Positions 1 through 64,000 of a DNA stretch of 64,000 nucleotides are shown in pieces. The notes beneath the pieces are model-generated. The model worked only from the letters and a program-made list of their open reading frames with translations. It made no database searches and was not told the DNA's origin. The stretch lies in the IMG/VR virus record IMGVR_UViG_3300005518_000016, positions 7,077-71,076 of that record; one strand, given 5' to 3'. Source of the stretch: a virus. Within the stretch, counting starts at the first letter, position 1. Each line of letters begins with the position of its first letter. The position numbers and the translations under genes are program-made.

Positions 1-70
1 TCCGCTGGTCGAGCAGGCCACTGCCGAATACAACCGGCTCGTGGCGGCCCGCCAGAGCACCCCGAGTTAA
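1..70 (+). CDS. 3' end of upstream gene, probably the capsid scaffolding protein (partial)
   Basis: Open frame ...PLVEQATAEYNRLVAARQSTPS* ends at TAA 68-70, directly before the capsid gene. Function inferred from position only. Confidence 0.4.
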   Translation, partial: PLVEQATAEYNRLVAARQSTPS

Positions 71-112
71 GCCTGCGGCGCCGGGGCGGGGTGATTGTGA
101 AGGAGTAGTCCG

Positions 113-1282
113 ATGCACCTACTGAAGCGGGTCGACGCCTTCGTCCGCGCCAACCCTCTATTCACCTCTCTGCTGCTGATGCTGCTGGCGCTTCTGACCC
201 AGCATCCTGGCACCGGACTGCTTCTGCTGGCCGGGCCGATCCTCCTCGATGACGTCAACACCGTCACGACCAAGACGATCATGCCCGGCGTGGTCGACAA
301 CTTCTTCAAGGCCGGGCCGCTCATCGCCTATCTCAAATCGCGGTTCACCCGCCGCTGGATCGGCCCGCAGATCCAGGAAAACTACATGTACGCCCCCATG
401 AAGGGTGGGGCCTACAAAAAAGGTGCGACCTTCAACATCCTCAAGCGGCAGACCCGCTCGGGCATGTTGTTCACCCCCCGGTACTACGAGGTCAACGTCA
501 CCGAATTCCTCGAGGACATCGAAGTCGAGCAGGTGGGTCCCAACGCCGTGTTCAACGTGGTCAAGACCGATATGGCCGAGGCGGCCCTCACCATGTCGGC
601 CATCCTCGAGATCGCGGCCTTCCACCACGGGCAGGCCCTCGCCGGTGACGACCGCTCCGCCGAGATCAACGGCCTCGAGGAGATCCTCACCGACGGCACC
701 AACGTCACCTGGACGGGATCGACCTTCACCTCCTACGGCGGGCAGCTCCGGGTCTCGGTGTCACCGGCCCTCAACTCGCCCGTTGGCCTGATCACCCCCT
801 CGGTCGCCGGCATGTCGTTCCGCGCCCTGCAGCACAGCTACCTCTCCACCTGCATCGGTAACGAGCACCCGGCCATTGGCCTCACGACCAACCGCGGCAT
901 GGGGTACATCGCCGAGACCTTCCTGCCGCACCAAATAGTTGATGTGGTCGACCCGGAGATCAACTGGCCCGGCCTGAAATTCAACCAGGCCAAGATCGTC
1001 GTCAGCCAGTACGCCCCCGGTGCCGATGGCGTCAACGACCCGGACCTCGGCAACTACCTCGCCTCGGCCGGCGAGACCTTCTGGTGGGTCAACCCGGGCC
1101 CCCAGGGCGACGACGCCTATATCCGGCTCTACATCGCCCAATCGCCCAAGTTCGCCTTCGGGTTCACCGGGTTCAAAGGCGCCCGGGACGACAACATGGT
1201 CTCCGGGCAGATCCTCTTCGCCGGCAACCTGACCGGACGTGCCCCACGGCTGTCGCGTGCCCTGTTCGGCATTGCCAAATAG
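113..1282 (+). CDS. Major capsid protein (probable HK97 fold) with a hydrophobic N-terminal leader
   Basis: 389 aa, AGGAG RBS. Capsid-like segments VVDNFFKAGPLIAYL, INGLEEILTDG, YGGQLRV, GLKFNQAKIVVSQYAP, QILFAGNLT. First gene of the structural operon. Confidence 0.85.
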   Translation: MHLLKRVDAFVRANPLFTSLLLMLLALLTQHPGTGLLLLAGPILLDDVNTVTTKTIMPGVVDNFFKAGPLIAYLKSRFTRRWIGPQIQENYMYAPMKGGAYKKGATFNILKRQTRSGMLFTPRYYEVNVTEFLEDIEVEQVGPNAVFNVVKTDMAEAALTMSAILEIAAFHHGQALAGDDRSAEINGLEEILTDGTNVTWTGSTFTSYGGQLRVSVSPALNSPVGLITPSVAGMSFRALQHSYLSTCIGNEHPAIGLTTNRGMGYIAETFLPHQIVDVVDPEINWPGLKFNQAKIVVSQYAPGADGVNDPDLGNYLASAGETFWWVNPGPQGDDAYIRLYIAQSPKFAFGFTGFKGARDDNMVSGQILFAGNLTGRAPRLSRALFGIAK

Positions 1283-1316
1283 CCGAGTTGGCCTAACCAT
1301 CTGAAGGAGTACCGTT

Positions 1317-1877
1317 ATGCCCAACGCATGGTTCAGCCAGCCGGTCTTCATCCCGGGTGGCGACCCCGAGCAGATGAACGAGCCGAGTCTGTCCTACCCG
1401 GGCCAGCTCGGCATCCGCTTCAGCTACATCCAGCCGCCGCGCACGCCCCCCTCGGCCGGCTCCGAGGAAGGCCAGCCCAAATCCTTCCAACTTGTGCAAA
1501 GCGACTCGAGCATGTCAGTCGCCCCGTACGATAGCGCCGTCGCCTGGTGGGCCAACCGTGTCAACTACCTGGTCACCACCAACGCCGCCACCCCGGGTCG
1601 CAGCCGGATCGCGGGCATCTTCAAGACCGCCGTCACGCCCGGCAACTTCTGCTGCGTGCAACAAAAAGGTCTCGCCGCGGTGAAGATCATCGATGCGCCG
1701 ACCGCCGCCCCGACCACGGCCGGTCTCATGGTCGTCCCGTCCACCACCAACGGCAAGGCGGACGTCCTCGCCTCCGGCACCGCCTACACCTTCGGCCGGA
1801 TCGGCATGACCACCACGGTGATGAACACGGGTGACAACACCTGTATCGTGGACCTCGACGTACCGGAAGTGATGTAG
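1317..1877 (+). CDS. Putative capsid decoration/cement protein
   Basis: 186 aa directly after the capsid gene; GGAG RBS; YPGQLG and GNFCCVQQKGLAAV segments resemble cement proteins. Confidence 0.55.
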   Translation: MPNAWFSQPVFIPGGDPEQMNEPSLSYPGQLGIRFSYIQPPRTPPSAGSEEGQPKSFQLVQSDSSMSVAPYDSAVAWWANRVNYLVTTNAATPGRSRIAGIFKTAVTPGNFCCVQQKGLAAVKIIDAPTAAPTTAGLMVVPSTTNGKADVLASGTAYTFGRIGMTTTVMNTGDNTCIVDLDVPEVM

Positions 1878-1887
1878 GAGGTGATGG

Positions 1888-2202
1888 ATGGCTTTGACCC
1901 TCACCACCACCAACTACCCCTTCCGGGATCGCTGGAACGACTGTCTGGTCCGGCGGGCGCGGCTCGCCGGTCCCCTCAGCTACGCCACCGGCGGGATCGC
2001 CATCGACAACGCCGGGGACTTCGGCTGGGGCGAGACGCACACCCTCCTCGGGACCCTCTGGAACGGCTCGGCGCTCCGGGACCTCTGGCTCGACCGTCCC
2101 AACCAGAAGGTCCTCGTCGTCGTGCCGAATACCGGGTCCGAAGTGGGCAATGGCACGGATCTCTCAGCCTTCGTGGGGGAGATCCTGGCCACTGGAAAGT
2201 AG
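1888..2202 (+). CDS. Putative virion (head-associated) protein
   Basis: 104 aa, strong GGAGGTG RBS; SYATGGIAI...EVGNGTDLS pattern. Confidence 0.55.
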   Translation: MALTLTTTNYPFRDRWNDCLVRRARLAGPLSYATGGIAIDNAGDFGWGETHTLLGTLWNGSALRDLWLDRPNQKVLVVVPNTGSEVGNGTDLSAFVGEILATGK

Positions 2203-2217
2203 ACCGGGGGGTGATCT

Positions 2218-3168
2218 CTGGCTGCAAAAACCTACGGCGAGGTGGTCGGACTGGTCCAGCTGCATTGCCCGCTGGCCCCGGTTTCGCTCGCCCAAACGTG
2301 GGTCCAGCAGGCCTATGAGGAACTCGCGGGTAAGCGCCATTGGGCGTGGCTGAGGAAGGAGCTCCTCCTCACCACGCTCGCGGCGCGATCCATCTCGGTC
2401 ACCTTCACCAACGGCTCAACCGCCATTACCTCAGCGGCCCTCTTCGTCGCCTCTGACGCCGGTCGACAGATCCGGGTGGGGACCACCGGTACCCCGACCT
2501 ACACCATCGACACCGTGACCAACGCCTCCGCGGCCGTCCTCACCGCGGCCTACCAAGGGGATTCCGGCGCCGCCACGGCCATGATCTCCGACATCTACCT
2601 CGCCATGCCTGCCGATTTCCGGAGCTTCGACGCGGTCACCGACCCCACCATCCAGCGCCCCATTGCCTGGTGGATCTCCCGCGACCGCCTCGATCTCTTC
2701 GATCCCGGCCGGGTCAGCTACGACAGCCGCCTCCGGGTCCTCGCGGCCTACCAGCTCTCCTCGGCCACGGCGACCCTCAATCAGCTCCTCTACGAGGCGT
2801 GGCCCCACCCCACATCCGGTGGCACCTACGTCATCAAGTATTTCGCCCGGACCGATCAGCTGGCCGACGACGACGTCTTCAAGGGTGTCCTCGCCACGAA
2901 AACTCAGGCCCTCCTCGAAGGGGCCCTCAGCCGTGCCGCCCGCTGGCCCGGCACCACGACTCAGAAGAATCCCTACTTCAGCCTGCCGCTGGCGCTGCAA
3001 CTCGAGGGCAAGTTCCGTGAGGCCTGTCAGACCCTCGATGTCATGGACGACGACCAATATCTGATGGACCTGCAGCAGGTGGATCTCTCGAAGTTTGGGC
3101 TGGCGGCGCTTTCGGCGGATACTACGCTGATGCGTCAGTCCGACGCGACGCTGTCTGACTACTATTGA
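2218..3168 (+). CDS. Putative head-tail adaptor protein (possible CTG start at 2218; first canonical start is GTG 2242)
   Basis: QQAYEEL...HWAWLRK, YLAMPADFRSF, EAWPHP motifs typical of adaptors; extra beta-rich insert (VTFTNGSTAITS). Confidence 0.6.
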   Translation: MAAKTYGEVVGLVQLHCPLAPVSLAQTWVQQAYEELAGKRHWAWLRKELLLTTLAARSISVTFTNGSTAITSAALFVASDAGRQIRVGTTGTPTYTIDTVTNASAAVLTAAYQGDSGAATAMISDIYLAMPADFRSFDAVTDPTIQRPIAWWISRDRLDLFDPGRVSYDSRLRVLAAYQLSSATATLNQLLYEAWPHPTSGGTYVIKYFARTDQLADDDVFKGVLATKTQALLEGALSRAARWPGTTTQKNPYFSLPLALQLEGKFREACQTLDVMDDDQYLMDLQQVDLSKFGLAALSADTTLMRQSDATLSDYY

Positions 3169-3196
3169 GGTGGCTACACCATAGGAGGCATCACCA

Positions 3197-3487
3197 ATGG
3201 CCGATCTGAAAACCTTGTTCTCCGACGCCGTCTGCCCCACCCCGGATGCCGGCTCCGGCTTCTCCGGCACCCCCGGTGGCCTCGATCAAGGCTCGGGTCC
3301 CAACGGCCTGACCGCCATCCCGTGGGCCGCCGCCCCCGTCCCGACGCCCTCCGGCGAAATGACCTCCTGCCCGGACCTCGGCGGCCCACCCATCAAGCAG
3401 GTGGACACCGGTGGCAGCACCTACGAAGGGCAGTCCCAGCAGGGGGACATCACCATGCCGCCGCTCCGCACGGTGGACAAGAAGTAG
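3197..3487 (+). CDS. Hypothetical virion-operon protein
   Basis: 96 aa, AGGAGG RBS, abuts the next gene. Confidence 0.6.
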   Translation: MADLKTLFSDAVCPTPDAGSGFSGTPGGLDQGSGPNGLTAIPWAAAPVPTPSGEMTSCPDLGGPPIKQVDTGGSTYEGQSQQGDITMPPLRTVDKK

Positions 3488-3808
3488 ATGGCCGCCCGCA
3501 GCTTCAACCTGACGCTCGCCGCCACCCAGCAGCGGGTGTCGGATGTCTACGGCGGCACCCCGGGCTCGATCGATCCCAAGGTCGACATCCCCTACCGGCA
3601 GGTCTGGCTGCAGGCCTCGGGGGCTGCCGCCTTCATCGGGTCCGACCCCGCGGTCCTCTCCACCACCGTCTATGGCAACAAGGTGGACTCGGCCAACACG
3701 GGCTCCGGACTGGAGCTGGGCCCCTTCAACCAGGGGCCGATCAAGCTCTCCGATCTCTACGCCCTGGGGTCAGGCTCCACGCTCCACATCCTGGGGATCC
3801 CCTACTGA
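3488..3808 (+). CDS. Hypothetical structural protein
   Basis: 106 aa, beta-rich, within the operon. Confidence 0.6.
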   Translation: MAARSFNLTLAATQQRVSDVYGGTPGSIDPKVDIPYRQVWLQASGAAAFIGSDPAVLSTTVYGNKVDSANTGSGLELGPFNQGPIKLSDLYALGSGSTLHILGIPY

Positions 3809-3823
3809 TGAGGTGATCGCGGT

Positions 3824-4228
3824 ATGGCCCTGGTCGTCCCCAACGCCGAGGAGGTTCGCGCCCTGACGGCGTGGCAGGGGGCGTCCGCGCCGTGGTCCCT
3901 GCGCCTGTTTGGCAACAACGCCACGCCAGCCGTCGGCAGTGTCGCCGCCGACTTCACCGAGATCGCCGGGGCGGGCTACGCGGCCATCAGCCTGCCGTCG
4001 GCGTCTTGGGCGTACACCCCCGGTGTCCCGACCGTTGCCCTCTACCCGGCCCAGACCTTCACCTTCACCGGAGCGATCAACGCCCCGGGGACCATCTACG
4101 GCTACTTCATCCTGAATGCCGCATCGCAGCTGGTCTTGGCTGAGCGGCTGGCCTCGCCCCCCTTTACCCCGGCGGTCAATGGGGACTCGGTGATCGTCGT
4201 GCCACGGATCACCTTGGTGCAGGTCTGA
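3824..4228 (+). CDS. Putative minor tail/fibre-attachment protein
   Basis: 134 aa, GAGGTG RBS; LRLFGNN...ADFTE...GYAAISL...TIYGYFI pattern common in phage structural proteins. Confidence 0.55.
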   Translation: MALVVPNAEEVRALTAWQGASAPWSLRLFGNNATPAVGSVAADFTEIAGAGYAAISLPSASWAYTPGVPTVALYPAQTFTFTGAINAPGTIYGYFILNAASQLVLAERLASPPFTPAVNGDSVIVVPRITLVQV

Positions 4229-4231
4229 TCC

Positions 4232-5407
4232 ATGTCAACGGGAGGTACGGCCAATCCGATTACCTCGGCTCCTATCCTACAGGATGACTGGGTGATCGGA
4301 GCGAGTTCGGTTAACTTGCCTGGACCAGCGTCCACGCACATTCCACCCGAGCGGCTGATCTTCCCCTTCGACTTCTCGGCCATGGCGGGGCTGAACGCCC
4401 GGATGATCATCGCGCCGTTCCATCTGGAGTTCACGAGCTTTCTCCCGGGTGGTGGCCTTGATCAGTCCACGTACGAGTCTATCCCCCTCTTTGCCTCCGG
4501 CGCCGGGACACTCTACGCCGCGACAGCCGTGGAGAATGGGACGAATCAGTCGGGGGGGCACTCGACACAGCTGTGGGCTGGAAACTACAATGGGACGATC
4601 GATGGTACCTTCAACAGCGGGGGGGTCCCGAACTATCAGGCCGGTGGAGACGCGCGGTTTGGGTCGAGCTTTGCCAAGAGCCCAATTACCGGTAGCTGCT
4701 GGACGTACGCCGAACTCGCCGCGGGGGGCTTCGGCTTCGAGCAATTCATCTGGAATGTCAATCCCTCCAACGCCGAAACGATCAACGCAGGGCCTTGGCG
4801 CATCGACTGGACCGTCTGGGAATATCCCACCATCACCTCCATCGATGAGTCCAACGCAAACCCGGCTGGAGGGACCAGGGTCCACGTCAACGGGACGGAG
4901 TTTTACGGAGAGGGTACGGTTGTTGGTTTTGATGGGGGGGATAGCCCATCCTTCTTCTTCACTGATTCCGGGGTGCAGGTCCTCTTTGACGGTGTGCCCG
5001 GAACCTCCGTCCGCTGGTATTCTGACGGACGGGTGAGCGCGATTGCCCCGGCCCACGCCGCAGGCATGATCACTCTGACTGTCCGCCTCAGTTACACCGC
5101 CTACGGCTGCGGAACCCAAGATGCGACCTTTCCCTTCCAGTACGGGGCCTCACAGTCCGTGTCCATCACGGGTAGTGGTGGTGAGGCGCTGGGCGGTGGG
5201 ATCGTCGGTGGCGGCTTCGATCTCTCAGGCTTCCATCTCGGCATCAATGGTGGGAATCCCACTCCCGGTGGAGCCCCGGCCTCGCTGGAAGGCTGCATCG
5301 TCACGGTCAGCCCGGGCACCGACTCCTCTGGAGGCTCAGGCTGCCTCCCCTCCCTCCCCACCGGCTCCGACTCCGCCGGAGGCTCCGGCTGCGGGGTGTC
5401 GCTCTAA
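4232..5407 (+). CDS. Virion protein with an IPT/TIG (Ig-like) domain
   Basis: PTITSI...AGGTRVHVNGTEF...VLFDGVP...IAPAHAAG...TFPFQY matches the IPT/TIG pattern; C-terminal DSxGGSGC repeat (2 copies). Confidence 0.6.
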   Translation: MSTGGTANPITSAPILQDDWVIGASSVNLPGPASTHIPPERLIFPFDFSAMAGLNARMIIAPFHLEFTSFLPGGGLDQSTYESIPLFASGAGTLYAATAVENGTNQSGGHSTQLWAGNYNGTIDGTFNSGGVPNYQAGGDARFGSSFAKSPITGSCWTYAELAAGGFGFEQFIWNVNPSNAETINAGPWRIDWTVWEYPTITSIDESNANPAGGTRVHVNGTEFYGEGTVVGFDGGDSPSFFFTDSGVQVLFDGVPGTSVRWYSDGRVSAIAPAHAAGMITLTVRLSYTAYGCGTQDATFPFQYGASQSVSITGSGGEALGGGIVGGGFDLSGFHLGINGGNPTPGGAPASLEGCIVTVSPGTDSSGGSGCLPSLPTGSDSAGGSGCGVSL

Positions 5408-6117
5408 TGCCCTACACGACCCAGACCCTCGCCGCCCTCCGCGCCCGCCTCCAGCGAGCCTACGACTCGACCCCCTTCTGGTCCGACCAGGAGGCCAACG
5501 ACGCGATCAACGAGGCCCTCTATTTCTTCAACCTCTACACCGGCTACTGGCGCGGCTCGGCCACCGCTCCCACCGTGGCGAACAACCCCTTCGTGAGTGT
5601 CCCCGGCTCCCTGACCTACCGTGCCCGCGTGACCCGTGCCGGCAAGACCCTCAAGCGGAAGTCCATCGTGGAGTTCTACCGGCAGCGCAAAAACTGGCGG
5701 ACGCAGACCACGGCCAGCGGCGCTCCCGTGCCTACTACCGTTCAAGAGTGGGCCCCGATCGGCCTTGCCACCATCGCCATCTGGCCCGCCGACGCCGCCG
5801 GTGGCACGACCCTGACCTTCGAGGCGATCCGGATCACCCCCATCCTCACCGCCGACGGCTCTCTCTTGGATCTCGGTGACGAGGAGATCCAGATCCTCCT
5901 CGATGAGTCCCTCTATATCCTCGCCTTCAAGCGTCCCTCGATCCTCCCGGCCTTCAAGCCCCGGCATCTGGCCTTCCTCGCCGCCTGTGTCGAGCGCAAC
6001 GACCAGCTCCGGGCCTCGAGCTACTTCAGACAAATTTTAGGCCTCGATCAGGAGCAGCGGCTGGAACCGGCCAAGGTGGCTGCGTCGCCTGCCGAGGAGG
6101 CGCCCGCAGCCCCATGA
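5407..6117 (+). CDS. Putative adaptor / tail tubular protein A-like
   Basis: FWSDQEANDAINEA and IAIWPA motifs. Confidence 0.55.
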   Translation: MPYTTQTLAALRARLQRAYDSTPFWSDQEANDAINEALYFFNLYTGYWRGSATAPTVANNPFVSVPGSLTYRARVTRAGKTLKRKSIVEFYRQRKNWRTQTTASGAPVPTTVQEWAPIGLATIAIWPADAAGGTTLTFEAIRITPILTADGSLLDLGDEEIQILLDESLYILAFKRPSILPAFKPRHLAFLAACVERNDQLRASSYFRQILGLDQEQRLEPAKVAASPAEEAPAAP

Positions 6118-6758
6118 GCGTCCTCTACACCACCATTTATTCCCAGATCCAACGGGTCACCCTCGAGAATGCCGGGGACGGCGGCGCCACGTGGCCCTCG
6201 GGCATGTGGACCGTCAACGAGGTGGTCAACGCCCTGCACGCCAGGGAGGACCGCTTCCTCGCCGCGACCGATCTCATCTGGACCCGGCTGGAGACCGCCA
6301 TTACCACGGGCCAAGCTGACCAAGCGGCTCCTGCGGATTGGATCGCCACCATTTTCATCGCCCTCAAGTCCTCCGCCGGCCTCTACCGCGAGCTCTCCAA
6401 GATGGACACCCTCGAGCTGGACTACATCCGCTCCACGTGGCCGGGGACCTCCTCCGCCACCCCCCTTGGGTACTATGAAAGTGATGGGGCCACCCTCACC
6501 ACCTACGTCGCCCCGATCCCTACCGATCCCGGCAGCGCCCTGGAGCGCTATTATGTCGCCAAGGGGGATCCCAACGGGACGACCTCCGTGGTCCCCGATG
6601 AATTCACCCCCATGCTGAAATACGGCATCCTCGCCGATCTGCTCAACAAGGTGGGGCAGGCCTCCAACCCGACCCTCGCTGCGGCGTGCGAGGAGCGGTG
6701 GCAGGAGGGATTGGCCATGGGCCAACTCATGGCGACGGAAGGCTGGCTCGCCTTATGA
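6114..6758 (+). CDS. Putative adaptor protein (paralogous family)
   Basis: WTVNEVVNAL, APADWI, VAPIP, VPDEFTPMLKYGIL motifs; ATGA overlap with the upstream gene. Confidence 0.55.
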   Translation: MSVLYTTIYSQIQRVTLENAGDGGATWPSGMWTVNEVVNALHAREDRFLAATDLIWTRLETAITTGQADQAAPADWIATIFIALKSSAGLYRELSKMDTLELDYIRSTWPGTSSATPLGYYESDGATLTTYVAPIPTDPGSALERYYVAKGDPNGTTSVVPDEFTPMLKYGILADLLNKVGQASNPTLAAACEERWQEGLAMGQLMATEGWLAL

Positions 6759-9700
6759 GCCAATCTTGGCCTGCTGCGGCGCCTGACCCCTTCGAGACTC
6801 CGATGCGCCGGATCGGCCGCCGGCTGCTCAACCTCACCAAGCCCCTCACCGATCTCGATCCCGAGGAACTCTCCCGCGCGATCAATGTCCGCTGCCTCAC
6901 CGGCGGTCCCCTCGAAGTCCGCCCCGGTGAAACGGCCCTCGGCACCACGACCGGCACCGACAATGTCCATTCCCTCTTCCGCCTCAACGACCCGGCCAAC
7001 TCGGCCTTCGCCCGACTCGCCGGCAGCGCCACCGCCCTCTACCGGGGCACCACCGGCGCCTTCACCTCTGTCGACACGGGTTATTCCGGCGACCCCCTGA
7101 CCTTCTGCGGGGTCACCCTGCCGCTCACCGGCCTGCCCTTCGTCTTCATCGGCGACCGGAACAAGATGCGGAAGATCGACCGGACCAACGCCATTCAGAC
7201 CATCGGCTTGGGCGACGGGGCCCTGACCTCGACCGCCCTCGGCACCCAGCTCAATATCTCGATCGCCCAGTTCCAGCTCTCGGATTCCACCGATGCCGCC
7301 GCGTGGACGATGACTGCGGGTGTCGACACGGCCGGCACGGCTGCTGGCGCTCCGACCGCCGCCGACACCGGCCCCGTCGGCGACAAGGCCGTCTCCTTCA
7401 CCACGGCTCCCGGTGGCGCCGGTGCAGGCCTCGGCTACTCCTCGATCGTCTCGATCGCCAGGACCCTCAACCTCACGGCCTTCCCCGGCCCCGTCACCGT
7501 GGAGGACGACGACCTGATTGCGTTTGATGCCGCGATTAATTCCGACCTCAACCTGATCGATTCCTACAGCGTCTACCTCGTCACCTCGACCTTCACCGCC
7601 GGGGTGATCCCGGGTACCTCCGGCTCCCAGAATCTCAACGCCTACTACCACACCTTCACCGGCACCGATCTCCAGTCCCTGGTCCGGTGGGGCAACCTGG
7701 GCTTCCCGCTGCGCCGCGGCGACTTCCTCCGGATCGGCACCGACCCGGCCGCCACGTGGGCCACCGTCACCGGCATAGTCATAGTCATCCAGACCTCGAC
7801 CAACCGTGCCGCGACCATGACCTTCAACGGGATGTACGTGGAGGGTGGGGCGGACCCTGATGTCACCGATCCGACCTCGGTCCCCTACGACTACCGGGTC
7901 AGGAATTTCAATCCCTCCACTGGCACCAGGGGTAATCCCTCCGCCGTGCAGGCCGAGGCGAACTTCCTCAGCCCCCTGCGCCAGCCGGTCACAGTCACCC
8001 CCACCGCCACCGGCACCGCGGCCCTGCGGCAGGAGATTTTCCGGAGGGGTGGGTCTCCGGCTGCCGCCCAAGACTGGCACTACATCGGGGTCAATACCTC
8101 CGACGGCGGGGTCTTCTCCGACACCGTCTCCGACGAGACCGCGCTCACCGGAGAGGTCCTCGAGATCGACAATGACCAGCCGGTCACCTCCGTGAATAGC
8201 TCCGGGGTCACCGTCAAGAACACCATCGTCCCTGTGTTTTTCCTGGTGGAGGATTACTGCTTCGCCCTCGGGGATCTCCTCCAGCCCGGCCGTCTCTACC
8301 GCTCGAAGAGGAGTAGGCCGGAGAATTGGCCCGCCACCTCCTACACCGACGTCTGCGCCGCCAGCGAGGAGCTGATGAACGGCGGGATGATCGGCTCGGC
8401 GGGGTTCTGCTTCTCGCGCACCCGGATGTACGCCATCCTCAACAACTCCGACGGCACCTTCACGACCGAACCGACCGAGTGTGCCGAGGGGATGGTCGGC
8501 CGGTGGGCGATGGCCGAGACCCCCTACGGGATCGCCTTTGTCAGTCCCTTCGGTGTCCGCCTGACCAGTGGAGGCGTCCCGGCCCCGCTGTCCGACGAGC
8601 AGATCGGCCCACTTTTCCGCGGGCAGGCCGCTAATGGCTTCAACGCGATCGACCTCACCGTGCCTACGGCGTTAAAATTGGAGTATCACGACACAGAGCT
8701 CTGGCTGACCTACGCCGACACCGGTGGCACCCGCCGGCAGCTCATCTACAACTTCCTGGATAAAAATTGGCGCAGCTACCTCTTCGGCACCACTATTTCC
8801 ACCGCCTACAGCGAACCCATTCAAGGGGGCGCCGCCAGCCTGCTCCTCGGCTCCTTCGCCGCCGGAGGCATCTACACCCACAGCGGCTTCTCCGACCTCG
8901 GCTCGGGCATCGCCTACACCATCCGCACCGGCGCGCTCGACTTCGGCGATCCGGCCTTGGAGAAACTCTTCTCCCAGATCCGGCTGGAGGCGGAGATCTT
9001 CACCTCCACCCTGACCGTGCAGGCCTTTCTCAACGCTGAGGCCACCACGGTGACAGCGCAGACCATCGTCGGCACGGCGGGGCTCAAGCCCTATAATTTC
9101 GAGCCCTTCGGCACCACCCCCATGCGGGCCCGGACGGTGAGCGTCGAGTTCCGTGGCACGGCTCCTACCTCCGGCCGCCCCTACTGGACCGTCGCCGGGG
9201 TCTCCCGCCAGCTCCAGCCAATGATCGTCTACAACGAGGCGACCCCGTGGGAGGAGCTCCCCGGTGGCGAAGGCTATCTCTGGGGGTGCCTCATCACCTG
9301 CGACACCGGCAACACGGCCCGCACGATCGAGGTGGAATACACCACCAACAACGGCTCGATCACCTCCGCCGCCACCCTCTCCATCACCGCCGATGGCCGG
9401 AAGAAGATCCCCTTCTCCTGGGGTGCCGTCCTCGCGCAACAAGTCCGCCTCCGCCCCACGGGCACCTGCATCCCGTGGATCCGCTTCAAGGTCGAATGGC
9501 TCTCCGATCCTGAACCCCCCCGCGTCCCCGGCTGGAACACCAACTGGGAGTCCTTCGGCTCCCTCTCGGACAAGTGGCTCAAGGGCATCCTGCTGGAGGC
9601 GGATACCTTCAACGTGGCTAAATCTGTGGTGGTCGACATCGATCAATCTCTCGCCGCGGTCAACCTCGGGTCCCTCACCTTCAACGGTCGCACGATCCAG

Positions 9701-10213
9701 CACCTCGCCTTTGCCAAGCAGAAGGGACGCCTCTTCCGCCTCCGGGCGACCGACGCCAACTACGGCAAGCTCTACCGGTGGCACCCCATTTTCGATGAGG
9801 AGCCCCTCGCCCTCACCCGGTGGGAGACCGAGGAGATCACCCACGGGATCTCCGGCTGGTCCAAACCCCTCGAAGCCTGGGTCACCCTCAGATCCTCCGG
9901 CACCGTCACCCTGACCATCACGGCCTACAACGCCAGCGGCACCGCCTTGGATACCTCGGCCTACCAGATCACCACCACGGCCGGGGCCAAGATCAAGAAG
10001 CGGGTGCTGCTCAACCCTTCCAAGGGCGTCCTCTTCACCTACGTCTTTACCGCCAGTGCCGCCTTCACCCTCTACCGGGAGGAATCGGAAGTGCTGGTGG
10101 AGGAGTGGCTGAGCGGGCAGGCCGACTGGGTCCGACCGTTTGGGTCAGATGATTTAGACCCTCAGCGGCCTATGGGCGGGACTACGTTGGTTCCTAATCA
10201 GGTCCCTGTATGA
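6755..10213 (+). CDS. Tail nozzle / tail tubular protein B-like (beta-propeller-rich)
   Basis: About 1150 aa; AINVR...LEVRPG, LYRSK...PENWP, LSDEQIGPLF, IRTGALDFGDP motifs; follows the adaptors; ATG 6755 overlaps the upstream stop. Confidence 0.65.
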   Translation: MSQSWPAAAPDPFETPMRRIGRRLLNLTKPLTDLDPEELSRAINVRCLTGGPLEVRPGETALGTTTGTDNVHSLFRLNDPANSAFARLAGSATALYRGTTGAFTSVDTGYSGDPLTFCGVTLPLTGLPFVFIGDRNKMRKIDRTNAIQTIGLGDGALTSTALGTQLNISIAQFQLSDSTDAAAWTMTAGVDTAGTAAGAPTAADTGPVGDKAVSFTTAPGGAGAGLGYSSIVSIARTLNLTAFPGPVTVEDDDLIAFDAAINSDLNLIDSYSVYLVTSTFTAGVIPGTSGSQNLNAYYHTFTGTDLQSLVRWGNLGFPLRRGDFLRIGTDPAATWATVTGIVIVIQTSTNRAATMTFNGMYVEGGADPDVTDPTSVPYDYRVRNFNPSTGTRGNPSAVQAEANFLSPLRQPVTVTPTATGTAALRQEIFRRGGSPAAAQDWHYIGVNTSDGGVFSDTVSDETALTGEVLEIDNDQPVTSVNSSGVTVKNTIVPVFFLVEDYCFALGDLLQPGRLYRSKRSRPENWPATSYTDVCAASEELMNGGMIGSAGFCFSRTRMYAILNNSDGTFTTEPTECAEGMVGRWAMAETPYGIAFVSPFGVRLTSGGVPAPLSDEQIGPLFRGQAANGFNAIDLTVPTALKLEYHDTELWLTYADTGGTRRQLIYNFLDKNWRSYLFGTTISTAYSEPIQGGAASLLLGSFAAGGIYTHSGFSDLGSGIAYTIRTGALDFGDPALEKLFSQIRLEAEIFTSTLTVQAFLNAEATTVTAQTIVGTAGLKPYNFEPFGTTPMRARTVSVEFRGTAPTSGRPYWTVAGVSRQLQPMIVYNEATPWEELPGGEGYLWGCLITCDTGNTARTIEVEYTTNNGSITSAATLSITADGRKKIPFSWGAVLAQQVRLRPTGTCIPWIRFKVEWLSDPEPPRVPGWNTNWESFGSLSDKWLKGILLEADTFNVAKSVVVDIDQSLAAVNLGSLTFNGRTIQHLAFAKQKGRLFRLRATDANYGKLYRWHPIFDEEPLALTRWETEEITHGISGWSKPLEAWVTLRSSGTVTLTITAYNASGTALDTSAYQITTTAGAKIKKRVLLNPSKGVLFTYVFTASAAFTLYREESEVLVEEWLSGQADWVRPFGSDDLDPQRPMGGTTLVPNQVPV

Positions 10214-10701
10214 GCTCGCCGTCTGTTTGCCGCGGTCGTTCGTTCCGACTGAAGGCACCCACAACTTTGCGTCCATCCACTCCGAAGTTTGCCGATGTCC
10301 GTGACGATTTCTCGCCCGCAGTCACATCGACAGCGCCAGAGCGTAATTCGTTTTGGTCTGCGAGGGAGAGCCTCCAGTGCAGTCAGACGGCCGAATCTCT
10401 GTCCTCGCAGGTCCATACGCTTGGCACCATTGCGGCGGGACAGTACCTGTTCCTTCCACGTCTCCCATCGGCAGTTCTCAGGGGAATAGGGTCCATCGCT
10501 GTTGATCCGTCCCAATGTCTGTTTATTCGGTGGACGAGGCCCCATGTCTCCCACGAACGCAGGGTAGCTTATCAGCCAGCGGTCGCACATCGTGACACCA
10601 CGGCCGCCGTAGAATCGGTACGAGCGGTTCTTGGGGTTAGTGCAACGGTTCTTTGCAGCCCACCACGCTTTGTACTCAGGCTTCCGAGCTGTGCTGGCCA
10701 T
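10198..10701 (-). mobile_element. Free-standing HNH-type homing endonuclease, antisense within the tail operon
   Basis: EYKAW...RCTNPKN..Y..YGGRG..C.RW, GPYSPENCRW, DLRGQRFGRL, WRCRCDCG; lower GC than flanks. Confidence 0.8.
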
Positions 10702-10707
10702 TCGGGT

Positions 10708-10717
10708 ATGTTAACAT
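10708..10717. promoter_or_regulatory. Palindrome ATGTTAACAT giving an extended -10 (TGnTAACAT) on both strands
   Basis: On the - strand TAACAT lies 6 nt before the HNH ATG; on the + strand it precedes the tail fibre gene. Confidence 0.4.
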
Positions 10718-10740
10718 GACTCGGCAGGATCGACAGTAAA

Positions 10741-12672
10741 ATGGCCGGGTACCCCTATACGTCGCAGGTTGAGGACTCGCCCACCCGGAAATCCCTGATC
10801 GCCGCCTTCGATCAGCTGACCAAGGCCCAATCGGATCTCGCTACCCTGATCGCCCGGGTGGACACCTTGGAGACGCCCGCCCCGGCGGCCCCCTCGACCA
10901 CGACGATCGTCAGCACCGGCGGTGGCGGCGGGGGCGGCGGCCCGGCCTTCGGTTCCTTTGGCCCCGGGGATCTCATCGCGGTCGACTCCGCCTCCACCCT
11001 GATCGGCCTCCCGGACGTCATTGCCGGCAACGTCCTCCTGAGCGGCGGGATCAACACCCTCCCCTCGTGGGGGAAGCTCCAGCTGGCGACCCATGTGATC
11101 GGCACCCTCGCCGTCAACCACGGTGGCACCGGCCTGACCACCTACGCCGTCGGCGATCTCCTCTACGCCAGTGGTGCCGCGGCGCTCTCCCGCCTCGCTG
11201 ACGTCGCCGCCGGATCCTATCTCCGGAGTGGCGGGGTGGGCGCCGCCCCGGTCTGGTCCACTCCGACCCTTCCCAATTCCGCCACCACCGGTGATCTCCT
11301 CTATGCCTCGGCGGCCAACGTCTACAGCAACCTCGCCGATGTGGCGACCGGCAACGCCCTGATCTCCGGCGGGGTGGGAGCCGCTCCCAGTTGGGGCAAG
11401 ATCGGCCTGACCACCCATGTCTCAGGGGACCTCCCCTTCTCCAGCTTCGTGCAGGCCAGCGCCGCCTCCAAACTCGTAGGCCGTGGGAGTGCCAGCGGAG
11501 CCGGGGATTTCGAGGAGATCACCCTCGGCACCGGCCTGACCATGACGGGCACGACTCTCAGCGCTAGCGGTGGAGCGCCCGGAGGGTCCAACACGCAGGT
11601 TCAATTCAACAACTCCGGTGCCTTCGGGGGTGACGCCGACCTGACGTTTGTCACCGATACCCTCACCGCGACCAAGCTCGTCGCCCCGACCTCGGTGAGT
11701 ACCCCCTCGATCATCACGGCCTCGGGTGCCCTGACGGTTACCCCAGCGGCGGGGTCAAATCTTAATATCGCGCTCTCCACCACTGGGGATTTTGCTGTCA
11801 ACACCAGCCAGCTATATGTGGACACTAGCGCGGCGAAGGTGGGAATAGGCACGACGAGCCCAACGGGGATTTTTCAGGTGGGCGGAAGCACCAACACTGA
11901 TTATCCCTTCTATGTGACGCAAGGTTCCTCTGCGGGGGCGTTTACCGGTTCTTACGAGGTAGAAATCCGCACGTTTGCTCAGGCCGCGCTCCACGGTATG
12001 TTGATATGCCACAACGAAGGGACGGCCGGGCGCCGGATTCTTGATTTAGCGAACAGCAGTGGGGTGGTGGTGCAGGTTGACGGGCTGGGGAAGATCCTCG
12101 GCCCCAGCGGGAGTGCGTCCGCGCCGACGTTTTCGGCCAACACTGATGCCAACACCGGCATGTATTTCGATGGGGCCGATGCCCTGAAATTCTCCACCAA
12201 CGGCACCCTCCGCCTCAACATCTCCAGTACCGGGATCCACACCATGTCGGCCTATGGTGCTGGGACTGCGACGTTTGATGCCGCCGGGGTGATCTCCTCG
12301 ACCTCGGACGAGCGGCTCAAGGACATCCAGGGGTCCTACACGGGGGGCCTCCCCGAGGTCCTTCACCTCGATCCGATCCGCTTCCGCTACCGCCCTGAGT
12401 CGGGCATGGAGACCAGCCGCACCTATATCGGCTTCTCGGCCCAGAACGTCATGCGGGTGATCCCCGGAGCGGTTGGCAAATCCCCCTTGGGCTACTACTC
12501 CCTGAACGACCGGGGGATCCTCGCCGCGCTGGTCAACAGCGTGAAGACCCTGCAGGAGGAGATCGCCATCCTCGCCGCAGCGTTGGGGCAGCCCCTGCCA
12601 GACCTCACGCCGATCTATCATGAGGGCGAGGATGGGATTATCCTGCCCGTGTTGGAGGATCTCCATGGCTGA
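10741..12672 (+). CDS. Tail fibre with C-terminal intramolecular chaperone (peptidase S74) domain
   Basis: Three GDL...DV..G..L.SGG....P.W repeats, VGIGTTSP, TSDERLKDI cleavage motif, GFSAQNV, LVNSVKTL. Confidence 0.85.
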   Translation: MAGYPYTSQVEDSPTRKSLIAAFDQLTKAQSDLATLIARVDTLETPAPAAPSTTTIVSTGGGGGGGGPAFGSFGPGDLIAVDSASTLIGLPDVIAGNVLLSGGINTLPSWGKLQLATHVIGTLAVNHGGTGLTTYAVGDLLYASGAAALSRLADVAAGSYLRSGGVGAAPVWSTPTLPNSATTGDLLYASAANVYSNLADVATGNALISGGVGAAPSWGKIGLTTHVSGDLPFSSFVQASAASKLVGRGSASGAGDFEEITLGTGLTMTGTTLSASGGAPGGSNTQVQFNNSGAFGGDADLTFVTDTLTATKLVAPTSVSTPSIITASGALTVTPAAGSNLNIALSTTGDFAVNTSQLYVDTSAAKVGIGTTSPTGIFQVGGSTNTDYPFYVTQGSSAGAFTGSYEVEIRTFAQAALHGMLICHNEGTAGRRILDLANSSGVVVQVDGLGKILGPSGSASAPTFSANTDANTGMYFDGADALKFSTNGTLRLNISSTGIHTMSAYGAGTATFDAAGVISSTSDERLKDIQGSYTGGLPEVLHLDPIRFRYRPESGMETSRTYIGFSAQNVMRVIPGAVGKSPLGYYSLNDRGILAALVNSVKTLQEEIAILAAALGQPLPDLTPIYHEGEDGIILPVLEDLHG

Positions 12673-12952
12673 ATCACTCACCCTCTCCGCCCCGGTCACC
12701 CCACCCACCCTGACCGAGTGGCGTGTGGTCCGGATGGATCTGAACCGGGAGGAGCAGATTGTGTATCTGGCGGTGCGATCCAATACCGGGGCGCGGGTAG
12801 AGCGGACCGAGCGGGGGCAGACGGCCCTTGACCTCCTGATCGCCCTGAACAAGGCCAACCTGACCATCAAATCGCTGGAGCGGCGGACCTTGGAGTACCT
12901 CCAGACCAAGGGAGACCTCCCCGCCGGCTCCGTAACAGGGACACCTGACTGA
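12665..12952 (+). CDS. Hypothetical protein following the tail fibre
   Basis: 95 aa, GGAGG RBS, overlapping start. Confidence 0.6.
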   Translation: MAESLTLSAPVTPPTLTEWRVVRMDLNREEQIVYLAVRSNTGARVERTERGQTALDLLIALNKANLTIKSLERRTLEYLQTKGDLPAGSVTGTPD

Positions 12953-13179
12953 TGCCACCTGACTCCAACGGCCATCACCCACTCGATCCGCTGGTCTACT
13001 ACCGGTTCAAGGCCGCGGTGCTGGCCCTGCAACTCTTCGACGCGCAGGTCATGGCCAGCCGCGCCGCGCTGCTCGAGACCTACACCCGGACCTGCACCGA
13101 AGCGGGGCTGGATCCGGCTCTGCCCTACGTGCTGCGGGATGCCGACACCAGTGTGAGCCTTAGAGATCGCCCCACATGA
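12952..13179 (+). CDS. Hypothetical protein
   Basis: 75 aa, coupled by TGATG and ATGA overlaps. Confidence 0.55.
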   Translation: MPPDSNGHHPLDPLVYYRFKAAVLALQLFDAQVMASRAALLETYTRTCTEAGLDPALPYVLRDADTSVSLRDRPT

Positions 13180-13568
13180 CCAGAGCCTTTCTCCTGCCCC
13201 TGGATCAGCGTGCGCGTCTCAGAGAAGCGGGTGGTCCCTTGGCCGAGGCCGATCTCACCCAACTCGATCTGGAAGCCCTGCCAGTGGTGGAGGTCGATGG
13301 GTCGATCGTCGCCTACTGGCCCATTTTCTACGCCCTGCACCTTGAGCCACTCTGGATCGTCGAGGATCAGCGGGCCCGGCGGCCGGTCGTCAAAGGGTTG
13401 CTGGACCTGATGCGGGAGTCCCTTGCCCTCATCGGCAAACCAGTGGCCTTCGCGGTGATCGACCCTGACACCCCAATTTTAGCCTTGGCCGAGCGTCTGG
13501 GATTTGACCGAGTCCCGGGAGATCTCTACTATGTGACCGCGCCGGCCGTGCCGCCGGTGGAGGTGTAG
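13176..13568 (+). CDS. Putative GNAT-like virion assembly protein (T7 gp13-like position)
   Basis: VVEVDGSIVAY, HLEPLWI, LAERLGF motifs; precedes the ejection proteins. Confidence 0.5.
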   Translation: MTRAFLLPLDQRARLREAGGPLAEADLTQLDLEALPVVEVDGSIVAYWPIFYALHLEPLWIVEDQRARRPVVKGLLDLMRESLALIGKPVAFAVIDPDTPILALAERLGFDRVPGDLYYVTAPAVPPVEV

Positions 13569-13572
13569 CCCT

Positions 13573-14277
13573 ATGGCTGCTGCCGCAGTCCCCGCCGCGA
13601 TCAAGATCGGCTCCATGGTTGGGGGATCCCTCCTCGCCAAGAAGCTCTCCGGCCCCACCAGGGAGCAGAAGGCCGGGATGGCCACGACCCAAGGGGCGGC
13701 GACCCAACTCGGCACCGCCGCTCCTCAGCTGATGGGCCAAGGTCAGCAGCTGACCCAGCAGGGGGCGGGGTATGCCGGTGCCGCCGGGAACTACTACCAG
13801 AAGCTCCTCGGCTCCAGAGCAGGATTGCGGGAGGCGACCGCCCCTGATACGGCTGCGGCGCTCGACTACTACAAGGGAGCCGCTGGCAGCATCGGCCGCA
13901 CGATGACCGGCGGCGCCCGGGACAACGCGCTGGCCGAGCTCGAGCGGGACAAGGCTGGCAAGCTCGCCCTGATGCCCGCCATGGCTCGAAGCGCCGCCGC
14001 CACCGGTGCCGTCGGCGCCTCCGCCCCCTTCTTCCAGGCCGGCGCCAGCCAGTCTGGCCAGGGGGTCTACGCCGGTGGCACCGCGGCCCAGGCCGGCAAT
14101 GCCCTCTACAACCAGGCCTCGGATCTGGCCGAGCAGCAGCGGAAGGCCGGCTCCTCCTACGGCAACATGATCTACGACGCGGTGAGCGGCTGGAAACCAC
14201 GGCTGCCCGGCGGCGGGCGCGCTCCCCGCGGCGGCCTCAACCCGGGTGACATCTTCCGCGGGGGGGTCGGCTTCTGA
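13573..14277 (+). CDS. Putative small DNA ejection/pilot protein
   Basis: Ala/Gly/Gln-rich with a hydrophobic N-terminus; GGAGGTG RBS; podovirus gene order. Confidence 0.6.
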   Translation: MAAAAVPAAIKIGSMVGGSLLAKKLSGPTREQKAGMATTQGAATQLGTAAPQLMGQGQQLTQQGAGYAGAAGNYYQKLLGSRAGLREATAPDTAAALDYYKGAAGSIGRTMTGGARDNALAELERDKAGKLALMPAMARSAAATGAVGASAPFFQAGASQSGQGVYAGGTAAQAGNALYNQASDLAEQQRKAGSSYGNMIYDAVSGWKPRLPGGGRAPRGGLNPGDIFRGGVGF

Positions 14278-15833
14278 TGCCCGGCAGTCCCTTCTACAGC
14301 GGTCTCTTCGAGGGCTTCCAGGGCCGTCGGCAGAGCGAGTACGAGCGCAACCTCGAGGCGGAGGGGAAGGCGCGGGAGGCGGAATCCAACGTCTACAAAT
14401 ACCTCCTCCAGTCGACCGATCCCAAGATCCAATCCCTCGCCATGGCAGGACTCTTCGAGAGTGCCCGCCCCGGGACCCGGGCCAAGGGGCTGCGGGGGTT
14501 CATGGGCGAGGTACAGGGCGGGGAGATTTACCCGCAGATTCTCTCGGCCATGGAGGAGCAGGTTCCCGATGCCGGGACGCCCTCGGCCAAGCCCCAGAGT
14601 GCCGCGCTCCCCTCGACCACCCCGGTCCACGGTGGGCCGATCGGGACCACTCCGCCCCAAGGACCACCGGCTGCCGCAGCGATGCCGCAGGTGCCAGAGG
14701 ACATCACGGCCGCCTTGGGGATGGGGGCTCCGGAGTCCGGGTTTGGGGCCCCGGCCCCGGGCGGTCCTGCGGGTATGGGCATGGTTGGACAAGCTCCGCC
14801 GGAGCACCCGACTCACCGCCGCGGCACCGGTGTCCCGACGGCTGAGGAAGTAGCCGCACGGACGATGCGGGCGCAGTTACAGGCCCGGATCCAAGTAGCG
14901 ACCGAGTCCCTGACCGAGGCCGGAGCCACCCCCGACGAGATCCAGCGGACGATCATGGGCATGATGGGGGCGCCGCAGAATGCCCGGATGTTCGATACCC
15001 CGACCTTCGCGGTCATCGACCCAACGACCAACCAGCCCACCCCGGTCTCCTTCGACCACACGACCGGCAGGTTCGCCTTCCCGGATGGATCGCCAGTGCC
15101 ACGAGGAGCCAAGTATGTCCGGATGGCCGGGAGTGCCGGTGCTCCGCTGACGACCAAGATCCCCGACACACCCGAGGGCCGTCAGTATCTCATCGCCAAC
15201 GGAGCCGACCCGGTTGAGGTCAATGCCGGCAGCCCCACCCACTACTGGAAGCTGGTGACCAAGCCCGATGGCACGGTTGGTGTGCAGGCGGATATATTCG
15301 TGCCTCCTCCAAACTTCATCGGCACCGCCCAAGGCCTCGACGCCAATGGCAACCCGGTGTTGTTTGGTGTCCCCCGAGGCGGGGGGGCTCCGGGACCGGG
15401 CAATATCATTGCCCCAGCGGTGACCGGCCAGCCGACCGAGGAGCAATCGAATGCCGCCGCCCTCCTTGCCGAGATCAACGAGGCGGTCAAGGCCGCCGAA
15501 GCCCCGGTCTACCCCGGCCAGCCGCCCCAGCGTCTCACCCCGCTCCAGCGCGACACTATTGCCCGTGAACGTGCCTCGGCCGCCAGACTCCCCTACACCA
15601 CCTACTACGAGGTCCAGCAGGCCGCCCGGCAGCAGCGGCGGCCCTCACCCTCCCCGACCACCCCGAAGCCTGCCGCGGTGCCTGGAGGCGGCGGGAGCGC
15701 CATGAGCTTGGCCGATCAGGTGCGGGCGGATCTCCTCGCCCAGCAGGCTGGCAGGGCAGGTGCGGCACCAGCGCCACCGCCCGCCGCCGCCCCACCCGCC
15801 CGGGCCCGAGGGGCTGGCCCCGCAGGTCGCTAG
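14277..15833 (+). CDS. Putative internal virion/ejection protein
   Basis: 518 aa, Pro/Ala-rich linkers; lies between the pilot gene and the giant protein. Confidence 0.55.
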   Translation: MPGSPFYSGLFEGFQGRRQSEYERNLEAEGKAREAESNVYKYLLQSTDPKIQSLAMAGLFESARPGTRAKGLRGFMGEVQGGEIYPQILSAMEEQVPDAGTPSAKPQSAALPSTTPVHGGPIGTTPPQGPPAAAAMPQVPEDITAALGMGAPESGFGAPAPGGPAGMGMVGQAPPEHPTHRRGTGVPTAEEVAARTMRAQLQARIQVATESLTEAGATPDEIQRTIMGMMGAPQNARMFDTPTFAVIDPTTNQPTPVSFDHTTGRFAFPDGSPVPRGAKYVRMAGSAGAPLTTKIPDTPEGRQYLIANGADPVEVNAGSPTHYWKLVTKPDGTVGVQADIFVPPPNFIGTAQGLDANGNPVLFGVPRGGGAPGPGNIIAPAVTGQPTEEQSNAAALLAEINEAVKAAEAPVYPGQPPQRLTPLQRDTIARERASAARLPYTTYYEVQQAARQQRRPSPSPTTPKPAAVPGGGGSAMSLADQVRADLLAQQAGRAGAAPAPPPAAAPPARARGAGPAGR

Positions 15834-18800
15834 ATGCCCGGCGAGCGCTTCCATCCCACCGCGGTGGCGGGGAGCTACCGTCGGCTCAACCCCGGGAAGT
15901 TCGATGAGTTCACCGACGCGGAGCTGATCGACTCCATTAAACGGATCGATCCCCAGACCTACCAACTCATCGATCCCCAACTCCTCGGGGCGGAGATCCT
16001 CGGCGACTCCCGGAAGACTCCACCCCCTCCACCCACTGGTGACGAGGTCCCGAAGCCCTTGGGCATCTATCACCCGCCCCCCTCCAACCTCGACGTTGCC
16101 TCGCAGACCGCCCTGCGACTCGGTGGCGGCGCGGTCGGGGGCTTCGTCGGTGGACTGACGACCACCCCTTCCATCTTCGGTGTCCCCGTCGGTGTCACCG
16201 CTGGTATCGCATCCGGCTTGGGTGCCGGGGAGATCGCCGCCCAGAAGTACGCCGACTATATGGGGGTTGGCCCCCCGGAGATCGACTGGCCATCTGTGGG
16301 GGTGCAAGGGGCCTTGGGGTTGGTCCCCTTTGGAGAGGTCGCTGGCATGGGTCCGGTGGCGGCGACAGCCGTGCGAGCCGGGCAGAACGCCTTGCTGGGC
16401 ACCGCGGGCACCCTCGCCGAGGATGTGACCCACGGGCGTCGTCCCACGGCGGGCGAGGTGGCCACGGCCGTAGCGACCGGCGCGGTGTTTGGTGGCGCGA
16501 TGCACGGGGCCGGTGCGGTCTACGGCGCCGCCCGCAACGCCGCCCCCTCCTTCGCCCCGGAGACCTTCGACCTGCCAGCCGGCGCTGCCCCACCGCCCTC
16601 CGCGCCTGAGCTGGCCCAGACCGCCGCCGCCGTCCGGCAGCTCGAGGCCCAGGAGATCTCCAAGGAATTTGCGAAACGAGGCTGGTCGATCCCGGCGGCA
16701 CAACGGGGGACGCTGGCGTACGGGCAGGAGGCCAAGGCCTACCTGGAAACCATTGCCGGGCTGGTGGAACAGGAGGGGGTGCCGCCGATGATGCCGGAGG
16801 TCGGGCCTGTGCCTGCGGCGCCTCCTCCCCAGAAGCTCCTGCCGCCCAGCCCCATCATTGGCTACGGCCCCGAGGGTCCGCCCCCCTCCGATTTCGTCGT
16901 CCCAGGGACGCCCCAGCGCGGCGTGCAGGCCCAACCCACCATCGATCGGCTCGGGGAGCAACTTGAATCCAACTTGGGTACCGGCCCGGAAGGCCCGCCG
17001 CGGCTGAGCACCACCCGACAGATCGCCCTCACGCCGCCGCCGGAACGTCCTCCGATCGCTACAGACAGGCCGCTACTTGAGGGTGGAACGCCTCCCGAAC
17101 GCCCCCAGACACAGATCCAGAAGCCCGCGACGCCCGGCCAGCCCTATCTCCCTGAGGCCACCCGGCCCCGGCCGCTCGATCGGACCTACGCCGAAGGGCC
17201 CAACGCCGGCCCGCGGCGCGAGAACGAGCCCCATGGCGTGCCCCGGCCCTACAAGCGGAAGGTCTACACCCCGGGCTCGTCCAAGACCCGCTACGAGAAG
17301 CCCCAGGATGTGACCGCCGAGGACCCCGCGACCTACCCGCCGGAGGTCCGCCGCGAGATGGCCCGGATGGTGGCCGAGCTCGAGGAGTTCCAGTGGCAGC
17401 CGGGGAAGTACATCAGTATGCCCTCGGGCACGGGGAACCGGCACAGCGGCTGGTCCCACTACATCGCGCCCAATACGTGGGCCCCGGTCTCGGAGGATAT
17501 CTACCTGCACCTGCCCCAGCGTAGCCCGGACCGGGCGACCTTCCTGCCGGCGATCCGGGAGGCGCTACTGGAGGGGAAGGGGAGTCTGATCTCGGACGTG
17601 GCGGCGAAGATCGCCCGGGAGCGGCTAGCGGAAGAGGCCGCCGGGACCGCGATGGCCCACCGGACCTACAAGGCCGCACTGCCCCCGGGGGCTGGAGACG
17701 ACATCATCGGCTGGATCGATGAGGCGGGGAACCGGGCCCTGCCGGATCAGGACCTCACACCGGAGCAGCAGGAAGTCCGGGAGATGTCGACTGACGAGAT
17801 CCGGGCCTACCTGAAGATCCGGGAGGAGGGGCTGTTGCCACAGGATGAGTGGGGGCAGGCCTTTGAGCGGGCGCTGGTGAACGAGGCGACGCGGAAGGGG
17901 CTGATCCGGCCGGAGCAGCAGAACCTGACGATGGAGGGGCCGGGCGGAGCGAAGGGACCGACCCTCTTTGATTTCGAGGGGGAGGAGCCGCCGGAGAAGC
18001 CGAAGGCCCTCGGGGGGAGCGCCGCCGATGATGCCCTGATCGCCGAGCTCAACGACGAGATCCGGAAGACCCGGGACCTGGAGTTTGTGGATCCCAACGA
18101 GCCGGCCAACGCGCGGCTGCAGCGGTTTGCGGGGGAGACGGCGCCGGAGCAGCCGGCGCTGCCTGGAGCCGAGGGTGTGCGCGAGCAGGAGATCCCTACC
18201 CCCGAGGTGGCCGAGGCCCCCTTCGCCCTGACCCCCGAGGCCGCCCCTCCCTCGAAGCCTGTGCAGGAGTCCCTCTTCGGCGCACCACCCGCCAAGCCCC
18301 GCACCCCCGAAGTCGTCTCGGCCGAGCCTGAATTGCCCATCGGCGAGCGCCGCCCCCCCTCCCTCTTCGACCGCCTGATGGACGAGGAGGGGGTCCTGAT
18401 CATCCCCAAGAAGCTCGCCGGTGATCGTGCCGGCTTCAAGAAATGGCTGGCTGATCAAGAGAAGGATCATGGTGACGAATCGTGGTTTAACCAGGCCGAG
18501 GAGGCCATCGCGGCCGGGGATCATGATCGCGCGTGGCGGATCGCCTCGGCCGCCGGGGTCCGATCCTTCGCCAAGGCTGCCGCCGCCGCCTCCACCCCAC
18601 AGGAAGAGGAGGCTCTCAGACGTGCTGTTAAAGGGACCGCGCTGCAGGCAGACATCCAGACCCAGATCGTCGGGCAGGCCCGGCGCCGGAGTATCCCCAA
18701 GGCCGAGCAGGCCCCCTACGTCCCGGACTTCCCACCCTCGGCCAGAGTCTCGCAGGCCGGTGCCGCCAGAGGCCGCGCCACGATCGGGCCCGCAGGCATC

Positions 18801-21800
18801 GTCAACCCCGGCCCGCCGCAGCGCCCGCTCGAAGGGAAGTACACCGACTTCACGCTGAGCCGCACACTCCAGAAGACCCTGATCGAATCCACTGACCCCA
18901 AGCTCCTCCACCTGATCCCGGGGAACACGGACACCAACCTCCGGCTCTACCGGCAGATTGCGGACTTGGCGTTCCAGGGAGTGAACACCAAGGAGCTGAA
19001 GCAGTATCTCAAGCTCTCGGACGAGGAGATCGCCCAGCACTTCCTTCGAGCCCCGGCCGAGGCGGCGCGCACCCTCCAGCAGCTCTCGGCCTTCCGGCAG
19101 ATCCACGCCAAGACTCTTGACCGTGCGGCCGAGGCGATCTCCTTTGGCGGCGCCCTCGAGGGCCTGATTGGCCGGGAAGGCCCACCGACCATCGTCGGCG
19201 CTCGTGGCCGGGTCATCGGGCGGGTGGGGCAGATCGAGGCCGAGCGCACCCTCGAATCCCTCGCCGAGGAGACCCGCAGCTTCGATCAGATCATGCTCGC
19301 CGACACGCTCCAGAAGCCGGCCAAGCAGTCCGAGATGAACCTGATCCAAGCGGCCTCCTACCCGTTCATGATCTCGCAGATCGCTACCGCCGAGCGCAAC
19401 GCCCTGACCCAAGCGGGTCGCTACGGCATGGATACCTTGGACGAGGCGCTGACGATCCCGCTGGCCAAACTCCATGAGGTGGCCACTGGCAACCGGGGCC
19501 CGCTGGAATCGGCCAAGGCCTCGACCCAGTATCGTCTTGCCGCCATCCGTCGACCCGGCGCCTACGTCACCCCGCGCCGCTCGTGGAAGGCCACGGTGCA
19601 GGACATCTACGACATCAGCGCCGACACCCTCTCGAAGATGTCCCCGGAGGACGCCCGGGCCACCCTGAAGATGCTCCTCGAGTTCCCGACCGACGCCGCG
19701 CACTTCCTCGGCTGGGCCTCCTCCGCTGGAGAGTTTGAAGGGGCCAAGGGGCCCTCCTCCTCCACGCTGGTGAATTGGGCGCTCAACCCCAAGGTGCAGC
19801 GGTGGCTCACCGTGTTCAACCGGGCCCAGGAGTTCACCGGCCGGGCGCTGGTCTTCGATGCCTCGATGCGGTCGCAGATCGCCACCAAGGGCCTCAACCC
19901 CTCGGAGGTGCTCCAGCTCCCGACCCCGGAGATCGCGCAGGCTGTGGGGGGCGTGTCGATCCTCGATGACATGGTCCACGCCGCGGTGGCCTCCTCGCTC
20001 GAAGCGACCTTCGCCGGCCGGGCGGCAGCCAATTCCATCCCCGGGGCACTGCTCCGTATGGTGAATCAGGCCGGCTTCCTGAAGCTCGGCTATCCCTTCC
20101 CGAAGTTCAACCTCTCGGCCGCCCCGCGCTACATCTGGGACCACGGCCCCTGGGCCCTGATGGACCTGGTCCGCTTCCCCCTCGATGCCGCCGGCCTCTC
20201 GCCCAGTGAGTTCTTCGTCCCCGGGGCCAAGGGGCGGCTCTACCGGGGGGTACGGGCCGAGAAGTACCGCCGCGTCGACATCCCCGAGGCAGTAGGCAAG
20301 CGGCAGCTGGCCGAGGTGCGCCTCAGTGCCTCGGTGCGCGAGCTGGCCTCGACCCGGCGGGAGCTGGCGGTGCGGAACCGGATGGTCGACCGGCTCCAGC
20401 GGAAGGCCCAAGCGGGTCTCCCGGACATCCAGACCACCTTGGACCAAGCGACCGAGCTCCGGGACCAGTTGGCCCGGCGGGTGGAGCGAGTCCGCGGTGA
20501 GGTCGACACCCACGAAGGCACCATCCGGGATCTCCGGGCGCAGGAGGAATCACTCCTCGATGACGTCTACGATGCCGAGGGAATCAGGGCACCCAACCTG
20601 CCTCAGTACTTCGCGCGGATCGCCACCGGGACTTTTGCCAATCTCGCGGCGGCCCTAGTGATCCGGAGTATGCCCGGGGCGCAGGGGACCAAGTGGTACC
20701 AGTACCAGATCGATGATCCGCGGACGATGGTCGATGGCAAACCCAGGGATCCGGTCACGCTCGACTTCCGGCCGTTCGCGCCCTACGCCCAGTATCTCTA
20801 CGTTGCCGACGTCATGCGGGACTTCGAGCAGCACACCGACTGGGACAAGGTGAAGGCGGATATGGCGGAGAACGCCGGCCCCGTGGAGTGGTCCCGCTCG
20901 ATGTGGCAGCACTACACCGGGAAGTACACCGGGCAGGAGCTCGGGGGCCAGTTCGCCGAGGCCTTCCTCTCGATGTCGCGGGCGGCGGGGACCACTCTGA
21001 CGATCCTCGATCTGCTGAAGGCCAACGGCTGGCCGTCCCCGGCAGAAGCGACGGATGCCGTCGTCGGGACCATCGGTCAATTTTTAAGTCGGTTCACGGT
21101 GCCGCTCCGCACCGCCAAGGATGTCCTCGGGCAGGTCCTGCCAGAGGAGGCCAAGGCTCGAATCGTCCCCCGGGCCACACTGGAGGAGAAGACACGCCCC
21201 CTCGCCGCTCCGCTGGCCAACGTCCCCTTCCTCTCGCGGGTAATCCCCGAGCGGATCTCCCAGACGACCGGGCAGCCTGTCGCCACGGAGTTCCCCTTCC
21301 TCCGAGCCATGGCGGGTATCGGTGCGACGCCTCGAGACTTCGTCACCGAGGAGGTGCAACGGATCGGGGTGAATCCGCAGTCCGTGTTCATCCGGGAGAC
21401 TGGGGACTATCCCTTAGATCGGCTGGTGGCGGAAAATTATTCGCGGATCCTCCAGCGCGAACTGCCCAAGATATTTGAAGCCCCTTTCTACACCGCACTG
21501 GGCACCCCGGCCGACCAGCGGGACTACCTCCAGCAGTGGATCTTCCCCAGCTTCAAGCGGTGGGCACTGGGTCAGGTACGGCAGCAGGTGGGGGAGCCGG
21601 AGTATCAGGGGGCCATGGTGCGGGGCGAGGCGGCTCGGAAGCAGCAGCGGCAGCGGGAGCTGATCGATCGGCTTACGGCTGAGTTGGGTCCGGCACCACC
21701 AACCGATACGGGGGGCGAGCCCGAGACGCCAGATCTGCCACCGGGGCCGCCACCGGGGCTGGGGCCGGCGGCCTTCGGACCTCCTCCTGCAGGACCATAG
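15834..21800 (+). CDS. Large internal virion/ejection protein (1988 aa)
   Basis: N-terminal YRRLNPGKFDEFTDAELI, Gly-rich hydrophobic segments, helical C-terminal half; last gene of the virion operon. Confidence 0.65.
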   Translation: MPGERFHPTAVAGSYRRLNPGKFDEFTDAELIDSIKRIDPQTYQLIDPQLLGAEILGDSRKTPPPPPTGDEVPKPLGIYHPPPSNLDVASQTALRLGGGAVGGFVGGLTTTPSIFGVPVGVTAGIASGLGAGEIAAQKYADYMGVGPPEIDWPSVGVQGALGLVPFGEVAGMGPVAATAVRAGQNALLGTAGTLAEDVTHGRRPTAGEVATAVATGAVFGGAMHGAGAVYGAARNAAPSFAPETFDLPAGAAPPPSAPELAQTAAAVRQLEAQEISKEFAKRGWSIPAAQRGTLAYGQEAKAYLETIAGLVEQEGVPPMMPEVGPVPAAPPPQKLLPPSPIIGYGPEGPPPSDFVVPGTPQRGVQAQPTIDRLGEQLESNLGTGPEGPPRLSTTRQIALTPPPERPPIATDRPLLEGGTPPERPQTQIQKPATPGQPYLPEATRPRPLDRTYAEGPNAGPRRENEPHGVPRPYKRKVYTPGSSKTRYEKPQDVTAEDPATYPPEVRREMARMVAELEEFQWQPGKYISMPSGTGNRHSGWSHYIAPNTWAPVSEDIYLHLPQRSPDRATFLPAIREALLEGKGSLISDVAAKIARERLAEEAAGTAMAHRTYKAALPPGAGDDIIGWIDEAGNRALPDQDLTPEQQEVREMSTDEIRAYLKIREEGLLPQDEWGQAFERALVNEATRKGLIRPEQQNLTMEGPGGAKGPTLFDFEGEEPPEKPKALGGSAADDALIAELNDEIRKTRDLEFVDPNEPANARLQRFAGETAPEQPALPGAEGVREQEIPTPEVAEAPFALTPEAAPPSKPVQESLFGAPPAKPRTPEVVSAEPELPIGERRPPSLFDRLMDEEGVLIIPKKLAGDRAGFKKWLADQEKDHGDESWFNQAEEAIAAGDHDRAWRIASAAGVRSFAKAAAAASTPQEEEALRRAVKGTALQADIQTQIVGQARRRSIPKAEQAPYVPDFPPSARVSQAGAARGRATIGPAGIVNPGPPQRPLEGKYTDFTLSRTLQKTLIESTDPKLLHLIPGNTDTNLRLYRQIADLAFQGVNTKELKQYLKLSDEEIAQHFLRAPAEAARTLQQLSAFRQIHAKTLDRAAEAISFGGALEGLIGREGPPTIVGARGRVIGRVGQIEAERTLESLAEETRSFDQIMLADTLQKPAKQSEMNLIQAASYPFMISQIATAERNALTQAGRYGMDTLDEALTIPLAKLHEVATGNRGPLESAKASTQYRLAAIRRPGAYVTPRRSWKATVQDIYDISADTLSKMSPEDARATLKMLLEFPTDAAHFLGWASSAGEFEGAKGPSSSTLVNWALNPKVQRWLTVFNRAQEFTGRALVFDASMRSQIATKGLNPSEVLQLPTPEIAQAVGGVSILDDMVHAAVASSLEATFAGRAAANSIPGALLRMVNQAGFLKLGYPFPKFNLSAAPRYIWDHGPWALMDLVRFPLDAAGLSPSEFFVPGAKGRLYRGVRAEKYRRVDIPEAVGKRQLAEVRLSASVRELASTRRELAVRNRMVDRLQRKAQAGLPDIQTTLDQATELRDQLARRVERVRGEVDTHEGTIRDLRAQEESLLDDVYDAEGIRAPNLPQYFARIATGTFANLAAALVIRSMPGAQGTKWYQYQIDDPRTMVDGKPRDPVTLDFRPFAPYAQYLYVADVMRDFEQHTDWDKVKADMAENAGPVEWSRSMWQHYTGKYTGQELGGQFAEAFLSMSRAAGTTLTILDLLKANGWPSPAEATDAVVGTIGQFLSRFTVPLRTAKDVLGQVLPEEAKARIVPRATLEEKTRPLAAPLANVPFLSRVIPERISQTTGQPVATEFPFLRAMAGIGATPRDFVTEEVQRIGVNPQSVFIRETGDYPLDRLVAENYSRILQRELPKIFEAPFYTALGTPADQRDYLQQWIFPSFKRWALGQVRQQVGEPEYQGAMVRGEAARKQQRQRELIDRLTAELGPAPPTDTGGEPETPDLPPGPPPGLGPAAFGPPPAGP

Positions 21801-21936
21801 GGCGGACGAGCCGATAGTAGGTGTCCGCCTCCCGGATCTCAAACCCATCCAGCAACCGGTACAGCTCGGCGAGGTAGGAGGGCTGGCGCTGCCCCTCGAC
21901 GTAGTAGAGGCGGTAGAGCTCGAGGGCCTTCGCCAC
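21673..21936 (-). CDS. Hypothetical protein (last gene of the leftward arm)
   Basis: GTG 21936 just after the SLOG gene stop; overlaps the 3' end of the giant gene. Confidence 0.35.
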   Translation of the reverse strand: MAKALELYRLYYVEGQRQPSYLAELYRLLDGFEIREADTYYRLVRPMVLQEEVRRPPAPAPVAAPVADLASRARPPYRLVVPDPTQP

Positions 21937-21940
21937 GGCG

Positions 21941-22417
21941 TCAGAAGGGGATGAGCGCTTCGCCAAGCAGCAGCTCCACAAACTCACCGATCCCCGGATT
22001 CATCTCCTCCCGGTTGCCGGCGACATTGAGGATCACCTCCCCCTTGGGCGTCCAGAGGAAATCCCGTGCCCGGTCGATCGGGTTGTAGCTCACAGGCTCC
22101 GGCCACGGGATCCAGAGCCACGGTCGCTTGGTGCCGTACATCGGCCCGCAGAGCCGCTGGGTGAGGTTGGTCCCTGCCGACGGCCTCCCCACGATCAGGG
22201 TCCGGTGGCTATCCCGGATGTTCCAGTGCGTCCGTGTCGGGTAGCCGGCGACCGGGCATTCCTGCAGGCCGTAGTCGGCGAGCCACGGGGCGGGGCCGGC
22301 CTCGGTCTTCCACCCCTTGGGCGCCCAGCCACCGGTGGGGGTGCCGTCAGCCTTGGCTGCACGGAGGGCGGCTTGGTCGGCACCAGTTTGCCCCCCGCTG
22401 ATAATTTTGGCGATCAT
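21941..22417 (-). CDS. SLOG-superfamily protein (putative molybdenum carrier family)
   Basis: KIISGGQTGADQAAL...GGWAPKG...RT.WNIRDS...ILNVAGNRE signature. Confidence 0.8.
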   Translation of the reverse strand: MIAKIISGGQTGADQAALRAAKADGTPTGGWAPKGWKTEAGPAPWLADYGLQECPVAGYPTRTHWNIRDSHRTLIVGRPSAGTNLTQRLCGPMYGTKRPWLWIPWPEPVSYNPIDRARDFLWTPKGEVILNVAGNREEMNPGIGEFVELLLGEALIPF

Positions 22418-22638
22418 CCGCCGTGGTCCATCGTGACGACGAGATCCCCAAGCCGCTGCACGATGTCCTTGGGAGCCCCGATCACCACAATCGGGTTGCT
22501 AATCGGCAGGACAACGAGGCGGGTCTTGTCAGGGGTGACCTTCCCCTCCTGCGTCGCCTCCTCGATGAGGGCCACGGTCGCCGGGTTGACCCAGCAGACG
22601 CGACCGCCGACCTTGGTCAGTTCAACAAATCTGGTCAC
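22414..22638 (-). CDS. Hypothetical protein
   Basis: FVELT...WVNPATVALIE small beta protein; coupled to neighbours. Confidence 0.5.
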   Translation of the reverse strand: MTRFVELTKVGGRVCWVNPATVALIEEATQEGKVTPDKTRLVVLPISNPIVVIGAPKDIVQRLGDLVVTMDHGG

Positions 22639-22792
22639 GGGGGTCCTCAAATGGCAGTAGTAGTTGTACCGGACACGTTGGACAGAAGGCCGCCTGCTCA
22701 CCGGTCGCCCACAGGAACGCACAGCCGCAGGGGTACTGGAGGATCCACTCCAGAGCCAGCCAGTCCGTGACGCGGTGACTCACCTTGATCAT
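22622..22792 (-). CDS. Small Cys-rich hypothetical protein
   Basis: 56 aa with CGC...CPTC; ATGA overlap with the polymerase stop. Confidence 0.45.
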   Translation of the reverse strand: MIKVSHRVTDWLALEWILQYPCGCAFLWATGEQAAFCPTCPVQLLLPFEDPRDQIC

Positions 22793-25700
22793 GCCACCGT
22801 CCCCATTTCCTCGAAGTCCTCTTGGTCGATCTCCTCGACCGGCCAACTCTCACCCTCCGTCCCCACCTCCGCAAACAGCGGCAGCGCCAGCCCCTCGGTG
22901 TCCTTCCAGTTCTTCCCCACCTTGGCATCGGCACCGATGGCCAGGTACTCTCCCATCCCCCACTCTGCCGGCAATGGCTGCTCCAGAATCGGCCGCTGCA
23001 TCTCCCGGGCGACCGCCTCGACCACCCGGTCCCACATTCTATCTGGCACCTCCAGCAGCAGGGAGTCATGGATGGGGGCCCGCAGCGGAGTCCTGCCGAA
23101 GTAGCAGTCCCCGATATAGGAGGGGTGATCCGGGTGGGCAAAGAGCATCCGCATGGCCCGCTTGAGCACCCCCGCCGCGATGGATTGAGGTCCCCACGCG
23201 ATCACCCGCTTGGCGTCCTCGCCACGGTCGACGGCGAACCACCGGCCCCCGATCTCCACCGACACCCGCCGCCGCTTCTCCCGCCACTGCCGCTGCTTCT
23301 CACTGATGGGTTTGTAGGCCAGCACCGACCAGAACCAGTGTCGATATTGGAAGGGGTGGTTGAACGGGGTGGTGTCCAGAAACTCCCCTCGACCATTCCG
23401 CTTGTAGCAGTCGACCGTCGGGGCCATCATCGCCGGCCCGGGTCCCCCTAAATATCCTGCGTCGTAGGCCCGCTGCTGGACCGCGTAGTGGAAGGTGGGG
23501 AGGTTGGGGAAGAGGCTGTAGATCAGGTCCACGATCTTCTGGGCGTCGGCCTGATCCTTGTAAATATCCGGGAAGGTCTCGGCCATCCCGAAGGCGGTGA
23601 GGCCGTAGTTGATCCCGTTGTTGGCCCGCTTGGTCTTGTCGTAAATCAGGACATTCTGGGGGTCGTGCTTGACCTCCCGGAGGTACGCCCCGAGGTCTTC
23701 ATCGCTCCATCTGAGGTCGGCGGGGCGCTTGAGCAGATGACTCGTGATGTATGCGTGAGCCCCCAGTCGCGCGAGGCGGAGATAGTGAGGGTCACGAATG
23801 AGCCAGCCGACCTCAGTCGGCTCGGCACTCGCAAAATCCACTTCCAGAAGACGGCATCCGGGACCGGCCACCACGCACCGTCGGAATCCCGCAGCCAGAC
23901 TCTGCTTCCCCGTCTTGTCGGCGACGATGTTGGTGATGTTGGGTGCGACATAGCTCAACCTCCCCATGGATGGGCGGAAGGTGACGATCGGGTGGATGCG
24001 CGGTTCCCGCCCGGCCTCCACTTCCTGTGCCACCTTCCGGATGGTGGGCACGGCATAGGTACTATCCACCTTTTTCACCGCCCGGTAATCGAGGAGAGAC
24101 TTGTAGAAGGGATCTCTGGTGGTCTTCCAGAGCCGGAGCAGGGTATCTCGATTGGCGGAGTCCTTGTGGGTGTGCTTATCTTTACCGGGCTTGTGGCCCC
24201 GGTATTTCAGGTAGGCCAAGACTTGGGGCGCTGAGTCCGGGTTGAAGGGTTCCTGCCAGAACCATCTGGGGATCTCCACCTCCCGGATCTCCAGCCTCGC
24301 TTCGACCCCCTTCAGCGGCTTGCCATCGGGTCCCTTGCACCGGTGCTTGGTGTGGACCTCCATCTGTCCACAGGCCGAGCAGCAGCTGATGATCCGCTTC
24401 ACCACCCTTTCCACACGCGTCGCCGACAGGGCGAAGAGGTCCTGCTTCAGCGGATCTGGCTGTGCCGCAAGGGGCTCCCCGGTACGAAGGTTGGTTGTCC
24501 TCGCCGCAGGATGAAGCACGCCGGCTTGCGGAGGGCGACTGGTCTCTCCGGTGAGCGGGCGGAGCTCGTCGGGGACATGTGCCTGGAGCTCATGGAGGAG
24601 CCGGCGCTGCTTCACCGCCAGATCCTCGTGGAACCTATCTAACTCCGGCCGATCGATCAGGATCCCGACATCCTGCGCCGGCTTGAGGACGTTATGGTAG
24701 AGCTGGTGGCAGTCCTCGAGGAAGGCCCGCCACTGCCCCTGCTGGATCAGGTCGCCGATGATGCCGTAGCCACAGCGTTGAGTCTGGGGGCCGTCGATGC
24801 AGGCGTACTTGGCCGGGTCGGTCTCGGAGAGGTGCTTCCATGCCCCGTAGCGGCTGTAGAAGGGGGCCCAGAAGCCAAGCCCCAAGGGGACATCCGATTG
24901 GAGGATGTGCGCCGCCACCATGAGATCGATCTGCCAGCCCCAGGCCGGCTGCGCCCCGCGGGCGGCAATCCTCGCCCAGTCGTAGCCGTAGCCGTTCCAC
25001 CAGTAGTGCCAACAGGCGAGCGCCAACAGTTGTTGAATGTAGGGCCAGTACGCCGGGTCGTCCGGCACGGTGATCCCTTGATCGGGGTGGCAGCTGAAGT
25101 TCCACCGGAGGATCTGGTAGCTCTGGTCGTCCGGGGTCAGCTCATTCTCCGGCTTGCCGCCGGCCTTGTCCGGGGTCTCGACGTCGCAACTGAGGGCGAC
25201 CCCGTCCGGGTCCTGGGTGGCCGCGGCGACGACCTGCGCGGTCCACGCGGCAAACCAGTCTGTTGGGGGGTCAATAACCAGGTCGATCGGCTCAGGTCGC
25301 CACTGTCCCCGTGCCAGCTCCAAGGCCACCTGGAGGTCGAAGCTGACGGTCCCAATGAGATTGGTGGCCCCCCGCTGTAGGAAAGAGGGATGGAACGTCG
25401 GGACGATCCAATGGTGATCACCAGGGTCACGGTGCACGGTGCCATGGAATTCCTCGACCCGGATGCGCGAGTGGCCATGGAGGTGGAGGAGGGTTTTGAT
25501 TGGGGTGGCGCCCATCGCCAGGATCACCTGGTGGCCCTCGGCCAGCAGGGGGTCCCGGTGCACGGCGCAGTGGTCGATGGCCGAGAATTCGTAGGGGGCG
25601 TTGTGCAGCTCGAGGCCAGGGGGGCAGCATTGGAGGATATTCCCCACCCTAAATTGTTGCCGGGTGAGCCCGTTGCGCCGGAGGATGCGCTCGAGCATGG

Positions 25701-25887
25701 AGCCGGCGGCGCCGACGAAGGGGCGGCCGATCTCAACCTCGGAGTAGCCTGGGGCCTCGCCGACCATGGCGAGGGGGGCGTTGGCAGGGCCGTCGGGGGG
25801 GACGAAGCCATGACCCCTCTCGTAGAGGCTGCAATTTTTACACGCCGCAGGTTTGCGGTTGAGGGGGGCCTTGGGCTGACTAGGCAC
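22789..25887 (-). CDS. polA: Family A DNA polymerase with N-terminal family-4 uracil-DNA glycosylase domain and 3'-5' exonuclease
   Basis: UDG: CKNC, VGEAPG..E...GRPFVG.AG, NILQCCPP, TFHPSFL. Exo: CDVET. Pol: GRLS..PNITNI, motif A VDFASAE, motif B TKRANNGINYG, motif C IHDSLLLE. Confidence 0.9.
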   Translation of the reverse strand: MPSQPKAPLNRKPAACKNCSLYERGHGFVPPDGPANAPLAMVGEAPGYSEVEIGRPFVGAAGSMLERILRRNGLTRQQFRVGNILQCCPPGLELHNAPYEFSAIDHCAVHRDPLLAEGHQVILAMGATPIKTLLHLHGHSRIRVEEFHGTVHRDPGDHHWIVPTFHPSFLQRGATNLIGTVSFDLQVALELARGQWRPEPIDLVIDPPTDWFAAWTAQVVAAATQDPDGVALSCDVETPDKAGGKPENELTPDDQSYQILRWNFSCHPDQGITVPDDPAYWPYIQQLLALACWHYWWNGYGYDWARIAARGAQPAWGWQIDLMVAAHILQSDVPLGLGFWAPFYSRYGAWKHLSETDPAKYACIDGPQTQRCGYGIIGDLIQQGQWRAFLEDCHQLYHNVLKPAQDVGILIDRPELDRFHEDLAVKQRRLLHELQAHVPDELRPLTGETSRPPQAGVLHPAARTTNLRTGEPLAAQPDPLKQDLFALSATRVERVVKRIISCCSACGQMEVHTKHRCKGPDGKPLKGVEARLEIREVEIPRWFWQEPFNPDSAPQVLAYLKYRGHKPGKDKHTHKDSANRDTLLRLWKTTRDPFYKSLLDYRAVKKVDSTYAVPTIRKVAQEVEAGREPRIHPIVTFRPSMGRLSYVAPNITNIVADKTGKQSLAAGFRRCVVAGPGCRLLEVDFASAEPTEVGWLIRDPHYLRLARLGAHAYITSHLLKRPADLRWSDEDLGAYLREVKHDPQNVLIYDKTKRANNGINYGLTAFGMAETFPDIYKDQADAQKIVDLIYSLFPNLPTFHYAVQQRAYDAGYLGGPGPAMMAPTVDCYKRNGRGEFLDTTPFNHPFQYRHWFWSVLAYKPISEKQRQWREKRRRVSVEIGGRWFAVDRGEDAKRVIAWGPQSIAAGVLKRAMRMLFAHPDHPSYIGDCYFGRTPLRAPIHDSLLLEVPDRMWDRVVEAVAREMQRPILEQPLPAEWGMGEYLAIGADAKVGKNWKDTEGLALPLFAEVGTEGESWPVEEIDQEDFEEMGTVA

Positions 25888-26103
25888 GACGTCCCTCTGC
25901 GGGATCAGCCACCGTGAGCCGACTGACTGCGAGGACACGCACCTGCGGCCACCAGCCACTCGGGAGGCGTACGCGGGCCCAGCGTCCCTCTGGGGCTACC
26001 GCTTCGACGGTGACCCAGATCCGTCGGGCCAGCTCGCCGGGCTTCCGGTCCCAGAACGTCGCGGTCGCGCCGACGGTGAGGGGGGCCTTGGGCTGACTCG
26101 GCA
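25860..26103. repeat. 27-bp direct repeat (1 mismatch) at 25860-25886 and 26077-26103
   Basis: TGAGGGGGGCCTTGGGCTGACT(A/C)GGCA; both copies encode the start xPSQPKAPL of adjacent - strand ORFs. Confidence 0.9.
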
Positions 26104-26104
26104 T
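25880..26104 (-). CDS. Small hypothetical protein sharing its first codons with polA
   Basis: 74 aa MPSQPKAPLTVG...; TGATG coupling to the upstream gene. Confidence 0.55.
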   Translation of the reverse strand: MPSQPKAPLTVGATATFWDRKPGELARRIWVTVEAVAPEGRWARVRLPSGWWPQVRVLAVSRLTVADPAEGRRA

Positions 26105-26361
26105 CAGCGCTCCGGATCCAGCATGTCGTACACCGCGGTATCCGGCTCCCGTCCTTCCTTGGCTGCGATGAACCGGACACACGCGCGGGCCGCCTCGGCG
26201 TAGGCGTGGGAGATCGCCCAGTCGTCACACTGCCCCGGGCGGTAGGTCGCCCAGATCCGATCCCGGAGGGACTTGGGGAGGGAGAACCAGTGCGGCCGGC
26301 ACATGAACATCTCCGGGGGGACGGGGCGATCACAGCCGGTAGCGTGGCAGGTATGGGGCAT
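26104..26361 (-). CDS. Hypothetical Cys/His protein
   Basis: HTCHATGC...MCRPHWFSLP pattern common in phages. Confidence 0.65.
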   Translation of the reverse strand: MPHTCHATGCDRPVPPEMFMCRPHWFSLPKSLRDRIWATYRPGQCDDWAISHAYAEAARACVRFIAAKEGREPDTAVYDMLDPER

Positions 26362-26624
26362 CAGGCCAGCCCGGTGATCGGGGGCTCCTCCTGTCGCGTG
26401 ATGGCGAGATACTCCTCCAGAAACCCCGGTCGCTGCTCCACCACCTGCAGGGCGTCTAAACACCCTTGGAGATAGCAACTGAGGATCAGGCTCTTGAGCA
26501 TGTTGGGCTCGTAGGTGCAGGCCCGGAGAAGGTCGGCACAGCGGTGCTCGACCATGTTGGCGAAGGCCGACGGGACCTCCTCACGCACGGTCGGCGGCTG
26601 CCGCTTGCGAGGGCGAGGCATCAT
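26361..26624 (-). CDS. Hypothetical protein
   Basis: Coupled ORF. Confidence 0.5.
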   Translation of the reverse strand: MMPRPRKRQPPTVREEVPSAFANMVEHRCADLLRACTYEPNMLKSLILSCYLQGCLDALQVVEQRPGFLEEYLAITRQEEPPITGLA

Positions 26625-26944
26625 CGGGAGGGCTCCCACCCCTCATACCGCCGCCCCGTCCGCTTCTCGTGCCGCTCCCAGCCCCGCCGCTGCTCCTCGT
26701 GCCGCTCGCCCCCAGCTCGAATGTTGTCAATGGCCTCGCGCTGGGCCTCGCTCACCTGCTGCCGCAGCCGCACCGTATCCCGGATCCCCTCCAAGGTGTC
26801 AGCGGCGAAGCTGAAGGCGGGATCCTCCAGCAGCTCCTCGATCTCGGCGATGAAGAATTCCACCGCTCGGCCTTGGACCTCCATCGCCTGCCCGGTCGGC
26901 ACCGGCTCACTTCCCAGATTCAGATCGGTCAGGCGTTTGGCCAT
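26621..26944 (-). CDS. Hypothetical protein
   Basis: 107 aa, AGGAG RBS. Confidence 0.55.
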   Translation of the reverse strand: MAKRLTDLNLGSEPVPTGQAMEVQGRAVEFFIAEIEELLEDPAFSFAADTLEGIRDTVRLRQQVSEAQREAIDNIRAGGERHEEQRRGWERHEKRTGRRYEGWEPSR

Positions 26945-27125
26945 ACGGTTTCCGCTCCTTCCTGTGGCTGAGCCACGAGTCCATCGATTCCAGGGTGATC
27001 CGCTTGCTCGCCCCCGCCCGGGTGGTCTGCAGGGTACCATCGGCGATCCGGTTGTAGATGGTCCGGACGGAGACCCGGGCGAGGGTGGCGGCCTGCTTAA
27101 GTGTGAGCGAGGGCGGGTTGGCCAT
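26907..27125 (-). CDS. Excisionase-family (HTH_17-like) DNA-binding protein
   Basis: LTLKQAATLARVSVRTIYNRIADGTL...RIT pattern. Confidence 0.8.
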   Translation of the reverse strand: MANPPSLTLKQAATLARVSVRTIYNRIADGTLQTTRAGASKRITLESMDSWLSHRKERKPYGQTPDRSESGK

Positions 27126-27954
27126 AGCGAACTCGCTCAAACAACTCGGGGGTGGTCACCCCTTCATGCTCACCCTGCCACGCCGTCGGGAACTGGGGCT
27201 GCCCGGTAATGAGGAGGTTCTGGACACCGAAGGGTACCAGATATCGCTCCTGATTCGCCGGCCCGCCCCACTTCTTCAGATGGTAGGCCCGACTCCCCTG
27301 ATCGATCCGCCGCCTGAGGGCCTCGGCCTTCTCCTCCGGCAGGCTCTTGAGGGTGGTGCTGCCCTCATGGTAGTAGGGGAGCCCTGTCCCAAATATCTTG
27401 TCCCCGTCCCCACCCAGCATATACCTGCGGTGCATGTCGATGTCTTCGCAGAAGGCCGGCTGGTACCCCTCATCGAAGGGATATTTCTCGTGGCCGGCCT
27501 TGGTGATCAGGAAGCAGGAGAAATCCGGGCCTGGGAGGGGGGTGAGTCGCCCGTGGATCTGGAGCTCCTCCTCCTCGGACATCCGGCAGAAGTCCTCGTA
27601 TTGCGGCAGGGTCACCCCGGTGGCCGACACCAAGAGTGCCCCGGTCTGCTTCACCGTCTCTAGCAGGTACCAGTAGGTGGTCGGGTGGATCCGCAGATCG
27701 TTATTTAGGACTAGGGCATGATCCTCGCCGGTCTCCCAGACAAACCCCAGCGCCCTATTCCATGTTGCCGCGAGGCTGAGCATCGGCGGGTGGTGCCGCC
27801 AGTAGAGGACCTCCTTCGGGATGGGGACGATGCCCTCCGAGCCGTTGTTGATCAGGAGGATGCCGACGTCCCCGATCATCTGGGCGAGGCTGTCTTCGAT
27901 GGCACCTTGCGTGAGGGGCCAGTTGGTGACGTGGGGAATAATCACCCAGTTCAT
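27097..27954 (-). CDS. Glycosyltransferase, GT2 (GT-A fold)
   Basis: VIIP, LINNGS, AATWNRAL, LVLNND, FDEGY...CEDID motifs. Confidence 0.85.
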   Translation of the reverse strand: MNWVIIPHVTNWPLTQGAIEDSLAQMIGDVGILLINNGSEGIVPIPKEVLYWRHHPPMLSLAATWNRALGFVWETGEDHALVLNNDLRIHPTTYWYLLETVKQTGALLVSATGVTLPQYEDFCRMSEEEELQIHGRLTPLPGPDFSCFLITKAGHEKYPFDEGYQPAFCEDIDMHRRYMLGGDGDKIFGTGLPYYHEGSTTLKSLPEEKAEALRRRIDQGSRAYHLKKWGGPANQERYLVPFGVQNLLITGQPQFPTAWQGEHEGVTTPELFERVRYGQPALAHT

Positions 27955-28379
27955 ACCGGGCCTCCGATCGTCGCCTGGATCTCCTGCAACAGGGCGTACG
28001 CCTCCTTCAGGACATCCTCCACCAACACCCCCTTGTCCGTGATCACCTGCTTGACCCGGTCGTCCCAGCACTCCTCCATCTGCCAGTCCTTGGTCGCGGT
28101 CACCCGGAGGACCTGCCCCAAGTATTCCCGGCACCACTCCTCGATCAGGCCCCGCTGATGCGCCGCAAATTGTGCGTCGTCACAGGCGACGATCGAGGTC
28201 TCACCACAGGCCGCCACCCGGGCGGTGAAGATCCGGACCTCCTTCCCGTCGGCGAGGAGCGCCTTGACCCGCGCCAGCATCGCCGGGATGGGAGGTTTGA
28301 TCGGGTCGACTACCTCCATGGGCGAGGTCAACGCCGGGGTCAGTGTGCCGTCCAGATCGATGCCAATCCACCCCATCAT
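27951..28379 (-). CDS. HAD-superfamily phosphatase
   Basis: IGIDLDGTL, IFTAR, WDDR motifs. Confidence 0.8.
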   Translation of the reverse strand: MMGWIGIDLDGTLTPALTSPMEVVDPIKPPIPAMLARVKALLADGKEVRIFTARVAACGETSIVACDDAQFAAHQRGLIEEWCREYLGQVLRVTATKDWQMEECWDDRVKQVITDKGVLVEDVLKEAYALLQEIQATIGGPV

Positions 28380-28561
28380 CTCCTCCCCTTCGCCCGATCC
28401 TTCCGCCACGCCGCCCCCTGCCACCGCTTGACCTCGACATACTCGAAGGTCTTATTACAGTCCAGGCACAGGTGAACCGTTCTGGTCGGGCTGACCAGCT
28501 GCACCTCGGTCTTCCGGCTGCCGCAGTGGCGACACTTGGAATGCTTGCCTTCAAAGTCCAT
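28376..28561 (-). CDS. Small zinc-ribbon protein
   Basis: CRHC...CLDC. Confidence 0.55.
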   Translation of the reverse strand: MDFEGKHSKCRHCGSRKTEVQLVSPTRTVHLCLDCNKTFEYVEVKRWQGAAWRKDRAKGRR

Positions 28562-28791
28562 TATTCACACCCTCCTGCCCGGAAGATCACGCGCCACGTC
28601 ACCTCGACCGGTACCTCCTGCCGAAGCCAGTAATCGCCGGTACTGGGATCGTGATGGACGCGCACGGGACTGTACTTCCACGAGGCCTGCGCGATCTCCA
28701 GCTGCCCGATCCGCAGGGGCCCGTTGGTGACCAGCGCCAGCTGCAGCGCCAAGTGGGCATCGGCTTTCCACGCCTCAGAGGGCCGCGCCAC
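28561..28791 (-). CDS. Hypothetical protein
   Basis: GTG start with AGGAG RBS, 76 aa. Confidence 0.45.
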   Translation of the reverse strand: MARPSEAWKADAHLALQLALVTNGPLRIGQLEIAQASWKYSPVRVHHDPSTGDYWLRQEVPVEVTWRVIFRAGGCE

Positions 28792-30073
28792 GGGACTCCT
28801 GCTGGACGATCTCCACATGCGGCAGTGGGACGACAAAGGCCCCACCCTGCTTCAGATAGGCCCGCTCCCGCTTGAGGACGAAGTCCCTGAACTGCCAGAT
28901 CCCCAGGATGGAGATGGGGGCCGGATCCGCCATCCAGTCCTCCTCTCCCACAATAGGAATCCCGGTAATCGTCCGCCGCCCGGCCTTCTCTGGATTCCGA
29001 TCGATCCCCTGCCGGATCTCTCCAGCCCCCCACCCTAGAACCTGGAGGGTACAGTTCGACTTGGTCGACGCGCCGTACCAATCCACCACCTGCCCCTGCG
29101 ACCGGGTCACGGCGAGGATGGCCTGCAGGTGAGCACACACCGTGCTGACCCGGGTGCGGAAGTGGAGGAAGGCCGAGAGGTCCCCCCGCCCGATCTGCTC
29201 CACACTCAGCCCGGCTTCATGCTCGGCGAGGAGCTGCGCCGCCACGGTGGGGGTCAGCCGGCCCTTCTCAACCTTCCCCAGCGGGTGCAGGGTGACCCGG
29301 AGACTGCCCCCGTTGATCGCCGAGGGTTGAACGCGGGTAGCCTGCAGCCCCGAGTCGAGGCAGATCTCCAGCAGGCTCCCGAGGGTGTAGTACTCCAGGT
29401 GCTCATGGACGATGTTGTCGAAGGCCGTGGCCTGGATCTGCTGGAGGAGATCCTGGAACTGGACCACCGCTATGCCTTGGGGATGGAGGAGCCGGGCGAT
29501 CTGCTGGAAGAAGGCCACGGGATCCTCGAGGTCGTAGCAGCAGGCAATGGCGGTGATCACCTTGAACCGGCCGGCGAGCCGATCCAGCTGGTCGGTCGGG
29601 AAGTAGTCCGGGATCAGGATGTCGGTGTACCGGGAGAGGGTGTCGTGGAGATTGCGGGCTGGTTCCACCGCGGCGCGGATCGGGTGGTAGGGCAGCGACA
29701 GGTAGGCCGCGAGCAGGGTCCCGTCGTTGGCGCCGATGTCCAGCACATAGTCCGTAGCCGCCAGGGGCACTTGTGCCGCGGCCTCCTTCACGATCCCCCG
29801 GAGCTCGGCGACCATCGACTCGTTCACCGCGGATCGATACCAATAGGTCCGGTACATCCAATCCGGTGGGACGGTGCGGTCAAGCTGGGCGAGGGAGCAG
29901 TGGACGCAGACCATCAGGACTAGGGGGATCTGCCGGCGGCTCTCGAGGTCGTCCCCGGCGGCGGGGAAGTCGTTGAGCCGATGGTTACCCAAGTCTAAAA
30001 TGGGGCGGAGGGGGCCGTTGCAGGCCCGGCAGTTGAAGTGGCGACGGATCTGGAGATCAGTGGTGGGTGTCAT
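28775..30073 (-). CDS. NDP-sugar C-methyltransferase (TylC3/NovU-like)
   Basis: N-terminal Zn site CRAC...CVHC.LAQL, YWYRS, VLDIGANDGTLL, DNIVHEHLEYY, NGGSLR, YGASTK, FVVPLP. Confidence 0.9.
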   Translation of the reverse strand: MTPTTDLQIRRHFNCRACNGPLRPILDLGNHRLNDFPAAGDDLESRRQIPLVLMVCVHCSLAQLDRTVPPDWMYRTYWYRSAVNESMVAELRGIVKEAAAQVPLAATDYVLDIGANDGTLLAAYLSLPYHPIRAAVEPARNLHDTLSRYTDILIPDYFPTDQLDRLAGRFKVITAIACCYDLEDPVAFFQQIARLLHPQGIAVVQFQDLLQQIQATAFDNIVHEHLEYYTLGSLLEICLDSGLQATRVQPSAINGGSLRVTLHPLGKVEKGRLTPTVAAQLLAEHEAGLSVEQIGRGDLSAFLHFRTRVSTVCAHLQAILAVTRSQGQVVDWYGASTKSNCTLQVLGWGAGEIRQGIDRNPEKAGRRTITGIPIVGEEDWMADPAPISILGIWQFRDFVLKRERAYLKQGGAFVVPLPHVEIVQQESRGAAL

Positions 30074-30771
30074 TTCCGGATCATGGCGAGGCTGGCGAAC
30101 GAATACGATCCGAAGAGGTGGTTCCCGCTGTAGGCCCAGTCGCCCACCCCGAAGCTGAGGAACCCCAGTTCCCGCAGGGTCTGCTGCAGGGCCCGGATGA
30201 GATCGGGGTTGTAGATCCGCTCGCGCATCCAGTGGAAGTGGGCGGTGTCGGGACCGGTGCAGTTCCAGCAGTCCATGGTGAGGAAGAGGAGGCCGCCCTT
30301 CCGCAGGAGCATCTTGGCGGAGCGGAGGAATCGGCGGACCTCCTGATCAGGCACATGCTCGAGGACGGAAATGGCGGTGAGCACATCGTACTGGTCGTGG
30401 GCCTGGGTCGCCCCGTGCTGCCAGAGATCGGTCGGGAAGAAGGTGAGGCCGTGGAGAGGGCCATGGAGGGTCAGGGCGGGGTCCACGACGTCGACCGCGG
30501 ACATGACCTCCGCGAGGGTCAGGGCGAACTTCGAGCCGGCTCCACCGACGTCACAGGCTCGGAGCGGGTGATCCTCCCAGCCATCGGCCTGCTGCTGCGC
30601 CACGCGCCACTCGGAGATGGCCCGGTGGGCCATGGCGTATTCCCACCGGCGTTCTTCAGCCTGGCCCTCGGTGGCGTGGTGCTTGTCGACCAGCTCCAGC
30701 TCGGGGGCCAGCAGCAGGTAGTCCCGGGGCAGATCCATGCACTTGCTGAGCGGGATGGATGGGCGCTTCAT
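30070..30771 (-). CDS. Class I SAM-dependent methyltransferase
   Basis: RRWEY, CDVGGAGS, YDVLTAISVLEHV, LRKGGLLFLTMD. Confidence 0.85.
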   Translation of the reverse strand: MKRPSIPLSKCMDLPRDYLLLAPELELVDKHHATEGQAEERRWEYAMAHRAISEWRVAQQQADGWEDHPLRACDVGGAGSKFALTLAEVMSAVDVVDPALTLHGPLHGLTFFPTDLWQHGATQAHDQYDVLTAISVLEHVPDQEVRRFLRSAKMLLRKGGLLFLTMDCWNCTGPDTAHFHWMRERIYNPDLIRALQQTLRELGFLSFGVGDWAYSGNHLFGSYSFASLAMIRK

Positions 30772-31814
30772 GTCTGGATGATCCCGGCGACTTCCCTGAA
30801 CAGGGATCCATACTGCCGAGCTTGGTTCGCCCACGAGTCGTGCTCGGCCAGCCGGACGATCCGGGGATCCAGCCGACCGAGGGGGAGGTGCCCCAAGGCA
30901 TTCGCTATCCCCTTGGGGCTGAGATCGCTGAGCCAGCGGATGGCATAGCGGACATCGACGGTCTCCCAGAGGTCTCTGAATTGCCGACAGCCCTCGGTCG
31001 CCAGCACCGGCTTCCGCGCCGCGATCCCCTGCCGAATGGCCCCGCTGGTCCCGGTGTTGGCACACATATAGAGGAAGGCCGTGGCATCGCAGGCGGCGAG
31101 GGAGCTGACCACCTGGTCCTGTGGCAGGAACTCGCGGATCACCGCCGTCCAGGGGTTGCGGCGGCGCCACTCCTCGATCTGCATCTGGGTGGCGCGAGGG
31201 GCCAAGAGGAGCAGCGACCAGCCGGCCTCGGCGGTGGCGTCGGCTAACAGGTCGTAGTTTTTCCACGGGAAGGGGAAGCCGACGGTACCGAGAATCGGGC
31301 GAGCTCCGAGGCCGAGCCACCAGACCCAGTCGAGCGTGGGGTCTGGCGAACCTGTACCGATACGTATCGCTGGAGGAGGAGCCCAGTCGGGGATCCCCTG
31401 ACGGAGATAGATCGCCTCCGGGAGATCGGCACAGGGTTCGTGGACGACGAACCGCCCCGTCCCGGCCGCCTCCCACTGATGGATCGTAGCGTTGTAGGTG
31501 TTGATGCACTGGGGGCCGTTGGGCACCCCGGTGTCATGGTAGGTGACGACGACCGGGAGCCCCACCTGTCTCAGCTGGAGGATCTGATTGGGGGTCCAGC
31601 GACTGTGCAGCGCCGCATGGTAGTTCAGCCAGACCACCTGCGGCCCTTGGTACTCTCTGATCTCGTCCAGCTGGGCGAAGAAGGCTCTGGGATCCAGCCA
31701 GTCCGGATCGCACCGGAGGATCAGATCCGTGGGGAGGTGGGTGCGGAGGAGATCGAGGTAGGCACTAATCCCGCAGTCGATTCCGTCGGTGGAGATGGCG
31801 AGGATCTCAATCAC
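30768..31814 (-). CDS. Glycosyltransferase, GT4-like (GT-B fold)
   Basis: CGISAY, VVVTYHD, GTVGFPFPWKNYD, TSGAIRQGIAARKPVLAT, SWANQARQY. Confidence 0.8.
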   Translation of the reverse strand: MIEILAISTDGIDCGISAYLDLLRTHLPTDLILRCDPDWLDPRAFFAQLDEIREYQGPQVVWLNYHAALHSRWTPNQILQLRQVGLPVVVTYHDTGVPNGPQCINTYNATIHQWEAAGTGRFVVHEPCADLPEAIYLRQGIPDWAPPPAIRIGTGSPDPTLDWVWWLGLGARPILGTVGFPFPWKNYDLLADATAEAGWSLLLLAPRATQMQIEEWRRRNPWTAVIREFLPQDQVVSSLAACDATAFLYMCANTGTSGAIRQGIAARKPVLATEGCRQFRDLWETVDVRYAIRWLSDLSPKGIANALGHLPLGRLDPRIVRLAEHDSWANQARQYGSLFREVAGIIQT

Positions 31815-32247
31815 GGGGATCCTGCTCACCGGGGAGGAGGGGGGTGGGAGGATCCTCTGCGGTCGCTGGCGCTGATCGGGGAGCCGCCCTAATCGCTTGT
31901 GAGCGCTCCACACTCGGTGCAGGTCCACCCGTGGTGCCCGCCAAGGATTGCCCATCGGTGGAAACGAAAGCGGAACCAGCAATGTCGTTTACGCATAACT
32001 TCTCCTGTTGGCTCGGTCCCTCGGCGATCCGATCCTCGTCATCGTCGCGATAGGTCACCAGTTCGCGAAACGCCTCATCAGCGCGGCGTTCCACGTCAGC
32101 ATCTTCCTGCTGTTGCGGTCCCTCGGCGATCAGGGCGGCAAGGAGATCGCGCAGCAGATCCGCGACATCCCCATTGCCGCCTTCGCGCAGCCATTGATCA
32201 AACGATTCGACACGGGCTTTCAGGTGGGCGCGGACGTCAGAGGTCAT
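31807..32247 (-). CDS. Hypothetical protein with an internal IAEGPxQQE repeat
   Basis: 16-bp identical repeat at 32014-32029 and 32116-32131; atypical base composition. Confidence 0.5.
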   Translation of the reverse strand: MTSDVRAHLKARVESFDQWLREGGNGDVADLLRDLLAALIAEGPQQQEDADVERRADEAFRELVTYRDDDEDRIAEGPSQQEKLCVNDIAGSAFVSTDGQSLAGTTGGPAPSVERSQAIRAAPRSAPATAEDPPTPLLPGEQDPRD

Positions 32248-32447
32248 CGGCCGTCAGCCTTTCGCGCGCATTCTGAACACACAATAGTGGCTCCAATTCT
32301 TGGCTTGCGCTGGCGATACACGTCGTGTCCGCAGCTCAGTTCCGCCCATTTCACCTTCGGGTTCATCGGCGATACGCCAGCCCGGACAACCCGCGATTCC
32401 GGGCGCGTCGAATACGGCCAATCGGCTTTCGGCTCCTCAGAGGTCAT
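32244..32447 (-). CDS. Small Cys-containing hypothetical protein
   Basis: LSCGH...CSEC; ATGA coupling. Confidence 0.55.
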   Translation of the reverse strand: MTSEEPKADWPYSTRPESRVVRAGVSPMNPKVKWAELSCGHDVYRQRKPRIGATIVCSECARKADGR

Positions 32448-32638
32448 CGGCTGGTCTCGATTTCAAGTTCGCAGCCTCCAAAGCATGCCGGATCGCCACA
32501 ACGACCGCAGGGCGCGCAGAGAAGCTCGTCTAGCCGAATCTGTTCGCGCACTTCAGCGGCTTTCATGTAGGCCTCTTCATCGCAATTGACGCACCCAAGG
32601 CCATACACGCGCTCACCGCAGTTCTCGCAGGTCTTCAT
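32444..32638 (-). CDS. Small Cys-rich hypothetical protein
   Basis: CENC, CVNC, CGRC; AGGAGGAG RBS. Confidence 0.55.
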   Translation of the reverse strand: MKTCENCGERVYGLGCVNCDEEAYMKAAEVREQIRLDELLCAPCGRCGDPACFGGCELEIETSR

Positions 32639-32662
32639 CGCTCCTCCTTCTCGTGGCGTGCC

Positions 32663-33514
32663 TCACGCATCGATCACTCCCCTCCCCAGTACCCCCTCCA
32701 GTACCTCCCTCGTGTGTCTGGCATCGTAGGTCGGTTTCCCGTCCAGCCCCGTGACCACCCGCACCTGCGGCCCGTCCATCCCCAAGGGGTAGAAGATCGG
32801 ATTCCACCGGGCCTCCATCGGCTCCACGATCACCACCGGGATCCCGATCGCCACGGCCAGCACATGCAGCCCGGAGCAGCACCCGAGGAAGAGGTCGGCG
32901 TTGCGGATCGCCGCGGCCATCTCGACCCATGGCAGGGGGGGACTCAGGGGGTAGCTCCCCTTGGGCCGCTCCATTGCCCAGCGGGTCCGAGAGTCGTGGT
33001 TGAGCACCCGCATCGGCCGGTCGAGATCCTCGAGCAGGGTGATCAGGCCCACCTTGAGCTCGAAGTGGCACTCGGAGAAGCCCACCACAATCTCGGTCGG
33101 AGGCGCCTGCGGGAGGTTGGTGATCCACGGCTCGCTCAGACAGAGATCGGCCGGGGTGATCACATCCGATACAAAGGGGCGTCCGCCGTGAAGGGTGAAG
33201 GTGTACGCTGTCTCGAAGGGCAGGGGCAGCTCAGGCCACCGGCGATACCCAAGGTGGAAGGTTAGAGTGTAGGGGTCTGCCACCTCCGGCGACCGCAGGG
33301 CCGGCGGCTCCCACCCCTGTGACAGGCCCCAGGTCGGGATGGCATGGACCTGCCCGAGGTAGTCCTGCCGCGCCAACAGGGGGCTGATCGAGGCGAACTC
33401 CCCGCAGATGGCCAGGTCCACCGGCGCCCCGATCCGTCGGCTGAGAGCCCGGATCGTGGGGAGGGCCCAGAGAAGATCCCCATAGCGCCCCGGGAAGGTG
33501 GCGAGGATCTTCAC
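32663..33514 (-). CDS. Glycosyltransferase, GT9 (heptosyltransferase-like)
   Basis: GRYGDLLWALPTIRAL and ADLFLGCCSGLHVLAVAIGIPVV match the GT9 signature. Confidence 0.8.
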   Translation of the reverse strand: MKILATFPGRYGDLLWALPTIRALSRRIGAPVDLAICGEFASISPLLARQDYLGQVHAIPTWGLSQGWEPPALRSPEVADPYTLTFHLGYRRWPELPLPFETAYTFTLHGGRPFVSDVITPADLCLSEPWITNLPQAPPTEIVVGFSECHFELKVGLITLLEDLDRPMRVLNHDSRTRWAMERPKGSYPLSPPLPWVEMAAAIRNADLFLGCCSGLHVLAVAIGIPVVIVEPMEARWNPIFYPLGMDGPQVRVVTGLDGKPTYDARHTREVLEGVLGRGVIDA

Positions 33515-33813
33515 GCGAATTCCTCAAAGAAGGCCTGTAGGAGTCGATCGGTGTACTCCAGCCCATACGCACGCGCGATCCGTTCAGCTTCCTCCGCGTC
33601 CCCGATGCAGAGTGTTTCAAAGTCGCTATCCGCCGTCGCACGTAGTTCTGCGAGTCGTCCCTCGATCGCGTCTAAGTGCGTCGCACAATCAAGGGGGATC
33701 GCGTAATTGCTGTGCCCCGCCTGCCGCCCGCAGTCGCGCGAGATCAGCTCGAAGGCCGCGAAGATCGCCGGGTGACTTGCGGCCGTGATGACCAGCACAT
33801 CATGGGGGTTCAC
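33511..33813 (-). CDS. Hypothetical protein
   Basis: GTGA coupling on both sides. Confidence 0.5.
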   Translation of the reverse strand: MNPHDVLVITAASHPAIFAAFELISRDCGRQAGHSNYAIPLDCATHLDAIEGRLAELRATADSDFETLCIGDAEEAERIARAYGLEYTDRLLQAFFEEFA

Positions 33814-34508
33814 CGCGGCACCGCCAGGTAGTTCTGGAGGTGGGACGGCCACTCCTTCACCATGTACCCCTGCAGCTGCAGCCAGTGCAGGCAGGTACTC
33901 AGGGTGTGCCCGTGGGCCTTGGCCATCTCCTCCTCCCACTCAAACACGATCGTGGGCCGGTGCTCCTTGATCGTCCGCTCGAGTCCGAGCAGGGCCGCGA
34001 AGTCACACCCCTGCGCGTCGACCTTGATCAGGCTCACCCGCTGGCCGAAGAGGAAGCGGAATTCATCGAGGGGGGCCCCAGGAATCCCCCCCTCCTCCTC
34101 CACGGCCAGTGCCGGACTCCCGGTATCCTGCGGGTCGTAGGGCCTGGTCCAGCCGAGGCGCACCGTGCTGTGATAGGCCGCCACGGGCAGTATCAGGACC
34201 CGGTCGGCGCAGATCGCCTTGTTGAGATCCAGGTTGGCCCGGAGGTATCTGAGCATCTCAGGGGCGGGTTCGACTGCCACCACTCTCCAAGCCCCCTGCC
34301 CGGCCAGCCAGATGGTCCAGTCGCCGAGGTGGGCGCCGACATCCAGAATGGTGGTGCCGACCTCGCCCAGCCGGCCATATTCGCGGGCGATCACCTGCAG
34401 GAACCCCGGTCCATCCCACACGGTGCCGGCCTTGACCGTGCTGCCGATGCACTCAGCGGGATTGACCAGGAACTTCCCAAAGGGCGTATCCACCACTTCA
34501 TCCGGCAT
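33810..34508 (-). CDS. FkbM-family methyltransferase
   Basis: ILDVGAHLGDWT, VVAVEP, LIKVDAQG.D, RPTIVFE. Confidence 0.85.
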   Translation of the reverse strand: MPDEVVDTPFGKFLVNPAECIGSTVKAGTVWDGPGFLQVIAREYGRLGEVGTTILDVGAHLGDWTIWLAGQGAWRVVAVEPAPEMLRYLRANLDLNKAICADRVLILPVAAYHSTVRLGWTRPYDPQDTGSPALAVEEEGGIPGAPLDEFRFLFGQRVSLIKVDAQGCDFAALLGLERTIKEHRPTIVFEWEEEMAKAHGHTLSTCLHWLQLQGYMVKEWPSHLQNYLAVPR

Positions 34509-34539
34509 CGCAGGCTCCAACTCGGCTGTCCGAGGATCC

Positions 34540-35253
34540 CTATTGACGAGCTAGCTCCAGCGGACGGCAGGCATAGTTGCTGGCCGGGAGCTCCTCCAGG
34601 CTGTAGCCCTCCGCCTGCCAGAAGGCTTGGTAGTCCTCCCACCGGTCCCCGTGCCACATGGAAGGCCCGCTCTCATACTCGAAGGCCACCAAGGGCCGCC
34701 AGCGCCGCAGGCACGCCTGAAGGCCCACCGCGGCCCTCAGGTCGGCTCCCTGCGCGTCGATCTTGATGAAGCCGACGGGGACACCGGGGTCGAGGAGGTG
34801 GTCTACAGGAGCCCCCAGAAAGGTCCCCAGCGCGTCCATGACGAAGCCGATCGAGGACGGGTTGGGGGTCTGGTTGAGATCCTCCGGCACCGGCCAGCCC
34901 AGCATCTCAGGGGTGGCGAGGGAGAAGTAGGTCCGCCGATCAAAGGCGACCATCGGGTAGATCCACACCCGGTCCAGCAGGCCCCGCTCGCTGAGGTTCA
35001 GCTGGAGGATCTCCGCGGTGCGGGGGTGGGCCTCCCAGGCGTAGACCAATTTAAATTTGCCGGCGAGGTAGATCGTAAACCAGCCGACCGAGGCGCCAAC
35101 ATCGATGGCGGCACGACCGGGATACTTCTCCGCCGCCTCCTCGATGATCGGGCGGAGCTGCCAGTCCCAGAAGGCACCCCCCTCCAATACGGCGCCGACC
35201 TGATCCTGATCCCAGACCCAGAGGGGGCCTTGGACGGTCTGGATCTGCCTCAC
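34540..35253 (-). CDS. FkbM-family methyltransferase (tandem paralogue)
   Basis: AIDVGASVGWFT, VYAWEA, FIKIDAQG.D, RPLVAFE. Confidence 0.85.
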   Translation of the reverse strand: MRQIQTVQGPLWVWDQDQVGAVLEGGAFWDWQLRPIIEEAAEKYPGRAAIDVGASVGWFTIYLAGKFKLVYAWEAHPRTAEILQLNLSERGLLDRVWIYPMVAFDRRTYFSLATPEMLGWPVPEDLNQTPNPSSIGFVMDALGTFLGAPVDHLLDPGVPVGFIKIDAQGADLRAAVGLQACLRRWRPLVAFEYESGPSMWHGDRWEDYQAFWQAEGYSLEELPASNYACRPLELARQ

Positions 35254-36656
35254 AGCCACCCCTTGACTTTGTCTTCTACTCCGCACCGTCCCAAGAAGGC
35301 CCGCTCCGTCCCGACCACCCTCAATCCCTCGAGGGATCGGCACCGGCTCAGGGCCACGTACATCATGCTCGGCCTCGCCATGAACCCGTCGGTGATCGCC
35401 ACCTGCACCTGATCTAAAGATAATCCTTGGCTCTTATGTACGGTCGTACTGTACGCGAGGCGGAGCGGCACGTAGGTCACCACCCCCTTCACCGTGTAGG
35501 GGGGCTTTCTCTTCCCCGTCGGCTCCCGCCACTCTTTAATGGCGGGAGTCACCACGACGTCCTGCAGGGTCCGGTGGAGATACACCTTCACCCCGCCGCT
35601 CGTCGGATCCGGCCCGAGCACCGTCCCCAGGTCCCCATTGACATACTCAAAGACCCTCCGGTCCCCGGTATCAAGTTGGGGGTAGGGCTTGTTGGCGAGG
35701 ATCATCACCAGCGCCCCCTCCTTCAGCTTGAGGACCTCGGGGATCAGGCGGATCCAGTCCTTCTGCTGCTGGCCGGAGCGGGTCGTGAGGCAGGTGAATT
35801 CCTTGCCCTTGAGCCGCATGTAGCGGAGGTTGTTGACCCGGTCGACGGCGTCGTTCTTGGGCACGATGGTGGTGCCGGGGAAGTCGAGATCCAGCTTCTC
35901 TACGAAGGTCGGTCTGAGTGTGGGCAGCGCCTCGCCGGCCTGCCCGCGCCGCACGGCCTGCAGCGCCTGGATGTAGCCGGGGTCACCCTGCCGGCGAATG
36001 GTGGTCAGCCTGAAGGTGTGCTCGGCGAACCGGCTCCAGGCCCCACCCTCGAAGGCAAACGCCCCATCCACGGGGGGGAGCTGGGCGAAGTCCCCGACCA
36101 GGATCAGCTGGAGGATGCCCGCGTCCCTCGCCTCGAGCGTCACCAGTCCCTGGTCCTCATCGTAGGCCTTCGTGAGGTTGATCTCGTCCAGGCAGGTGCA
36201 GAGGATATCTAATTGGTCGGCCTCCATCATGGAGATCTCATCAAGGACGATCCGGCGATACCCAGACTTCCTCAGCATCCGCAGCTTGTAGGCGAGGAAC
36301 CCGCTGGCGTAGTGCTCCATCAGCGATTTGGTGTCGAAGTAGCTGAGGAGACTATTAATGGTGGTGGCGTCGCCCAGGTTCACCGCAGCGATCCCGGTCG
36401 TGGCGCAGAGGAGGGATCGATCCGCCTCGAGCTCCACGATCTTTCTGGCGAGGAAAGTTTTACCGGTGCCGGCGGGGCCGGAGAGGTAGGCAAAGGGCTG
36501 GGCGAGGAGATCCTCGGCGGCCACCTCAGCCGCGGGCGCCTCCACCGCCGGTACCTGTACTGTACTAGTACCTGTACTGTACGTACTAGTACTAGGGGTA
36601 CTGGGTACAGCAGCGCCGCAGGCATCGGGGAAGAGGTCCTCGAAGGATTTAGGCAT
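35250..36656 (-). CDS. SF1B (Pif1/RecD-like) DNA helicase
   Basis: GPAGTGKT, ATTGIAA, LDEISM, GDFAQLPPV, RRQ, PLRLAYSTTVHKSQGLS, YVALSR. Confidence 0.9.
   Translation of the reverse strand: MPKSFEDLFPDACGAAVPSTPSTSTYSTGTSTVQVPAVEAPAAEVAAEDLLAQPFAYLSGPAGTGKTFLARKIVELEADRSLLCATTGIAAVNLGDATTINSLLSYFDTKSLMEHYASGFLAYKLRMLRKSGYRRIVLDEISMMEADQLDILCTCLDEINLTKAYDEDQGLVTLEARDAGILQLILVGDFAQLPPVDGAFAFEGGAWSRFAEHTFRLTTIRRQGDPGYIQALQAVRRGQAGEALPTLRPTFVEKLDLDFPGTTIVPKNDAVDRVNNLRYMRLKGKEFTCLTTRSGQQQKDWIRLIPEVLKLKEGALVMILANKPYPQLDTGDRRVFEYVNGDLGTVLGPDPTSGGVKVYLHRTLQDVVVTPAIKEWREPTGKRKPPYTVKGVVTYVPLRLAYSTTVHKSQGLSLDQVQVAITDGFMARPSMMYVALSRCRSLEGLRVVGTERAFLGRCGVEDKVKGWL
36551..36608. repeat. GTAC array 1 (10 GTAC in 58 bp)
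   Basis: gtacctgtactgtactagtacctgtactgtacgtactagtactaggggtactgggtac, inside the 5' end of the helicase gene. Confidence 0.9.
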
Positions 36657-36861
36657 GAGGTGCTCGCTTCTCCAGCAGGGGCAGTCCCTCAAGGCAGGCC
36701 CGAATGAGCCGATCGGCCTTCTGGACCAACTCCTCCGGGCTATACACGCCTGGCTCCACGGAGGCCGGCGACATCGTCCCCACCACGTAGATCCTGGCAC
36801 AGAAGACGACCAGCTGGTTGACCGCCGCTTCCATGTCTTGATCGGTCAGGGAGTTAGGCAT
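36649..36861 (-). CDS. Hypothetical protein
   Basis: 70 aa, coupled. Confidence 0.55.
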   Translation of the reverse strand: MPNSLTDQDMEAAVNQLVVFCARIYVVGTMSPASVEPGVYSPEELVQKADRLIRACLEGLPLLEKRAPHA

Positions 36862-37153
36862 CGACGGTCCACCCCATCTCCATAGCGCCAGCGGCCGTGA
36901 TGCGGTCGATCAGTGGCCGGTAGAGGACCCGGGTGGGCAGGCAGGGGATCAAGATCGGCGCCCCCTGCAGAAAGGCCCGCCACTGCCGACCCTCGTGCAG
37001 GTACCCGCCACGCTCGGCCAGGCGGTGCGAGTGGACCCACCATGCGGGGGCCCCATCGGAGGTCCAGGCCTGCCGGAAGCCGAGGTAGCCGATCCGGGGG
37101 TCGACCAGGTGATCAGAAGGGATTGCGGGTGACATGGTATTCCAGCTCCTCAA
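36854..37153 (-). CDS. Hypothetical protein
   Basis: Coupled ORF; start may be the internal ATG. Confidence 0.5.
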   Translation of the reverse strand: MRSWNTMSPAIPSDHLVDPRIGYLGFRQAWTSDGAPAWWVHSHRLAERGGYLHEGRQWRAFLQGAPILIPCLPTRVLYRPLIDRITAAGAMEMGWTVDA

Positions 37154-38018
37154 TGGTGATCGGGAGGATCCCCTTGAATTTGGTGTAGCCGATCCGGTGG
37201 GCCCGGTACCAGAAGGCCTGATCCCCCTTGGCCTCGGTCCAGCCGAAGTCGTCTTGGTACTCCAGTCGGGGCTGCAGGCTGGCCCACTGCTGATACCGCG
37301 GGTCCCCCACCGCCGTCTGTCCCCCGAGGTGTCGACAGCGGATTGGCAGCATCCAGACCTCCCAGCCTAACTGTTTGGCAAAGGCCCCCAGCATCCCGTC
37401 GTAGAAGTGGTGGATGACGCCCCAAGATTGCATCTGGGTGAAGAGGTTGCCCTCTCGCAGCCCGGGGTGAAACTGGGTCTCGGGGTTGATCGTCGGCCGG
37501 GGTTTACCCTGCCAGAACTCCCGCCGGCCAATCTGTGAGAACCCATCGAGGCACGCCACCCGGGTCGGCACGGTCACCCGCCGGCCATGATGCTCCGCGT
37601 CCACCATGTTGCTGATGAAGTCCTTCCGCGCCAGCTGCATCGGGTGGTAGGGCTTCTGGTAGAGATCCGGATCCCCCAGCCCCCTGCCCCCTCCAAATCC
37701 CACCAGCCCCACCGTCGGATGCTGGAGGAGGAAGGTATACACGGTGGGAGCCCACTGGGAATCATGGATCTCAAGGTCGTCATGGAGGCAGGCAATGATG
37801 TCTGCCCCCTCCTCAAGTGCCGCCTGCACCCCAATGGCAAAGGCCGGCACCGTGCCGAGGATCTCCGGGTGAGTGATCCACTTCGCCAGCGGCAGTTCAT
37901 GGCGGAGGGTGACCTCGCTGCCGTTGACTACCACAATGAGTCTGGTGTCGCCCCAACTCCGCAGGGTGGGGAGAGCCCGGATGGGATCGGTCGTCGCGGT
38001 GACGAGGACGGTGCTCAT
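37113..38018 (-). CDS. Glycosyltransferase, GT2-like (GT-A fold)
   Basis: LIVVVNGS, IIACLHDDL, VGLVGFGG, VACLDG, HHFYD motifs. Confidence 0.8.
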   Translation of the reverse strand: MSTVLVTATTDPIRALPTLRSWGDTRLIVVVNGSEVTLRHELPLAKWITHPEILGTVPAFAIGVQAALEEGADIIACLHDDLEIHDSQWAPTVYTFLLQHPTVGLVGFGGGRGLGDPDLYQKPYHPMQLARKDFISNMVDAEHHGRRVTVPTRVACLDGFSQIGRREFWQGKPRPTINPETQFHPGLREGNLFTQMQSWGVIHHFYDGMLGAFAKQLGWEVWMLPIRCRHLGGQTAVGDPRYQQWASLQPRLEYQDDFGWTEAKGDQAFWYRAHRIGYTKFKGILPITIEELEYHVTRNPF

Positions 38019-38146
38019 GTTCTCGGGACGATCTCCGCCCACACGATGTTGAGGATCTGCCACACCCAGTCTGGCCTCAGTGCGAGGGTGAGCAGTGACG
38101 GCAGCCAGAGGAGAATCAGCCTGTTCGTCCGTGGTGGTTGTTTCAT
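38015..38146 (-). CDS. Small hydrophobic hypothetical protein
   Basis: 43 aa, GGAGGT RBS, ATGA coupled on both sides. Confidence 0.45.
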   Translation of the reverse strand: MKQPPRTNRLILLWLPSLLTLALRPDWVWQILNIVWAEIVPRT

Positions 38147-39447
38147 GTGCGTACCTCCCTCTCTTGAATGAAGGTTCCTCGCCGGACCTCCAGCCCCTGC
38201 CGTACCCACGACTTCCATCTCGGCCACATTTGAGACCAGTGCAGGTGGGCTACGCTCCCCGCGCAGTAGGCCCTGGTGTAGGGCCGTCGCGCCGCATAGA
38301 TGGCCCGCTCTACCGCATCAGCGACCTCGGAGGGGTTAAACACTGGGCGTTGGAGGGCGTAGCAGCTTTCCAGTCTCCACGCCGACGGCTCGACCAGCCA
38401 CTCCGGGCAGGGGATCAAATCCACCCCGCCGCCGTACTTCCCATGGACCACCGGGGTGCCGCAGGCGAGACTCTCCACAATGGGGTAGCCGAAGCCCTCT
38501 CCTAATCCCGGGGCGATCGTCACCGTGGAGGCGGCATATCTAGCCGCGAGTTGGCTGTCTTGGAGGGCATCCCCGCGGGAGGTCGCCGTCACCAGCACAT
38601 CCCGCTTGTCCCAGCAGAAGTCGTGAGCCAGCTGCCCGATGTCCCACGCCTTGGTGAGGAGATCGGTATGGAGCCAGAGCTGGACCCGCTTCCACGGACC
38701 CACCCGCCGCTTCAGCTCGGCCAGGCTGGCGAAGAGGAGCCCCAGATCTTTTCTGGGCTGGTTGGTGGCGACACACCCTACCAGCAGAGCGTCGTCCGGA
38801 TCCGCCCATGCGACAAAGGGCCCATCGGCTTCTACGATTGGGGCGTCGGGCCTGAACACCGGTTCCAGCCCGTGGGGCAGGTGCTGGATGGCGGTCGAGC
38901 CCGTGTAGCCCGGGGTGTTCGCCAGCGTCCGCCCTAACACCCCGGCGCCGTAGGGTCCGTAGGCCAATCTCCGGTGCATCCGGGTGATAGCGTAGCCGGC
39001 GGGCCCCCCAATTATTCCTTGGGCGTTCTCGGCATCGATCGGCAGGTAGCCCCAGAGGTCCATCCCCGGCTCGGCGTCCGGGTCGGGTTGATCGTGGTGG
39101 TCGACGTCTGACACGGTGTAGGATTCCCGGGTGATGTCAAACAACCGGGCGGGATCGGTGATGGCCAGCACCACCGGGGTTTCTCCCTCCGCCTGCTCCA
39201 GCTCGGCGCAGACCTCGGCGAGCTCCCGCCGCCCATAGCCCTTGGGGGTTTCCTGAAATCCGTAGAAGTCCCAGCTCTGCCACTGCCAGCCGCCCGGCGG
39301 GTCGATCCCCACCTGGGCAACCCGGATCCCCAGATCCTCCTGCTCGGCGACGAGACGGGCACAGAGATCTCTGGCGATACGGGCCAGCCCGGAGGGGATT
39401 CTGGGCCCGTCGCCGAAGACGATCAGGGGGATCCGGATGCGGCTCAC
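38143..39447 (-). CDS. Glycosyltransferase, GT4 (GT-B fold)
   Basis: GDGP...SGLARIAR, LPHG, NQPRKD, GEGFGYPIVESLACGTPVV. Confidence 0.88.
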   Translation of the reverse strand: MSRIRIPLIVFGDGPRIPSGLARIARDLCARLVAEQEDLGIRVAQVGIDPPGGWQWQSWDFYGFQETPKGYGRRELAEVCAELEQAEGETPVVLAITDPARLFDITRESYTVSDVDHHDQPDPDAEPGMDLWGYLPIDAENAQGIIGGPAGYAITRMHRRLAYGPYGAGVLGRTLANTPGYTGSTAIQHLPHGLEPVFRPDAPIVEADGPFVAWADPDDALLVGCVATNQPRKDLGLLFASLAELKRRVGPWKRVQLWLHTDLLTKAWDIGQLAHDFCWDKRDVLVTATSRGDALQDSQLAARYAASTVTIAPGLGEGFGYPIVESLACGTPVVHGKYGGGVDLIPCPEWLVEPSAWRLESCYALQRPVFNPSEVADAVERAIYAARRPYTRAYCAGSVAHLHWSQMWPRWKSWVRQGLEVRRGTFIQEREVRT

Positions 39448-39462
39448 GGCTGTTGCTCCCTC

Positions 39463-39822
39463 CTAGACTCCTGCCGGTTCCAGGGCCTCCTCCGGCGTGA
39501 TCACCTCGGTGTCCGGCCCGGGATCCGGCAGCGGCATCTCCACAGGCGGGGTCGGCACCTTCTTCTTGGGCCCGGGCTTGCCCTTCACCTTGGCCTTGGC
39601 CGCTGGCTTGGCCTTCGCGGCGACCGGCACCGGTGCCACCGTAGCGCCTGCGGCAGCAGGCTTGGCCGACTTCTTGGCTCGGGCCTTGGCCTCAGCCGAT
39701 CGGGTCTTCCTGTCCCGAATGACCTCCTGCACCAGCGGGTAGGTCTCCGCCAGCACCTCCAGCGGGGTGGTGCGGAAGTATTCCAGCACCCTCGACAACG
39801 GACTCTGTGCACTGCGTGGCAT
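39463..39822 (-). CDS. Lys/Ala/Pro-rich basic protein (possible nucleoid/DNA-binding)
   Basis: Helical N-terminus plus a histone-H1-like AKAKPAAKAK tract. Confidence 0.5.
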   Translation of the reverse strand: MPRSAQSPLSRVLEYFRTTPLEVLAETYPLVQEVIRDRKTRSAEAKARAKKSAKPAAAGATVAPVPVAAKAKPAAKAKVKGKPGPKKKVPTPPVEMPLPDPGPDTEVITPEEALEPAGV

Positions 39823-39848
39823 ATTCCAGCCTCGTTCCTGATCCGGTC

Positions 39849-39908
39849 GTACCCCTATGGTACGTACCCTCTGTACAGTACAGGGTACAGTACTAGTACT
39901 AGGGGTAC
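39849..39908. repeat. GTAC array 2 (9 GTAC in 60 bp), intergenic
   Basis: Shares the identical 19-mer GTACTAGTACTAGGGGTAC (39890-39908) with array 1 (36583-36601). Confidence 0.9.
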
Positions 39909-39934
39909 CTAGAGGAATCTCGTGACGCTGCCCG

Positions 39935-40648
39935 CTACGGTCTAAAATTCCTCAGCCGGGGGAAGGCCCGTACCAGTGCCCCGCAGGGAATCCCGTCCTT
40001 GCCGCCGCAGACGATCCGCTCCGGGTAGATCAAGGGGCTGGAGGGATCCTCCGGGTTGGAATGCTCCTTGCCGATCTGCCCCGGTCTGGTCCCCATGTAG
40101 TAGCCGGCCCCGCACCCCTTGGTCCCCTCCACCACTTCCGTGCCGCCCTGGCCGTTGTCCACCCGGATGTCGTTCTTGGGGTTGCAGCGCCAAGTGAATT
40201 CCAGATCCGCTGTGAATTCCTTGCCGGCGAGGGACTGGATCGCGGTCTGGGCGTACTGCGGGTTGGTCTTGGGCGCCTTCTGCAGCTTGAGGACGTCGCG
40301 GAAGATCCAATCCAGATCTGACGCAAACTGGTCCGGCTCGCCCTTCCGCGCCCGGTTGAATTCCTGATTGGAGAGTCGGATGTTGAGGGACTCCCCGTTG
40401 TGGGTGCCACCGGGGGACTGGATGATCTCGAGGGCAAAGGCCCCATCGAACACCAGATTCAGCCTCGGGCCCTTCTCCGTGGTGATGGTGTCGAACACGG
40501 GGCTCGAGGCGTCGAAGGCCGGCACCTTGAACCGGTAGGTTCCAGGCTGGGGCAGCGGACCGAATGATCCGCGCTGATCCGGCATGTTGGCAAAGTCCAC
40601 TCCGCTGACCTGCTCGTTGGTGAGTCCTAAATCGCTCAATTTTGGCAC
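39935..40648 (-). CDS. Putative single-stranded DNA-binding protein (DUF669-like)
   Basis: FGPLPQPGTYRF motif; downstream of the Sak4-like ATPase; GAAGGAG RBS. Confidence 0.55.
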   Translation of the reverse strand: MPKLSDLGLTNEQVSGVDFANMPDQRGSFGPLPQPGTYRFKVPAFDASSPVFDTITTEKGPRLNLVFDGAFALEIIQSPGGTHNGESLNIRLSNQEFNRARKGEPDQFASDLDWIFRDVLKLQKAPKTNPQYAQTAIQSLAGKEFTADLEFTWRCNPKNDIRVDNGQGGTEVVEGTKGCGAGYYMGTRPGQIGKEHSNPEDPSSPLIYPERIVCGGKDGIPCGALVRAFPRLRNFRP

Positions 40649-41115
40649 GGGCGTATCTCCTTCTTGTGTCGTTGGTTGTAGGCTCTCGCGCGGAGTACGC
40701 CGCAGCTTCGGCATTGCCGTCGGCGACCGCAGGGGCCATGGACCCATTGGGTGTTGTGCTCGTCAAAGGGGTGCCCGCGTTGACACGCCTTCGCGGTGGC
40801 ACGGCTCCCTCGTCGGATGTTCTCCCGGCAGGTGACAGCCTCAAGGTGCGCCGGGTTGACACACTGAGGATTGCGACAGAGGTGATCCAGCTGGAGCCCG
40901 GCTGGAACGGGCCCCCTGAGTAGTTCGTACACCACCCGATAGACCATCATCGTGCGACCGTTCCAGTAGATCAGGCCACGCCCGTCAGCCATCCGGCTCG
41001 TATGGGTCCAGTTCCAGCACTCGTCGGGACCTCTCTTGTCCACCCGCGACCACAGCCGCTCGATCGGCCTGATCCCGTGCCAACAGATTCCCCGCCGAGG
41101 GCTCCCACCGGGCAT
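40636..41115 (-). mobile_element. HNH homing endonuclease (HNH_3-like) with C-terminal CxxGH...CxxC domain
   Basis: ECWNW, YRVVYE, LDHLCRNPQCVNPAHLEAVT..EN. Confidence 0.85.
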
Positions 41116-41127
41116 GACAATGACTCC

Positions 41128-42780
41128 TTACGTGGTTGAGGGTTTGGGCGGCGCCGCCAGAGGAGCGGGGCGTGCCACCGGGGGCGCCTGATTCGGACGA
41201 GCCACCGCCGGGGGCCGCGGGGCTGCGGCTGGTGGCCGTGGGACGGGGCCTGAGACGACGGGAGGCCGAGCCCCGGGTGGAGGCGCGACGCCCGCGGGAC
41301 GGGCGGCTGCGGGCGCTTGAGGAGGGCGTGGCGCGGGCGCCGCAGGCCGAGGGGCAGCCGGAGTCGGCGCGGCCTGACTCACGGGCGCAGGAGCCGCTGG
41401 CGCTTCAGGGACGGGCGCAGTAGGCACGGGAGCGGCGGGCTGGGCCACAGGCTGCGCCGCAGGCTGGGCCGCCGTGGGCTTGCTCACACGAGGGGCTCGA
41501 GCTCTGGGGGCTGCCGCGGGTGCTACGGCAGGCGTAGTAGCGACCGGTGCCACCACCGGCGGTCCAGCTGGGCCGTTGACCTTCCCGGGCTGCAGGGTCG
41601 CCGGAGCCGTCCCTGCCGCCGCAACCGCCGGGGCAGCAGGCATCCCGCCGTCCCCATACTCCATAATGTCCCCGGTGACCCCAGGGGCATCGGGGAACTG
41701 CAGCTTGGCCTGGGCCACCCCGCTCGTCAGGGCCTCATCGAGCATCCGGAACGCCAGCCCGAGATTGAATTGGGAGAAGGGATCCGATCCATTCGGGGGA
41801 TCGGCCAGCTTGTCGGGCATCGTCCCCGGGGCACCCCGATGCTTCAGCAGGTGCCGCCGCCCTTGGCCATCGGTGAACTCGCTGAGGAAGAGGACGAATT
41901 GCTCGCCGGCCCCGGTCTCGGCGGGGACCTTGGCGGTCTCCCAGCAGTTCCCCACCCACTGCCCGGCCTCATCGGTCTTGGCCCGGCCGGCGATCTTCGG
42001 CCCGACGATACTCAGGGCAGCATCATCGGTGGTCTCCATGGTCAGGGCGGTGAACACCGGCGGGACGAGCAGGCCAGGGATCCCCATGCTCAGATGGCAG
42101 AGTTCCTCGCCGCGGGTCTGGGCGAACCCCACATGGCTCCGGGTGACCCCGCCGAATTTCAGATCCCCTGAAATGACCTTCCCCCCGATCGCCCCCTCCT
42201 CCCCCTTCAGCTCCAGCCGGCCGGCCCGCTGCCCCAGCTCCATCATTTCCCAGCTGAGCATCGAGGTCAGGCCGTCGAAGAAACACCCACCCCGATCCTC
42301 GAATCCCTTGGAATGGGTCATCGTCGGCGTGATCACCATATTTTGTGTGGTGGTCATCACCCCGCAGGTCGGGCACTTCTGGGGGGTGAGCTGGGACTGG
42401 ATCACCACCGTCTTGAGGACATGCCCGTTGGGACAGGCCATCTGCAGCCGCTTGGCAATGGGCGGGACCATCTCCACGCCCGGTGACACCTCGCAGGTCT
42501 GCGGGTTGATCCGCCGCGGCCACCACCCCTGCGCGGCGCGGTAGCAGGTCTCGAAGGCCAGGCCGCCATCGCCGGGGTCTCTCGTCCGCATCCGGAAGCC
42601 CTTGATGAACCCCAGCGCGATCCCCTCCTGCACCTTGGCCGGGAACCCCCCGCCGTCGCAGTTGTAGTAGTAGAGGACCTTCTTGAAGGTCTCCCAGAGA
42701 TACTGGCCGAGGGTCCAGGCCAGCGAACTTTTACCGCTGCCGGTCGGGCCGATGATCAGGGTAGCCGAGTTGGTAGCCAT
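41128..42780 (-). CDS. Sak4/AAA_24-like P-loop ATPase (recombination) with Zn-ribbon insert and long Pro/Ala tail
   Basis: GPTGSGKSSL, FFDGLTS, GPKIAGRA; flanked by a nuclease and an SSB. Confidence 0.7.
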   Translation of the reverse strand: MATNSATLIIGPTGSGKSSLAWTLGQYLWETFKKVLYYYNCDGGGFPAKVQEGIALGFIKGFRMRTRDPGDGGLAFETCYRAAQGWWPRRINPQTCEVSPGVEMVPPIAKRLQMACPNGHVLKTVVIQSQLTPQKCPTCGVMTTTQNMVITPTMTHSKGFEDRGGCFFDGLTSMLSWEMMELGQRAGRLELKGEEGAIGGKVISGDLKFGGVTRSHVGFAQTRGEELCHLSMGIPGLLVPPVFTALTMETTDDAALSIVGPKIAGRAKTDEAGQWVGNCWETAKVPAETGAGEQFVLFLSEFTDGQGRRHLLKHRGAPGTMPDKLADPPNGSDPFSQFNLGLAFRMLDEALTSGVAQAKLQFPDAPGVTGDIMEYGDGGMPAAPAVAAAGTAPATLQPGKVNGPAGPPVVAPVATTPAVAPAAAPRARAPRVSKPTAAQPAAQPVAQPAAPVPTAPVPEAPAAPAPVSQAAPTPAAPRPAAPAPRPPQAPAAARPAGVAPPPGARPPVVSGPVPRPPAAAPRPPAVARPNQAPPVARPAPLAAPPKPSTT

Positions 42781-43004
42781 CAGTTCTCCTCTGCCGGTGG
42801 CAGCACGGGGGTGAGTCCGAGGCACTCGATCGGGATCCGGCATTCGTGGAAGGCGGCGACGTTGGCCTCCTCAACAATGCCGACCGCCTGGGTGCGGGTA
42901 TAGCGACCGGCCTGCTGGAGGTCGGGGGTGTACCCGAGGTGGTCTGGTCCCCACCAGGCATTGTGTTCGATCGACCAGATCAGGAATTCAGCAGCAGCCG
43001 GCAT
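42780..43004 (-). CDS. Hypothetical protein
   Basis: FLIWSIEHNAWWGP...GYT....AGRY pattern common in phages. Confidence 0.65.
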   Translation of the reverse strand: MPAAAEFLIWSIEHNAWWGPDHLGYTPDLQQAGRYTRTQAVGIVEEANVAAFHECRIPIECLGLTPVLPPAEEN

Positions 43005-43261
43005 TAGGTCTCCTTGTGGAGGAACGTCCGCACCGCGGCGTCTTTGCACTCCAGCAGCTTGCGGAGGCAGACGGTGCGCTCGGGGTTCCTCGGGTAGTGC
43101 TCCACGATGTCGTAGGCGAAGCGGCAGTAGGGCGCACTCACCACTGCGAGGTGATCGGGGAGGTGGGCGTACTGGAAGAATTGGAGCAGACGCTCCTGCG
43201 TCTCCAGCTTGGCCCGGCGATCCGCCGCAATCTGGTCGACGGCCTCGGGGTTAATCGGCAT
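43004..43261 (-). CDS. Small helical-hairpin protein, possibly Acb2/Tad1-like
   Basis: FFQYAHLPDHL...PRNPERTVCLRKLLECKDAAVR. The ORF is well supported; the family call is tentative. Confidence 0.5.
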   Translation of the reverse strand: MPINPEAVDQIAADRRAKLETQERLLQFFQYAHLPDHLAVVSAPYCRFAYDIVEHYPRNPERTVCLRKLLECKDAAVRTFLHKET

Positions 43262-44211
43262 CACATGTCTCCAATCGTCTGGGGCGGATTCTGACTCTCG
43301 TCCGTCTCGGGTTCGGGTTGCCAGTCCTTGGGGATCACGCTGAGGAGGGCCCGAGCCAGTCCGACACACTGTTGTGGGCTCAGATATTTGTCCCGTTCCA
43401 TCGACTCATCCTCGACCACGGTGGCAAACTGGTTGAGGGCCATGGCGAGGGTGTAGCCGACACGATAGTCGAGGTCGCAGGCATTCAGGATCCGTACAGC
43501 TTGGATGGCCTCGGGCAACTCGCTGAAGGATCGCTTGTCGGGGTCAGGCATGGGGGCAGTCTCCTTCTCCGGGGGGACAGGGGAGGTCACCCCTCCCGGT
43601 CTGGCCCAGCGAACAGGCTCAACCGGATCGAGATCCCACCCCATCGGGATATGTCGTTTCTCTGTCCGTTCACCCGGGACCACCTGACGGTCCTGACTCA
43701 GCCACACCCCCGGCTGCCGCCCCGCCATCCCGAGGAGATCCTCCTGCCGGCGGTCGACACCATCGATGATCGTGGCGGTGACCATCCCCTCGCCCAGATT
43801 CATGTACCCCACCAGGGATCGCCGGAGGGTGGCCTCGATCCACTCCCTAGAGCCGGTATACCGGATGAGTCGATAGGTGGTCTGGACCTCCTGCCCCTCT
43901 GGCAGCGTCAGCTTCGCCGACCGCTCCTGCCCCGGCGCACGCACAGGAGACCCCGCTTCCTTGGGGGCTGTCTGCGGCGCCACCGAGGCTACCCCCACCG
44001 GAGCGATCGGCGAACTTGGTGCAGCCGCTTTCCCTGCCACACCCGGTACCCCAGCCCCGCAGGCCGGACACCCCTGCTCGATCGGCGCATTGGCCGTCTC
44101 GTGCTTGGTGCCGCAGGCCGGGCAGTCCCACTGGAGGGCGAGGCCCAGGTGGGTCCCACCGCGGTAGTGGCGGGTGAACTCGCCGCCGGAGCGACCGGTT
44201 TCAACGGGCAT
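43261..44211 (-). CDS. Hypothetical protein with N-terminal zinc ribbon
   Basis: CPACG...CPACG. Confidence 0.6.
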   Translation of the reverse strand: MPVETGRSGGEFTRHYRGGTHLGLALQWDCPACGTKHETANAPIEQGCPACGAGVPGVAGKAAAPSSPIAPVGVASVAPQTAPKEAGSPVRAPGQERSAKLTLPEGQEVQTTYRLIRYTGSREWIEATLRRSLVGYMNLGEGMVTATIIDGVDRRQEDLLGMAGRQPGVWLSQDRQVVPGERTEKRHIPMGWDLDPVEPVRWARPGGVTSPVPPEKETAPMPDPDKRSFSELPEAIQAVRILNACDLDYRVGYTLAMALNQFATVVEDESMERDKYLSPQQCVGLARALLSVIPKDWQPEPETDESQNPPQTIGDM

Positions 44212-44344
44212 GGCGCAGCCGCCTCCAGGCCCGGGCCAGCAGGGACCAGTACCGCAGCCAGAACCACCAGCCGCGCAGCGTGCGGGGACGGCCCCCGATG
44301 GCGATCAACTGCCGCTCGGCGATGCGTTGGTATTCGCGGGTCAC
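44201..44344 (-). CDS. Small Trp/Arg-rich hypothetical peptide (47 aa, not in the ORF track)
   Basis: GTGA coupling to the HNH stop; MTREYQRIAERQ...WWFWLRYWSLLARAWRRLRHAR. Confidence 0.4.
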   Translation of the reverse strand: MTREYQRIAERQLIAIGGRPRTLRGWWFWLRYWSLLARAWRRLRHAR

Positions 44345-44907
44345 GCGATCCTCCGGTACGCCGCGTCGTACTCACGCTTGCAGGTTCGGCAGCGACGAGA
44401 AGATCCCTCAAAGCGAACGTTGGCCCCGCTCAGCAGATGTCCGTTCTTGCAGTGTGTAACCGGACCCTGCCGAACCGGGGTGTACACGGCACGGGCAGGA
44501 AGCCAGCCATGCTGGTAGATGCGCTCCCAGATTAGCTGGAGGGGTACACCGGTCAACTCGCTCCATTCGCACAGTAGGTGTGTCACCCCGTCGATCGTCA
44601 GAGGACGGAGGTTCGATTTGTTTCTGGCTTGTTCCTTCAGGGTGGCCCATCGCACGTTTCCGGGAACGTAGCTGCCGTTATAGTCAATACGATCAAGCGA
44701 GTGCGTTGGCGAGGGACGACGACCCATATCGGCAAGGAAGCATTCGTACTGCATCCACCGGAGGCACACGCCTATCCCTCGTCCACCATAGCGGGGAAAC
44801 AACCGATTCCGGGGATTAGTACACCGGTTCACCATCCCTCCCCAGATGCGATATTCCGCACTGGGGCGAGGACCACCGGCGGACTCACCGTGTCGGCGCT
44901 GCGTCAT
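44341..44907 (-). mobile_element. HNH-type homing endonuclease
   Basis: EYRIW..M..RCTNP...YGGRGI.VC.RW, SLDRID..GSY.PGNVRWAT; C-terminal HCKNGH...CRTC. Confidence 0.85.
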
Positions 44908-46433
44908 TCCAATTCCTCAGAAGTAACGCCCATTCCCTCGGCAGGAATCGGGATACCTCGCTCCTGCATTTGCAATAGTTCCGGAGCGTGATGTGGACGA
45001 CGGAGGATGTACTTCCCGCTTCCTATGGGTTGATCCCACCCCTCCCTCCGGAAACATACGTCTTCAAACTGACAGGCGTACTTCAGCCCGAACCTCCGAC
45101 ATTCATAGGAACGGGGGAAGTGCCGCTGCAGCAGGGACTGAAATCTCGGGTCGGGCCAGACCACCTCCCACCAGGCTGCGGCGCTATCCACCCCCTCGGC
45201 GATCGTGGAGGGACCCCCATCTCCGGGATAGGCCTCGCCGAGGATCGTCTGCCCCAGCTCGTACAGTTCCCACAGTCCCTGCTGGATCCGTCCCTCCTCC
45301 CCCTGACACTCCTCCAGGAATCCAGGGACCATGATCTCCTGTCTGGAGTAAGGCCCCAGGAGGACCAGCTGCTTCCGCCGCACCTCGCTCGGCAGCCACT
45401 TGGCCCAGTACTCCGCCTTGGACTCGACCTCTGGGGTCAAGACACCGTCAGGAAGTTCCCAGATCGGCGCCTTCTTCCAGACCTTACCCAGCCGCCGGTT
45501 CACCACCTGCCCGCTCTTCTCGTCCAGCTCCTGCCACTGGTACTGCGCCGCCCACTCCTCCCGTTCCATCGGGGGGTTGGCCGGCTTGCGGTAGGCGTAG
45601 CAGAAGATCGAATTCTGCCGGTCGGGGCCCACATCATATTTCCCGCTCTCGGGGTTGTACTCCTGCCCGCGCTTCCCTTTCAGGAGCCCATGGACATAGA
45701 TCGACTGGATCGGTTTCCCGTACCGCCGCTCGGCGTCGAGGGTGGCGGCAAACATCTGGATCATCACTTCCCACTTATCCCTGAAGGAGGGGCCGTCCTG
45801 CCCGGTGCCCTTGAATTCGTGGTACTCGAGCTCCCTGGTCTCCCAGGTCTCGAGGATGAAGTCGGGTTTGCACATCCACCCGATGCCGTGGCAATCGCGG
45901 GCCTCGTGATCGGCCTTGGACCCCACCCCGTCGCTGAGCCCGCAGGTACACCCAAATACGTAGGTGTCGTCATGCTCCACTTCGAGGATCCGACCGCGAC
46001 GCAGGACCTCCGGGAGGACTTCGAGAATCCACGCCCAAGTGAGCCCTTCGATCAAGTAGTTCTGCTCGGTGAGGAGCTGCTGGATCGCCGGCTGGTCGGC
46101 CATGTAGGCGAAGCCTCTCGCGGCCACCTGCTGGTAGTAGGCGGATTGGGCGGACTGGATCGCCCCGCGGACCACCACGCTCGGCACGCAGGGACTGTTG
46201 AGGAGATGCCCCTCGGTATCTTCTATGGACTGGAGGTGATCCTGACACCACTCCAAGACCGTAGCCAGCGCGGCGTGATAGGCCGTGCCGGTCGCCAGGG
46301 GGAATCTGGTCCCCTTCATCTGGATCCCATAGCCGTGCGGGCCGATGTGGTAGTTCAACACCCGCGAGTGCAGGCAGAAGCCACGGCCGTCGGCGACGCG
46401 GGAGCGGTCGATGAGCCAGAGGATGCTACTCAT
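44904..46433 (-). CDS. PD-(D/E)xK (Cas4/RecB-like) exonuclease
   Basis: TGTAYH, ILEVE, KPDFI...HEFKGT, Q...A, C-terminal C...C.FEDVC. Confidence 0.7.
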   Translation of the reverse strand: MSSILWLIDRSRVADGRGFCLHSRVLNYHIGPHGYGIQMKGTRFPLATGTAYHAALATVLEWCQDHLQSIEDTEGHLLNSPCVPSVVVRGAIQSAQSAYYQQVAARGFAYMADQPAIQQLLTEQNYLIEGLTWAWILEVLPEVLRRGRILEVEHDDTYVFGCTCGLSDGVGSKADHEARDCHGIGWMCKPDFILETWETRELEYHEFKGTGQDGPSFRDKWEVMIQMFAATLDAERRYGKPIQSIYVHGLLKGKRGQEYNPESGKYDVGPDRQNSIFCYAYRKPANPPMEREEWAAQYQWQELDEKSGQVVNRRLGKVWKKAPIWELPDGVLTPEVESKAEYWAKWLPSEVRRKQLVLLGPYSRQEIMVPGFLEECQGEEGRIQQGLWELYELGQTILGEAYPGDGGPSTIAEGVDSAAAWWEVVWPDPRFQSLLQRHFPRSYECRRFGLKYACQFEDVCFRREGWDQPIGSGKYILRRPHHAPELLQMQERGIPIPAEGMGVTSEELE

Positions 46434-46956
46434 CGGCGTCCGGTTCCAGGCCTACGATGCCCACGGTCACAGACGTTTCGTTGAGGGCGGCCTCCTGGGC
46501 CTCCTTCAGCGCCTCATTCCCATCGATCTCATTCGCTTCCCGCCACGCCTCCCACGCCTTCTCAGCATCCTTGTAGGTCGAGTAGACCCGCTGGGCCTCG
46601 GCGACCTCCTCCGTCGACAGCCGGCGATAGAGGGTCCCGCGGGTATAGACCGTGGACGTCTCACCCCCCTCGTCCTCCTGATAGACCACGGTGGAGTACT
46701 TCCCCTTGGTCCCGATCAGGTGGATCTGGAGGACCTCGAGTGCAGGCTCGTCGTAGTGGGCCTCGATGAGGGTGGCGGGTACCCGCACCTTCCCTTGGGT
46801 TCGCACCTTCTTCCGGAGCTTGTCCCGCAGCGCGGACTTGGTCGGGGCCTCGAGCCGCTCCTCCAGGTACCGCGCCCAGAACTTGCCGGCGGGGGTGAGG
46901 TAGATCGGGAAGGTGATCCCGTCGATCTCTTCGTGGAGCACGGGGGTATCAGGCAT
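46426..46956 (-). CDS. Hypothetical protein
   Basis: 176 aa, coupled. Confidence 0.6.
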   Translation of the reverse strand: MPDTPVLHEEIDGITFPIYLTPAGKFWARYLEERLEAPTKSALRDKLRKKVRTQGKVRVPATLIEAHYDEPALEVLQIHLIGTKGKYSTVVYQEDEGGETSTVYTRGTLYRRLSTEEVAEAQRVYSTYKDAEKAWEAWREANEIDGNEALKEAQEAALNETSVTVGIVGLEPDADE

Positions 46957-47110
46957 TGTGGGACTCCAAGACGGCCTTGACACAGTCGGCTGCCAACGCA
47001 AAGGCTTCCTCGCCGGTGAGATTGGGGAACCGCTGCTTGATCAGCTTCAAGACCGCGGCGACCGACGCCTGCCACTGGGCGTAGCTCGTCGGGTCAGGTG
47101 GCTTGGTCAT
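46949..47110 (-). CDS. Hypothetical protein (53 aa, not in the ORF track)
   Basis: MTKPPDPTSYAQWQASV...; coupled on both sides. Confidence 0.5.
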   Translation of the reverse strand: MTKPPDPTSYAQWQASVAAVLKLIKQRFPNLTGEEAFALAADCVKAVLESHNA

Positions 47111-47298
47111 ACTTGATCCTTCGCCAGTCCAACCGGCCCAAACTCCGGGTCACTCTCCCGCCCGTACCGCGTGATCCACCACTCCCGGATCTTGATCACG
47201 AAGGCCTCCTCCGATTCCGCCTCGTCCCGGGTGATCACCGGCAGCATGGGGAGTCCATCCGGGCCGGTGGGGTAGATCGTGGCGATGTAGATCGGCAT
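47107..47298 (-). CDS. Hypothetical protein
   Basis: 63 aa, GAGG RBS. Confidence 0.5.
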   Translation of the reverse strand: MPIYIATIYPTGPDGLPMLPVITRDEAESEEAFVIKIREWWITRYGRESDPEFGPVGLAKDQV

Positions 47299-47305
47299 CA
47301 GATCC

Positions 47306-47542
47306 TCACTCAGCCCCTATGCCGGCGTTGCCCCACCCATGACCAAGGGCAGATCGAATCTCCCGCTGCAGCTCAGTCTTGCGGACGGGAAACTGGAACG
47401 TGCTGCAGCAACCATCCCGGTCCATCGGGGTGAAGAGGTAGTACTTCTCATCCCCCGACTGGAAGACCATGAAGCGGGATCCCCGGCGGTTGCGAACTAC
47501 CGCGATGTACTGCTTCACCATGTACCGGCGGTTCATCGTCAT
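47306..47542 (-). CDS. Hypothetical protein
   Basis: 78 aa, GGAGGAG RBS. Confidence 0.5.
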   Translation of the reverse strand: MTMNRRYMVKQYIAVVRNRRGSRFMVFQSGDEKYYLFTPMDRDGCCSTFQFPVRKTELQREIRSALGHGWGNAGIGAE

Positions 47543-47664
47543 GGCCAGAGGTCTCCTCCCCCGTCCCCACGATTCGGGTCGCGTAGCAGGCTGATGAGGA
47601 CGTCCACGATCACCAGCAGCGCGATCACGCTCCAGACGCTGTACCAGACCCAGTCGAAGGTCAT
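47539..47664 (-). CDS. Small membrane protein
   Basis: One hydrophobic helix (WYSVWSVIALLVIVDVLISLL). Confidence 0.5.
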   Translation of the reverse strand: MTFDWVWYSVWSVIALLVIVDVLISLLRDPNRGDGGGDLWP

Positions 47665-47972
47665 GTCGGATCGTCCCCGACCTCCACCTTCCGCTGGACC
47701 GCCTCCGCCCCCTCCTGCCCGATCGCCACGAGGCACTTCCCGAGCGCCTCCACGACCGCCTCGATCTCCTCCACCGCCGTGCCGCTGGCGAAGGCGAGGT
47801 TCCACGCGAGGTTGGGCACGCCGCGATAATCTCTGGTGGTCCGGTCGTAGACCTGGATGGGGATCCTGAGCCGGGTGGGCTCGCCCGCTTCCTGGTCGTC
47901 CAGCAGGGTCTGCTCCAGCTTTTGTTTGGGGGTGGGTCGGTCGCCGGGTGACGTCACACTCAACTGTGGCAT
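47661..47972 (-). CDS. Hypothetical protein, first gene of the leftward arm (leaderless)
   Basis: ATG 7 nt after the TAGGCT -10 box. Confidence 0.55.
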   Translation of the reverse strand: MPQLSVTSPGDRPTPKQKLEQTLLDDQEAGEPTRLRIPIQVYDRTTRDYRGVPNLAWNLAFASGTAVEEIEAVVEALGKCLVAIGQEGAEAVQRKVEVGDDPT

Positions 47973-47979
47973 GTTTATC

Positions 47980-48008
47980 AGCCTATCAACTGACATGGGT
48001 AAAGTCAA
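47980..48008 (-). promoter_or_regulatory. Sigma70-type promoter TTGACT-N17-TAGGCT, leaderless-type
   Basis: -35 at 48003-48008, -10 at 47980-47985, ATG 7 nt downstream. Confidence 0.75.
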
Positions 48009-48202
48009 TGGGTGGGACGATACGCCCACTAGCGGACCGTTGTCAAATGGAAAAGTGAGGGGGGCAGATGGCCTATTTTGGAGGGGTTGATCGGGTACCC
48101 AGATCGGGAGTAGGGTAGGCCGTTCGGTACAAGGAAAAAGGGCCTCGAGGCTGCCACACCACAAAGGCCCTTCAGATTGGAGACGGCGGAAACGGAGCTG
48201 AG

Positions 48203-49177
48203 ATGGTCAAGATCGTACGGCAGGACCCGTCAGCAAGTCAAGCCCCCTTCCCAGATCCCCTCCCCGGCATCATTTCTTTCGGCAGTATCAACCTCCTGGC
48301 CGGCGCCAGCGGGGTCGGCAAGACCTGCCTGACGGCATGGCTGCTCACCAGATTCAGGGACGGCACACCGATCTTCGGGCGGACTCCGAATATCCCGGCC
48401 AAGATCGCCTACCTCAGTGCCGACCGCGGATGGGCGTCGACACGGGTGTGGCTGGACCGTGTCGGGTACGGCGATCTCGCCTTCTACTCCCTGACCGACG
48501 ATGCCAACTTCGCCCTGAATAAACTCGAGAACGTCAACAACCGGCGGGCGTCCGCGCGCACGGCGGTCCTGCGCGATTGCTTGGAGCAGCTCGGGCTCAT
48601 TCCCAACTCGCTCGTGGTGATCGATCCCATTGCCCTCTTCCTCGGGGGCGATCTGAACAACTACGACACCTGCGCGATTGCCTTGATTGGGATTCGGCGC
48701 CTGTGCCGGGAATTCGGGATCACGATCATCGGCTTGGCACACGCCAGCAAGCAGAAGGCGGACAAACGGGATCAATATAAACGGTTGCAGGACCGGATTC
48801 TCGGGTCAGCCGCCCAGCACGGGTACGGTGACACTCAGATGTACCTTGCCTCCCCGGAAGAGACCGGGAAGCAGACCTATACATTCCTCTGGCATCCCCA
48901 CTTGTCGGAGGCTCAGACCTTCGCGCTTGAACGCGATCCCAAAACGGGTCTCTTCCTCAGCACCTATGACGCAGACCATCCGTTTACGGAGAACGAGGAG
49001 CGGATACTGGCGTCCATTGACAACACCCCGGAGGGTACGGCCTATGGTGCCATTCTCAAGGCCTGTTCCCCCCCTATGGACGAGAACCAGGTCTACCGGT
49101 GTACGCGGGACCTCCTCCACGCCGGGTGGCTCCTCCAGCCGAAACACGGGCGGTACCGGAGGGCGAAAGTCAACTGA
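48203..49177 (+). CDS. RepA/AAA_25-like replicative helicase-type ATPase with a possible C-terminal wHTH
   Basis: LLAGASGVGKT, AYLSAD, LVVIDPI, IIGLAHASK, ILGSAA. Confidence 0.8.
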   Translation: MVKIVRQDPSASQAPFPDPLPGIISFGSINLLAGASGVGKTCLTAWLLTRFRDGTPIFGRTPNIPAKIAYLSADRGWASTRVWLDRVGYGDLAFYSLTDDANFALNKLENVNNRRASARTAVLRDCLEQLGLIPNSLVVIDPIALFLGGDLNNYDTCAIALIGIRRLCREFGITIIGLAHASKQKADKRDQYKRLQDRILGSAAQHGYGDTQMYLASPEETGKQTYTFLWHPHLSEAQTFALERDPKTGLFLSTYDADHPFTENEERILASIDNTPEGTAYGAILKACSPPMDENQVYRCTRDLLHAGWLLQPKHGRYRRAKVN

Positions 49178-49218
49178 CAATCCACCTCAGCCTTGACTCT
49201 GACCTGCTCGTAGGGGGG

Positions 49219-49416
49219 GTGAGATTTGGGGGACTCTGTGGCCTAAGTACCTGTACCAGTACCTATTTAGTACTGATTTAAAGAGCGTGAGATTTGGGTG
49301 AGATTTGGGTGAGAGAGCGTGAGATTTGGGTGAGATCTCGCGCCAATCTCACGGAAATCTCAAACCTCTAACCCTAATGGACACCGTAGGATACGCTGAA
49401 AAATGGCAAATCTCAC
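49219..49416. repeat. Iteron-like array (GTGAGATTTGG), putative replication origin
   Basis: Full copies at 49219, 49287, 49298, 49319; partial copies at 49309 and 49330; 23-bp direct repeat 49282-49304 / 49314-49336; inverted copies at 49343, 49355, 49407; AT-rich spacer. Confidence 0.75.
49247..49273. repeat. GTAC array 3 (4 GTAC in 27 bp) inside the putative origin
   Basis: gtacctgtaccagtacctatttagtac; AGTACCTGTAC is shared with array 1. Confidence 0.7.
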
Positions 49417-49483
49417 TCGCGCGTGTACGCGACCCCCCTCTCTATAGAAGCTCAACCGTAGACTTTCGCTTTGGAGGTGCCTG

Positions 49484-49654
49484 ATGCCAACTCCCAATTC
49501 AGCCCCGCCCACGCCCCCACGTGTGAACTGGTACGACATCGCTGGCCTACCCCCCGTGGAACTCTTTGAGATCCTCCGGGAGGAGGGGTACACCACGGAG
49601 GAGATCCTCGCCATTGCGGCGTTTGCCATTGCCGAGGCTATTGCCAACAAATGA
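49484..49654 (+). CDS. Hypothetical protein (56 aa, not in the ORF track)
   Basis: GGAGGTG RBS; MPTPNSAPP...AIANK. Confidence 0.55.
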   Translation: MPTPNSAPPTPPRVNWYDIAGLPPVELFEILREEGYTTEEILAIAAFAIAEAIANK

Positions 49655-49742
49655 TCCCCCTCCCCTCCCCACCTCGAGCGCGTCCCCCACCTTGGCCCCC
49701 CGCGTGCAGCACGCTTCCCAGATTCAGGCAAGGAGCAAGACC

Positions 49743-50045
49743 ATGGACCCGATCCCCGCCGATCAGAAACTCATCACCGAGCACCCGGAGCTGGTGGACC
49801 CTATCTCTGGGGTGATCCCCCCGCCCCCGCCTGCGGCGCCACCAGCCCCAGCTGAGCCAGCCACCGATTCCACACGTCCCATGGAGGAGGAGGCGGACGC
49901 GAGCCAAGCCCAGGAGGCCGCGCCCGCTCGGCATCACCTGCGCCCGCGACCCCGGCAGGCGGCCCACGATCGGCATGAGCGGGTCCGGGCGGCGATGCCC
50001 AGGGCGGGGGCGAAGCGGACGGGGCGAACGCCGAAGAGACGCTAA
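49743..50045 (+). CDS. Pro-rich/basic hypothetical protein
   Basis: AAGGAG RBS before ATG 49743. Confidence 0.5.
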   Translation: MDPIPADQKLITEHPELVDPISGVIPPPPPAAPPAPAEPATDSTRPMEEEADASQAQEAAPARHHLRPRPRQAAHDRHERVRAAMPRAGAKRTGRTPKRR

Positions 50046-50281
50046 CGCTTGGCGTCCTTGGCCTTGGCCACACTGGCGGGATGCGACGACCACCAGACGT
50101 GCTCAGCGATGCAGATCATCTCGACTTGCTCCACCGCGCGGCCGTGCTGCCAGACAGTGCGGATCCGGCCGTTGGGGAGCGGCATGATGTCGTACTGGGG
50201 CTGCACGCCTCGGTAATCATGCCGCCACAGGGAGTAGCGCTCGCAGCGCCGGCAGCGGTCGAGGCGGGGGCGCCCCTTCAC
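50042..50281 (-). CDS. Hypothetical Cys-containing protein
   Basis: GTGA coupling; CRRC...C..H. Confidence 0.45.
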   Translation of the reverse strand: MKGRPRLDRCRRCERYSLWRHDYRGVQPQYDIMPLPNGRIRTVWQHGRAVEQVEMICIAEHVWWSSHPASVAKAKDAKR

Positions 50282-50466
50282 CGCGGCGGCCTCGTCCGCA
50301 GCGGAGCACTGTACGGCACCTCGTCCAGGGAGTGGGTGGTCCAGCGGAACACCAAGGCACACCCGCCCAAGGTGAGGCAGACCAGCAGGACGATCACCAG
50401 CCAGAGACGCCAGAGACTGAGCCTGTACTGGGTGTGGTACAGGCTGTCGAGGTCGTCGCGGATCAT
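50278..50466 (-). CDS. Small membrane protein
   Basis: Hydrophobic helix LWLVIVLLVCLTLGGCALVF. Confidence 0.5.
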   Translation of the reverse strand: MIRDDLDSLYHTQYRLSLWRLWLVIVLLVCLTLGGCALVFRWTTHSLDEVPYSAPLRTRPPR

Positions 50467-50840
50467 GGGATCTCCACTTCGGCCAGGTACCAGCTCTCGC
50501 TGCCGGCCGATTCCTCAATGGTCTGGTACGCCGCGTCGTCGTCCCACTCGGTGATGTCCACGTCGTAGAACTCCGCGGCCGATTCCAAGGCGTCCCGCTT
50601 GGTCAGGTGGAGCTCGATGCCGCTCACGCCGTGGGCGGTGTTGGAGACAAACAGGGCCCAGACCTTCGGGTTAGGATCCTCCAGAAGTACCCCGCAGTCC
50701 GGGCAGCGGGTGGGCGCGGTGATGCCCTTGTCGTGCAGCTCCTGCCAGAGCGCGGCGTGGTCTAGGTCGCACACGTGGTAGTTGGGTGCCGGCACGCTCG
50801 CCTTGGCCATCCGGAGTTTAGCCTTCGTCGTCTTGGTCAT
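50463..50840 (-). CDS. Hypothetical protein
   Basis: 125 aa, CPDCG. Confidence 0.55.
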   Translation of the reverse strand: MTKTTKAKLRMAKASVPAPNYHVCDLDHAALWQELHDKGITAPTRCPDCGVLLEDPNPKVWALFVSNTAHGVSGIELHLTKRDALESAAEFYDVDITEWDDDAAYQTIEESAGSESWYLAEVEIP

Positions 50841-51258
50841 CCTCGTCCTCCTCCGGCTCGGGCCGGTCCTCCTCCAATGTCAGGTTGGTCTCAGTCGGGC
50901 GTTTCTCGGTGATCCCCTCCTCGTCGCCCAGCCACCAGCCGCCTCCCTCCTTCCGCAGCTCGGCCAGGTGTCTGGGGTGGGGGACCTGATCCTCCGGGGT
51001 CTGACTGGCCACTCTGGTAGCCGCGACTACAGGCCAGGCCAGGATCCCGATGATGTAGATTCGATCACACCCATGCTTGGCCGTGCAGGAGAACCGGGAG
51101 GTCCTCGCGTCCCAGTAGGTGTAAAGGCGGCCGGCGCGGATCCGGTAGACCTTCCCGCAGTGGGGACACTCCAGGGTGAAGCTCTCCGGGCGGGCGAAGA
51201 AGCGCGTGGCCCGGCGGATCCTCGGGCGGTTGTCTGGGCGGTAGTACTGGTCCGCCAT
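50818..51258 (-). CDS. Zinc-finger hypothetical protein
   Basis: CPHCG...CTAKHGC, acidic tail. Confidence 0.55.
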   Translation of the reverse strand: MADQYYRPDNRPRIRRATRFFARPESFTLECPHCGKVYRIRAGRLYTYWDARTSRFSCTAKHGCDRIYIIGILAWPVVAATRVASQTPEDQVPHPRHLAELRKEGGGWWLGDEEGITEKRPTETNLTLEEDRPEPEEDEDDQDDEG

Positions 51259-51551
51259 CACCGGACCTTGCGGATGTAGCGGACCCACTTGTAGTCCCAG
51301 TCGGCGGAGATGCCCCCCCGGGATCGAATGGTCTTGATCTCTAGGTGACACGGCCGCCAGCCCGTGGATCGGCCCACAATGAACCGGCGCCGTTCGCCGC
51401 ACAGGGTTTCGACCTCCACTCTCCAGCCCTCGTACCCGGTCAGCTTGGGCGAGAGACCGGCCAGGTTCCGGATCGCGGCGCGCTCGCGGTCGGTGAGCTG
51501 GTTCCAGCGGGCCTGTGTCATCCCCTCCAGGGGGTCTACGGTGGTACTCAT
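51258..51551 (-). CDS. Hypothetical protein
   Basis: L.GYEGWRVEV...RRFIVGRSTGWRPCHLEI....S.GG pattern seen in phages. Confidence 0.6.
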   Translation of the reverse strand: MSTTVDPLEGMTQARWNQLTDRERAAIRNLAGLSPKLTGYEGWRVEVETLCGERRRFIVGRSTGWRPCHLEIKTIRSRGGISADWDYKWVRYIRKVR

Positions 51552-51775
51552 CAGTGCCCTCCTCGAATCTCGATCTCCCCCCACTCCAGCAGGGTGCCGA
51601 CGCCGCAGACTTGGTGCGCCCCGCAGGCCTCGCAGGGATCCCCCTCGGCATCCTCCTCGATGGGCCCTTGGACGTGGCCACAATAGCGACACCGGCCCTC
51701 GTAGCTGTCCTCGGCATGGCGGTACTGCCCCTCGGTCATGCGGAATGGGAGTACCGATCGGTTCCTCGGTGCCAT
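51551..51775 (-). CDS. Zinc-ribbon protein
   Basis: GRCRYCG...IEEDAEGDPCEACG; AGGAG RBS. Confidence 0.6.
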   Translation of the reverse strand: MAPRNRSVLPFRMTEGQYRHAEDSYEGRCRYCGHVQGPIEEDAEGDPCEACGAHQVCGVGTLLEWGEIEIRGGH

Positions 51776-51925
51776 TTTCGCTCTCCTTTCACCTATGCCC
51801 CGCTCTCGGAGCCTCTGTACGCCTCTCCAGCGCGCCCGGATCCGCCCCGCTACCCCCCCATGCTGCCGCCTGCCGTTCGCGTGCTGGCGGGCAGCCGGCG
51901 GGGGCGTGGCGAGCTAGAAATGGTC

Positions 51926-52132
51926 CTACCCGGGTGTGGTCCGGCGGATCCGCTCCTGCCATCCCTCCTCCAGCTCCCGGTACCTCCTGCCGGTGTCCTC
52001 CTCGCTAGTCCCGTGGGCCGGGTGCCAACTCTCGCGCGGGCAGCTGGGCCAGACGCGGGGGCAGTACTGGCAGCCGCACAGGGGGCAGACGGTGTACGGA
52101 TGGTCGTGCAGCCTGCAGCGGTGAATCTTCAT
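51926..52132 (-). CDS. Small Cys-rich protein
   Basis: CPLCGCQYC; AGGAG RBS. Confidence 0.5.
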   Translation of the reverse strand: MKIHRCRLHDHPYTVCPLCGCQYCPRVWPSCPRESWHPAHGTSEEDTGRRYRELEEGWQERIRRTTPG

Positions 52133-52365
52133 CGACGTGGCTCCTGCACTCCTGCTCGCCTGCGTATGCGGGTCGTCAGGGCCCAGTACTTCCGGGCGGT
52201 GTCGTAGCCGGTGCAGGGCTGCTGATGCCCATCCCGCTGGCGGTCCTCGGACTGGCTCACGCAGGTACACCCCATCGCGGCGATGTGTCCCGCGGCCTCA
52301 TCCAAGGCGGTGAGCAGCGCGCGGATCTGCCGTTCGGTGGCTCGGTGCATCAACGGTTCAGGCAT
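52129..52365 (-). CDS. Hypothetical protein
   Basis: GGAGG RBS, coupled. Confidence 0.5.
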   Translation of the reverse strand: MPEPLMHRATERQIRALLTALDEAAGHIAAMGCTCVSQSEDRQRDGHQQPCTGYDTARKYWALTTRIRRRAGVQEPRR

Positions 52366-52484
52366 CAATCCATCCTCCAGAAGTACGCCCACCCTCGCCC
52401 GCGGGTCACACGCACACACCGCGACTCCGCAAATCCCCCGGCGCGATACCAGGCGGCCTTCCGCATCCGCAGGTAGCCAATCAT
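52365..52484 (-). CDS. Small hypothetical protein (39 aa)
   Basis: GGAGGAG RBS; MIGYLRMRKAAWYRAGGF... Confidence 0.45.
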   Translation of the reverse strand: MIGYLRMRKAAWYRAGGFAESRCVRVTRGRGWAYFWRMD

Positions 52485-52519
52485 CGAATCTCCTCCCTCG
52501 CCCCTATACGCGCGCGCGA

Positions 52520-52578
52520 GTACTGGGGTGTACCCACTAGGGTACGTACACCTAGGGTGTACGTACCGTACTAGGTAC
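52520..52578. repeat. GTAC array 4 (8 GTAC in 59 bp) with a perfect 12-bp inverted repeat
   Basis: GGTACGTACACC-TAG-GGTGTACGTACC at 52541-52567; intergenic. Confidence 0.9.
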
Positions 52579-52594
52579 TCCTCCGATAGCGCCG

Positions 52595-52891
52595 CTAGGC
52601 TCGCATCCCCCCGTCTGCCTTGGCGCAGTCCATCAGGGCACAGGCACACAGGCGCCCGCGATCCCCCGATTGCACATCCGGGAATTTCCCTTCAAGCTCC
52701 TCCATCTTGGAATGCGGGAACATCCCGAATCTCACCAGGGCTTTCTCGTTGGCGCTGAATCCCTGCCAGGCCTTGGCGGCCTCGGCGGCGATCAGCTGCA
52801 GGGTGGGCTCGTCGTAGCGGCGGTCGGTTGAGACAGTCTGTAGGCTCATGGTCTGAAAACTCCCTCCTAAGTCGATTGCCGTTGTGGTCAT
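52595..52891 (-). CDS. Hypothetical protein
   Basis: GAGGT RBS, ATGA coupling. Confidence 0.55.
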   Translation of the reverse strand: MTTTAIDLGGSFQTMSLQTVSTDRRYDEPTLQLIAAEAAKAWQGFSANEKALVRFGMFPHSKMEELEGKFPDVQSGDRGRLCACALMDCAKADGGMRA

Positions 52892-53391
52892 GGAACGTAC
52901 CTCTTGGCCCATGCGTTGAAGTCCTCCGCGGCCTCGGGGTACTTGGTCCAGTCCGGTTCAAACCCTCCGCGGGCGATCCACTCCAGGAGGGCCTGTCTCA
53001 GCTCCCGCAGCCGGCCAGGGTCGGTACAGCGGCTCTGCTCCGCCAGGTTGGCATTCGGGTCCATCAGAAGTTCCCCCCTCATCAGCTTCCGTGCGGCCTG
53101 AATCTCCACGTTGGCCTGTTTGATGACCTCGGCCCGTTTCTGCTGATCGGCGTCGTGCTCCGCCGCCGTGCGGACCTTCCCGATCCGCTTGGCGTGCGCC
53201 ATGGCGGCGAGATCACAGGTGGTCCAGTCCGCCGGTCCCGCGATGACCTCGCCCGTCCCGTAGATGTACCCGGGCCGATCATCCGGGTTCCCTTGGTGAT
53301 GCCCCTCGGCGGTCGATCTCCATGCGGATTCCACCGTCGGCGCGTCGATCACCATCCAGCGACGGGCCGATACCTTCACAATCACAATCAT
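52888..53391 (-). CDS. Hypothetical protein
   Basis: C-terminal MDPNANLAEQ...WIARGGFEPDW resembles a common small phage domain. Confidence 0.5.
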   Translation of the reverse strand: MIVIVKVSARRWMVIDAPTVESAWRSTAEGHHQGNPDDRPGYIYGTGEVIAGPADWTTCDLAAMAHAKRIGKVRTAAEHDADQQKRAEVIKQANVEIQAARKLMRGELLMDPNANLAEQSRCTDPGRLRELRQALLEWIARGGFEPDWTKYPEAAEDFNAWAKRYVP

Positions 53392-53642
53392 TTGGATCCC
53401 CCTCCCTCCTCCACAATCAGATCCCCCCCTACCTGCCTCACGGTGCATCCGGTACTTTCCAACCACGCTTTGGTGGCCCACTTCCCACGGCGGATCGCCA
53501 CCTCGGTCAGCAGGCAGGGCATGAGCCAGCACGCCCGCGGGTGCCGGCCGCAGCCCAGGCAGCGCGGCGCGCCCGCGGCAGGAGCGGGCCCCCCTTTCGG
53601 AGGGCCCGTGGTGGTGAGTGGCCGCCTAGAATCGGATGCCAT
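53388..53642 (-). CDS. Hypothetical protein
   Basis: CLGC...C...C, coupled. Confidence 0.45.
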   Translation of the reverse strand: MASDSRRPLTTTGPPKGGPAPAAGAPRCLGCGRHPRACWLMPCLLTEVAIRRGKWATKAWLESTGCTVRQVGGDLIVEEGGGSK

Positions 53643-54099
53643 CGGTCCTCCCCTGCTGGCGGCGTACTTCCTGCCGGAGCGTGGTTACGAAGTCCTTGGC
53701 GTCCTCGGCCGGCGGCAGCTGGGGTGGTGGCGGTTGGAGCGGTGCCGGCCGTCCGGGCTGCTTGCCTCCGGTCGGCGCGTGGGCGTCCTGCTCCGCATGT
53801 CTGTGCTGCCGGCGGCGCCAGTCGAGGGCGGAGAGGGCGGTATTCCGGGCGGCGCTGAGCACGGCCATGATGCGTTCCTGTGATGGCTCGAGGCTCGAGG
53901 CTTTGCCGTCCGGGCCCCTGAGGTTGCAGATCGCCAGCTGGGCGGCGTGGTCCGCTTGGGTGAGCTGATCATCGGTCAAGCTGGCGGTGGTCTGGCAGGC
54001 GAGGAGAAACCGGAGGACGCGCGCGGCGTACTCCGGGATCGTCTCGCCCTGCGCCTGCCCGGGGCAGGTGGGGAAACCGGGCGGAGGCTGCAGGTTCAT
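53626..54099 (-). CDS. Hypothetical protein
   Basis: 157 aa, ATGA coupling. Confidence 0.5.
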   Translation of the reverse strand: MNLQPPPGFPTCPGQAQGETIPEYAARVLRFLLACQTTASLTDDQLTQADHAAQLAICNLRGPDGKASSLEPSQERIMAVLSAARNTALSALDWRRRQHRHAEQDAHAPTGGKQPGRPAPLQPPPPQLPPAEDAKDFVTTLRQEVRRQQGRTDGIRF

Positions 54100-54299
54100 G
54101 GCTTGATCCGCTCCCGGACGATCATCAGCGTAACCGGGACGCTGGCGCCATCCGCGCGTACCGTCCGGTGGTACGTGCGGATGCTCCATCGCTTGCCGGC
54201 CACGTTGCGGCGGTCGGTCGCATAGTCGTCCCGGTCGTTCTCCGGGTTTGTCGTGACGTGGGCGAATAGCAGGCGCCCCTTAGGGGTCTTGGTCCGCAT
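54096..54299 (-). CDS. Hypothetical protein
   Basis: AGGAG RBS. Confidence 0.5.
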   Translation of the reverse strand: MRTKTPKGRLLFAHVTTNPENDRDDYATDRRNVAGKRWSIRTYHRTVRADGASVPVTLMIVRERIKP

Positions 54300-54307
54300 G
54301 GCTTCTC

Positions 54308-55477
54308 CTACACCGTCACCAGGGCGGCGCCCCGCTTCAACACAGCGGCGGCCAGCTGATCCAGCTGCAGCCGCTCATCCTGCCATCCGCTCTCCTGACT
54401 GTTCCGCGTGAGTCCCTGCGCGAGTCCCCAGAAGCTCCGCGGTGATGCCTGCTCCTTGATCTCGCAGGTCGCGTAGGCGTCCGTTGCCTGTTCCTTGGTG
54501 GCGCCCATCTTCTTGAGCTCATCGATCACGGCCTCTTTCGTGTGGGCGATCTCGTGGTCGATCAACCCTCGGATGATCCGCTCATCGTCGCTGGCGGCGC
54601 GGCGGGTCCACTTCCACGCGAGGGTGTTGAGTTCCGCCATGGTGTCGCGGGTGATCCGGGCGCCCACATGCCGGCGGCGGAAGGTGCGATCGATCATCGC
54701 ACCCCAGAGGCAGTGATTGCCGCAGATGTAGCGGTAGAGAACCGTCTCGATGGTGATCGAGCAGTGGCCGACTTCGGAATTCCTGAGCATGATCCCCCTG
54801 AACATCGCGCCCGCTTCGGTGCTGCCGTCGGTGCTCGTCTGTCTGGTGCTGCCGTTGCGGAGGGTGGGGTCCGTGACAATGGATCCGCCGTTCACGAGGA
54901 TCAAAAAGCTATCCCGGTCACCCCGATACGCCCCCGCCGGCTTGCCGTCCCACGTGGGCGGCAGGGTGTACCCGGTGCCAGGGTTGAAGTGTCGCAGCGT
55001 CTCGCCGAACAACTGGCCATCCCAGACGCGGCCGTACGTCTCGCTGGTGCACGCCCGAATGACCGGCGTCCCACCGTTGGCTTTGACCAGTAGGTTCGCG
55101 GTCGTCCCTACCGGTGCGGCCTCGTGGAGTCCGTGATTCAGGTTCGCGGCGGCGAGCTCCGGCGGCAGGGTCCGGAGGTAGGATGCGGGCGCGCCAATGG
55201 TTCGTGCGAGCTGGCCAAAGGCGTAATGGGTGAGGGTGGCATTCCCGGTTGGGCTCTGCAGCCTGAGTTCCTTCCCGGGGCAGTCGCCTGGCTGGCCGAT
55301 CTTGAGTTGCGGCGCATCGACGACAACGGCCTCCAGGTCTCGCAGGTTGTACACCCTCTCTGCCGAGTGGGTGCGGTCGTACTCGGCTGCGTCGACCAGG
55401 GCGGCGACGGTGGGGTATCTCTCGTCTGCCGGCCGTTTGTAGTACTCACTCTGGGCTGTGGTGATGGTTCGTTCCAT
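54308..55477 (-). CDS. DUF932-family protein
   Basis: RPADERY, THYAFGQL, SETYGRVWD, FRGIMLRNSEVG, YRYICGNH, GLTR.SQ; GGAG RBS. Confidence 0.8.
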   Translation of the reverse strand: MERTITTAQSEYYKRPADERYPTVAALVDAAEYDRTHSAERVYNLRDLEAVVVDAPQLKIGQPGDCPGKELRLQSPTGNATLTHYAFGQLARTIGAPASYLRTLPPELAAANLNHGLHEAAPVGTTANLLVKANGGTPVIRACTSETYGRVWDGQLFGETLRHFNPGTGYTLPPTWDGKPAGAYRGDRDSFLILVNGGSIVTDPTLRNGSTRQTSTDGSTEAGAMFRGIMLRNSEVGHCSITIETVLYRYICGNHCLWGAMIDRTFRRRHVGARITRDTMAELNTLAWKWTRRAASDDERIIRGLIDHEIAHTKEAVIDELKKMGATKEQATDAYATCEIKEQASPRSFWGLAQGLTRNSQESGWQDERLQLDQLAAAVLKRGAALVTV

Positions 55478-55911
55478 GGTGCCTATCTCCATCGAAGGGC
55501 TACGGCTACCGTGGCCGGCGGGATTGCCGGGGTCCGGAGTCGTGGCGTCCTGGGGTGCCTGCGGCGCGACTGCTGGCCGACGATGCCCTCTGGTCCAGAG
55601 GGTACAGGTCGCAGGGTCAGCGGAGGTCACGGGGGGTGTACCGGCTGCTCCCGGTTCGCACCCGCACCCACCCTGCCCCTGCCGTCCTGACACGTCGCGC
55701 ACCCGGCTACTCCATCATAGGTGCCTAGTGGTTGTCAACCCTCTCCGCCTGCAGGCCTATCAACCCTCCCTCGCCTGCGCCGGATGCCCCGTGCCGCGGG
55801 CGCGTGCGATTCCCCTTGACTTCCCCCCCTGGCCTGTGGTTGGCGTGATGGGTCATTGTGCGCGGGCCCCCCTGGGGGTGGTCGGGCGCGTGCTGGGTGT
55901 GACAGCCCCTT

Positions 55912-55940
55912 TTTATTTTTGTGTCCCCCTCTGCTAGGCT
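55912..55940 (+). promoter_or_regulatory. Promoter TTTATT-N17-(TGc)TAGGCT, leaderless-type
   Basis: -10 at 55935-55940; ATG at 55948 is 7 nt downstream. Confidence 0.6.
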
Positions 55941-55947
55941 GGCCTCG

Positions 55948-56133
55948 ATGTCCACCCGCCGCCCGCTGTCCCCTGAGCGCCTCGCCGCCCTCCTCGCCAG
56001 GCTGGATCAGGCCCATGCGGCCCTCCGGTCCCTCACCCCTCTGGAACGGTCCGAGCGGGACTACCGACTCATGCGATCCCGGTCGCGGCGGTGGGCGAGG
56101 TATCGGGCCAGGGAGAACCGGCGGCAGGAGTGA
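55948..56133 (+). CDS. Small basic hypothetical protein
   Basis: Leaderless-type start after TAGGCT. Confidence 0.5.
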   Translation: MSTRRPLSPERLAALLARLDQAHAALRSLTPLERSERDYRLMRSRSRRWARYRARENRRQE

Positions 56134-56198
56134 CGGGAGTCAGGCAGGGAGAGGATCGAGGGTGCCTGCGGCGCACCGGGAGTAGGAATTCCGCCGAC

Positions 56199-56227
56199 TT
56201 GACTTCAGCGGGTGGGGTGGGTAGGCT
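56199..56227 (+). promoter_or_regulatory. Sigma70-type promoter TTGACT-N17-TAGGCT, leaderless-type
   Basis: Same hexamers and spacing as the promoter at 47980-48008; ATG at 56235 is 7 nt downstream. Confidence 0.75.
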
Positions 56228-56234
56228 CCCCTCC

Positions 56235-56552
56235 ATGGCCCTGCGCCTGCGGCAGCTGATTCGAGGGGGGATCCTCCTCAGAGAACTTCGAGGGGTGCGG
56301 AAGGAACTGAGTCGCATTGCCGCGGCGCTCGAGGACTACAACCTCCATCAGTGGCCGCAGCAGATCCCGCAGGAGGAGGGGCAGCCCACCGTGGAGGTCT
56401 CCTATGTGGACACGCTCTTCCAGCAGGAGTTGGTGGAGATCGAGCTGCGCCTGACCGCGGCGGTGGGCCTGCCGCCCTCCGAGGATCAGATCCTGGCCGA
56501 GTATGTCCGGCGGCACCCGGACTCGCCCGCGGCGCTGCACATGGAGGAATGA
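56235..56552 (+). CDS. Hypothetical protein
   Basis: 105 aa from the leaderless-type ATG. Confidence 0.6.
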   Translation: MALRLRQLIRGGILLRELRGVRKELSRIAAALEDYNLHQWPQQIPQEEGQPTVEVSYVDTLFQQELVEIELRLTAAVGLPPSEDQILAEYVRRHPDSPAALHMEE

Positions 56553-56553
56553 G

Positions 56554-56736
56554 ATGCCTGTGCCTGCGGCGCTGCCCCTGCGGATCACCGCCATCTCGGT
56601 GGTGCCTCCTCCTCTCTGGGTGATCTGGCTCGCCACCTCCGAGGGCCCCGTCCCCTACTTCCCCCGCGTCGCCGAGGCGATCGTTCCCCATGGGGTGTGG
56701 ATCCAGGCGGCCTTCACCGAGATCCCCCGAATCTAG
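56554..56736 (+). CDS. Hypothetical protein
   Basis: GGAGG RBS. Confidence 0.45.
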   Translation: MPVPAALPLRITAISVVPPPLWVIWLATSEGPVPYFPRVAEAIVPHGVWIQAAFTEIPRI

Positions 56737-56758
56737 CCACGGGTAGAAGAGGGTAGTC

Positions 56759-57529
56759 ATGGCCCGGTCCAAATCGCTCGCGCGCACCCACGCCGCCGCC
56801 ACCCGGCAGCTGGCCATGGCGACGCCCTCGGTGGTGCAGGAGCTCACCCGGCTGGAGAAGGACCTCGGTGGGCGGCGCACGCTGCTGAGCCTCCTCGCCC
56901 TCGCCCCCCTCACCCCCGACCTCCGCTACATCCTCGGGCTGCTCGGCGACCCGGCCCACGACCACCGCTCCCTCGCCTCGATCTGTGCCGACGGCAATAT
57001 CCTGCCCGGCGATCTCCTGAAACACCTCGGTGCTGCGGCGCTCCACAAGGGCCAAGTCCTCGCCAGGCAGCGCATCGGTGAGTCCATCCCGGCCGTGGTG
57101 GATGATGTCATGCGCCGCGCCGCCCCCTTTGAAGAGGCCTGCCCGGACTGCATGGTCGATGGCCAGAGTACCGGCCGGGTCACCCCGGAACCCACCGCGG
57201 CCAATCCCAACCCGGCGCCCGAGCCCTGTCCCAGCTGCAAAGGCTCCCTCCGCATCTTGTATATGCCCACCCTCGATCGGCAGCGGATGGCCATCGACAT
57301 GGCAGGATTGATCGATCGAGGCGGTGGGGGGATCTCCATCCTCAACCAGAACCTGAACCTTGGCACAGCGGCCTCCGGTGGCCAAGGGGCCCTCGAGCAG
57401 CTCCAGACCCTCACCGATCAGATTCTTTATGGGGACGCCCCTCTTGACCCTGTGGAGGCCGAGGTCCTGCCGGCGGCGCCTGATTCCGCCTCCGTCCCCG
57501 ATCCCTCTCCCTCCCAGCCCCCCGAGTAG
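56759..57529 (+). CDS. Hypothetical Zn-finger protein, candidate terminase small subunit
   Basis: Helical protein with CPDC...CPSC, upstream of TerL in the same operon; function inferred from position. Confidence 0.4.
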   Translation: MARSKSLARTHAAATRQLAMATPSVVQELTRLEKDLGGRRTLLSLLALAPLTPDLRYILGLLGDPAHDHRSLASICADGNILPGDLLKHLGAAALHKGQVLARQRIGESIPAVVDDVMRRAAPFEEACPDCMVDGQSTGRVTPEPTAANPNPAPEPCPSCKGSLRILYMPTLDRQRMAIDMAGLIDRGGGGISILNQNLNLGTAASGGQGALEQLQTLTDQILYGDAPLDPVEAEVLPAAPDSASVPDPSPSQPPE

Positions 57530-57533
57530 TCCC

Positions 57534-57869
57534 ATGCAGGAACGACGAGCAGATGTCCTCGGCGCGACCGTTGCCATCCGGTTCTATGTCCTGGCCGTCC
57601 TCGGCTTTGGCACCATGGTCATCCTGGTCATCGGGGCCCTCGCCTACTTCGTCCCCGAGAGCGGATCGCCCATTGCCACCGTGGTGGGGGTGACCACGCC
57701 GATCCTCGTCTCCCTCCTCGGCGGCGGGATCTACCGGATGGCGGTGGCGATGGACGGCCAGCTCTCCCAGCTCGTACTGGCCTCCGAGGAGAAGGCCCAT
57801 GCCGAAGGGGTGGTTGAAGGGCTGACGGCTCCACGCGTGCCTGCGGCGCCGCCATCGGAGACCTCCTGA
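57534..57869 (+). CDS. Two-TM membrane protein (holin-like)
   Basis: Two hydrophobic helices. Confidence 0.55.
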   Translation: MQERRADVLGATVAIRFYVLAVLGFGTMVILVIGALAYFVPESGSPIATVVGVTTPILVSLLGGGIYRMAVAMDGQLSQLVLASEEKAHAEGVVEGLTAPRVPAAPPSETS

Positions 57870-57907
57870 TGTATTCTTGGTGAGCCCCTCCTGAGCAGGC
57901 CACGCTG

Positions 57908-58501
57908 ATGGAACCCATCACCCTCGCGGCGATTGCGGGATTGCAGCTCATCCTCCTCACCTTGGTCCAGGGCTTCGTGCAGTCCCGGAAGGAACGACGG
58001 GATTCGGTGCTGGCGATCGAGACGGCAGCCGCCCAGGCCGCCCTCAAGAAAAAGGAGCGGGAGGAGGACTACGCCAGGCAGGATCTGGTCGCGGAACGGG
58101 TGGCCGCTGCCGCGCGGGAGGTCAAGGCGGTTGCGACACAAGCGGCTGATGCCGCGGAGCTGCTCCTCAAGGCCCAGGCCGAAACCGTGGCCCGTACGGA
58201 CGAAGTCGCCCGACTCGCCAGTGAGGCGGACAGGCGCATCGCGGAGCAGCTCACGGCGATTGACGAGCAGGGGAAGAAAATTCACATCCTCGTAAATAGC
58301 GACATGACCGCCGCGCGTACCGCCGAGCGGGACTCCCTGCGGGCGCTCGCCCTGGTGCTGAGGCGGCTGTCCCCCGATGCCAAGGACGAGATCGTGCGCG
58401 TCGAGAAGCGCATCACGGAACTCGATCAGATTCTCGCGGATCGGCACGCGGCGCAGCTCCGGGTCGAAGAGGAAGCGCGGGCGCACGAGGCGGGCCGGTG
58501 A
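57908..58501 (+). CDS. Membrane-anchored coiled-coil protein
   Basis: N-terminal TM, long Ala/Glu/Arg helix, IHILVNS motif. Confidence 0.6.
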   Translation: MEPITLAAIAGLQLILLTLVQGFVQSRKERRDSVLAIETAAAQAALKKKEREEDYARQDLVAERVAAAAREVKAVATQAADAAELLLKAQAETVARTDEVARLASEADRRIAEQLTAIDEQGKKIHILVNSDMTAARTAERDSLRALALVLRRLSPDAKDEIVRVEKRITELDQILADRHAAQLRVEEEARAHEAGR

Positions 58502-58707
58502 CGACCTTCTACAACCTGTTTCGCCCGAGCGATGCGCAGGTCAAACGCACGATCACGATCCTGAAGCGGCACGCCGACGGGCTCGCAGTGATCTGCGGCG
58601 TGATTGGGGTACACTTCCTCTCGCCGTCGGTCACCTGGAGCGTGGTCGGGGGGATCGCCTGCCTGGTGCTGGCGATGGCCGTGGTCAAATGGTGCTGTGA
58701 ACCCTAG
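58498..58707 (+). CDS. Small two-TM membrane protein
   Basis: Hydrophobic segments; GTGA coupling. Confidence 0.5.
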   Translation: MTTFYNLFRPSDAQVKRTITILKRHADGLAVICGVIGVHFLSPSVTWSVVGGIACLVLAMAVVKWCCEP

Positions 58708-58715
58708 AGCCTGAT

Positions 58716-58961
58716 ATGCCTGGTGTCGCCTTCGCCCAGCCGCCCGACCACCTGATCCCGGACATCACGGCCTCGATCGCCCGGGCCGTCGCCACGCTCC
58801 CCAAGGATAAGACCATAGCCCTGGTCGGGATCGCCACCGAAGCGGGTGGGAATGCCGCCATTGTCGCCCGGGTGAACAACACCTGGGCCGTGCAGGTGTG
58901 GGTCGGGAAGACGTGGCGACGGCCGCTGACCTATGGCGCGGAAGTGATGTGGTCACGATGA
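58716..58961 (+). CDS. Hypothetical protein
   Basis: 81 aa, beta-strand C-terminus. Confidence 0.5.
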   Translation: MPGVAFAQPPDHLIPDITASIARAVATLPKDKTIALVGIATEAGGNAAIVARVNNTWAVQVWVGKTWRRPLTYGAEVMWSR

Positions 58962-59269
58962 AGGAGAACCTCATGCAGAGATGGCTGACGATCGTCCGGG
59001 GACTGTTGCCGTGGGCGTTCATGCTCATTCCGGGGCTCCCTCCAGTACTGGTCCCCACCATCATTCAAGGCATCGAGGAGGCGCAACAGCTCAAGGGTGC
59101 CTCCGGGGCGGACAAGAAGGCGCACGTCGTCGCGCTGGTGGAACTCGCCATCACGGGCATCAACAGCAAGCGGAAGGTGATTGATGAGGTGACGGTACTG
59201 CCCGTGGTCAAGAGTGCGATCGACACCGGGATCGCCCTCGTCAACCTGTTCTCGCCGAAGCCGCACTGA
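58958..59269 (+). CDS. Putative holin-like protein
   Basis: IEEAQQ...SGADKKAHV pattern reminiscent of LL-H-type holins. Confidence 0.45.
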   Translation: MKENLMQRWLTIVRGLLPWAFMLIPGLPPVLVPTIIQGIEEAQQLKGASGADKKAHVVALVELAITGINSKRKVIDEVTVLPVVKSAIDTGIALVNLFSPKPH

Positions 59270-59577
59270 TGCCGCAGCGCCTGACCGATCTCCACCCGCA
59301 CTGGTGGCACATGCACGGGGATCCCGAGGGGGTTCACCGTGGGCTGAACTTCGACTGCCCTGTTCACGGGCCGACCGAGATTCTCTCGATGCGCTTCCTC
59401 AATCCGATCGGCACCGATGAGCCCGCCCCGGGCTATCGGCACTACTGGCAGCGCACCGGCGAGACCTTCGAGACCCTGACCCTCACACCGTCGCTCGACT
59501 ACACCAAGTACGACAACGGCCAGCCCCGGGATCCGACCTGCTGGCACGGGTTCATCACGAATGGGGAGGTCACCTGA
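59269..59577 (+). CDS. DUF6527-like protein
   Basis: FDCP...W.R.G....TLTLTPSL...CWHGFITNGEV. Confidence 0.6.
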   Translation: MPQRLTDLHPHWWHMHGDPEGVHRGLNFDCPVHGPTEILSMRFLNPIGTDEPAPGYRHYWQRTGETFETLTLTPSLDYTKYDNGQPRDPTCWHGFITNGEVT

Positions 59578-59581
59578 CGCC

Positions 59582-60169
59582 ATGAACATCGGCGAAACGC
59601 TCAAGGAGACGGGAGTCGGCATCCTCGCCTGGGTGACGAACGAGCTGCGCGTCTACGCGAGGAACGACGATGCCGCCAAGTACCGCGTGGGAGGCCCCGG
59701 CGATCATGGCGGCTGCCTCTCTTTCAACAAGGTCTGGCTCGATGCCAACAACCGGCCCGTCAACGAGGAAGAACTCGGGCTGATCCAGATCAAGCAGGAC
59801 GAGCGCACCCGGAACGATCCGAACGGCGCACGCGGCGAGATGACCATCCATCTCAATGATGGGCAGAAGCGCCAGCCGGACAGTCTGGTCCCTGTCATGC
59901 TAATCCGGACCGACGGCTACACGATGCTCGTCCCCCGCAACGACAGCCCTGAGCATCCACCGGACAACCAAGGACCCACGCCCATGCCCACGACTACCGG
60001 CGCCTACGACGGCGCGCAATTTCACGGGTCGCACAATTTATTCCTGTACGCCCGCCAGACCGACGGGCACGACGTCCTCTACCGCTGCACTGCGAACGGA
60101 GAGCCCGAGGAAGCGATCTGGGTCTCGGACGGGCCGAGTCCGAACGGACGCTGGCTCGGGCCTCTTTGA
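59582..60169 (+). CDS. Hypothetical protein with a C-terminal bulb-lectin-like motif; ends at CTT-TGA-C
   Basis: GGAGGT RBS; QTDGHDVLY...AIWVS resembles QxDGNLVLY...WAS. Confidence 0.55.
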   Translation: MNIGETLKETGVGILAWVTNELRVYARNDDAAKYRVGGPGDHGGCLSFNKVWLDANNRPVNEEELGLIQIKQDERTRNDPNGARGEMTIHLNDGQKRQPDSLVPVMLIRTDGYTMLVPRNDSPEHPPDNQGPTPMPTTTGAYDGAQFHGSHNLFLYARQTDGHDVLYRCTANGEPEEAIWVSDGPSPNGRWLGPL

Positions 60170-61232
60170 CCAGATACCTGCGGCGCCTCCCCCCGAGCCC
60201 CTGCCGGCCCCCTGGCCGACGCCGGAGCCTGTGCCATGGCCCTTGCCTGCGGCGCAGCCCGGCATCCCTATTCGTGTCTCCACCGACCAAGATGGTCCGA
60301 TCGCCAAGCGGATGATGTCGTACTGGGCCAACGCCTTTGCCTCCGGCGGATCCACGGCGTGGGTCTTCGCGGGCTCCCTGGCCTCCGGAGGGCCGATCTT
60401 CTGGGAGGTCGATCTCCGCACGCGCCGCTCCATCCCCCGCGGCCCCCTCGCCGTGTCCTACCACGGTGAGACCGAGGGCTGGTACTGGGATGCCGCGGGC
60501 GCCATCTACCTCATCGACGGCCCACGCTTCCGCCGCGTGGATCCCTTCACGGGCTCGGATCAGATCCTCTACGACCTCAGCACCGATCCCCGCTTTGACA
60601 ACTGTGTGCTCTGGCAGCCGCACTCCTCGCCCAGCGGCCGGACCCACTCGGCCACGGTCCAGCGCCGGGTCCCCGACGGGCCCTATCCCAATATCGGCAC
60701 GGTAGTCTTCCACGACGGGGTCCTGGACTACTTCGAGGCCCACGGCCTCCTAGATGAATCCACGGTGGTCGGGGACGACTGGGTCTGCATCCGAGAAACC
60801 CCCGAGGGTCAGAAGGGCGAGGACAACCGGGTCATTCACCTCCGCACCCGGGAGACCCGCCTGATCAAGGATGCCGAGCGGGCCCTCGGGCATTCCGACG
60901 CCGGCACCGACTGGATGGTGGGGGAAGCGGACAAGCCCGATCCCGGCCAGTGCGGCTGGTGGGATCTCACCCAACCTCTCACACCGGGACGCTTCCATCC
61001 CCTCTTCGACACCCTCAACATGGGCTACGTGTCGGTGCGCGGCGACCGGATCCTCCATTCCAGCGATCTCGAGCTGCGCCTGATCGACCGGCTGAGCGGC
61101 ACCATCACGCCCCTCTATGCCCACGGGGGTGGCACGGCCTATGATGATCGGGTGAAGGCCAATTTAGATCCCTCGGGCACGCTGGCCTGCTACATGAGCG
61201 GCGGGCAGATCTACCTCCTGCCGCTGCCCTGA
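60168..61232 (+). CDS. Beta-propeller protein, possibly expressed as a +1 frameshift fusion (first canonical start is GTG 60231)
   Basis: Frame is open from GAC 60168 through a Pro-rich linker; repeated VDL.T / VDPFTG / IDRLSG blades. Confidence 0.6.
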   Translation, partial: DQIPAAPPPEPLPAPWPTPEPVPWPLPAAQPGIPIRVSTDQDGPIAKRMMSYWANAFASGGSTAWVFAGSLASGGPIFWEVDLRTRRSIPRGPLAVSYHGETEGWYWDAAGAIYLIDGPRFRRVDPFTGSDQILYDLSTDPRFDNCVLWQPHSSPSGRTHSATVQRRVPDGPYPNIGTVVFHDGVLDYFEAHGLLDESTVVGDDWVCIRETPEGQKGEDNRVIHLRTRETRLIKDAERALGHSDAGTDWMVGEADKPDPGQCGWWDLTQPLTPGRFHPLFDTLNMGYVSVRGDRILHSSDLELRLIDRLSGTITPLYAHGGGTAYDDRVKANLDPSGTLACYMSGGQIYLLPLP

Positions 61233-61255
61233 CCGTTGGCACACTAGGAGGCTGT

Positions 61256-61474
61256 ATGGATCTCTCCTCGCTCATCTCCGTGGTCCTGGTCCTGGTGGTC
61301 CTCGGGTTCCTGCTCTGGCTGCTCTTCACCTACGTCCCCATGCCAGACCCCTTCAAGACGATCATCATGGTGGTGATCGTGATCTGCGTGGTGCTCTGGC
61401 TCCTCTCGGCGATCGGGGTGTGGCACGGCTTTCGTGGCGCGGCCCTGATGCTGTCCACCGGTGCCTTGGGGTAG
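61256..61474 (+). CDS. Small two-TM membrane protein (Thivi_2564-like)
   Basis: LVVLGFLLWLLFTYVPMPDPFKTIIMVVIVICVVLWLL; AGGAGG RBS. Confidence 0.7.
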   Translation: MDLSSLISVVLVLVVLGFLLWLLFTYVPMPDPFKTIIMVVIVICVVLWLLSAIGVWHGFRGAALMLSTGALG

Positions 61475-61486
61475 ACTCCGGGGCAG

Positions 61487-62887
61487 GTGTACAGCGACGC
61501 CCTGATCGCGGCCAAGATTGCCCGTCTTGAGACCACCCTTGGCTCGGTCCTCCCCTCGGGGAAGCTCGAATCCATCCCCGTGGACCACTGCCATTCAATG
61601 GTCCGCTCGCTCGAAGGGATCTACGACCATGCCCGCAAGCTCCCCACCCGCGGCTTCACCCCCGAGGAGCAGCAGTTTGTGGCCAACGAGCGCCTCCGCT
61701 GCCCGCTCGACTTCGCCTACTTCGCCCAGCGCTATTGGCTCATCCAGTCCGAGGGGCAGACCCTCAAGCCCCTCTATCCCCTCTGGGAGTCCCAGCGACT
61801 CATCCTCGCCGAGCTGGCCCGGCAGGAGGAATCCCGCTGGCGCTCTCGCCATCCTGACGGATTGTTGTGCAATGGTCTCAAGGGTCGCCAGCTCGGCTTC
61901 TCGACCCTCGCCGAAGCCCTCCTCGGTCACCGGGTCGTCACCCAGACCTACGTGAAAGGCCTCGTGGCCAGCGACGTCCCTCAAAACTCTGGCTCCCAGG
62001 GGATCTTCGGGATGCTCGAATTGGGCTTCCAGCACCTCCCGTGGTGGCTCAAGCCGGGCGTGAAGTTCTGGAACACCGACTCCCACCTCGTGTTAGCCAA
62101 TGGGTCCTCGATCATCGTGGAATCGGGCAAATCCATGAAAGGGGGCCTGCAGGAGGAGGGCGGGCAGAAGGGCCAACTCGGCCGATCCAAGACCTACTCC
62201 GTCGGTCATCTCACCGAGCTGAGTACCTGGGAATACGCCGAGACCATCGATGACGCCCTGATGCCGGCCATCCCCCAGACCCCTCGCACCCTCTTCCTCA
62301 AGGAGTCCACCGCCAAGGGTCGTCACAACTGGTGGCACGAGGAGTGGCTGGCCACCGAGCAAGGTTTAACCCGGTCCTTCAACATCTTCATCCCGTGGTA
62401 CGCCGAGCGCTCCAAATACTGGCTCCCTGTCCCAGACGGTTGGGTGCCAGCAGACGACACTTTGGCGTTTGCGGCCCGGGTGCGGGATAAGGGCCCTCAG
62501 TACATGCGCCGCGCCGTCACCCTCGCCAAGGAGCAGCTCTACTGGTATGAACTCCGCAAGGCCGAGGCGATCCACAAGGGACATTTGTATAAGTTCCTGG
62601 AGGAGTATCCCGCCGAGCCCGAGGAGGCCTTCCAATATTCAGGGAGGTCGATCTTCTCCATCGAGACCATGGATCGGCTGGAGCGGCAGGCCAAGCCGCT
62701 GGTGGATCTCTGGCAGGTCGCCCCCCATGGCGAATTGAAGGAAGATCGGGAGGCCCTCCTCCGTGAGCTGGCCGCCGAGCAACGGATCGATCGGGAACGC
62801 CTCGCCGCCGAGCGCCTCCGCGCCGCCTCCGCCCTCCCCGAGGGCCCCGGCCCCCAGACGCTTGTTGTAGAATCCCCCCCGGAATGA
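61487..62887 (+). CDS. terL: Terminase large subunit, ATPase half
   Basis: DFAYFAQRY, LKGRQLGFST (Walker A region), HLTELSTW (Walker B), ESTAKG, FIPWY, EEYPAEPEEAF..SGRSIF. Confidence 0.9.
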   Translation: MYSDALIAAKIARLETTLGSVLPSGKLESIPVDHCHSMVRSLEGIYDHARKLPTRGFTPEEQQFVANERLRCPLDFAYFAQRYWLIQSEGQTLKPLYPLWESQRLILAELARQEESRWRSRHPDGLLCNGLKGRQLGFSTLAEALLGHRVVTQTYVKGLVASDVPQNSGSQGIFGMLELGFQHLPWWLKPGVKFWNTDSHLVLANGSSIIVESGKSMKGGLQEEGGQKGQLGRSKTYSVGHLTELSTWEYAETIDDALMPAIPQTPRTLFLKESTAKGRHNWWHEEWLATEQGLTRSFNIFIPWYAERSKYWLPVPDGWVPADDTLAFAARVRDKGPQYMRRAVTLAKEQLYWYELRKAEAIHKGHLYKFLEEYPAEPEEAFQYSGRSIFSIETMDRLERQAKPLVDLWQVAPHGELKEDREALLRELAAEQRIDRERLAAERLRAASALPEGPGPQTLVVESPPE

Positions 62888-63135
62888 TTCACCCCTCCCG
62901 CCGCGCCTTCCTCCGCTCGCTGCTGGCGCTGCCGATCGCGGCCACCGTGGACGTCGAGCAGTTGCTCTGGACGCCCTCGCCGATCATCGTGGTCCCGGCC
63001 ATTCGGGGGGTCACGATCGAGGAGATCAACGCCGTCACAATGCAGGTGCTCCTCCCTGGCGTATGTGACCACTTCTTCCGGTCGACGCCGCTGCTGGAGT
63101 ACCTCCGCCGGAGTGGCGGGGTGTCGTCAGCATGA
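62884..63135 (+). CDS. 83-aa protein with a twin-arginine motif and a capsid N-terminus-like segment
   Basis: SRRAFL; residues ~43-77 align with MCP residues ~43-77; ATGA overlaps at both ends. Confidence 0.7.
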   Translation: MIHPSRRAFLRSLLALPIAATVDVEQLLWTPSPIIVVPAIRGVTIEEINAVTMQVLLPGVCDHFFRSTPLLEYLRRSGGVSSA

Positions 63136-64000
63136 TCCTCCTCCCCGAAGCCCGCCCCCACTATGAAGTGCCGAAAGGATTCGGATTCCATCGTTACTCC
63201 CCCGCCGAACTCAAGGAACTCGCCCACCTCTTCGGCTCGCTTCAGATCTGGCAGCATCCCCGCCGCGGCCACCGCTACATCCTCGGCTGCGATGTCTCCG
63301 ACGGCCTCGGCCAGGATCGCTCCGTCTGCGATGTATTCAGGATGGGCACGATCGAGGAGGGCGAGGAGCAGGTGGCCCAGTGGATCTCCGACTCGGTCCC
63401 CCCGCGCCAGTTTGCCTACGTGATCGACGCCATCGGCCATCTCTACAAATGGCCCGACGACCGCGAGGCCCTCGCCGCCATCGAGTGCAACAACCACGGC
63501 CTCTCGGTCCAGGACACCCTCCAGCTCCACCTTGGCTACCGGCACTTCTACGTCTGGGAGGTCCTCGACCAAGCCGACCCCATTAAACGGTTCACCACCA
63601 AACTCGGCTGGGTCACCACCGCCCGCACCCGCCCCATCCTCCTTGATCAGCTCTACACGGGCGTGACCACGATCGATCCCCTCACCGGCTACTCCGACTG
63701 CCGCCTCAATTCCCGCTTCACCCTCGATGAAATGCGGGACTTCCAGACCGATGGCGCCCTCTGGGAAGCCGAAGCCGCCCGGGGCGCCCATGACGACTGC
63801 ATCGTCGCCGCCGGGATCGCCCACTACGTCGCCTGGCGCCTGATGGCCGGGGAGACCGAACCCCTCAGCGATCGCCGCCGCCGCCGCCGCGAAGCCGAGC
63901 TCCGCCGCCTGGCCTCCGGTGACCAAGCTAGACTTGACTACCGCAATAGTGATAGTACCGTCGACCAGATGCAGGCGTCCGACCCCCGGACCCCGGAGGA
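63132..64000 (+). CDS. terL: Terminase large subunit, RNase H-like nuclease half (runs off the window; not in the ORF track)
   Basis: Manual translation from ATG 63132: LQIWQHP..GHRYILGCDVSDGLGQDRS, EQVAQW, AIECNNHG, KLGWVTT..TRP, LDEMRDF, GAHDDCIVAAGIA. Confidence 0.88.
   Translation, partial: MILLPEARPHYEVPKGFGFHRYSPAELKELAHLFGSLQIWQHPRRGHRYILGCDVSDGLGQDRSVCDVFRMGTIEEGEEQVAQWISDSVPPRQFAYVIDAIGHLYKWPDDREALAAIECNNHGLSVQDTLQLHLGYRHFYVWEVLDQADPIKRFTTKLGWVTTARTRPILLDQLYTGVTTIDPLTGYSDCRLNSRFTLDEMRDFQTDGALWEAEAARGAHDDCIVAAGIAHYVAWRLMAGETEPLSDRRRRRREAELRRLASGDQARLDYRNSDSTVDQMQASDPRTPE

What the first reader, a model, noticed from the sequence alone, without database searches (positions are those of the whole stretch)
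62884..63135. Twin-arginine mini-protein carrying a copy of the capsid N-terminal segment, placed inside the terminase locus
Seen: the 83-aa ORF starts MIHPSRRAFLRSLLAL, matching the Tat motif S-R-R-x-F-L. It ends in VTIEEINAVTMQVLLPGVCDHFFRSTPLLEYLRRS, which aligns without gaps to the major capsid segment ILLDDVNTVTTKTIMPGVVDNFFKAGPLIAYLKSR (13/35 identical, many other positions conservative). In both proteins this segment follows a ~42-aa leader. The ORF is coupled by ATGA overlaps to both terminase halves, and a TAGAAT -10-like box (62868-62873) lies 10 nt before its ATG. Inference: it could be a capsid-arm mimic that links prohead assembly or packaging to the membrane, a decoy for the prohead protease or for capsid-sensing defence systems, or an assembly inhibitor of competing phages. 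I know of no described system like this.
Basis: partly seen in the sequence, partly recalled or inferred. Interest (0 to 1): 0.85.

Follow-up and report, generated by a model that had tools for sequence, protein, structure and literature searches.

The report
Export-tagged capsid-arm mini-protein in phage
A soil phage carries a small, conserved, optional gene that joins a bacterial export-type (twin-arginine) leader to a copy of the first stretch of its own head-shell protein; it belongs to a very large family of such genes that I found in no paper and whose job is untested.

Summary
The 83-aa ORF (62884-63135) exists. It overlaps both terminase genes by ATGA. Its residues 42-76 match the N-terminal arm of the window's major capsid protein (MCP): 13/35 identical, BLASTP E 2e-9, and 0 of 5000 shuffles reach the score.

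It is a real gene. It has 15 homologues, and dN/dS is below 1 in all 27 pairs where it could be computed.

Its most conserved part is the leader, not the capsid-like part. A 36-residue leader profile (RRxFL...DxExLLWxP) finds 330 cluster representatives at E<=1e-10. The 148 I read are small proteins (median 93.5 aa) with the leader at or near the N-terminus.

Their variable tails are often capsid fragments. 43 of 146 tails match a 10-protein capsid panel, against 1 of 146 for a non-capsid control panel.

The site between the two terminase genes is a cargo slot. In relatives it is empty or holds other genes, including a Tad2-like anti-defence gene and an HNH endonuclease.

Tat export is unproven: Pfam TAT_signal scores 12.7 bits against a cut-off of 22.7. 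Function is untested. My best guess is a capsid-arm mimic or decoy taken to the Tat machinery.

Earlier notes of this scan describe the same family on other DNA. My literature searches found nothing on it.

The parts
62884..63135 (+). Mini gene: 83 codons plus TGA. A twin-arginine-type leader joined to a copy of the capsid N-arm.
   Evidence: It has 15 homologues. dN/dS is 0.19-0.79 in the 27 of 27 pairs where it is defined.
62893..63000 (+). Conserved leader module, residues 4-39: PSRRAFLRSLLALPIAATVDVEQLLWTPSPIIVVPA. The RR pair is at 62899-62904.
   Evidence: In alignment A3, RR, L, D, E, LLW and P are invariant in 17 of 17 rows. The profile finds 330 representatives at E<=1e-10. R6, R7, D23, E25, W29, P31 and P38 are invariant in 149 rows.
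63007..63111 (+). Capsid-arm copy, residues 42-76 (VTIEEINAVTMQVLLPGVCDHFFRSTPLLEYLRRS).
   Evidence: BLASTP E 2e-9. 0 of 5000 shuffles reach the score. NF033394 capsid_maj_Podo positions 1-38 align here. The AlphaFold model has helices at 45-64 and 69-76.
113..1282 (+). Major capsid protein, 389 aa, HK97 fold. It has a roughly 41-residue hydrophobic leader (113-235). The N-arm segment that the mini gene copies is at 236-340.
   Evidence: phrog_9953. AlphaFold mean pLDDT is 72.7 and there are 38 PDB capsid hits at E<=1e-3. The leader is present in 64 of 120 listed homologues and absent in 56.
61487..62887 (+). TerL-N: the ATPase half of a naturally split large terminase (466 aa).
   Evidence: phrog_5989 and phrog_2. 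The two halves are in different frames in 15 of 15 related loci.
63132..63998 (+). TerL-C: the nuclease half. It runs off the window, which is also the end of the record.
   Evidence: phrog_24361 and phrog_2. The window ends at the end of the record.
62884..62887 (+). ATGA overlap: TerL-N stop and mini-gene start. Left edge of the cargo slot.
   Evidence: A contig of run X2 bridges this point with 0 differences, and a contig of run X4 changes cargo exactly here.
63132..63135 (+). ATGA overlap: TerL-C start and mini-gene stop. Right edge of the cargo slot.
   Evidence: The X4 contig resumes at 63130 after 220 other letters.
62868..62873 (+). It is not supported as a promoter.
   Evidence: Letters seen. 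The scan found 0 sigma-70-type sites in 60000-64000.

Best explanation
Shown here. The ORF is a real, selected, non-essential phage gene. It belongs to a very large family of small phage proteins built from two parts. The first part is a nearly invariant N-terminal module that looks like a twin-arginine (Tat) export leader: RRxFL, a short hydrophobic stretch, then D-x-E-x-L-L-W-x-P. The second part is a short copy of a conserved piece of a major capsid protein. In this phage the copied piece is the first ~35 residues (the N-arm) of its podovirus-type HK97-fold capsid protein. The gene sits in a cargo slot between the two genes of a naturally split large terminase. It is joined to both by ATGA overlaps, so it is probably made together with the packaging and head proteins late in infection.

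Inferred, not shown. The capsid-derived tail acts as a molecular mimic. It would bind whatever normally grips that capsid segment, most plausibly a host immune sensor that recognises capsid protein, or else capsid or scaffold protein itself. The leader would then take the bound partner to the Tat translocon or membrane, by analogy with 'hitchhiker' Tat export, removing or neutralising it.

I put about 0.9 on the identity and architecture, and about 0.3 on the decoy-plus-Tat mechanism.
For: Real gene.
- 15 homologues of 70-123 aa.
- dN/dS is 0.186-0.794 in 27 of 27 pairs where it is defined, with synonymous sites near saturation.
- The junction with TerL-N is identical in a second run's contig (X2).

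Family.
- The 36-position leader profile finds 2963 representatives at E<=1e-3 and 330 at E<=1e-10 among 1.84 billion.
- The 148 I read are 48-205 aa (median 93.5) and carry the module at or near the N-terminus.
- ESM Atlas look-alike clusters of 66 and 63 members are recorded as 100% viral.

Capsid fragments.
- 43 of 146 tails beat all 200 shuffles, with z>=5, against a panel of 10 capsid proteins. By position on the panel protein, 24 map to the N-terminal region (start positions 1-36), 3 to positions 70-137, 11 to 156-213 and 5 to 281-347.
- The same test against 10 non-capsid proteins of this phage gives 1 of 146.
- In an unrelated phage (G008), the member's tail matches the N-terminus of that phage's own phrog_9953 capsid protein. 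The score is 54, against a 99th percentile of 32 for that genome's frames.

Tat-likeness.
- RR is invariant in the family.
- 41 of 149 members hit PF10518 at E<=0.01, best 3.8e-5.

Accessory, counter-defence-type location.
- The slot is empty in L005, L006 and L009.
- It holds a Tad2-like gene (PF11195, 82.7 bits) in L007, an HNH endonuclease plus a family member in L023, other small ORFs in L004 and L015, and about 3.5 kb in L012.
- A roughly 90%-identical contig in run X4 replaces exactly 62888-63129 with 220 other letters.

Capsid proteins as defence triggers. Passages of the review PMC13728456 describe capsid proteins as triggers of CapRel, Thoeris and CBASS.
Against: - This protein's own Tat score is below threshold: PF10518 12.7 bits against 22.7. 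TIGR01409 matches 1 of 16 members, at E 0.096.
- By eye, the region after the hydrophobic stretch is acidic (D-V-E) and very strongly conserved. From recalled knowledge, that is unusual for a signal peptide and could mean the module binds something other than TatBC.
- By eye, I see no clear AxA cleavage site.
- The capsid-like part is no closer to its own phage's MCP than to relatives' MCPs. The window's mini protein scores 91 against its own MCP, 91 against G005's and 85 against G004's. G001's mini protein scores 63 against its own and 74 against G005's. There is therefore no sign of co-evolution with a cognate partner.
- One member (G006) has a tail with no match in its own genome (36 against a 99th percentile of 34.7).
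- 103 of 146 tails matched nothing in my small capsid panel.
- No partner, export or phenotype has been observed.
Confidence: 0.35

Rival explanations
1. Weapon against other phages. The capsid fragment is a dominant-negative piece that poisons capsid assembly of co-infecting phages with the same capsid type, or tethers their capsid protein to the membrane. The phage's own assembly would be spared by sequence divergence or timing.
For: The fragments copy conserved pieces of capsid proteins, and the N-terminal region is the most common choice (24 of 43 mapped tails). The tail is as similar to relatives' MCPs as to its own, which suits a broad target. The gene is optional and swappable.
Against: The gene is coupled to the phage's own late genes. 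At 43% identity to its own N-arm, it should interfere with its own capsid as much as with a relative's. No binding to MCP was shown.
Confidence: 0.15
2. The module is not an export signal. It is a conserved docking peptide for a cytoplasmic partner, such as a host chaperone, a protease or a phage assembly protein. The protein would then act in the cytoplasm, for example by holding the capsid N-arm's partner (scaffold or a neighbouring subunit) during head assembly.
For: The invariant residues go well beyond the Tat consensus: D23, E25, LLW and P31, with P38 invariant in A7 but not in A3. This protein's HMM score is below threshold. The hydrophobic stretch is short and the following region acidic (by eye). 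The phage's own MCP carries a leader of the same length at the same place.
Against: RRxFL is invariant across phages of very different composition, and 41 of 149 members do hit PF10518. The MCP leader is not detectably related to the module (hhalign probability 7.6%). The gene is dispensable in close relatives, which argues against a core assembly role.
Confidence: 0.15
3. An exported or membrane-anchored small protein that acts at the envelope, for example in superinfection exclusion or lysis timing. On this reading the capsid-like tail is only recycled coding material and has no mimicry role.
For: The leader is Tat-like. The protein is small. ESM Atlas feature look-alikes include small Tat substrates at 0.82-0.86, which are leads only.
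Against: The strong and specific enrichment for capsid fragments, 43 of 146 against 1 of 146 in the control, is hard to explain if the tail's origin does not matter. The tail is under purifying selection: for window versus L008, pN is 0.291 and pS 0.681 over codons 40-83.
Confidence: 0.1
4. A non-functional remnant of a partial capsid-gene duplication, or an artefact of assembly or gene calling.
For: The ORF is short, has no strong Shine-Dalgarno sequence before the ATG and no listed RNA evidence.
Against: The frame is conserved in 15 homologues. dN/dS is below 1 in 27 of 27 defined pairs. There are thousands of family members. The junction is identical in another run's contig.
Confidence: 0.03

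Closest known systems
Twin-arginine (Tat) signal peptides and 'hitchhiker' Tat export (Pfam PF10518, TIGR01409). The hitchhiker examples HybO/HybC and DmsA/DmsB are recalled, not from a call.
   Same: N-terminal S/T-R-R-x-F-L followed by a hydrophobic stretch. 41 of 149 family members hit PF10518 at E<=0.01. Carrying a bound partner through Tat is an established principle (recalled).
   Different: This protein scores below both curated cut-offs. The region after the hydrophobic stretch is acidic and nearly invariant (D-x-E-x-LLW-x-P). The passenger is a fragment of a cytoplasmic virion protein. No export has been shown.
Capsid-derived triggers of abortive infection: the Gol peptide of T4 gp23 with the Lit protease (recalled), and MCP sensing by CapRel-SJ46, Thoeris and CBASS (passages of PMC13728456).
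   Same: A short stretch of a major capsid protein is the thing a host immune protein recognises. That makes a free copy of such a stretch a plausible decoy or antagonist.
   Different: Those are pieces of the real capsid protein sensed by the host. They are not separate phage genes and have no leader. No sensor is known for this capsid type.
Small phage anti-defence genes such as Tad2 (Pfam PF11195).
   Same: Small, optional and swappable. A Tad2-like gene (82.7 bits) occupies the very same slot between TerL-N and TerL-C in relative L007.
   Different: Tad2 is described as a sponge for a signalling molecule (family description; mechanism recalled). The mini protein shares no sequence with it, and its activity is unknown.
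N-arm of HK97-fold capsid proteins (phrog_9953, NCBIfam NF033394 capsid_maj_Podo). In P22 the N-arm binds the scaffolding protein (recalled).
   Same: Residues 44-81 align to profile positions 1-38 of NF033394. There is 43% identity to the resident MCP's N-arm, and the segment is predicted helical.
   Different: Only the arm is present. The rest of the fold is missing, so the protein cannot be a capsid subunit.
Capsid-targeting sequence of T4 internal proteins (recalled).
   Same: A short N-terminal leader shared by several small phage proteins with different passengers.
   Different: The T4 leader directs proteins into the prohead and is cut by the prohead protease. No protease gene was seen near this phage's head genes by eye, and the leader here is Tat-like.

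Membership tests
Tat signal peptide (PF10518 / TIGR01409) | S/T-R-R-x-F-L-K motif near the N-terminus | tested here: met
   S5-R6-R7-A-F-L-R. RR is invariant in 17 of 17 rows and in 149 of 149 rows.
Tat signal peptide (PF10518 / TIGR01409) | Score at or above the curated HMM cut-off | tested here: not met
   PF10518 scores 12.7 bits against 22.7. TIGR01409 matches 1 of 16 members, at E 0.096. In the wider family, 41 of 149 hit PF10518 at E<=0.01. The best long form scores 21.5 bits, still under 22.7.
Tat signal peptide (PF10518 / TIGR01409) | Moderately hydrophobic h-region, then a c-region with an AxA-type cleavage site | tested here: inconclusive
   By eye only. The hydrophobic stretch is about 11 residues (LLALPIAATV), followed by acidic D-V-E. 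A-A-T could be a cleavage site, but E or M sit at that place in other members. No SignalP or TatP was available.
Tat signal peptide (PF10518 / TIGR01409) | TatABC- and RR-dependent export | not testable with these tools
   Needs a reporter assay in tat+ and tatC- cells.
Leader-plus-virion-fragment mini-proteins (undescribed family; also noted earlier in this scan) | N-terminal module RRxFL ... D-x-E-x-LLW-x-P | tested here: met
   The window's residues 4-39 are the first row of A3. The module profile matches the window's own genome once, at E 7.6e-22.
Leader-plus-virion-fragment mini-proteins (undescribed family; also noted earlier in this scan) | Small size, with the module at or near the N-terminus | tested here: met
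   83 aa here. The family's listed members are 48-205 aa, median 93.5.
Leader-plus-virion-fragment mini-proteins (undescribed family; also noted earlier in this scan) | Tail that copies a piece of a capsid protein | tested here: met
   for this protein. 43 of 146 members match the capsid panel against 1 of 146 for the control panel.
Leader-plus-virion-fragment mini-proteins (undescribed family; also noted earlier in this scan) | Phage-borne and optional | tested here: met
   The record is a 71,076-base virus record. The gene is present in 1 of 15 loci found through TerL-N. Its cargo is swapped in an X4 contig.
HK97-fold major capsid protein (phrog_9953 / NF033394) | Full-length match to the capsid profile or fold | tested here: not met
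   Only profile positions 1-38 of 311 are matched, at E 0.066. There is no PHROG hit. The model is two helices with pTM 0.34.
Phage anti-defence decoy or sponge | Binds and neutralises a host immune component | not tested
   The host and any sensor are unknown. Only location evidence exists: a Tad2-like gene sits in the same slot in L007.

The most novel reading that the evidence does not exclude
Phages carry a large, modular armoury of 'export-tagged epitopes'. Each is a near-universal Tat-type leader joined to a short copy of a conserved capsid segment. Together they would work as a new kind of counter-defence. The mimic captures a host sensor that recognises that capsid segment, and the leader drags or tethers the sensor to the Tat translocon by hitchhiker export or by jamming. 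The phage's real capsid protein can then accumulate unseen.
Probability: 0.2. Interest if true: 0.95.

Novelty: categorically new. Interest (0 to 1): 0.8.

Why it matters
Capsid proteins are among the commonest triggers of bacterial immunity (review passages). It is still poorly understood how phages hide proteins they cannot change.

This family has hundreds to thousands of sequence clusters. Each joins one conserved leader to a different capsid fragment. That looks like a general, modular solution to some problem centred on the capsid protein. No paper I could find describes it.

If the fragments are decoys, they would show which capsid surfaces hosts (or rival phages) target, and they would define a new anti-defence principle. 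If instead the leader truly drives Tat export, it would be the first case I know of where a phage routes pieces of a cytoplasmic virion protein to the envelope.

In practice, the leader is a 36-residue search handle that finds such genes in any phage genome.

Tried and rejected
I used the search for related loci and the genome search instead.
- Co-variation of each mini protein's tail with its own phage's MCP. There is no diagonal dominance in the 6 x 7 score matrix, so I dropped the idea of gene conversion or co-evolution.
- Homology between the MCP's own hydrophobic leader (A4) and the family module (A3). hhalign probability is 7.6%, so this is rejected as unsupported.
- Complex prediction with MCP residues 41-389 plus mini protein residues 21-83. 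The verdict was 'no answer' (scores 0.01 and 0.07, mark 0.32). I draw no conclusion either way.
- Expression. No RNA holder is listed for 62400-63600, which carries no weight either way.
- Promoter at TAGAAT. The scan found 0 sites.
- PHROG scan of nine short family members. Only one weak capsid hit came up (P0032, phrog_283, E 0.0039). The fragments are too short for these profiles, so I used the panel-and-shuffle test instead.
- G006 member. Its tail has no match in its own 41-kb genome.
- Small terminase. I considered this because the G008 member lies directly upstream of an unsplit terminase-like ORF. I judged that ORF by eye and did not scan it. I rejected the idea: the family sits in many contexts, including among what look by eye like replication genes in L024, and nothing was seen in the protein beyond the leader and the capsid-like tail (by eye).
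- Intron or intein reading of the slot. Both junctions are clean gene boundaries in three different frames, and relatives have the two terminase genes abutting.
- Rfam on the interrupted MCP of G002. No hit at E<=0.1.
- Literature. Searches returned listings and abstracts only. I read passages of PMC13728456. Nothing describes this family. Supplementary files were not opened, and none bears on a claim here.
- A script error was corrected.
Full report
WHAT IS THERE

The window is bases 7077-71076 of a 71,076-base virus record. Its ATG overlaps the TGA of the upstream gene (ATGA at 62884-62887). Its own TGA overlaps the ATG of the downstream gene (ATGA at 63132-63135).

The upstream 466-aa product matches terminase large-subunit families over its ATPase part. 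The downstream product matches the nuclease part. The three genes use three different frames.

The ORF at 113-1282 is the major capsid protein (MCP). It matches phrog_9953 from residue 46 on. Its AlphaFold model (mean pLDDT 72.7) has 38 PDB capsid matches at E<=1e-3, among them cyanophage Mic1, A-1(L), SU10 and lambda.

IS THE RESEMBLANCE REAL?

Yes.
- The ungapped 35-residue alignment has 13 identities by my own count.
- BLASTP gives 39.3 bits and E 2e-9, with residues 46-75 of one protein aligned to residues 46-75 of the other.
- The Smith-Waterman score of 91 was reached by 0 of 5000 shuffles of either protein (mean 28.6, sd 4.5).
- The MCP frame is the best non-self match among 326 long frames of the window.
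- Independently, NCBIfam's podovirus capsid model aligns residues 44-81 of the mini protein to its first 38 positions. This is weak for this protein (E 0.066), and 4 of 16 homologues match, best 0.0025.

IS IT A GENE?

Yes.
- The protein search returned 15 homologues of 70-123 aa, which align along the frame.
- Among eight coding sequences, dN/dS was 0.186-0.794 in all 27 pairs where it could be computed. One pair was saturated.
- A contig from a second sequencing run bridges the TerL-N/mini-gene junction without a difference (X2 record 10).

THE UNEXPECTED PART: THE LEADER DEFINES THE FAMILY

In the alignment, the N-terminal 40 residues are better conserved than the capsid-like tail. Scanning virus contigs with the family alignment gave 11 loci:
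- In three, the gene lies between the terminase halves.
- In one, it lies 4.7 kb upstream of TerL-N.
- In seven, only the first ~18-40 residues match and no related terminase is nearby.

A 36-position profile of this module (A3) has RR, L, D, E, LLW and P invariant in 17 of 17 rows. Searched against 1.84 billion cluster representatives, it found 2963 at E<=1e-3 and 330 at E<=1e-10. I read 148 of the 150 listed. They are 48-205 aa (median 93.5) and carry the module at or near the N-terminus.

By eye, many of their tails are pieces of capsid proteins, taken from different parts of the protein and from different capsid families. I tested this as follows:
- 43 of 146 tails beat all 200 of their own shuffles, with z>=5, against a panel of only 10 capsid proteins.
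- By position on the panel protein, 24 map to the N-terminal region (start positions 1-36), 3 to positions 70-137, 11 to 156-213 and 5 to 281-347.
- Against a larger control panel of 10 non-capsid proteins of this same phage, 1 of 146 passes (P0098, which is also the weakest capsid hit).
- 103 tails remain unassigned.

Longer forms (205-287 aa) join the same module to the N- and C-terminal parts of a phrog_283-type capsid protein.

In an unrelated 41-kb phage (G008), the family member's tail matches the first residues of that phage's own phrog_9953 capsid protein. In another phage (G006), no match was found in its own genome.

The window's genome has one member only.

THE SITE

The two terminase halves are separate genes in different frames in 15 of 15 loci found through TerL-N. 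The junction differs from relative to relative:
- In L005, L006 and L009 the two genes abut.
- L008 has a homologue of the mini gene.
- L004 and L015 have unrelated ORFs of 56 and 57 aa.
- L012 has about 3.5 kb of other genes.
- L007 has a Tad2-like gene (PF11195, 82.7 bits).
- L023 has an HNH endonuclease beside the mini gene.
- A contig in run X4, about 90% identical in the flanks, replaces exactly 62888-63129 with 220 other letters.

A contig in an Acidobacteria genome bin has the same TerL-N / mini gene / TerL-C / portal order. This is only a weak hint of the host.

The mini gene is therefore optional cargo in a recombination-prone slot that elsewhere carries a known anti-defence family.

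IS THE LEADER A TAT SIGNAL?

The motif S-R-R-x-F-L and a following hydrophobic stretch are there, and RR is invariant in the family. But this protein scores 12.7 bits against Pfam's cut-off of 22.7. TIGR01409 touches 1 of 16 homologues. 41 of 149 members reach E<=0.01 for PF10518.

The residues after the hydrophobic stretch (D-x-E-x-LLW-x-P) are acidic and nearly invariant. From what I recall of signal peptides, that is not what one usually looks like. The model of the mini protein shows helices at 6-20, 24-27, 45-64 and 69-76 and no globular fold (pTM 0.34).

So 'Tat-type leader' is a description, not a demonstrated function.

WHAT IT PROBABLY DOES

Shown: a selected, optional, late-operon gene that joins an almost universal leader to a copy of the capsid N-arm.

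Inferred:
- The near-invariance of the leader across phages of very different base composition points to a conserved host partner, for which the Tat machinery is the obvious candidate.
- The specific choice of capsid pieces points to mimicry of the capsid protein.

I therefore favour a decoy that engages whatever recognises that capsid segment and takes it to the translocon or membrane. Two things fit this reading. Capsid proteins are frequent immune triggers (passages of PMC13728456). An anti-defence gene shares the slot in a relative.

Four things count against it:
- The tail does not track its own MCP.
- The Tat score is below threshold.
- Most tails are unassigned.
- There is no observed partner.

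The rival readings are a poison for rival phages' assembly, a cytoplasmic docking peptide with a role in the phage's own assembly, an envelope protein with a recycled tail, and a dead remnant. They are set out with their tests in the Rival explanations section. Only the remnant is clearly disfavoured.

COMPARISON WITH WHAT IS KNOWN, AND NOVELTY

The nearest known things are:
- Tat signal peptides and hitchhiker export.
- Capsid-derived immune triggers (the Gol peptide with Lit, recalled; CapRel).
- Small anti-defence genes such as Tad2.
- The N-arm of HK97-fold capsid proteins.
- The T4 capsid-targeting leader (recalled).

The mini protein fails membership of the capsid family, because only the arm is present, and it fails the curated Tat threshold.

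Five full-text searches found nothing on such proteins.

After I had reached the family picture, I looked at this scan's earlier notes. At least ten notes on other genomes describe the same kind of gene, a Tat-type leader joined to capsid fragments (two of them also name terminase, portal or head-protein fragments), and report finding no paper either. They are unchecked AI notes that agree with my results but do not add independent evidence.

LIMITS

- The host is unknown.
- No export predictor was available.
- The complex prediction gave no answer.
- No RNA data were listed.
- The capsid panel is small, so 43 of 146 is a lower bound of unknown tightness.

Noticed in passing
window 113-235 (MCP residues 1-41); homologues P0175-P0294: The MCP carries a roughly 41-residue basic-plus-hydrophobic leader ahead of the canonical start. 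Of 120 listed homologues, 64 are 371 aa or longer; the 40 of these I printed have such a leader. The other 56 are 356 aa or shorter; the 25 I printed start directly at the N-arm (M-A-I-L-L-D-D...). A good ribosome-binding site precedes the long form in five relatives. AlphaFold models the leader as three helices with pLDDT around 80. It is not detectably related to the family module (hhalign probability 7.6%).
   Followed up: partly
L033 778-1498 (record G002): A relative's MCP gene is interrupted inside the N-arm, after ...PGLADNF. The roughly 720-base insert encodes a 237-aa ORF with a weak LAGLIDADG_3 match (E 0.0022, below cut-off). Rfam found no intron at E<=0.1. The break lies in the very segment that the mini gene copies.
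   Followed up: partly
L007 4466-4747: A Tad2-like (PF11195, 82.7 bits) anti-Thoeris-type gene occupies the slot between TerL-N and TerL-C in a relative. Its start abuts the end of TerL-N.
   Followed up: yes
L016 4426-5189 and L017 1897-2660: In two distant relatives the TerL-N match itself is split by about 760 bases between query residues 142 and 139. This suggests an insertion (intein, intron or endonuclease gene) in the ATPase half.
   Followed up: no
L003 1-340 (start of record G000) versus window 63800-64000: The first bases of the record encode almost the same peptide, on the minus strand, as the last bases of the window, but with substitutions. This looks like a terminal overlap of a circularly permuted genome assembled from slightly different variants. 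TerL-C probably continues across the record's ends.
   Followed up: no
L003 4103-4645 (minus strand); L023 5254-5751 (minus strand): HNH_3 homing-endonuclease genes: 44.2 bits beside the portal gene of this phage, and 53.0 bits inside the terminase slot of a relative.
   Followed up: partly
L025 2446-2733 and 2727-3038: Two tandem family members with different tails sit in one 8-kb virus contig.
   Followed up: no
L019 10354-10773: A 140-aa ORF just upstream of TerL-N starts M-D-R-R-A-F-F-G-H-F-L-G-G-S-A-V-G-A..., another twin-arginine-like N-terminus but without the D-x-E-x-LLW-x-P motif. It has no Pfam hit at E<=0.01.
   Followed up: partly
window 62888-63129, run X4 record 25: A roughly 90%-identical rhizosphere contig carries 220 different letters in place of the mini gene, between unchanged terminase flanks. 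The replacing sequence was not shown, so its content is unknown.
   Followed up: no
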